Source: a virus
Lineage: Duplodnaviria; Caudoviricetes
Strand: one strand, 5' to 3'
DNA length: 24,582 nt
Virus record (IMG/VR): IMGVR_UViG_3300020399_000008
Location: 1-24,582 of that record
Program-made: the position numbers and the translations under genes
Notes under the pieces: model-generated
The model's input: only the letters and a program-made list of their open reading frames with translations
What the model was told of the DNA's origin: nothing
Databases searched by the model: none
Shown: positions 1-24,582 of the stretch, piece after piece
Layout of the letters: each line of letters starts with the position of its first letter
How positions within the stretch are numbered: position 1 is the first letter of the stretch

Positions 1-2
1 AC

Positions 3-779
3 GAAACCGTCTTAGCTGAACGCTCGTTTTCAAATGGAGACTCAGGTGTATACCTTGCTCCACTAGATACCCCTTCTTACTTTGACGATAAAGACAATAC
101 GTTAAGGATTAACTTAGGTGCTGTACCAGTAAGAGAGATTACTATTGAGAACGTATCAGCAGGAACAGTTTACTCAGGAGATGCTGCAGGAGCAAAGGTT
201 TCTGCGTTACCTGCAACCTGTGGATCAAATGGAAGTACGGCTTGTACAGAAGCAGTTTTAATTTCTGGTAATCCTACCGTAGTTGATCCCGCGTTTACTG
301 GAACAAGACTACAGGTAGGTACATTTATAATTGAGAAGTCTAGATGTAAGAGTATGGACTTCAGCGATATAGACGCTCATACAATAGTTATAGAGCATAA
401 CGCCAGTGATGGGCAAAGTATTACCCAAACATCTGGTAACGCTAGAAATAGGGCTATAGGAGGGGGACATCATCAAGCAGAAGCTATGGTAACTAGTGGA
501 GGTACATATGACCGCATATGGATTGACGCTCCTAACTCTGGGGTTAATGGAAAGATAGGTACATTAACTCTAAGCAATTTATGGACGAAGGGTGGAAGTT
601 GTACGTTTAAGAATATGGACATCGGAGTTCTGAAGATTTTACAGAATGAGGTCGGGAATGACGGCAACTTGGTTACAAAGGAGTTTCAAGTATCTGGAGT
701 TACAGGTGCTAACTGGACTGTCACGGACAACGTGGAATTAATTTTCTCTGAACCTGCACTTGATAAGGGTAACGAGTAA
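3..779 (+). CDS. 5'-partial hypothetical beta-strand-rich protein
   Basis: The frame of ORF 354..779 is open back to the window edge (ETVLAERSFSNGDSGVYLAP...EKSRCKSMDFS). Rich in G/S/T/N with alternating hydrophobic residues. Confidence 0.8.
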   Translation, partial: ETVLAERSFSNGDSGVYLAPLDTPSYFDDKDNTLRINLGAVPVREITIENVSAGTVYSGDAAGAKVSALPATCGSNGSTACTEAVLISGNPTVVDPAFTGTRLQVGTFIIEKSRCKSMDFSDIDAHTIVIEHNASDGQSITQTSGNARNRAIGGGHHQAEAMVTSGGTYDRIWIDAPNSGVNGKIGTLTLSNLWTKGGSCTFKNMDIGVLKILQNEVGNDGNLVTKEFQVSGVTGANWTVTDNVELIFSEPALDKGNE

Positions 780-788
780 TAATATAAA
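760..788 (+). promoter_or_regulatory. Candidate sigma70-type promoter for the packaging genes
   Basis: TTGATA (760-765), 17 nt spacer, TATAAA (783-788), followed by AGAGGA and ATG 804. Confidence 0.4.
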
Positions 789-803
789 GATATAAGAGGA
801 TAT

Positions 804-1466
804 ATGATCGAACAAAAAGACTTAGCTTCCCTAGAAGAACATTATGGCAAACCAATCCTTTCGGATGAGGGTGACCCTATATGTGGCAGAGGGAAAAAAG
901 GTGGAGGGGTTTGTAGGTTTGAGGCAGGTTGGGGAACAGATCACTTAGGATATGGAGCATGTAAACATCACGATAGTGAAGAGAGAATGGATGTTGCTTT
1001 AGGTGACGAATATAAAGGAAGAGTTATATATAGCAATATAGCTCAAAACCTTAGACTGAGAGAACACTTACAATCAGAAGAGAAACGTACAGAGCTAGAT
1101 AACCTCGATGGTGAAATAGTTCTTCTCAGAGCAATGCTTAAAATACTTGTAGAAAAGTACGGTGAGAAAGTTATTGATGACGAACTCTTTGACATACTGG
1201 AGGTTGGAACTGATTTCGATACGGTAGACCAACAGACCCGAAGCCTCGTTAACTTAGTAGATAAGATTAGCTCTAGCATTAAGCGTAAGTACGAAGTCTT
1301 ACAAATAGCAGGAAGCACCATCACTAGAGGAAGAGTACGAGAATACGTTGGTAATATACAACTTGCTCTTGGTCAAGTCTTACGTAACGAATGCCCTCAT
1401 TGCCACAAGAAACATAATCAGCGAGATCAAGCTATAGAAGCTATAAAGAGAGTTGGTGATCTTTAA
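804..1466 (+). CDS. terS: Probable terminase small subunit
   Basis: N-terminal CGxxxxxGxxCxxxAGWGTDHxGxGxCKxH motif (HGGxSTG-like zinc-binding domain seen in TerS proteins), helical core (LDGEIVLLRAML), C-terminal CPHC, position upstream of TerL. Confidence 0.75.
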   Translation: MIEQKDLASLEEHYGKPILSDEGDPICGRGKKGGGVCRFEAGWGTDHLGYGACKHHDSEERMDVALGDEYKGRVIYSNIAQNLRLREHLQSEEKRTELDNLDGEIVLLRAMLKILVEKYGEKVIDDELFDILEVGTDFDTVDQQTRSLVNLVDKISSSIKRKYEVLQIAGSTITRGRVREYVGNIQLALGQVLRNECPHCHKKHNQRDQAIEAIKRVGDL

Positions 1467-1945
1467 TGTACGAATATAAAGTTAAAATTACACGAGTGGT
1501 TGATGGGGATACAGTTGATGCAGAATTGGATTTGGGGTTTGATATTATCTATCGAGATAGAATCAGGCTTATGGGGATTGATACACCTGAGTCAAGAACG
1601 CGAAACAAGAGAGAGAAAAGTTTGGGACTTGAATCTAAAGCTAGACTTAAAGAACTCTGTTCTGTTCATAAAGGAAATATTTTACTCAAGACTGCTAAAG
1701 AGGGTAAGGGTAAGTTCGGAAGGATATTAGGAGATTTATATCCTATAGATTCTAAAATATCTTTAAATACAATGTTAGTAACTGAAGGACACGCTAGACC
1801 TTATTTTGGTGGAAGTAAAAATGAAACTGGAGATTGGACTAAAGAAGAAGGTGATTGTAACTGTGGAGGAAAGAAAGCATTTAGTCGATGTACTGGAACA
1901 TGGCTTCGTTGGACTCCAAATGGTTACATAGGATTTGAAGATTAA
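1466..1945 (+). CDS. Thermonuclease (staphylococcal nuclease/SNase family)
   Basis: RVVDGDT, RIRLMGIDTPE and GKFGRILG motifs. Confidence 0.93.
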   Translation: MYEYKVKITRVVDGDTVDAELDLGFDIIYRDRIRLMGIDTPESRTRNKREKSLGLESKARLKELCSVHKGNILLKTAKEGKGKFGRILGDLYPIDSKISLNTMLVTEGHARPYFGGSKNETGDWTKEEGDCNCGGKKAFSRCTGTWLRWTPNGYIGFED

Positions 1946-2733
1946 TGCCAAGGTATGTAGCTGATACAGCAAGTATCTCCATACTGTCAGGCATGAAAGA
2001 AAGATCAATAGCAGAAGAACGAGCATACGATCATCCTGCCTACTTTCATGAATATGTCTTTAATCAAACACTTGCTCCGTTCCAGTGGGAGATTATGGAA
2101 ACGCTATTGGAAGCTCACAATAATCCGAATAATAGTTCTGTTAATCCCCTTCTTATCCTTGCTCCACGCAATCATGGCAAGACATCAATAGCAGCAGAAA
2201 GTTTTCCTTTATGGAAAGTAGGAAGAAATAGATTTGAGTTAGTTCAAATTATATCTAGTGTTATCTCCCTTGGAATAGAGCGCATGGGAAAAATAGAATC
2301 CTGTATTCGCTTTAATGAAAGATATAAGCAAATGTTTGGAAACTTATATCCTGAAGATCAAAAAGATTACACATGGAAAGTTGATAGGATGGAAGTAGCT
2401 AGAGATCAGGCTCAAGCGTGGGAAAGTGGAGATATACAACGTGATGCTACATTTGCTTGTTTTGGTATAGGAACAAGCGTGGAAGGTGGACGATCAACTC
2501 TTCAGATATTTGATGATGTTGTGAGTATGGAGAATACTCAAAGTGAGACTGCTAGAAGAAATGTTTCTACAAAGTTTTGGATGTCGTTTGACCCAATGCT
2601 CATGCCCAAAGGACAACAGATATTTCTTGGTACGAGATTTCATTATGATGATCTCTATGCAGAACTTATACCTATATTAGATACAGATAGATTGTATACA
2701 GACCTTTACCCAAATATCTTGGAGGAAAGCTAA
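1945..2733 (+). CDS. terL: Terminase large subunit, N-terminal ATPase part (split gene)
   Basis: Adenine-binding LAPFQ, Walker A APRNHGKT (2161-2184), Walker B LQIFDD (2500-2517), coupling motif GTR (2629-2637). Stops about 30 aa later. Confidence 0.92.
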   Translation: MPRYVADTASISILSGMKERSIAEERAYDHPAYFHEYVFNQTLAPFQWEIMETLLEAHNNPNNSSVNPLLILAPRNHGKTSIAAESFPLWKVGRNRFELVQIISSVISLGIERMGKIESCIRFNERYKQMFGNLYPEDQKDYTWKVDRMEVARDQAQAWESGDIQRDATFACFGIGTSVEGGRSTLQIFDDVVSMENTQSETARRNVSTKFWMSFDPMLMPKGQQIFLGTRFHYDDLYAELIPILDTDRLYTDLYPNILEES

Positions 2734-2882
2734 TGAAGAAAAAGATAGCAATAGGTTCTGTATTAGGACTCACGACTTTAGCTATCGGTGGATTAATTTG
2801 GAAAATCAAGAATGTTCGTATGTGGCGAGAGATAGATGGAAGTTTACCTTTTCCTAGAGCAAAGAAACTTGGAGACAAGTAA
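2733..2882 (+). CDS. Small single-pass membrane protein, 49 aa (not in the ORF track)
   Basis: MKKKIAIGSVLGLTTLAIGGLIWKIKNVRMWREIDGSLPFPRAKKLGDK. GGAGG RBS upstream and TAATG overlaps at both ends. Confidence 0.75.
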   Translation: MKKKIAIGSVLGLTTLAIGGLIWKIKNVRMWREIDGSLPFPRAKKLGDK

Positions 2883-3214
2883 TGGACATTAAGAATATGA
2901 AAGTAATGATTGGAATCATTGTTGCAATCGTTGCTCAAGCCTTTGGAATGATTTGGTATATAGCCCAACTTGATTCCACAGTAACCAATAATACTCTTGC
3001 TATAGAAAGTCTAGAAGTATTTGATGACACTGATCTCTTGGAAATAATGGAAGACTTTGATAACCGCCTAGATGATATCGAGAAGAAGCAAGCAATTATA
3101 GAAAATGAAATGAGGTCTATCATGTCAGACCATTCCAGTTTTAATAACATCCTAAAAGACATGGGTCAAAGTGGATATGGAGATACTAGACAGTATGGTA
3201 ATTATGGTAACTGA
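2882..3214 (+). CDS. Membrane-anchored coiled-coil protein
   Basis: N-terminal hydrophobic helix (VMIGIIVAIVAQAFGMIWYIA) followed by an acidic heptad-like region. GGAG RBS and TAATG coupling. Confidence 0.8.
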   Translation: MDIKNMKVMIGIIVAIVAQAFGMIWYIAQLDSTVTNNTLAIESLEVFDDTDLLEIMEDFDNRLDDIEKKQAIIENEMRSIMSDHSSFNNILKDMGQSGYGDTRQYGNYGN

Positions 3215-3216
3215 TA

Positions 3217-4089
3217 ATGGGAGTTAGAATATATCAGGCAATTAATCCTGATGGTTCAGTTCTATGGGAAGAGGAACGCCCTAGAGAATGGCTTGAGAAG
3301 AAAAAGCGTTCTATGCCACCCTCATTATTTAATGCTCAATATCAAAATGATCCTTCGGGAATGAAGGGGGTTAAATTTGAAATTGATTGGCTTCACTTTT
3401 ATGATGATGTGTCTATACCTCCTATACATAGATTAGTAGGAGTTCAAGGTGGTGATCCTGCTACGAGTGAAAGTGAAAGTGCTAATTACTTTGGACATTG
3501 CACAGCAGGTAAAGACCCCGATACAGGAATAGTCTATGTGCTAGATTTTGCATATGGAAAGATAACTGCGCCCAAACATCTTGAGTTTCTTCATGCTCAA
3601 TATGAAACGTGGAGAAAAAGGGGTTTAACAATTAATAAAGTTATTCTTGAAACAAATGGGCCTCAACAGGCAACTACTCAACATCTTATTAATCAAACAC
3701 GAAATGATCCTAGAGGTGCTATGCCTATAGATACTGTTTATCCTAAGGGTTCTAAGGAACAGAGATATGATGCCATTATTCCTTTTATAGCTAATGGTAG
3801 TATTAAGTTCAAAGGGGAAAGGCGTGGAGATGAGATGTTTATGAGTTCGGATAATGGATTTAAGGAATTCCTTCATGAGTACAGCTCTTTTCCTAGAGGG
3901 GGAAGAGATGATATTCTTGACGCACTATGGATTGCAGTTCATCAATTAACTTCAACAGTTGATGCAGTTGCAATAAGCGATGTCGAAATTATGAGAGAGG
4001 ATGAGTACGTAGAACCAATGGATACTCCAAGAGAAAGGGTTTTAAGTGCTTCTGCCCGACCTAGTTTGTTTCATAAAGGATTAAGGTAA
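3217..4089 (+). CDS. terL: Terminase large subunit, C-terminal lid/linker plus RNase H-like nuclease part (split gene)
   Basis: YQAIxxDGxxLWEE...FNAQYQNDP linker, then GGDPA, ILETNGPQ, SKEQR and FPRGGRDDILDALW nuclease motifs. Confidence 0.92.
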   Translation: MGVRIYQAINPDGSVLWEEERPREWLEKKKRSMPPSLFNAQYQNDPSGMKGVKFEIDWLHFYDDVSIPPIHRLVGVQGGDPATSESESANYFGHCTAGKDPDTGIVYVLDFAYGKITAPKHLEFLHAQYETWRKRGLTINKVILETNGPQQATTQHLINQTRNDPRGAMPIDTVYPKGSKEQRYDAIIPFIANGSIKFKGERRGDEMFMSSDNGFKEFLHEYSSFPRGGRDDILDALWIAVHQLTSTVDAVAISDVEIMREDEYVEPMDTPRERVLSASARPSLFHKGLR

Positions 4090-4093
4090 TCGT

Positions 4094-5638
4094 ATGGGTA
4101 AATTACAAAATGCTTGGAATGCTTTAACCAAAACAGAAGAAGAAGCTGTTAGCTTTTCAGGAAGTACCGAACCTGATGAATATCTGTGGAAAAAAATGGG
4201 AACAGGGAATAAGACCAATAACCTTCCCCCATTAACTCAAGAACAAACATTAGAGTATGCTCAATACTTTTATAAAAGTAATCCTATAGCAAAAAGAATT
4301 ATTGATCTTACTGCTGAATATGTTATTGGTGATGGGATTAAATATGTAGCAGAAGATTCTGCTGTTCAAGAAATATTAGATGCTCACTGGACTGACCCTA
4401 CAAATAATTGGACTATTAATCAATTCTCAAGAGTAAGGGATTTAGGTTTAACAGGAGAACTCTGTATACCTGTATTTATTAATGAAAGTAATGGACACGT
4501 TACTCTTGGAAATATAGATACCGGAATGATTGATGTTGTTATTGAAAATCCTCATAACAATATGAAACAGCAGATGATCATATTAAAGAAAATTTCAGGA
4601 GAACCTTATCGCAGGGCTTATAAGATTATAGATATATCTAATGCTCCTATAGGAACAAAAGAGTTTGGAAGATTAGTGGGATTGAATTGTGGAGAGATAA
4701 AGGGTGGAGATTTTGAACTTGGAGATATCATTGAACCTAAACGTGGACGTAAAAAATATAAATGTAAAATAGCAGGTGCTTGCTTTTTCTTTACAATTAA
4801 TAACCCAATGACTGCAGATAGGGGATGGAGTGATCTTCTTCCAGATATGGATTGGATAGATGCTCATGATCAATTTTTATTCTCTTCTGTAGAGAAAGCA
4901 ATAGAATCTTCTAAGTATGTGCTTGATGTGACTTTAACTGGTAAAAATGAACAACAGATTCGAGAGTGGTTAAGAAATCAATCGGCTCTAAAACCCGGTC
5001 AAAGATTTGCTCATAATGAAAACGTCACACAGGAATTTAAGACTCCTGATCTGCGTTTAGAAGATAGTGCTAGTTTAGCCTCAGTCTTAAAGAACCATGT
5101 TCTGGCAGGGGCAGGTTTACCACCTATATGGTTTTCTGAGTCTTTAACTTCTCGTGCATCTGCACCTGAAATGACTGAACCTGCTTATCGTCATTTGAAG
5201 ATGAGACAAAAGTATATGTCTTACATAATGAGTAGGATATTTAGGTTTGTCCTAGATACAGCGATAGTCTATGGTAGATTAAGACAAGATGGTCGTTATA
5301 ATGACAGGAGTCTTGCCAGTATTGAATCTGCAAGTTTTTATCTGAGGATGCCTGAAGTTTCCTTTAAAGACCAAAGAGCTAATGCAATTACTTTAAGATC
5401 AGTATCCACTGCACTTAAAGATGCAACATCTAATGGCTTTATAGAAATTGATGAAGCGAATAGAATTTTCAAAAGATACTTAGGACTTACTGGAATTGAT
5501 ACAGGAAGAGATGAACCTGCACAAAAACGTGGGGTTTATGATGTAGACTTAACATTAAAGGAATTGTTTCAGATAACTACTGAATCAACTGATATTAATG
5601 GATATACTTATTATGCTTTCCTTGATAGAACCAAATAA
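4094..5638 (+). CDS. Portal protein
   Basis: 514 aa directly after TerL. YKSNPIAKRIID...GDG, GELCI, RGWSDL and LAGAGLPPIWF motifs are typical of portals. Confidence 0.9.
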   Translation: MGKLQNAWNALTKTEEEAVSFSGSTEPDEYLWKKMGTGNKTNNLPPLTQEQTLEYAQYFYKSNPIAKRIIDLTAEYVIGDGIKYVAEDSAVQEILDAHWTDPTNNWTINQFSRVRDLGLTGELCIPVFINESNGHVTLGNIDTGMIDVVIENPHNNMKQQMIILKKISGEPYRRAYKIIDISNAPIGTKEFGRLVGLNCGEIKGGDFELGDIIEPKRGRKKYKCKIAGACFFFTINNPMTADRGWSDLLPDMDWIDAHDQFLFSSVEKAIESSKYVLDVTLTGKNEQQIREWLRNQSALKPGQRFAHNENVTQEFKTPDLRLEDSASLASVLKNHVLAGAGLPPIWFSESLTSRASAPEMTEPAYRHLKMRQKYMSYIMSRIFRFVLDTAIVYGRLRQDGRYNDRSLASIESASFYLRMPEVSFKDQRANAITLRSVSTALKDATSNGFIEIDEANRIFKRYLGLTGIDTGRDEPAQKRGVYDVDLTLKELFQITTESTDINGYTYYAFLDRTK

Positions 5639-5658
5639 AAGTTTTATTATATAGTTTA

Positions 5659-5688
5659 TTGACAAAACTCTAATTTAAGAAATAAAAT
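5659..5688 (+). promoter_or_regulatory. Sigma70-type promoter upstream of the capsid gene
   Basis: Perfect TTGACA (5659-5664), 18 nt spacer, TAAAAT (5683-5688) in an AT-rich intergenic gap. AGGGG RBS before ATG 5713. Confidence 0.65.
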
Positions 5689-5712
5689 CGCTATAGTGCT
5701 TTAGGGGTTAAT

Positions 5713-7944
5713 ATGCCAGAAAAACTAGAAGATTGCGTTAAAGAGATTTTAGCTGATCCTGACTTTGTACCCGAAGAGGGACATGATCGAGAGGATGCAG
5801 CTTATGCTATCTGTACTGCAAGAATGAAATTAGATCAAGTGGAACAAGAGGGAATGCCTCATTCCGATTATGTTGAAAGCACACAGACCATTAAACGTGT
5901 TCTTCAATTTGAAGCCAAAGCACTAGATGATACAGGAAGCGATTGGCGTATTCGTATTATCAATGCAGGAACTTCAAGAAATAATAGAGAGTATCCCCTA
6001 GATGTGCTTCATAGAGATGCGTTAATTTTTGAAGGAGTTCCAGTTCATGCAGGAAATGGTAGAGATCATTCTCCCGAAGAACGTGGCGTTAAAAGTATTG
6101 TTGGGTTTATTAAAAATGTAGATCGAGTTCCCGAAGGACTTGATGGTACATTTCATGTTTCAGACCCAACTCTAAGAGATACTCTTCTTGACTTACATAA
6201 AGAAGGAGTATTGAGTTCTGTTGTTGGATTTAGCATTGTTGCTGAAGGACGATGGCAAAGTGATCAGGTAATGAGATCAGAGCGAGCGATACAGCTAGTA
6301 CGAGCCGACTCTGTAGATTTGGTTAGAGAACCTGCCGCAGGGGGTAAATTCCTTGCAGTTGCAGAGTCAGAAGAAGTTATCCATAAAGAAAAAGTTATTA
6401 ATACAGTTCCTTTTAAGGAGGGAAAAACAATGGAAATAACTGAGGAAAAGTTAAAAGAACTTCTTGCGGAAGCCTCCGAAAAAGGTGTAGAAACCTACAA
6501 AGAGAGTACCGATGAGGGGGAAGTAGTGGAAGAAAAAGGAGAAGACATTAGTAAGGTCGAAGAAGCTCTTACTCAATTAAATTCCACTCTTCTGAATACA
6601 GCAATTTCAGGAGCAGGATTACCTGACATTGCAGAGAAAAGAATTCGGGTTCAATTTGAAGGTGGTGCATTTGACGCATCTGCTGTTCAAAAAGCAATCG
6701 CAGAGGAGAAAGATTATCTCGCTACTCTGACTAAGGTTGCTGTAGAAAATGTTACTACTAGCAAGACTGAAATCATTGCTGATGAAGGTGATAAGAAACT
6801 TGCTCGACTGGATGCCTCTTTCACACCATCTAGAGTTATAGTGACTAAAGATGGAGAGAGGGTTAAAGGATATAGAACCTTTACAGAAGCATATTGCGAC
6901 TGGACAGGAAAGAATCCTTTTGAAGTTGGACGAGATGAGGTTTGGGAAGCATGGATGAATGGCTCAAGAGGTTATGCGTCTTGGCGTGAAGAAGCTGTTA
7001 ATAGGCTTTACACAGAAGCAATAGGTACATCTGAATGGGCAGAAGTTGCCGCAGACAGAATGCACAAAGCTCTGTTACAGAACTATGTTGATCTACCTCA
7101 GTATCAAGATTGGAGAAAAGTAGCAAAGGTTATCAGCGTTAATGATTACCAAGCATACAGAGACATCAAAATTGGTGGCTTTGCAGATTTGGCAGTTGTT
7201 GCAGAAGCAGGTACATATGCTAACCTAACCAATCCTACAGATGAGGAAACTTCAGTCACCATGCAGAAGCGTGGTGGTATCGCTTATCAGATAACACGCG
7301 AATTGGTGTTGAATGATAATATCGGTGCTGTAGCTGAGATACCTCGTGAACTGGCTCGATCTGCTGCTAGAACTCTTTATAAGCAGGTCTTTAATATAAT
7401 GGGTGACAATGATCACACTTATCAGCCTGACTCTGTAGCTACGTTCAATGCTGCTCATAATAATATTGGCACTACTGCTCTTTCTATTGCAGGTCTGAAT
7501 GAGACATCAATAGGCATGAGAAGTCAGACTAGATATGGTGCTACCGCTGATGTGCTTGGAGCTGCAAATGCGCCTAGAACATTGGTTGTGCCTAATGAGT
7601 TGACTAGCTTGGCAATGAGGATTTCAAATCCATCTGCTCACGTTCAGGTCGAGTTAACTGCTGATGCTGATACAGATATAGATGCTGCACGATTCGCAGG
7701 ATTAGATGTCATAACAGTTGACTACTTTACTAATGCTACTCAGTATTTCACCGTTGCTGATCCTGATGAAGCTGCAGGAATTGTGGTTGCATTCTTGAAT
7801 GGTAATGAAGAGCCTGATCTGTTTATACAGAATGACGAGACTCAAGGTGATACATTCACCAATGATGTACAAAGCATTAAAGTAAGGCACGAGTTCAACA
7901 CAACTGTTGCTGACTTCCGACCGCTTTACAGGCAAATTGGGTAA
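5713..7944 (+). CDS. Fused prohead protease-scaffold-major capsid protein (Mu gpT-like HK97-fold capsid domain)
   Basis: Protease motifs GTSRNNREY, DH, GFSI and SVDLVREPAAGGKF; E/K-rich scaffold; capsid motif ITRELVLNDNIGAVAEIPRELARSAART...LVVP...AFLNGNEEP...KVRHEF. Confidence 0.9.
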   Translation: MPEKLEDCVKEILADPDFVPEEGHDREDAAYAICTARMKLDQVEQEGMPHSDYVESTQTIKRVLQFEAKALDDTGSDWRIRIINAGTSRNNREYPLDVLHRDALIFEGVPVHAGNGRDHSPEERGVKSIVGFIKNVDRVPEGLDGTFHVSDPTLRDTLLDLHKEGVLSSVVGFSIVAEGRWQSDQVMRSERAIQLVRADSVDLVREPAAGGKFLAVAESEEVIHKEKVINTVPFKEGKTMEITEEKLKELLAEASEKGVETYKESTDEGEVVEEKGEDISKVEEALTQLNSTLLNTAISGAGLPDIAEKRIRVQFEGGAFDASAVQKAIAEEKDYLATLTKVAVENVTTSKTEIIADEGDKKLARLDASFTPSRVIVTKDGERVKGYRTFTEAYCDWTGKNPFEVGRDEVWEAWMNGSRGYASWREEAVNRLYTEAIGTSEWAEVAADRMHKALLQNYVDLPQYQDWRKVAKVISVNDYQAYRDIKIGGFADLAVVAEAGTYANLTNPTDEETSVTMQKRGGIAYQITRELVLNDNIGAVAEIPRELARSAARTLYKQVFNIMGDNDHTYQPDSVATFNAAHNNIGTTALSIAGLNETSIGMRSQTRYGATADVLGAANAPRTLVVPNELTSLAMRISNPSAHVQVELTADADTDIDAARFAGLDVITVDYFTNATQYFTVADPDEAAGIVVAFLNGNEEPDLFIQNDETQGDTFTNDVQSIKVRHEFNTTVADFRPLYRQIG
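6415..6432 (+). promoter_or_regulatory. Internal RBS and in-frame ATG for a protease-less scaffold-capsid isoform
   Basis: AAGGAGG (6415-6421), 8 nt spacer, ATG 6430, in frame with 5713 (offset 717 nt), right after the protease domain. Confidence 0.7.
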
Positions 7945-7971
7945 ACCCTTAACGGTTAACTCCCATAGTTA

Positions 7972-8018
7972 AAAGGGGAGAGGGAGGTAAAATCTCTCCC
8001 TCTTCCCTTTATTTTTTT
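7972..8018 (+). terminator. Rho-independent terminator after the capsid gene
   Basis: AAAGGGGAGAGGGAG...CTCCCTCTTCCCTTT stem (15 bp with one G-U pair) followed by ATTTTTTT. Confidence 0.85.
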
Positions 8019-8029
8019 AGGAGATTTTT

Positions 8030-8173
8030 ATGGCTACAGAGAAGACTAAGACAAAAGCAAAAAAGACTACACCAAAGTCTAAGGCTTGTACTTGTTCGGT
8101 TTGTGTGAAAGCATCAACATCGACTAAAGAGTCTTATATAGCGAAACGAAAAGCTAAGTGCTTAAATAGATAG
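8030..8173 (+). CDS. Small Lys-rich CxCxxC protein, 47 aa (not in the ORF track)
   Basis: MATEKTKTKAKKTTPKSKACTCSVCVKASTSTKESYIAKRKAKCLNR. AGGAGA RBS; fills the gap between the terminator and 8186. Confidence 0.7.
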   Translation: MATEKTKTKAKKTTPKSKACTCSVCVKASTSTKESYIAKRKAKCLNR

Positions 8174-8185
8174 GGGAGAAAAGTA

Positions 8186-8482
8186 ATGCCAATTAACTCA
8201 TTAGTTAAAACTGTATCAACAGCAGGTACAGCGGAGAGAATTTCGGCTACTCCAATATTTGTCACTACGGTTACATTTAGGGCAAGTAAAGGTAATACGA
8301 ATGATGTTTATATTGGGGATAGTGATGTTGGAAATTCTTATCCTGACTTAGACGCAAATCAAACAGTAACTTTTGTAGCACCAACAATTGCAGGGAACGT
8401 GGAAGGTATAGACCTAAGAAGTATTTGGGTAGATGCTGACACAAATGGTGAGGGAGTTGATGTTTGGTACAACAGTTTATAG
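8186..8482 (+). CDS. Small beta-sandwich virion protein (possible head decoration)
   Basis: GGGGAG RBS; beta-rich pattern (NTNDVYIGDS...IWVDADTNGEGV); located after the capsid gene. Confidence 0.6.
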   Translation: MPINSLVKTVSTAGTAERISATPIFVTTVTFRASKGNTNDVYIGDSDVGNSYPDLDANQTVTFVAPTIAGNVEGIDLRSIWVDADTNGEGVDVWYNSL

Positions 8483-8497
8483 GATAAAGGAATAGAT

Positions 8498-8857
8498 ATG
8501 AGTGTTAATGATTCCCTTAGAACTCTTTATTCCGCACAAGCGATTAGTTCAGCAGATACTTCATCCTCTTCTATTGAAGTAGGAAGAAGTAGTGAGGTAA
8601 CTATTTATATTAAAGTTACAGCTAAATCAGGGACTAGTCCTACTTTAGATTTAGATGTTGAGACTTCACCTGATAATGAAGATTGGCATAAAGATTCTTC
8701 TATCACACAGATTAGTGATCCTACAGTTACTTACTATGCTGATGCAGTTAAGGTAGCCAATTGTATTGGAAAATACATTAGGTTACGCAGTACAGCAGTT
8801 GGTGGGAGTGCTACTCCTAGTATGACTGTAACAGCTAGAGTGGTGGCAAAAGGATAA
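8498..8857 (+). CDS. Small beta-sandwich virion protein
   Basis: VTAKSGTSPTLDLDVETSPDNEDW...YIRLR pattern; AAGGA RBS; head module position. Confidence 0.6.
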   Translation: MSVNDSLRTLYSAQAISSADTSSSSIEVGRSSEVTIYIKVTAKSGTSPTLDLDVETSPDNEDWHKDSSITQISDPTVTYYADAVKVANCIGKYIRLRSTAVGGSATPSMTVTARVVAKG

Positions 8858-8860
8858 AGT

Positions 8861-9583
8861 ATGGCAACAACTTTAGAGACAGTTCGTGCTGAAGTTAAAA
8901 ACATTACTGGAACTTTTCCATTCTTTACTGGAGAAAATGAAGTTGGAGATGGAGTTATTGATCAGTCTATTCAACAGGCGATTAATAATTTTAGTAGAGA
9001 TGTCCCTAGAACAATAGTAGAAAGCGAGGTTGGTGATGGTGGAAAATATTACCCACTAAGCACTCTTACCTCTTGGGAGGATGACTTTTCTTTAATAACT
9101 GCAATTGACTATGATGCAGGTGATCGCATTACTGGAGATGAGTTACCCCAGTTCCTTTCAGAAGATAATGGTGATTGGCAATATTATCGTAATAACAGTA
9201 CGAGATATTTTGTGTTACCTAACCATTCACCTGCCGCAACAATAACAATGATGATCACATATACAGCTAGACATAGTTTAGACTCCACCTCTTCAACTAT
9301 TCCTACGCAATACGAGAAAGCTGTTGTTTATTTGTCTGTGGCAGAACTCGCTTCTACCCTTTCTTTTCATGCAGAGAAAGCAATAGACCCACCTGCTGGA
9401 GCAAGTTATATCTCAATGAGAAATAAATCTAGTGGATTCCGATCTGTTGGAGATCATTTTAGGGAAAAGTATATTGATGAGTTGGGAGGAGAGGGAGTAG
9501 TTGGTGCAAGTTTTTGGAGAGATTTTGATCAAGAATTCGCAACTGGTGAAAACTATTTTTACCATAATTACGCAGGTAGCTAA
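8861..9583 (+). CDS. Probable head-tail adaptor (neck protein)
   Basis: Helical N- and C-termini around a beta insert, TIPxxYxxAVVY motif, position between head and tail genes. Confidence 0.6.
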   Translation: MATTLETVRAEVKNITGTFPFFTGENEVGDGVIDQSIQQAINNFSRDVPRTIVESEVGDGGKYYPLSTLTSWEDDFSLITAIDYDAGDRITGDELPQFLSEDNGDWQYYRNNSTRYFVLPNHSPAATITMMITYTARHSLDSTSSTIPTQYEKAVVYLSVAELASTLSFHAEKAIDPPAGASYISMRNKSSGFRSVGDHFREKYIDELGGEGVVGASFWRDFDQEFATGENYFYHNYAGS

Positions 9584-10116
9584 TGACTACAGGAAATGTA
9601 ACATCAACATCATTAGTCACTAAGTCTCGTCCTGTTATTGAAGATGCAATGTCAAAAATTCTTGACAGCATTGAATGTAAAAATATTAAGACTCAAGATT
9701 TAGAGCCATTAGTAACTACACAAGAATTTGTTGATACCCTCCGAATCAATGCAGGATTAAATCAGCCTCATTATGAAGGGTGGTTTTTTCATAGGTCAGG
9801 ATTTAGAGAAGATTCCAGTGCTATAACAAACTTTACACAATATGATATTGTGCATGATATGATTGTCACAGGATTGGCTTTTCATGGATCGTTTGATGCA
9901 AGTTATAAGTATATACAAGATAAAACAGAAGAACTGTTTTGGACATTAGAGAAGAATAAGAATATGGTAGGTAATTCATCTATTGAATATATTGAGGGAA
10001 TGAGAAGTGTATTCTCATTTGAACAATTTGGTGAAATGTATTTATACAAAAGCCAAACTCAATTTACTGCCCATAGTTTAATGATAGAAACCAATGGTAG
10101 AGTCTATACCAGTTAA
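9583..10116 (+). CDS. Putative tail terminator/completion protein
   Basis: 177 aa alpha/beta protein immediately upstream of the tail tube gene. Call is by synteny. Confidence 0.45.
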   Translation: MTTGNVTSTSLVTKSRPVIEDAMSKILDSIECKNIKTQDLEPLVTTQEFVDTLRINAGLNQPHYEGWFFHRSGFREDSSAITNFTQYDIVHDMIVTGLAFHGSFDASYKYIQDKTEELFWTLEKNKNMVGNSSIEYIEGMRSVFSFEQFGEMYLYKSQTQFTAHSLMIETNGRVYTS

Positions 10117-10131
10117 TGGAGGTATTTAAAA

Positions 10132-11376
10132 ATGGCAGTTCTTAGTTCACAGGAAATAATAGGTATAGGACTTCAAGCTGATATTGATACTGAAGCCGCC
10201 GCTTATAATATTGTTCCAGTTAATACAGGTGGCTTTTCAGCAACAGAAACCTTTGAAAACATTATGGATACAGGAAGGCGTGGTTCAGAAGCTATGGACT
10301 ACCAAGCCTATGCAGGTGTAGCGTCTACTGAAATCACTATGGAATTCCCTATGATGTGGGGTAACTCTACAGGAACAACTGGTTCTGTATTAGGTATATT
10401 AGTAAGAAATTTATTGGGGACAGGTGGTACAGGTTCAGCATCATCAGGTTCTAAGGGAACACAAACTGATCCCTATAGAGCAGAAATTGTTGATGGAACA
10501 TCAGCAGGAAACTCTACGACTTGGAACTCTTTCTTTAGGTTAGGCAATAGAGCAACTCCTGAGTATCTTTCAATATATAGAACTCTTATTACAGGGAATG
10601 CTGTTGATCCTATTTATGTAGGATGTCGAGTTACAGAGATTACAATTTCAGCTACTTCAGGAGAAGGGCCTGTAATGATTTCAGCTACCTTAACAGGTAG
10701 AAAAGCTGATGCTACTGGAAACGAGGAAACAGGTTTATTGGGTACTCAATCACAGGATATAGCATTAGGGTGGAAAAACTCCTTAATAGCAACAGCGGCT
10801 AAGTTGCATGGTACTGAGGCAGGTGGATCTACAACTCCTTATCAAAATGTTTTACTTGGTAATTCAATGTATAACTCAAGTTTAGGTAGCTCAAGCAATA
10901 GACTTATTTCTTTTGAAATGACAATGAGTAGAGAGGGAACTCCTGTTTATTCGCTTCAAAATAATCAGAACTATCAGAACATCTACTTGGGGCCATTGGA
11001 AGTTACTTACAATGCTGTTGCTCAATTGGACTCTACTGAATTAGCTAGAGTTAGAGGGTTTAGAACTAGTTCACCTGATACAACATATGATGTCAGAGTA
11101 GCCTTTAGCCAAGGAACAGCTTATGACAATGATGATGCTAGAGCATTGGTTATCGGTATAGCAGATAGCACTCCTTTAGAGTCACCCCTAGAAATAGATA
11201 CTAGTGATTCATATGCTACAGTTGCTATAAGTGGTAGAGCGTTGGCAACAGGTGCTAACTTACTTTTAACTGATAGCAGTTATGATGGATCGGCTAACTA
11301 CAAAAGAAGTCCTGTTGAAATTCAGATTACTGAAGTAGGGGCTAATAACTCAACTACTCCTCCCACATATTCCTAA
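10132..11376 (+). CDS. Major tail (tube) protein
   Basis: GGAGG RBS; IGIGLQ N-terminus, YVGCRVTEITIS and SFEMTM strands; rich in S/T/G; precedes the chaperone pair. Confidence 0.8.
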   Translation: MAVLSSQEIIGIGLQADIDTEAAAYNIVPVNTGGFSATETFENIMDTGRRGSEAMDYQAYAGVASTEITMEFPMMWGNSTGTTGSVLGILVRNLLGTGGTGSASSGSKGTQTDPYRAEIVDGTSAGNSTTWNSFFRLGNRATPEYLSIYRTLITGNAVDPIYVGCRVTEITISATSGEGPVMISATLTGRKADATGNEETGLLGTQSQDIALGWKNSLIATAAKLHGTEAGGSTTPYQNVLLGNSMYNSSLGSSSNRLISFEMTMSREGTPVYSLQNNQNYQNIYLGPLEVTYNAVAQLDSTELARVRGFRTSSPDTTYDVRVAFSQGTAYDNDDARALVIGIADSTPLESPLEIDTSDSYATVAISGRALATGANLLLTDSSYDGSANYKRSPVEIQITEVGANNSTTPPTYS

Positions 11377-11377
11377 G

Positions 11378-11632
11378 TCTCCTCTCTCTTGCACATGATA
11401 TTGACGAGTATCATGTGCTTTAGTAAAGGTTACAGTTAAAGTGTGAGCATGGTATCGCAAATAGAGGTATTGGAAAGACTAGAAGATCAAGGTTACGAGG
11501 TAACCAAAAGGACTCTTGGTTATTGGAGAGGAAAGGGTTTGTTGCCACCTTTGGAGAGAGATGGTCAACAGTATTATTGGGACGAAGGTGTAATAGAAAG
11601 AGTTAAGGATTTATGTGGCAAGAGAGAGGAGA
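11378..11632. repeat. 15-bp perfect long-range inverted repeat
   Basis: TCTCCTCTCTCTTGC (11378-11392) is the reverse complement of GCAAGAGAGAGGAGA (11618-11632). Confidence 0.75.
11391..11418. promoter_or_regulatory. Perfect 10-bp inverted repeat (operator or weak terminator) enclosing a TTGACG hexamer
   Basis: GCACATGATA-TTGACGAG-TATCATGTGC, followed by only TTT. Confidence 0.6.
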
Positions 11633-11796
11633 GTGTTCTATGTGAGATAGAGTTAGAAGGAATTAAGTTTCCTGTTGAGAGAGTTGAGATAAAGAGATTT
11701 AGAGGAGAGTTAAAAGCTATCATTTATTTAGAAGATGGTCGCTTTATTTTAAAGAAAGTAAGAGAGGAGTTTATTAATGCCATTTCCATCAGCTAG
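11443..11796 (+). CDS. MerR-like winged-HTH protein
   Basis: VTKRTLGYWRGKGLLPPLERDGQQYYWDE matches the MerR/Xis-like vsxRTLRYyexxGLlxP..g.R.Y pattern. Start is GTG 11443 or ATG 11449; no SD. Confidence 0.8.
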   Translation: MSMVSQIEVLERLEDQGYEVTKRTLGYWRGKGLLPPLERDGQQYYWDEGVIERVKDLCGKREESVLCEIELEGIKFPVERVEIKRFRGELKAIIYLEDGRFILKKVREEFINAISIS

Positions 11797-12124
11797 AAAA
11801 AAGATAACTTTCGATGATATTGATTGTCCTGAATATTGGTGTGAGTTTAAGACAATGACAGGAATGAAGTATAAGGAAGTTAGGGAATTGTTTGGCAACA
11901 GTCCTGATGACAGTCCTGATTCTGATTACGTTGAAGCATTGCTATCAAAAGTAATTCTTGGGTGGAATTTACCTGAGGAAGATGGAGGAGAAGTTCTACC
12001 AATACCTTCTACTGATCCTGAATCGATACAGCGTTTACCTAATGTTGTTATTACTCATTTAGTTGAACAAATATCAGGGTCATCAAATAATGAGAATAAT
12101 GCGGATTTAGCAATGACCTCTTGA
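11777..12124 (+). CDS. Tail assembly chaperone (lambda gpG analogue)
   Basis: Acidic 115 aa protein with ILGWNL...G.VLP...IQRLP motif; AGGAG RBS; downstream of the tail tube gene. Confidence 0.8.
   Translation: MPFPSARKKITFDDIDCPEYWCEFKTMTGMKYKEVRELFGNSPDDSPDSDYVEALLSKVILGWNLPEEDGGEVLPIPSTDPESIQRLPNVVITHLVEQISGSSNNENNADLAMTS
12103..12109 (+). other. Candidate programmed -1 frameshift site G-GAT-TTA
   Basis: 0-frame codons GCG GAT TTA. The -1 frame opens after TAA 12097-12099 and reads GGA TTT AGC AAT GAC CTC TTG into ORF 12121..12384. Confidence 0.7.
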
Positions 12125-12384
12125 TAGCTTTTACAGGATCAGGAGGTTCAGAGATACCTGATGAATTTTGGGATATCCATGTAGCTGAACAGTTTGGAAC
12201 AACTGCATGGGATGTGAGAGAGAATGCTACTTTATATGATGTACAAAGAATAGGGATGTGGTTAAAGGCAAAAGGACAAGGAGAAAAAGTTCAGGCTCAA
12301 AGAGCTAGAACAAGAGATAGTGCTAGAAGTGGTGCAAGTAGTCAGACTAGAGGAAGAAGACCTTCAAGGGGTAGAAGAAGATAA
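12121..12384 (+). CDS. Tail assembly chaperone frameshift extension (gpT analogue)
   Basis: In the -1 frame relative to the chaperone; only a TTG start without SD; AEQFGTTAWDV motif; Arg-rich tail. Confidence 0.7.
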   Translation: MIAFTGSGGSEIPDEFWDIHVAEQFGTTAWDVRENATLYDVQRIGMWLKAKGQGEKVQAQRARTRDSARSGASSQTRGRRPSRGRRR

Positions 12385-13433
12385 TGGCTCGTGTAGTTGT
12401 AGACATAACAACAGATGACACTATAGAGGTTTATTTAAACACTCTATCATCTACTGTTTCAAATGGTTTATACGATAGCTTAAATGAAGTTCGTGGAAAA
12501 CTTATAGAGTATCTTGATAATAGGTACTACAATGATATGCAGTCTAAGGGTTCAGGTTCTTCCATAATGGCTACTGGTGAATTAGGTAATATAATTCAAC
12601 AATGGTCACTTGAATCTTATGGTGATGAAGAGTACGCATTGCTTTGGAATGGACAAGGTGGATCGGAAGCGTCTGATGGTCAGATGTGGAGTAAGGTTTA
12701 TTTTGTAGATAACGGTAGAGCAGGGTGGGGAGAAGACGGTTACACAGAAGGGGATACAGCTTACTCTATGCCTAAAGAAGAAGGTAATAGGATTCATGCT
12801 GACACTTATCATAAATCGTATAGACCTTTAGGAGAGGGTGCATATAATAAGCAAAAAGCAATTGGGACTCCTCCTGCACTAAGAGGGGCTTATAAGTCTA
12901 AAGATAAGGCTCAAGGTGGTAGGGTTACTCAAACTCCTCGTGAAGCTGAAACCGAAAGGTATATGGTAGGAGCTGAAAGCCAAGGTGTTTTCAGACAAGC
13001 GATTAAGGCTTGGGCAGAGACAAAAGGATTAAGTGAGCATTGGGCAGCTATTGCAAATCAAATAGCTGAACAAGGAACACTCCCTGCCAATCCTTCTTTT
13101 GCTAAAGACTTATTTGATGGCACTATAGGTTCAGGTGGATTTAATGCAACACCTAGTTCCATGTTATTTGAATGGCTTCAGGATGCAGTTAATCAAAATA
13201 TAATTCAAGAATTAAAAGCTATTAAACCTAGACCTACTCGTAAGGTTACTAGACCTGCTATTAATATAGGAATTAATGCTCTAAATCAACCTTATCTAAT
13301 GGGAGGACAAACTCTTATAATAGGAGATCAAGTTTATAAGGGTGGACAAATGCTTCCTTCAGGAGTTAGTGGTCGAATAATGGGTGGGAAAGGATTGCAA
13401 CCACAGCAAAAAGGTACATACTTTAAAACTTAG
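12384..13433 (+). CDS. Putative tail completion/neck protein (HK97 gp10-like motifs) with large insertions
   Basis: ATGELGN, FVDNGR and AIKAWAETKG...AIANQIAEQGTLPANP motifs. Coupled by TAATG. Confidence 0.5.
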   Translation: MARVVVDITTDDTIEVYLNTLSSTVSNGLYDSLNEVRGKLIEYLDNRYYNDMQSKGSGSSIMATGELGNIIQQWSLESYGDEEYALLWNGQGGSEASDGQMWSKVYFVDNGRAGWGEDGYTEGDTAYSMPKEEGNRIHADTYHKSYRPLGEGAYNKQKAIGTPPALRGAYKSKDKAQGGRVTQTPREAETERYMVGAESQGVFRQAIKAWAETKGLSEHWAAIANQIAEQGTLPANPSFAKDLFDGTIGSGGFNATPSSMLFEWLQDAVNQNIIQELKAIKPRPTRKVTRPAINIGINALNQPYLMGGQTLIIGDQVYKGGQMLPSGVSGRIMGGKGLQPQQKGTYFKT

Positions 13434-13443
13434 GAGAATAGAT

Positions 13444-13830
13444 ATGACATCTGAAAAAGAGACATTAGAAGAAGCAATAGAAGAAGTAGTTAAAGAAAAG
13501 CCTAAGAAGGCAAAAGTTATTTTAAATAGCTATGGAAACATTATTTCTTTCCTAGATGGTAAGCAAACTAAGAAGAAAGGAAAAGATGTAGAAGCATTTT
13601 TTAACCTAGATGATAGTGTTTCTATCGTTACCCTTAATACTAATGTTGTTACATTCACTCGACCTGTAGAAAATACTATGGTTATAAGAATTCCTGAAGG
13701 ACAAGAGTTCCCTAATGAATATCTTCCTGATGGCTATTCTGTTTCTCAAGAAGAGTCTGTATTAAGTTTGACGCGTCCCAATGGAACTGTTTCGGAAATA
13801 GTAAAGAATATTATTAAAGTTCAATTGTAA
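13444..13830 (+). CDS. Hypothetical protein
   Basis: Start moved from 13384 to the in-frame ATG 13444, which follows an AGGAGA RBS and removes the overlap. Confidence 0.7.
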   Translation: MTSEKETLEEAIEEVVKEKPKKAKVILNSYGNIISFLDGKQTKKKGKDVEAFFNLDDSVSIVTLNTNVVTFTRPVENTMVIRIPEGQEFPNEYLPDGYSVSQEESVLSLTRPNGTVSEIVKNIIKVQL

Positions 13831-13842
13831 GAGAGATAGGTC

Positions 13843-15942
13843 ATGACATCTGCGTTTGAAAGTTCTTTTACATTAAGAGCAAAAGCTGAAGGGTTTGCTG
13901 CCCTAGAACAATCTATTAGAAGAATTGCGAAAGCAATGATTCAAGCACAGCAATCATCAGGTGGTGGAACTGGTATTGCAAGAAATCAACAGATGGCTCA
14001 GAAACAAGCACAACAAATGTTTCAAGGTGCTTATGGTGATCCAAGATTAGCAGGGGCAAAGCAAGATAAAGCAGGTAAATGGAGAACTGCAAAAGGACAA
14101 TTTCTACCAAAAGATTTACAGGCAATTGCACAACGAGGAACTGGTTTAGAAGGTGTTGGGTTTGGTGATTTGCAGAGAGTACAGGGAGCATTAGGGCCGG
14201 AAGAAGAAGGTGGAATGGGAATGGGTGGTGCAGGTAAATTTGTTGCAAGAGAGGTTAGAACACAGCAACAGACACAAATGAAAGCAGAAAATGCTCAAGC
14301 AAAAGAAAATGTTGCGATTGTTGAGAAAGAAAATCAAGCTAGAGCGACATTAAATACTACTGTTGGTAGAAGGATTGAGTCAGGCAAACAAATGCTTGTG
14401 CTTGATAAAGCCTTGGGTGATCAGTCAAGAATATCTACTGCTGATGTTGCTAAGTTACGTTTCTCTATTAATAGATTAAAGTCGAGTCAAGACTTCCAAA
14501 AGTTTGCTACACAAAGTCAAATAGAAAGCCTTAGAGCATTAGAGATGCAGTTAAAGAAGTTACAGGCTCAACAATATAACAATGCCAGTTCATTTACCTT
14601 TATGGCAGGTGTTGGTCAGAAAGCCAAAACTGCTGTTAAGCAAGTGGGAGCGGCTTCTCAGGGAATGATGTTAGCAATGAGTGCTGCAAACGGAGATGTT
14701 ATGGGATTAGCCTTTAGCTTAATCTTCTTGCAGTTTGCTGCTAACTTACCTGTTGCTTTGGGATTTGCGGCTATAGCAATAGCAGGTGTACTTGCCTTTA
14801 AAGGTATTAAGAAAGTTTTAGATACCAAAAAAGAAATGAAATTATTTACTACGCAATTTGCTATCGCTACTGGAAGTGTTCAAGCATATTCTTTGGCTCA
14901 AGATCGAGCCGCAGAAAGTGTAAAGCAATTTGGTTTAACTGGAGAAGTAGCTGAAGGTGCAAAAAAGACTGCCATTCAAGCTATTTTAGAATTAGAAAGA
15001 AGAGGTATAGAGGCAACACAGGCAAATATTGGAGTAGCGATTAAAGCATATGTACTACTACACGATCAGGTTGAAGAGGAAGCAGAAGCCGTTAAGCAAG
15101 CTACTGAAGCAACAATAGCATTCGCAGAAAGTGCAGGACAAAGTATTGTAGAGGTTGATGGACTTACATATTCACTAGACGGTCTTAATGAAGCAGCAGC
15201 AAGGGCTATGGGAATGTTAGGAGATAGTGTAATTACATATGGAGAGACTTGGGGTGACACCTTAAAAAGTATGGGAATTGAAGAAGAGAATTGGACAGAG
15301 AGCATGATAAGAAATGCTGATTTTCGTATGGAGAAACTTTCAGCCCAAAGTGGAAGACATAGTGCAGTCGGAAGAACGATAATAAGACAAATAAAAGATT
15401 TAACTAAAGCTGATGATGAGAATTACACTAGAAGAGTGGAATATTCAGCAAACATTATAGCTGAGTACGATAGGGTAGCCGAGCATTCAATATCTAGCAC
15501 TTCTATTCTCCTAGAAGAAAGTAAGAAAACAATAACAGCGATGCAAGAAGAAGCGGCTGAGAAAACGAAATCTATACAAACAATTATAGATCAGGAGAAG
15601 CATTTAGATAATTATTACAGGACAAAGAAAGCTAGTAAACAAGAATACTTAGATTTATCTAAACGAAGTTTTGAAGCAATGAAACCATTAGATCAGGAGT
15701 ATATGACAGGAACATTTGAGGGAGAATATGTTAAACCTCTTGTGGATTTACCTAAATGGGATACTACTTACTATGATAATCAAACTATGAAAGAGTTAGA
15801 TAGAGGGGTTCATCCAGATAGGATTGAGATAACTATTAATGATCAAACTAGTCGTGGAACTGCAATAGATACCGCAGTAAGGAATGCAGGTGGAGGTATG
15901 GTTTTTGGTAGTGTTTCTATGAGTGGTGAGGGTGGGAATTAA
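13843..15942 (+). CDS. Tape measure protein
   Basis: 699 aa helical protein rich in A/Q/E/K, central hydrophobic segments (LAFSLIFLQFAANLPVALGFAAIAIAGVLAF), C-terminal IEITIN strand, located between chaperones and tail tip. Confidence 0.82.
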   Translation: MTSAFESSFTLRAKAEGFAALEQSIRRIAKAMIQAQQSSGGGTGIARNQQMAQKQAQQMFQGAYGDPRLAGAKQDKAGKWRTAKGQFLPKDLQAIAQRGTGLEGVGFGDLQRVQGALGPEEEGGMGMGGAGKFVAREVRTQQQTQMKAENAQAKENVAIVEKENQARATLNTTVGRRIESGKQMLVLDKALGDQSRISTADVAKLRFSINRLKSSQDFQKFATQSQIESLRALEMQLKKLQAQQYNNASSFTFMAGVGQKAKTAVKQVGAASQGMMLAMSAANGDVMGLAFSLIFLQFAANLPVALGFAAIAIAGVLAFKGIKKVLDTKKEMKLFTTQFAIATGSVQAYSLAQDRAAESVKQFGLTGEVAEGAKKTAIQAILELERRGIEATQANIGVAIKAYVLLHDQVEEEAEAVKQATEATIAFAESAGQSIVEVDGLTYSLDGLNEAAARAMGMLGDSVITYGETWGDTLKSMGIEEENWTESMIRNADFRMEKLSAQSGRHSAVGRTIIRQIKDLTKADDENYTRRVEYSANIIAEYDRVAEHSISSTSILLEESKKTITAMQEEAAEKTKSIQTIIDQEKHLDNYYRTKKASKQEYLDLSKRSFEAMKPLDQEYMTGTFEGEYVKPLVDLPKWDTTYYDNQTMKELDRGVHPDRIEITINDQTSRGTAIDTAVRNAGGGMVFGSVSMSGEGGN

Positions 15943-17414
15943 TGGCAATAACTTGTACTTTACAAGGTGTAGATATTACAGAATATGTAGATTATAGAAC
16001 TGTAGCCATTACTGACACTATGGAAGCTACTGGTGACACAATGCAGTTTGATCTTTACATGACAGCAGACAATGTGTTTGGACTCCCTGTAATCCCTGCT
16101 TGTGGTAACGAGATCATATTAACTGATGATGTAACAAAAGAATTTGCAGGAACAGTTACGAAAGTTAGTCGTACACTTGGTGAAGCTGATCGCACAGTTA
16201 GGTATCAATGTGCCGCAATAGATTATACCTATATGCTAGATAGAAGATATGTAAATGGCATCTTCAATACCAAACGTGTATCTGATGGTGCTAACGATTC
16301 TATGGTTAAAGATATCCTAGAACATTTAAAAGCTGCTGCTGATGGTGATACTACAGGTGGAGATCATTATTACAATCAATTTGTTGCCAACATTGATGCT
16401 CCTTATATGGCAGAAGGGGGGCCTGTTGTTCAAAGACAGGTTTATCAACGCATACTTCCTAGTCAAGTCTTAGGAGATTTATCTGAAAATAGTGGAATGA
16501 TATGGTGGGTAGATTTTGATAAGAGAATAAACTTTAGAACTACTACATCTATGTACGCAACTTTTCTTCCTGTAGTTACTTTATCTGATGGGTCAGGGGT
16601 TAATGGCATTTACGTTGAAGAGAATATGACTGATTTCTATGACCTTACAGTTGAAGATGCTACAGATGGAATAGGGACAAAGGCAATTATTAAAGATGCT
16701 GTAATACAAAGTTCAAGTTCTGCTATAGATAATTTTAAAGTTAGTGCTGAACAGGCAACTAATGGTGCTTCTTTTCATTTAGATAGACGTCCTTTTTCGG
16801 AACTTAGTATTGTTTCTATTGTAAATACAACTCAAGGTTATACTGCTACTCAAAAATTAGAAGATGTCTTTAGAGAAAGAAGTGATACCAGTGCGAGTGC
16901 AGATGGGGGAACATTCTTTTGTTTTATCTATTTAGGTAAACAGGGATCAAATGATGTTGCATATGTTCGATTTGCCCCCGATGCGTTAACTGATGGAGAT
17001 GAGATAGTAATATCTTATAAATACTATACAAATGATGAACATGAAAACATTGATGTGGATCAAGTAGAAGTTCAAGCATTAGCTACAGGTGGAGATGGTT
17101 TTCATGAATTTGTTTTTAGCAAGAGAAGTGAGATTGCTGTTGCTGATGTTACAGATTTAGACATTGTTGCAGATATGTTATTGAGTCGTAAGAGTAAAAC
17201 TTTGCGTAGAGGTTCTTTTACATCTCTTACCAAGGGATGGCAAGCAGGTCAAATTTTTGAAATAAAATGGGATAGAGAAAATATTGAAGAAGCTGTATGG
17301 GTAATCGTTGTAAATAAAACAATATTAACCCCTGCTGATGATCCCACATTAAGTGATAACATAATTCAAACTGATATTAATTTTGCTAACATACCAAGAG
17401 GATTGAGGTTGTAA
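15942..17414 (+). CDS. Tail tip/baseplate hub protein
   Basis: Follows the tape measure gene; FAGTV...YQCAAIDY, LGDLSENSGMIWWVDFDKRINF and GWQAGQ motifs are typical of hub proteins. Confidence 0.7.
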   Translation: MAITCTLQGVDITEYVDYRTVAITDTMEATGDTMQFDLYMTADNVFGLPVIPACGNEIILTDDVTKEFAGTVTKVSRTLGEADRTVRYQCAAIDYTYMLDRRYVNGIFNTKRVSDGANDSMVKDILEHLKAAADGDTTGGDHYYNQFVANIDAPYMAEGGPVVQRQVYQRILPSQVLGDLSENSGMIWWVDFDKRINFRTTTSMYATFLPVVTLSDGSGVNGIYVEENMTDFYDLTVEDATDGIGTKAIIKDAVIQSSSSAIDNFKVSAEQATNGASFHLDRRPFSELSIVSIVNTTQGYTATQKLEDVFRERSDTSASADGGTFFCFIYLGKQGSNDVAYVRFAPDALTDGDEIVISYKYYTNDEHENIDVDQVEVQALATGGDGFHEFVFSKRSEIAVADVTDLDIVADMLLSRKSKTLRRGSFTSLTKGWQAGQIFEIKWDRENIEEAVWVIVVNKTILTPADDPTLSDNIIQTDINFANIPRGLRL

Positions 17415-17710
17415 TGCCAAATAATAATATTGAGGAAGAAAGTGCGTTAGCACAATTTTTTAGTAATATTTATACTGAAGTATTTGCTAATAATCCGATT
17501 AATCCAAATGCTCCGATTAATACTACACAGCACCTACGCAAAGAATTTTTAATGGACGATAAAAATATTGAAGTTGTTCAGACTCCACAGTTAGGAAATA
17601 ATAATTTTTGGGTATGGGGAATTGCAGGTTATAGCGATACGCTTGTATCTACTGGACTTGCAACTATGCCTTTGTCTGCAAGGTATGAGGGAGCTGCTTC
17701 ATGGGGATGA
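17414..17710 (+). CDS. Hypothetical tail protein
   Basis: Coupled ORF within the tail tip module. Confidence 0.6.
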   Translation: MPNNNIEEESALAQFFSNIYTEVFANNPINPNAPINTTQHLRKEFLMDDKNIEVVQTPQLGNNNFWVWGIAGYSDTLVSTGLATMPLSARYEGAASWG

Positions 17711-18603
17711 TTACAGAATTTAAACCTGAACCAAAAGATAGTTTTATTGATGGCATTAAACCACGCGGTTATGTTCACTGGGAATTACTCGATGAAGAGG
17801 ACAATATTATTGAACGTGGATATGGAGTGGGATCACAATGGTGGTTAAAGTTTATTCCCAAATTTCTACATAAATTTTTACCTTATGGAAAACAGAACGC
17901 TATTGTTAATGTTTCTAGGAAGCGTATTACTGATTGGGTGGCAGGTGGTTCTGCTCCTCCTGTACCTAACTATGTTGCAGTAGGAACAGGTGCTACACCA
18001 GTAGCCGCCGCAGATACCGCCCTAGAAAATGCTGTTCCATATACAGGAGTCACAGCTACAGCAAAAATAGCTGATACCACTTCTGTATTCGGAGAGATGG
18101 CTGTAAGGTATGTTACTTCATTTAATACTAATGAAATAACTACAGGTGCAAGTGATGTAGATATTAAAGAATTTGGTCTTTTTACAGGCACAGATTTATC
18201 AACAGCAGATATGTGGGCAAGAGTAAATGTTAATATTACTAAAACACCACAACAAAAAGTAAACATCTATTGGTATCTAGTTTTTGAAAGGAGGACAGGA
18301 TTGGCTATTAAAAGTGGAGAGAGCATTGGAGCAACAGGTTCAATAACTGCTAATACAGCTAGTACCTTATCCTTTGCATCTCAAGTAACAATATGTACGA
18401 TTCATAACAATACAGGACAACCATTGTATGTAAAACTAAATGGTGTTTTAGTAGGAACGCCACCAACAAACTATGACTTTATATTACTAGATGGTCAAAG
18501 TTATCTTCAGAGTGATGAAGAAATCGCTATTAATACTGTTGGTGTATACGTTAACGCTACTATCACTATGCCTAGTAATACAATAGTTGTGAGGGGGTGG
18601 TAA
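17701..18603 (+). CDS. Tail collar/baseplate protein with a C-terminal beta-sandwich domain
   Basis: NAIVN...YVAVGTGATPVAAADTALEN...IKEFGLF...MWAR motif of tail-collar fibre N-terminal domains. Start may be 17707. Confidence 0.7.
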   Translation: MGMITEFKPEPKDSFIDGIKPRGYVHWELLDEEDNIIERGYGVGSQWWLKFIPKFLHKFLPYGKQNAIVNVSRKRITDWVAGGSAPPVPNYVAVGTGATPVAAADTALENAVPYTGVTATAKIADTTSVFGEMAVRYVTSFNTNEITTGASDVDIKEFGLFTGTDLSTADMWARVNVNITKTPQQKVNIYWYLVFERRTGLAIKSGESIGATGSITANTASTLSFASQVTICTIHNNTGQPLYVKLNGVLVGTPPTNYDFILLDGQSYLQSDEEIAINTVGVYVNATITMPSNTIVVRGW

Positions 18604-19125
18604 ATGGCTGTAACCATTGTTCCATCATTACTACATGCAGGTGCTGTATCTGCTACAGCTTTTGAGATAACAGGTGGAGGGGGAATAGAAATAAACCCTG
18701 CTACTGCTGTTGATTCTAAGATTCAGTTTAAACTTCAAGGTACGAATCATTTCACTATGGGAGTAGATGAATCTACACCTAATAATGATTGGGTGTTAAG
18801 TCTAGGTTCTGCATTAGGAACTAATAATGTTTGGTCTGTAGATGGCGTATCAGGAGTAATTTCTTTTACTGGTGGGTTAAGCTATGCAGGAACAGATTGG
18901 ACAGGCAATACAATTACTGAAGGGTATGGAGGAACTAACCAAACTACATATACTCAGGGAGATTTATTATATTCATCTGCATCTAACACATTAGCTAAGT
19001 TAGCTTTGGGAAATGCAGGAGATCAGTTAAAAGTTAATGGAGCAGGAAATCAAGTTGCTTGGGAAGCTGCTCCTGCAAGTGGTGCATCAGTTGGTTTAGT
19101 CGCTGCTTTAGCAATAGTTTTTTAA
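18604..19125 (+). CDS. Short tail fibre protein
   Basis: GGTNQTTYTQGDLLYSS...LAKL.LG.AGDQL...W fibre repeat unit; hydrophobic C-terminal helix GLVAALAIVF. Confidence 0.7.
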   Translation: MAVTIVPSLLHAGAVSATAFEITGGGGIEINPATAVDSKIQFKLQGTNHFTMGVDESTPNNDWVLSLGSALGTNNVWSVDGVSGVISFTGGLSYAGTDWTGNTITEGYGGTNQTTYTQGDLLYSSASNTLAKLALGNAGDQLKVNGAGNQVAWEAAPASGASVGLVAALAIVF

Positions 19126-19135
19126 GGAGAATTAA

Positions 19136-19516
19136 ATGGCAAATCCACCAGACATAATTAATGTTGCTCATATCTATGGTGAAGAACAACAGACTAGGTT
19201 AGACGTTATAACCTCTTTGGATATTATGGATGCAGTTCCCACGAATTACACCCATAAAGTTAATACTATAATCGTTGCGAATATTGATGGTGCTAATAAC
19301 TGTGACGTTAATATTGCGATTGATAAGAACGGAACTCTACGCTATCTCGCTTACACTATTACCATTCCAGCAGATTCGGCTCTCAGCTTAATTGATACTC
19401 CGATATATATAAGCCACAATGCAAGCGGAACAGGAAATAAATTAGTAGCGTTTGCTCAGACTGCGGATGACCTTGACGTTACCGTAAGTTGGGAAGCCAT
19501 CACGGATGTTGCCTAA
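19136..19516 (+). CDS. Fibre-associated small beta-sandwich (adaptor-like) protein
   Basis: AAGGAG RBS; MANPPDIINV...KVNTIIVANIDG...YLAYTITIPADS pattern, recalled as common in aquatic phage fibre cassettes. Confidence 0.6.
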   Translation: MANPPDIINVAHIYGEEQQTRLDVITSLDIMDAVPTNYTHKVNTIIVANIDGANNCDVNIAIDKNGTLRYLAYTITIPADSALSLIDTPIYISHNASGTGNKLVAFAQTADDLDVTVSWEAITDVA

Positions 19517-20355
19517 TGCCCAATTACCGAATCCCAAGTAACAGCGATGACGATGCCAATGGCATATGGAAAATGAACGCTGTCCAAAGAGCCAGAAAAG
19601 GTGATGAATGGCCTGACCCTTTTGTCCCTGCCGCTCTTTCTCAATACTATATTAAAAGATTTGTTGGGTGGAATGTTTCTATTATAGATGGGGTAAGTAC
19701 CAATCCTCTTACTGATGCCATTTGTCGGAGTACATGGGGCAATACGGCGGGGGGAAATGCTTGCGATGCTATCTCTTTTGCCATGTGGGACAACGGTGGA
19801 TATTCCCCACATACAGATTATCTGTTAAATAAAATTAGTGTTTGGTGTGGAGATAGTCATTGGATGAATGGTTCAAATAACACTAATCAAGTCTCAATGA
19901 TTATTAGGGTTTATCAGAGTACATATACTGGGTATAACAAAGTCTACGACTCAGGAACAGTTACTCGACATTGGCGGTCTGCTTATGATGGAGCGGTGAA
20001 CTATAGAGCATTGTGCATGATAGATATGCCTGCCAACACTATCGCTCCATATGAAGCAGAGGGGGTAATGTTGGATGTCAATACTACATACACAGTTGGG
20101 TTTTCAGTTCAATCTGGTAGCACTAGTTGGTCAGGAGCTGCTTGGACTGATGGAAGCGGAGTTGGGGATGTGGGTTCTCTTAATAATGCAATTACATTGT
20201 CTAGTGGTGCAGGAATCAATATGCAGAATTGGAATGTAGTTGGCTTTCATGGGGTAAATGGTTTTGGAGCGTCCCAAGGAACAACAGGGTGGACTGGAAA
20301 CGTGTCAAGCACTATGGGACATTTGCCAGTTTTAGGAGCGAAGTTTTGGGTTTAA
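19516..20355 (+). CDS. Putative adhesin/receptor-binding tip protein, paralog 1
   Basis: Start moved to ATG 19516 (TAATG coupling, same frame as 19489). N-terminal RIP...DANGIWKMN...GDEWP; body rich in G/N/W/Y. Confidence 0.6.
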   Translation: MPNYRIPSNSDDDANGIWKMNAVQRARKGDEWPDPFVPAALSQYYIKRFVGWNVSIIDGVSTNPLTDAICRSTWGNTAGGNACDAISFAMWDNGGYSPHTDYLLNKISVWCGDSHWMNGSNNTNQVSMIIRVYQSTYTGYNKVYDSGTVTRHWRSAYDGAVNYRALCMIDMPANTIAPYEAEGVMLDVNTTYTVGFSVQSGSTSWSGAAWTDGSGVGDVGSLNNAITLSSGAGINMQNWNVVGFHGVNGFGASQGTTGWTGNVSSTMGHLPVLGAKFWV

Positions 20356-20364
20356 GGATAAATT

Positions 20365-21108
20365 ATGCCAAGAATTCCTAACAGTTCAGACGCATCATCT
20401 ATGTGGAAAATGAATGATGCTTATTTAGCAAGGCTAGGAAATGAGTGGCCTGAAGTTCCTGTACCTGAACAAGTTGCATTTTCAAGAGGTACGTCAGGGG
20501 CGTTGGCAGGTATATATGAAGGTTTATCTAATGGAGATGGAAGCAATATTGGGTCGGGTTCTCCAATGCTTAATGGATGGGGATTTGCTACTAATAGTGT
20601 AGATTACCTTACCTTTCAGGTTGCTCAACCATCAGGGTGGCCTTCAACCCCTTATACCCTCGACTGGATAATGGTTACTCCACCTACTGGTGGTGGGTCG
20701 AATTACGTGGGTGGTATGTTGCTCCGAATTACCACAGGAACAGATTTAGTCAATAATATTGTTTATGATGGGAATATTCCTGTGACCTTGGTAGTGGGTA
20801 GTCAAACTTATCAAAAGGTGGATATCCCCCCGACAGGAAGTATCGCAGGGAATACTAATTTCTTTATGAATACTGACTATAATATTGGGATATCTTGGGA
20901 TACAACTTGGCCTACTAGTGGTGGTTATTTTAGTGGTACAGGCGGACAGACAAGAAGTAATCAGACTCTGACTGATGGTAGAGCCATTTATATGAATTGG
21001 CATAATAATGTTTCTTCATCAGGGGGCGGTTGGAAAAACAATAACCAAACGACCCCAACTGGAAGCATGTATGGACAGTTATTTTTATTTGGAGCAGGAT
21101 TTCTGTAA
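20365..21108 (+). CDS. Putative adhesin/receptor-binding tip protein, paralog 2
   Basis: N-terminal RIPNSSDASSMWKMN...GNEWP; body rich in G/N/T/W. Confidence 0.6.
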   Translation: MPRIPNSSDASSMWKMNDAYLARLGNEWPEVPVPEQVAFSRGTSGALAGIYEGLSNGDGSNIGSGSPMLNGWGFATNSVDYLTFQVAQPSGWPSTPYTLDWIMVTPPTGGGSNYVGGMLLRITTGTDLVNNIVYDGNIPVTLVVGSQTYQKVDIPPTGSIAGNTNFFMNTDYNIGISWDTTWPTSGGYFSGTGGQTRSNQTLTDGRAIYMNWHNNVSSSGGGWKNNNQTTPTGSMYGQLFLFGAGFL

Positions 21109-21118
21109 GGATTAATTA

Positions 21119-21874
21119 ATGGCAAGACAACCGAATACGACAGATGCTAAAGGGGTTTGGAATGTAACTCGTCCTAATCAGCAAAGGAATGCTGAGTATG
21201 GGGAAAGGTGGCCTCCCACTCAAACATTCCCACCCGATTATGCTGATGGATATGTGGCAAGATTTACTGGATACGGTAGTGGAAACACAGACACCCAAAC
21301 CGCATATGTCAATAATTGGCTTAGATATCTAGGTGCAAATTCTTTCAATGCTATAACTGTCAGATGTACGACTCATGATTGGACTCTCCAAAGGTTTTTT
21401 CATGGTATGGGAATGGATGGTTACGGTGGGGCTTTCTATGCTAGATGTACAGTTTGGGCAGGCGAGCAAGTTAACAATGGAACAGTTATGGAAGATAGCG
21501 GAAACCAATCTTATAACTTGGGGTGGGTTTGGAGTCCCACAAGGGCGATTAAATTAGGAGTTGCCACTAGCTATGGAGATGGGACTGCTGTCTTAACTCA
21601 GAACCAATGGTACACAGTTGGAGTTTCTTATTATGCGACTGCTACAGCAAGATGCGGAACTTGGTATGGAGGAAATGGATATGGTAGTTCCCTGACATCT
21701 GTATCAATGACCTGTTCGGCATCTAACGCAGATGGAACAACTACTCTGACATCTTCATGGGAATTTAAATCAGCCGGACATTCCTACCTTAGCGGTCAAT
21801 GGGCTCAAAACGACACAAGTAGTGCAAACCAAGGCCCAATCGGTGCGTTACAAGTAAAGGTATGGAAACCGTAA
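21119..21874 (+). CDS. Putative adhesin/receptor-binding tip protein, paralog 3
   Basis: N-terminal RQPNTTDAKGVWNV...GERWP; body rich in G/T/Y/W. Confidence 0.6.
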   Translation: MARQPNTTDAKGVWNVTRPNQQRNAEYGERWPPTQTFPPDYADGYVARFTGYGSGNTDTQTAYVNNWLRYLGANSFNAITVRCTTHDWTLQRFFHGMGMDGYGGAFYARCTVWAGEQVNNGTVMEDSGNQSYNLGWVWSPTRAIKLGVATSYGDGTAVLTQNQWYTVGVSYYATATARCGTWYGGNGYGSSLTSVSMTCSASNADGTTTLTSSWEFKSAGHSYLSGQWAQNDTSSANQGPIGALQVKVWKP

Positions 21875-21883
21875 GGAGTTTTT

Positions 21884-22201
21884 ATGGCAATAGTAATATG
21901 CTCAGAAGAAGAAATGTATCTGGATGAATCTAACCCTGTTTCTGTTTGGACATTTCCCGATTATGTTGTTATTAAGGAACAGTTCTGTAAAGACCCTGAC
22001 GATAATACTTTTGTAACAATCGGGCTTGGAGGTGGAACAGAGATTACAAAAGCAGAGTTAAAAACTAGAGCATTAGATATTCATACACGCTACCCATTTC
22101 AACAGCCTAACCCCTTGGTAGACCCAGAGATTTTGGTAAGAACAGATGCTGAAGTGGAAACTATGGTTGACGATTGGTGTACTTCAAAGAACGTATCTTA
22201 A
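21884..22201 (+). CDS. Hypothetical acidic protein (possible fibre chaperone)
   Basis: AAGGAG RBS; follows the tip paralogs. Confidence 0.65.
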   Translation: MAIVICSEEEMYLDESNPVSVWTFPDYVVIKEQFCKDPDDNTFVTIGLGGGTEITKAELKTRALDIHTRYPFQQPNPLVDPEILVRTDAEVETMVDDWCTSKNVS

Positions 22202-22232
22202 AGTATAATAAACCGAAAGAGAGAGGTTCATT

Positions 22233-22418
22233 ATGAATTGGATAGGAAAAATACGACCACAAATATTTCTTGCATTAGTTACACTTGGAGTTATCGCAGT
22301 TTTGGGAATCAGCAATGAAATGACTGAAGTTACTGTTGGCTGTATCGCAGGTATTATTGCGTTAGCAAAAGATGTTTTGCAAAGTGACTCTGGGAATAGT
22401 GATGGAGGTGCAGGGTAA
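22233..22418 (+). CDS. Holin-like protein with two transmembrane helices
   Basis: Two hydrophobic helices (IFLALVTLGVIAVLGI; VTVGCIAGIIALA); GAGG RBS; position after the tail genes. Confidence 0.6.
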   Translation: MNWIGKIRPQIFLALVTLGVIAVLGISNEMTEVTVGCIAGIIALAKDVLQSDSGNSDGGAG

Positions 22419-22439
22419 CTACTTGAAGGAGAATAGTAG

Positions 22440-22652
22440 ATGGCAATTTTGGACAAAGATGCTGAAAGGATTTTTGGAAAAATAGAAGAAATAGAAAACT
22501 CAATTAGAATATTAAAGACAAACGATTTACATCACATAAGTTTAAAATTAAAACAATTGGAGGGTAATCAAAAATGGATTAGAAGTTTATTGCTAGGAAC
22601 AATGTTTGTAATAGTAGCTTCTGCCATTGGAATTATATTTAGTAATGTTTGA
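22440..22652 (+). CDS. Coiled-coil protein with C-terminal transmembrane helix (XhlA-like architecture)
   Basis: Heptad region, NDLHHI motif, then KWIRSLLLGTMFVIVASAIGIIF. AAGGAG RBS. Confidence 0.65.
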   Translation: MAILDKDAERIFGKIEEIENSIRILKTNDLHHISLKLKQLEGNQKWIRSLLLGTMFVIVASAIGIIFSNV

Positions 22653-22806
22653 TGTTTTTTCTCCTAAAATTTTCATGTCACTCAGGCGGTTAATAAAGGC
22701 TTGTCGTGATACTGAGAACAAGGAGAGGTTCACGAGTGAGGAGCAAAGTGAAGTAATGAAAGCATCTTGGGAATTAGTTAAAGTCATAAGAGGAGAGAGG
22801 AAATGA
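22645..22806 (+). CDS. Hypothetical protein, 53 aa (not in the ORF track)
   Basis: MFDVFSPKIFMSLRRLIKACRDTENKERFTSEEQSEVMKASWELVKVIRGERK. Overlaps the previous stop and ends in an ATGA overlap with 22803. Confidence 0.6.
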   Translation: MFDVFSPKIFMSLRRLIKACRDTENKERFTSEEQSEVMKASWELVKVIRGERK

Positions 22807-22997
22807 CTACTGAAGAAAAAGAAATTGAAACAGTAGGGATTACAGATGACGATCTGCAAAAACTTTTTGCCGTTAACCCTATAGCCCTAGAGCAAGTTAA
22901 GCGAATCATAGGCGAGAGAGTGATAGACGAGCAGGATAATAAGATCAAATTATTGGAAGAAGAATTGCGTAAGTATAACGAACAGGGGAGTATCTAA
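22803..22997 (+). CDS. Small coiled-coil hypothetical protein
   Basis: GAGG RBS; helical and E/K-rich. Confidence 0.7.
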   Translation: MTTEEKEIETVGITDDDLQKLFAVNPIALEQVKRIIGERVIDEQDNKIKLLEEELRKYNEQGSI

Positions 22998-23893
22998 TGC
23001 CTTCAAGTACACCAGTAACCGCAGGTGATCCTGTAAAAGCATCTCAATACAATAGTCTTGTTACTGATATGACTACCATTGAGACTGATATGGCTACGCT
23101 AGATACTGATCTAACTGCTGACATGGCTACGTTAGAAACTAGTGTAAATAGTTCTATTGCTGATCTTGAAGCACAAACAGAATTACTTTTGCTTAATACT
23201 AAAGTTGATTTACGAGTTATTGATTGGTCAAATAACCTAGCAAGCGGAAGAGGTTATAACTATACCTACAATAACAATTCTGCTATAACCCAAAATACAG
23301 GGTTAGGGCAAATGAATTCTTACGAGGGTAATGGGGGATGGGCAGGAACGGCAGGATGGGATGGGTGGGGAACAGTTAATGGAACAAGTTCTTGGGTATG
23401 GTCTATGAGTACAAGTTTAAATTCCAGTTGTACAACTCAAGCGTCTTGGGGATTAGCAACAAATGGAGCATGGAGTAACTCTATACAATACGGCATAACA
23501 TCAAGCACTAGTTATGGTTATACACTATTTAGACATAACGGTGCAGATTTACATTTATATGCAGTAACTAGAGCCTCTAGTGCAGATACGGAAGAAGTAG
23601 AAGATTTAGGATTAACGTCAAGTATATCTGCTTATGTGGGAAGCAGAATACATCTTAAAATTATTAAAGATAATTTTTCTCCAACTCCTGGAGTTAAATA
23701 TTATATTAATGGAGTTTTAGTTGCATCTCATCTTCATGCAAATAGTTCAGGAAATAATCAATATAATAACTTTACTGGACAATGGGATATGGGAATGGGG
23801 AACAGTAATTTAAATAATACTCAACCTTCATCGGGTGCTAATCAGTGGATTACATATGCCAACCCAATGCACTGTGCAATCTTAACAACTTAA
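22997..23893 (+). CDS. Putative spike/receptor-binding protein: coiled-coil stalk plus ConA/LamG-like domain
   Basis: VTAGDPVKASQYNSL anchor, TDMxTL heptads, C-terminal HLKI...VKYYINGVLVASH motif. Confidence 0.6.
   Translation: MPSSTPVTAGDPVKASQYNSLVTDMTTIETDMATLDTDLTADMATLETSVNSSIADLEAQTELLLLNTKVDLRVIDWSNNLASGRGYNYTYNNNSAITQNTGLGQMNSYEGNGGWAGTAGWDGWGTVNGTSSWVWSMSTSLNSSCTTQASWGLATNGAWSNSIQYGITSSTSYGYTLFRHNGADLHLYAVTRASSADTEEVEDLGLTSSISAYVGSRIHLKIIKDNFSPTPGVKYYINGVLVASHLHANSSGNNQYNNFTGQWDMGMGNSNLNNTQPSSGANQWITYANPMHCAILTT
23063..23137 (+). repeat. Degenerate 21-nt coding tandem repeat (heptad TDMxTxE/D)
   Basis: actgatatgactaccattgag / actgatatggctacgctagat / (actgatctaact) / gctgacatggctacgttagaa. 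Confidence 0.75.
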
Positions 23894-23903
23894 AGGAATA
23901 GAT

Positions 23904-24158
23904 ATGTCTAAATATACATCTTTTATGGATGCGAATGTTTTATATTTATTAACTGGAAAACATTATCGAGTTGATCAAAATGCTTCTATTGTTGAGATAA
24001 CTCCAATAGATGCTAGTGATACAGATGCACAATCAGTCCTAGATACTTTAGTTGCAAAGATGGGATTATATAAATTAGCAGATGAACATGAGGAAAAAGC
24101 ATTAGAAGAATTTATGGATGGAACAGCAATTAGCGATGCCGTTACACGCAGAGGTTAA
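23904..24158 (+). CDS. Hypothetical small acidic protein
   Basis: AAGGA RBS; last + strand gene. Confidence 0.7.
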   Translation: MSKYTSFMDANVLYLLTGKHYRVDQNASIVEITPIDASDTDAQSVLDTLVAKMGLYKLADEHEEKALEEFMDGTAISDAVTRRG

Positions 24159-24529
24159 ATTATAGGAGACTTGGAACCCCCTAGACTAATTCCTCTTCCA
24201 CCTGATCGCCTGTTAATATTAAGCATGTCTATAGAATTAAAGTAATGTTTAACCTCACAACACTTTATGCAAACTCCTCTACTGGTTTTGCCATTTGGAG
24301 TATCAATTGTAAAAAAATGTTGATGTTCAGGAATTGGAAAAATTTCTTCTTCTGTGACTCGACCATCTCTATATTTCTGCAACCAAGAGAAAACAGTGCC
24401 TTCTGACAGCCCCATATAGAGCTGTATTTCTTTCGCAGTAAGTCCATGTACCTCTAAGCCATTAATAACTCCATATTTAACAGAGCCATTAATTTTACTG
24501 TTGTTTTTCATCTTTCTTTTTAATCTCAC
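24155..24529 (-). CDS. HTH plus zinc-ribbon-like protein
   Basis: GLTAKEIQLYMGLSEGTVFSWL is a helix-turn-helix; HxH...CxxC follows (HQHFFTIDTPNGKTSRGVCIKC). Start is GTG 24529 or ATG 24511. Stop overlaps the + strand stop at TTAA. Confidence 0.75.
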   Translation of the reverse strand: MRLKRKMKNNSKINGSVKYGVINGLEVHGLTAKEIQLYMGLSEGTVFSWLQKYRDGRVTEEEIFPIPEHQHFFTIDTPNGKTSRGVCIKCCEVKHYFNSIDMLNINRRSGGRGISLGGSKSPII

Positions 24530-24582
24530 TTAACTTTATATATTCGTATTGTTTCCCTTCTGAAAATACTTGTTCTAATTCT

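Follow-up and report, generated by a model that had tools for sequence, protein, structure and literature searches.

The herpesvirus UL15 gene is a terminase coding sequence that is interrupted by other genes and rejoined by splicing into one chain, and Aeh1 nrdA, which specifies an essential enzyme of the phage, is divided into two genes that have another gene between them. For the phage large terminase (TerL), the ATPase domain and the nuclease domain of most cluster AY Arthrobacter phages are described as lying in two genes (PMC11920828, PMC12820723). The products of an intron-split terL (PMC12880540) and of an intein-split terminase (PMC2677866), as reported, end as one chain, and Campylobacter homologues have been presented as divided by an internal stop into two pieces, which cover positions 1-248 and 248-427 (PMC7291426). 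Our literature search, whose coverage of subscription journals and supplements was limited, turned up no report of a terminase whose ATPase domain is cut internally. Here we analyse a marine phage locus in which the cut appears to fall at that place.

Results

The terL locus and its surroundings

The window, by which we mean the whole stretch of DNA analysed, is a 24,582-base virus record with its head module on the + strand, and the runs containing its DNA are mostly labelled marine metagenome. Its TerL is encoded by two genes. TerL-N (1945..2733, +), a 262-aa ATPase core, matches positions 256-463 of phrog_38, and TerL-C (3217..4089, +), a 290-aa protein comprising the last ATPase strand, lid motifs, a linker and an RNase H-type nuclease, matches positions 475-713, the two matches being contiguous parts of this 760-position profile. 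Upstream, a gene at 804..1466 (+) that gave no Pfam and no PHROG match is probably the small terminase gene (TerS), an assignment made from position only; it is kept upstream of TerL-N in relatives, and a gene resembling it stands directly before TerL-N in the third split lineage described below. An SNase-like nuclease gene (1466..1945, +; PF00565, E 6.6e-12; phrog_452, E 8e-39) also precedes TerL-N, outside the gap. Downstream follow the portal protein gene (4094..5638, +; phrog_10963, E 2e-33) and, at 5713-7944, a single 743-aa ORF in which Pfam and PHROG matches place a prohead protease fused with the major capsid protein. With these neighbours, TerL holds the head-module position next to portal and protease/capsid that is expected of it. 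No close relative was found among 50,697 cultured phage records, the best reaching about 31-35%.

The halves are 483 nt apart, and this interval, given as about 480 nt in the initial annotation, contains two ORFs as that annotation had claimed, the four reading frames lying where it had placed them (1945-2733, 2733-2882, 2882-3214 and 3217-4089). The first inserted ORF (2733..2882, +) codes for a 49-aa predicted single-pass membrane peptide without a family match, which is the cargo of the closest sub-clade, and the second (2882..3214, +) for a 110-aa protein with weak matches to phrog_19911 and phrog_8909, both of unknown function. In each, a single hydrophobic stretch lies at the N-terminal end (Kyte-Doolittle 19-mer maxima of 1.91 and 2.15), which agrees with their original description as membrane-protein genes, although their membrane nature is a prediction. 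The GC content of the gap is that of its flanks (0.35-0.37), the repeats at the break belong to short two-copy families only, with no flanking duplication found, and promoter-like sites are at chance level (15 vs 18.5). The chained junctions that had drawn attention do exist along the four ORFs (TAATG, TAATG and TGATAATG) but are nothing special, since 1-nt stop/start overlaps are ordinary in the window (9 of its 35 gene junctions).

Position of the break

TerL-N carries a Walker A motif (R75, K79, T80), a Walker B motif (D190, D191) and a coupling motif (G229, T230), and the set R75, K79, T80, D190, G229 and T230, which marks it as an ASCE ATPase, is conserved in 33/33 N chains. The post-coupling helix is followed by a clade-specific tail in which D246 and Y251 are invariant (33/33) and which ends in variable acidic residues. 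TerL-C begins with the strand VRIYQA, continues with the lid residues W17 and Q41-Y42-N44, and contains the nuclease residues D80, E145 and D231/D232/D235. Among 34 C chains, V3, A8, W17, Q41, N44, D80, D231, D232 and D235 are invariant and E145 is kept in 33, and the chain begins 2-3 residues before V3 in 32; two C chains, P0071 and P0072, are extended at the N terminus, the conserved Val being preceded by 64 and 14 residues. The initial assignment of all ATPase motifs to the first ORF was thus correct for the Walker A, Walker B and coupling motifs but not for the last strand and the lid motifs, which sit in the second ORF, as its author had also inferred, while the nuclease motifs do lie in 3217..4089. 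The nuclease is of the RNase H type, as indicated by the phrog_38 match at 475-713 and by the model of a fused relative, P0096 (see below), for which Foldseek returned TerL nuclease structures, with no residue-level placement of the strand.

The AlphaFold model of TerL-N (pLDDT 84.7) matched terminase ATPases, the best of them being the PhiV-1 terminase (8dgc_E, Z 21.9, rmsd 3.5, 220 aligned). Its end aligns to residue 190 of D6E, residue 204 of P74-26 and residue 306 of T4 (2o0h). In D6E, a bond to the P-loop arginine is described for the lid residue Y213, and residues 230-241 are given as the linker that leads to the nuclease (PMC5727402). An end at D6E residue 190 would thus leave it to chain 2 to supply the last strand and the lid's C-terminal part. 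A profile alignment to T7 gp19, in our own reading, likewise places the break between the post-coupling helix and the next strand. Together with the invariant chain 2 residues, these structural ranges bear out the earlier proposal that the break falls within the ATPase domain, ahead of its last strand and of the lid, as far as the models indicate. Three structural alignments carry the N-chain tail further (8dgc_E to 297, 3cpe to 366 and 2o0j to 360), so that the tail may in part take the place of the lid, although these alignments give residue ranges only. In fused outgroup proteins (n=68), the break region is 35 to 79 residues long.

Conservation of the split

The initial annotation had proposed to look for the same split in related phages, and all 10 of the closest loci (80-96% identity) are split at the identical point. 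Of 269 redundant locus rows examined, 78 belong to the clade; 75 of these are split, none is fused and 3 end before the second half. The rows are redundant and represent 26 distinct junctions. In all 75 rows with both halves, ATPase, lid and nuclease are therefore distributed over two ORFs and not joined on one polypeptide, and relatives as distant as about 48% identity still show the split. The distant loci found with the C half have terL as a single open frame in 31 of 31 cases. A protein search with the N half returned 33 homologues of similar size (227-277 aa, 42-94% identity) and 5 distant 426-aa proteins, and the C half gave 37 homologues at 44% identity and above (174-441 aa) and one distant protein; among longer proteins 16 were found, none above 31% identity. 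The TerL pair is the only phrog_38 match in all five records searched, of which three are complete and one (L159) belongs to a second split lineage, and no second terL occurs in the three complete genomes of relatives. One complete relative, G001, encodes a RuvB (L349 8871-9809) above the NCBIfam cut-off (311 vs 282 bits), as well as DinG-like and Hef/Xpf-like genes.

Relaxed selection on either half, which would have spoken for a dying gene, was not observed: dN/dS is 0.018-0.086 for TerL-N (8 pairs) and 0.053-0.131 for TerL-C (7 pairs), in the range of the portal gene (0.037 and 0.063, 2 pairs), and catalytic residues are invariant or nearly so, in agreement with the early view that both halves are intact. 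For the 49-aa gene, dN/dS is 0.06-0.18 (6 pairs). By these sequence comparisons, both TerL halves are under purifying selection and the split is inherited in this clade.

The gap between the halves

Across the 26 distinct junctions, the gap varies from -1 to 1451 nt, the frame offset is 0, 1 and 2 in 13, 6 and 7 cases, and the TerL-N stop codon is TAA, TGA and TAG in 8, 15 and 3 cases, respectively. The halves are consecutive in two of the 26 variants, L007 and L194, which carry no cargo and in which the TerL-N stop overlaps the TerL-C start (TAATG, gap of -1). In close relatives the gap contains a hydrophobic peptide of 39-49 aa, alone or with a PAPS-reductase-like gene (phrog_424); homologues of the 49-aa gene lie between the halves in these relatives and are absent from L007 and L194. 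Deeper clade members have a Cys-motif HTH gene in the gap (11 loci among those listed), for example at 3944-4255 in L061 and 2954-3325 in L063. Among clusters of look-alikes of this gene, the commonest known phylum is Chloroflexota, which we take as a host lead only; a scan of genome contigs returned one distant locus, and the 430-aa upstream gene gave weak viral clusters only.

Most relatives that have the 110-aa gene carry it upstream of terL. Among the loci listed, it stands upstream in L004, L056, L057, L059, L194 and L279, the last a member of the third lineage (1329-1727), and between the halves in the window and in L052, which is on the same contig as L001. This distribution points to a resident gene that lies inside the gap in this sub-lineage. 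Between the window (2733-3214) and L001 (4789-5270), the DNA of the 49-aa gene is identical and dS is 0.10 for the 110-aa gene, far below the 0.32-0.34 of the flanking terL halves, suggesting that the cargo block was probably exchanged recently. The PAPS-reductase-like cargo is 265 aa long in L199 (1035-1832) and cut to 50 aa in L197 (2721-2873), where it may be either decaying cargo or the result of an assembly deletion. No homing endonuclease gene was found in the two gap genes of the window, searched against Pfam and PHROG, or in 9 further ORFs that were taken from the gaps of 8 clade loci and scanned against Pfam; cargo elsewhere was sorted into groups by profile rather than scanned ORF by ORF. 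The nested genes are passengers and no part of the mechanism, a variable cargo with which two of the 26 junction variants dispense altogether.

Contigs and transcripts

Every junction of the window is bridged by contigs from other runs, namely X2 (1900-2824 and 3002-3347), X5 (2341-2947) and X6 (3191-3384), where X2 and X6 are runs of two other studies and X5 is a further sample of the possible source study. The sole joint listed falls within the 110-aa gene and no joint removes the insert, which answers the misassembly concern raised at the outset; the whole stretch is spanned by none of the single contigs listed. One RNA run gave coverage at 2913-3215 only, that is, over the 110-aa gene. Homologues of this gene (window 2880-3210) far exceed the terminase in coverage depth in runs X5 and X6, with values of up to about 300 vs 5, suggesting that other, more abundant sequences carry the family.

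A fused relative and further split lineages

An exhaustive profile search uncovered one fused clade member, P0096, a 641-aa protein known as a single sequence on a 4.2-kb contig. In one chain it contains the N-chain tail, an acidic stretch and the VRIYxA strand, in this order. Its model (confidence 86.1) is well resolved on both flanks of the break, and the stretch across it (250-274) has a pLDDT below 50. P0096 groups with the clade with a support of 100, the branching order relative to the split P0095 having a support of only 43-70. The split is thus not obligatory in the clade, and the fusion may be ancestral or a re-fusion.

The break recurs at this structural point in two further lineages. 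The second (L150, L156, L159, L167, L169 and L176) has from none to about seven genes between the halves, and the third (L279, L281, L283, L284, L306, L307 and L318) has two or three gap genes in the three loci inspected. Some genes in the gaps of the second lineage (L150 3751-5890, L167 1213-3767, L176 3726-5758) resemble virion proteins, and in its chain 2 the first strand is closely followed by a Cys-rich insert. Each of the three split lineages has fused sisters. Placing all three in one clade was rejected by the AU test (p-AU 1.9e-57), as was joining the first and third (3e-7, or 0.006 with P0096 added); the tree behind these tests was a quick LG+G4 one with long branches, built from 33 rows that we selected out of 157. 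Upon rescanning of 349 rows, the outgroup comprised 241 fused and 15 split rows, 13 of the latter in the second and third lineages and 2 with lone breaks at other positions. These lone breaks (L084 3472-3474 and L270 737-788; in-frame stop, frame change) are probably errors or lesions and were set aside from the fission lineages. Seven half-length outgroup TerL proteins (P0103, P0107, P0108, P0113, P0115, P0127 and P0149) end just after the post-coupling helix and could possibly be further fissions; having no genomic context, they were excluded from the split counts. Independent cuts in this loop have arisen in at least two further lineages, so that it likely tolerates fission for structural reasons.

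Discussion

TerL is encoded in this clade by two genes split in the loop between the post-coupling helix and the last ATPase strand, and we consider it quite likely that their products re-associate non-covalently into one working motor subunit. Chain 2 would start anew at its own ATG, probably via translational coupling to the gene ending just upstream; the TerL-C start of the window has almost no Shine-Dalgarno pairing (dG -1.1), so that initiation would depend on this presumed coupling. The N-terminal VRIYxA strand of chain 2 would then dock on the edge of the chain 1 sheet, as in fragment complementation, and with it would come the nuclease and the C-terminal portion of the lid. The interface would probably be held with the help of chain 1's invariant tail, and the two-chain subunits would form a normal ring on the portal. 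After each half had gained its own stop and start, the gap may have become a slot in which small genes were gained, lost and swapped.

Several explanations would keep or restore a single chain. A group I intron that splits terL is reported to be removed by splicing in Jug phages (PMC12880540), and the halves of the window share a reading frame, yet splicing by a group I or II intron or in the manner of UL15 is very unlikely here: a search of positions 1-6000 against Rfam gave nothing with an E value of up to 5, two relatives have a gap of -1, only 13 of the 26 junctions are in frame, and the cargo abuts both halves, a conserved tail ending TerL-N and a conserved ATG starting TerL-C. A split intein has been described in a terminase (PMC2677866), but protein trans-splicing has a next to negligible chance at this locus, where none of the four ORFs matches an intein family in Pfam, the 33 N-chain tails end in the variable acidic residues and chain 2 opens with terminase sequence in 32/34. 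Recoding into a full-length TerL, for which the TAATG overlap of L007 and L194 could be crossed by a frameshift, would have to deal elsewhere with three stop codons, three frames and gaps of up to 1451 nt filled with selected genes, and we give readthrough, frameshifting or a ribosomal hop hardly any credence. The variability of gap, frame, stop codon and cargo, the lack of an Rfam match within 1-6000 and the absence of intein sequence from the four ORFs together argue against splicing, trans-splicing, frameshift and readthrough. The initial annotation was therefore right to see neither intron nor intein, and its comparison with UL15 proved superficial, as nothing points to splicing. A misassembled or a dead, decaying gene is similarly hard to credit; it would accord with the lack of a single listed contig across the stretch and with the lesion-like outgroup breaks of L084 and L270, but all junctions are bridged in other runs and the split recurs to about 48% identity with dN/dS at most 0.13.

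Another reading accepts two chains without a stable heterodimer: chain 1 would be an ATPase that needs no partner, its conserved tail taking the place of the strand and lid that it has lost, and chain 2 would be a nuclease recruited only at the portal or for the cutting step. The invariance of D246 and Y251 in 33/33 tails, the confident model of chain 1 by itself (pLDDT 84.7) and the overlay of its end on later target residues in three structural alignments speak for it. However, the strand and lid residues V3, A8, W17, Q41 and N44 of chain 2 are invariant in 34/34 and could decay if unused, and the fused P0096 has both tail and strand, which indicates that the tail does not simply replace the strand. 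We regard this reading as unlikely. A heritable fission inside the ATPase domain, without intron or intein, agrees with all tests that we ran, and in this the initial interpretation is supported. A further proposal, which we find rather doubtful, makes a recurrent fission hotspot of the loop that precedes the last ATPase strand, with ATPase core and lid-plus-nuclease becoming separate chains of the motor and the split itself being selected, since it could vary the nuclease/ATPase ratio or the timing between cutting and pumping, or hide the terminase from host Avs1-3 sensors. Terminase sensing by Avs1-3 has been described (PMC11564622); its link to the TerL split is speculation.

In the packaging-motor models presented in PMC5727402, force passes from the P-loop via the lid to the nuclease. 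If the motor works as we propose, a covalent link between ATPase core and lid would be unnecessary. The two chains offer ready-made parts, with P0096 as a fused control, for testing coupling and stoichiometry, and for engineering, a loop that has undergone fission repeatedly is marked as a tolerant site. As terL serves as a marker gene, half-length matches in marine viromes can be real genes rather than fragments.

Among known systems, UL15 shares with this locus the interruption by other genes, whereas splicing is nowhere indicated in the window. The fractured genes in which split inteins go together with free-standing endonucleases, as outlined in PMC2677866, where Aeh1 nrdA is named, are alike in that an essential phage enzyme is encoded in two genes with another gene between them, and differ in that the present locus has no intein and no endonuclease among the scanned cargo and that its gap can be empty. 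The T7 gp19 and PhiV-1 terminases (PDB 4bij, 8dgc; NCBIfam NF033889; phrog_38) share folds and motifs with the window pair and are its best solved relatives by profile and by structure. They consist of one polypeptide, unlike TerL of the window, whose halves score 65 and 20 bits against NF033889, below the cut-off of 150. The premise that TerL is normally one polypeptide thus stands in that the split departs from this single-chain type, but a two-gene TerL has a precedent in the cluster AY phages. Two half-sized families labelled terminase large subunit, phrog_4758 (243 positions) and phrog_5573 (250 positions), cover the same ranges when matched to the N and C chains of each of the three lineages, suggesting that a further lineage with a similar break is present in databases; their low scores (40-96 bits) imply that they were not built from these three lineages. 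Closest in organization are the cluster AY phages (BillyTP, PP978841, genes 2 and 3; BlueShadow), which are viable in culture and have a two-gene TerL before the portal, with no intron or intein in the annotation available for them. BillyTP is cut near the ATPase/nuclease boundary, with 111 residues after the coupling motif vs 34 here and the first nuclease Asp at residue 15 of gene 3 vs Asp80 here, the BillyTP motifs having been assigned in this analysis. Its TerL belongs to phrog_9 rather than phrog_38, and its two genes are consecutive and without cargo, in contrast to the 483-nt gap of the window. A two-gene TerL is therefore already known; what distinguishes the present one is that it is cut within the ATPase domain, that this cut has recurred independently and that nature provides a fused control.
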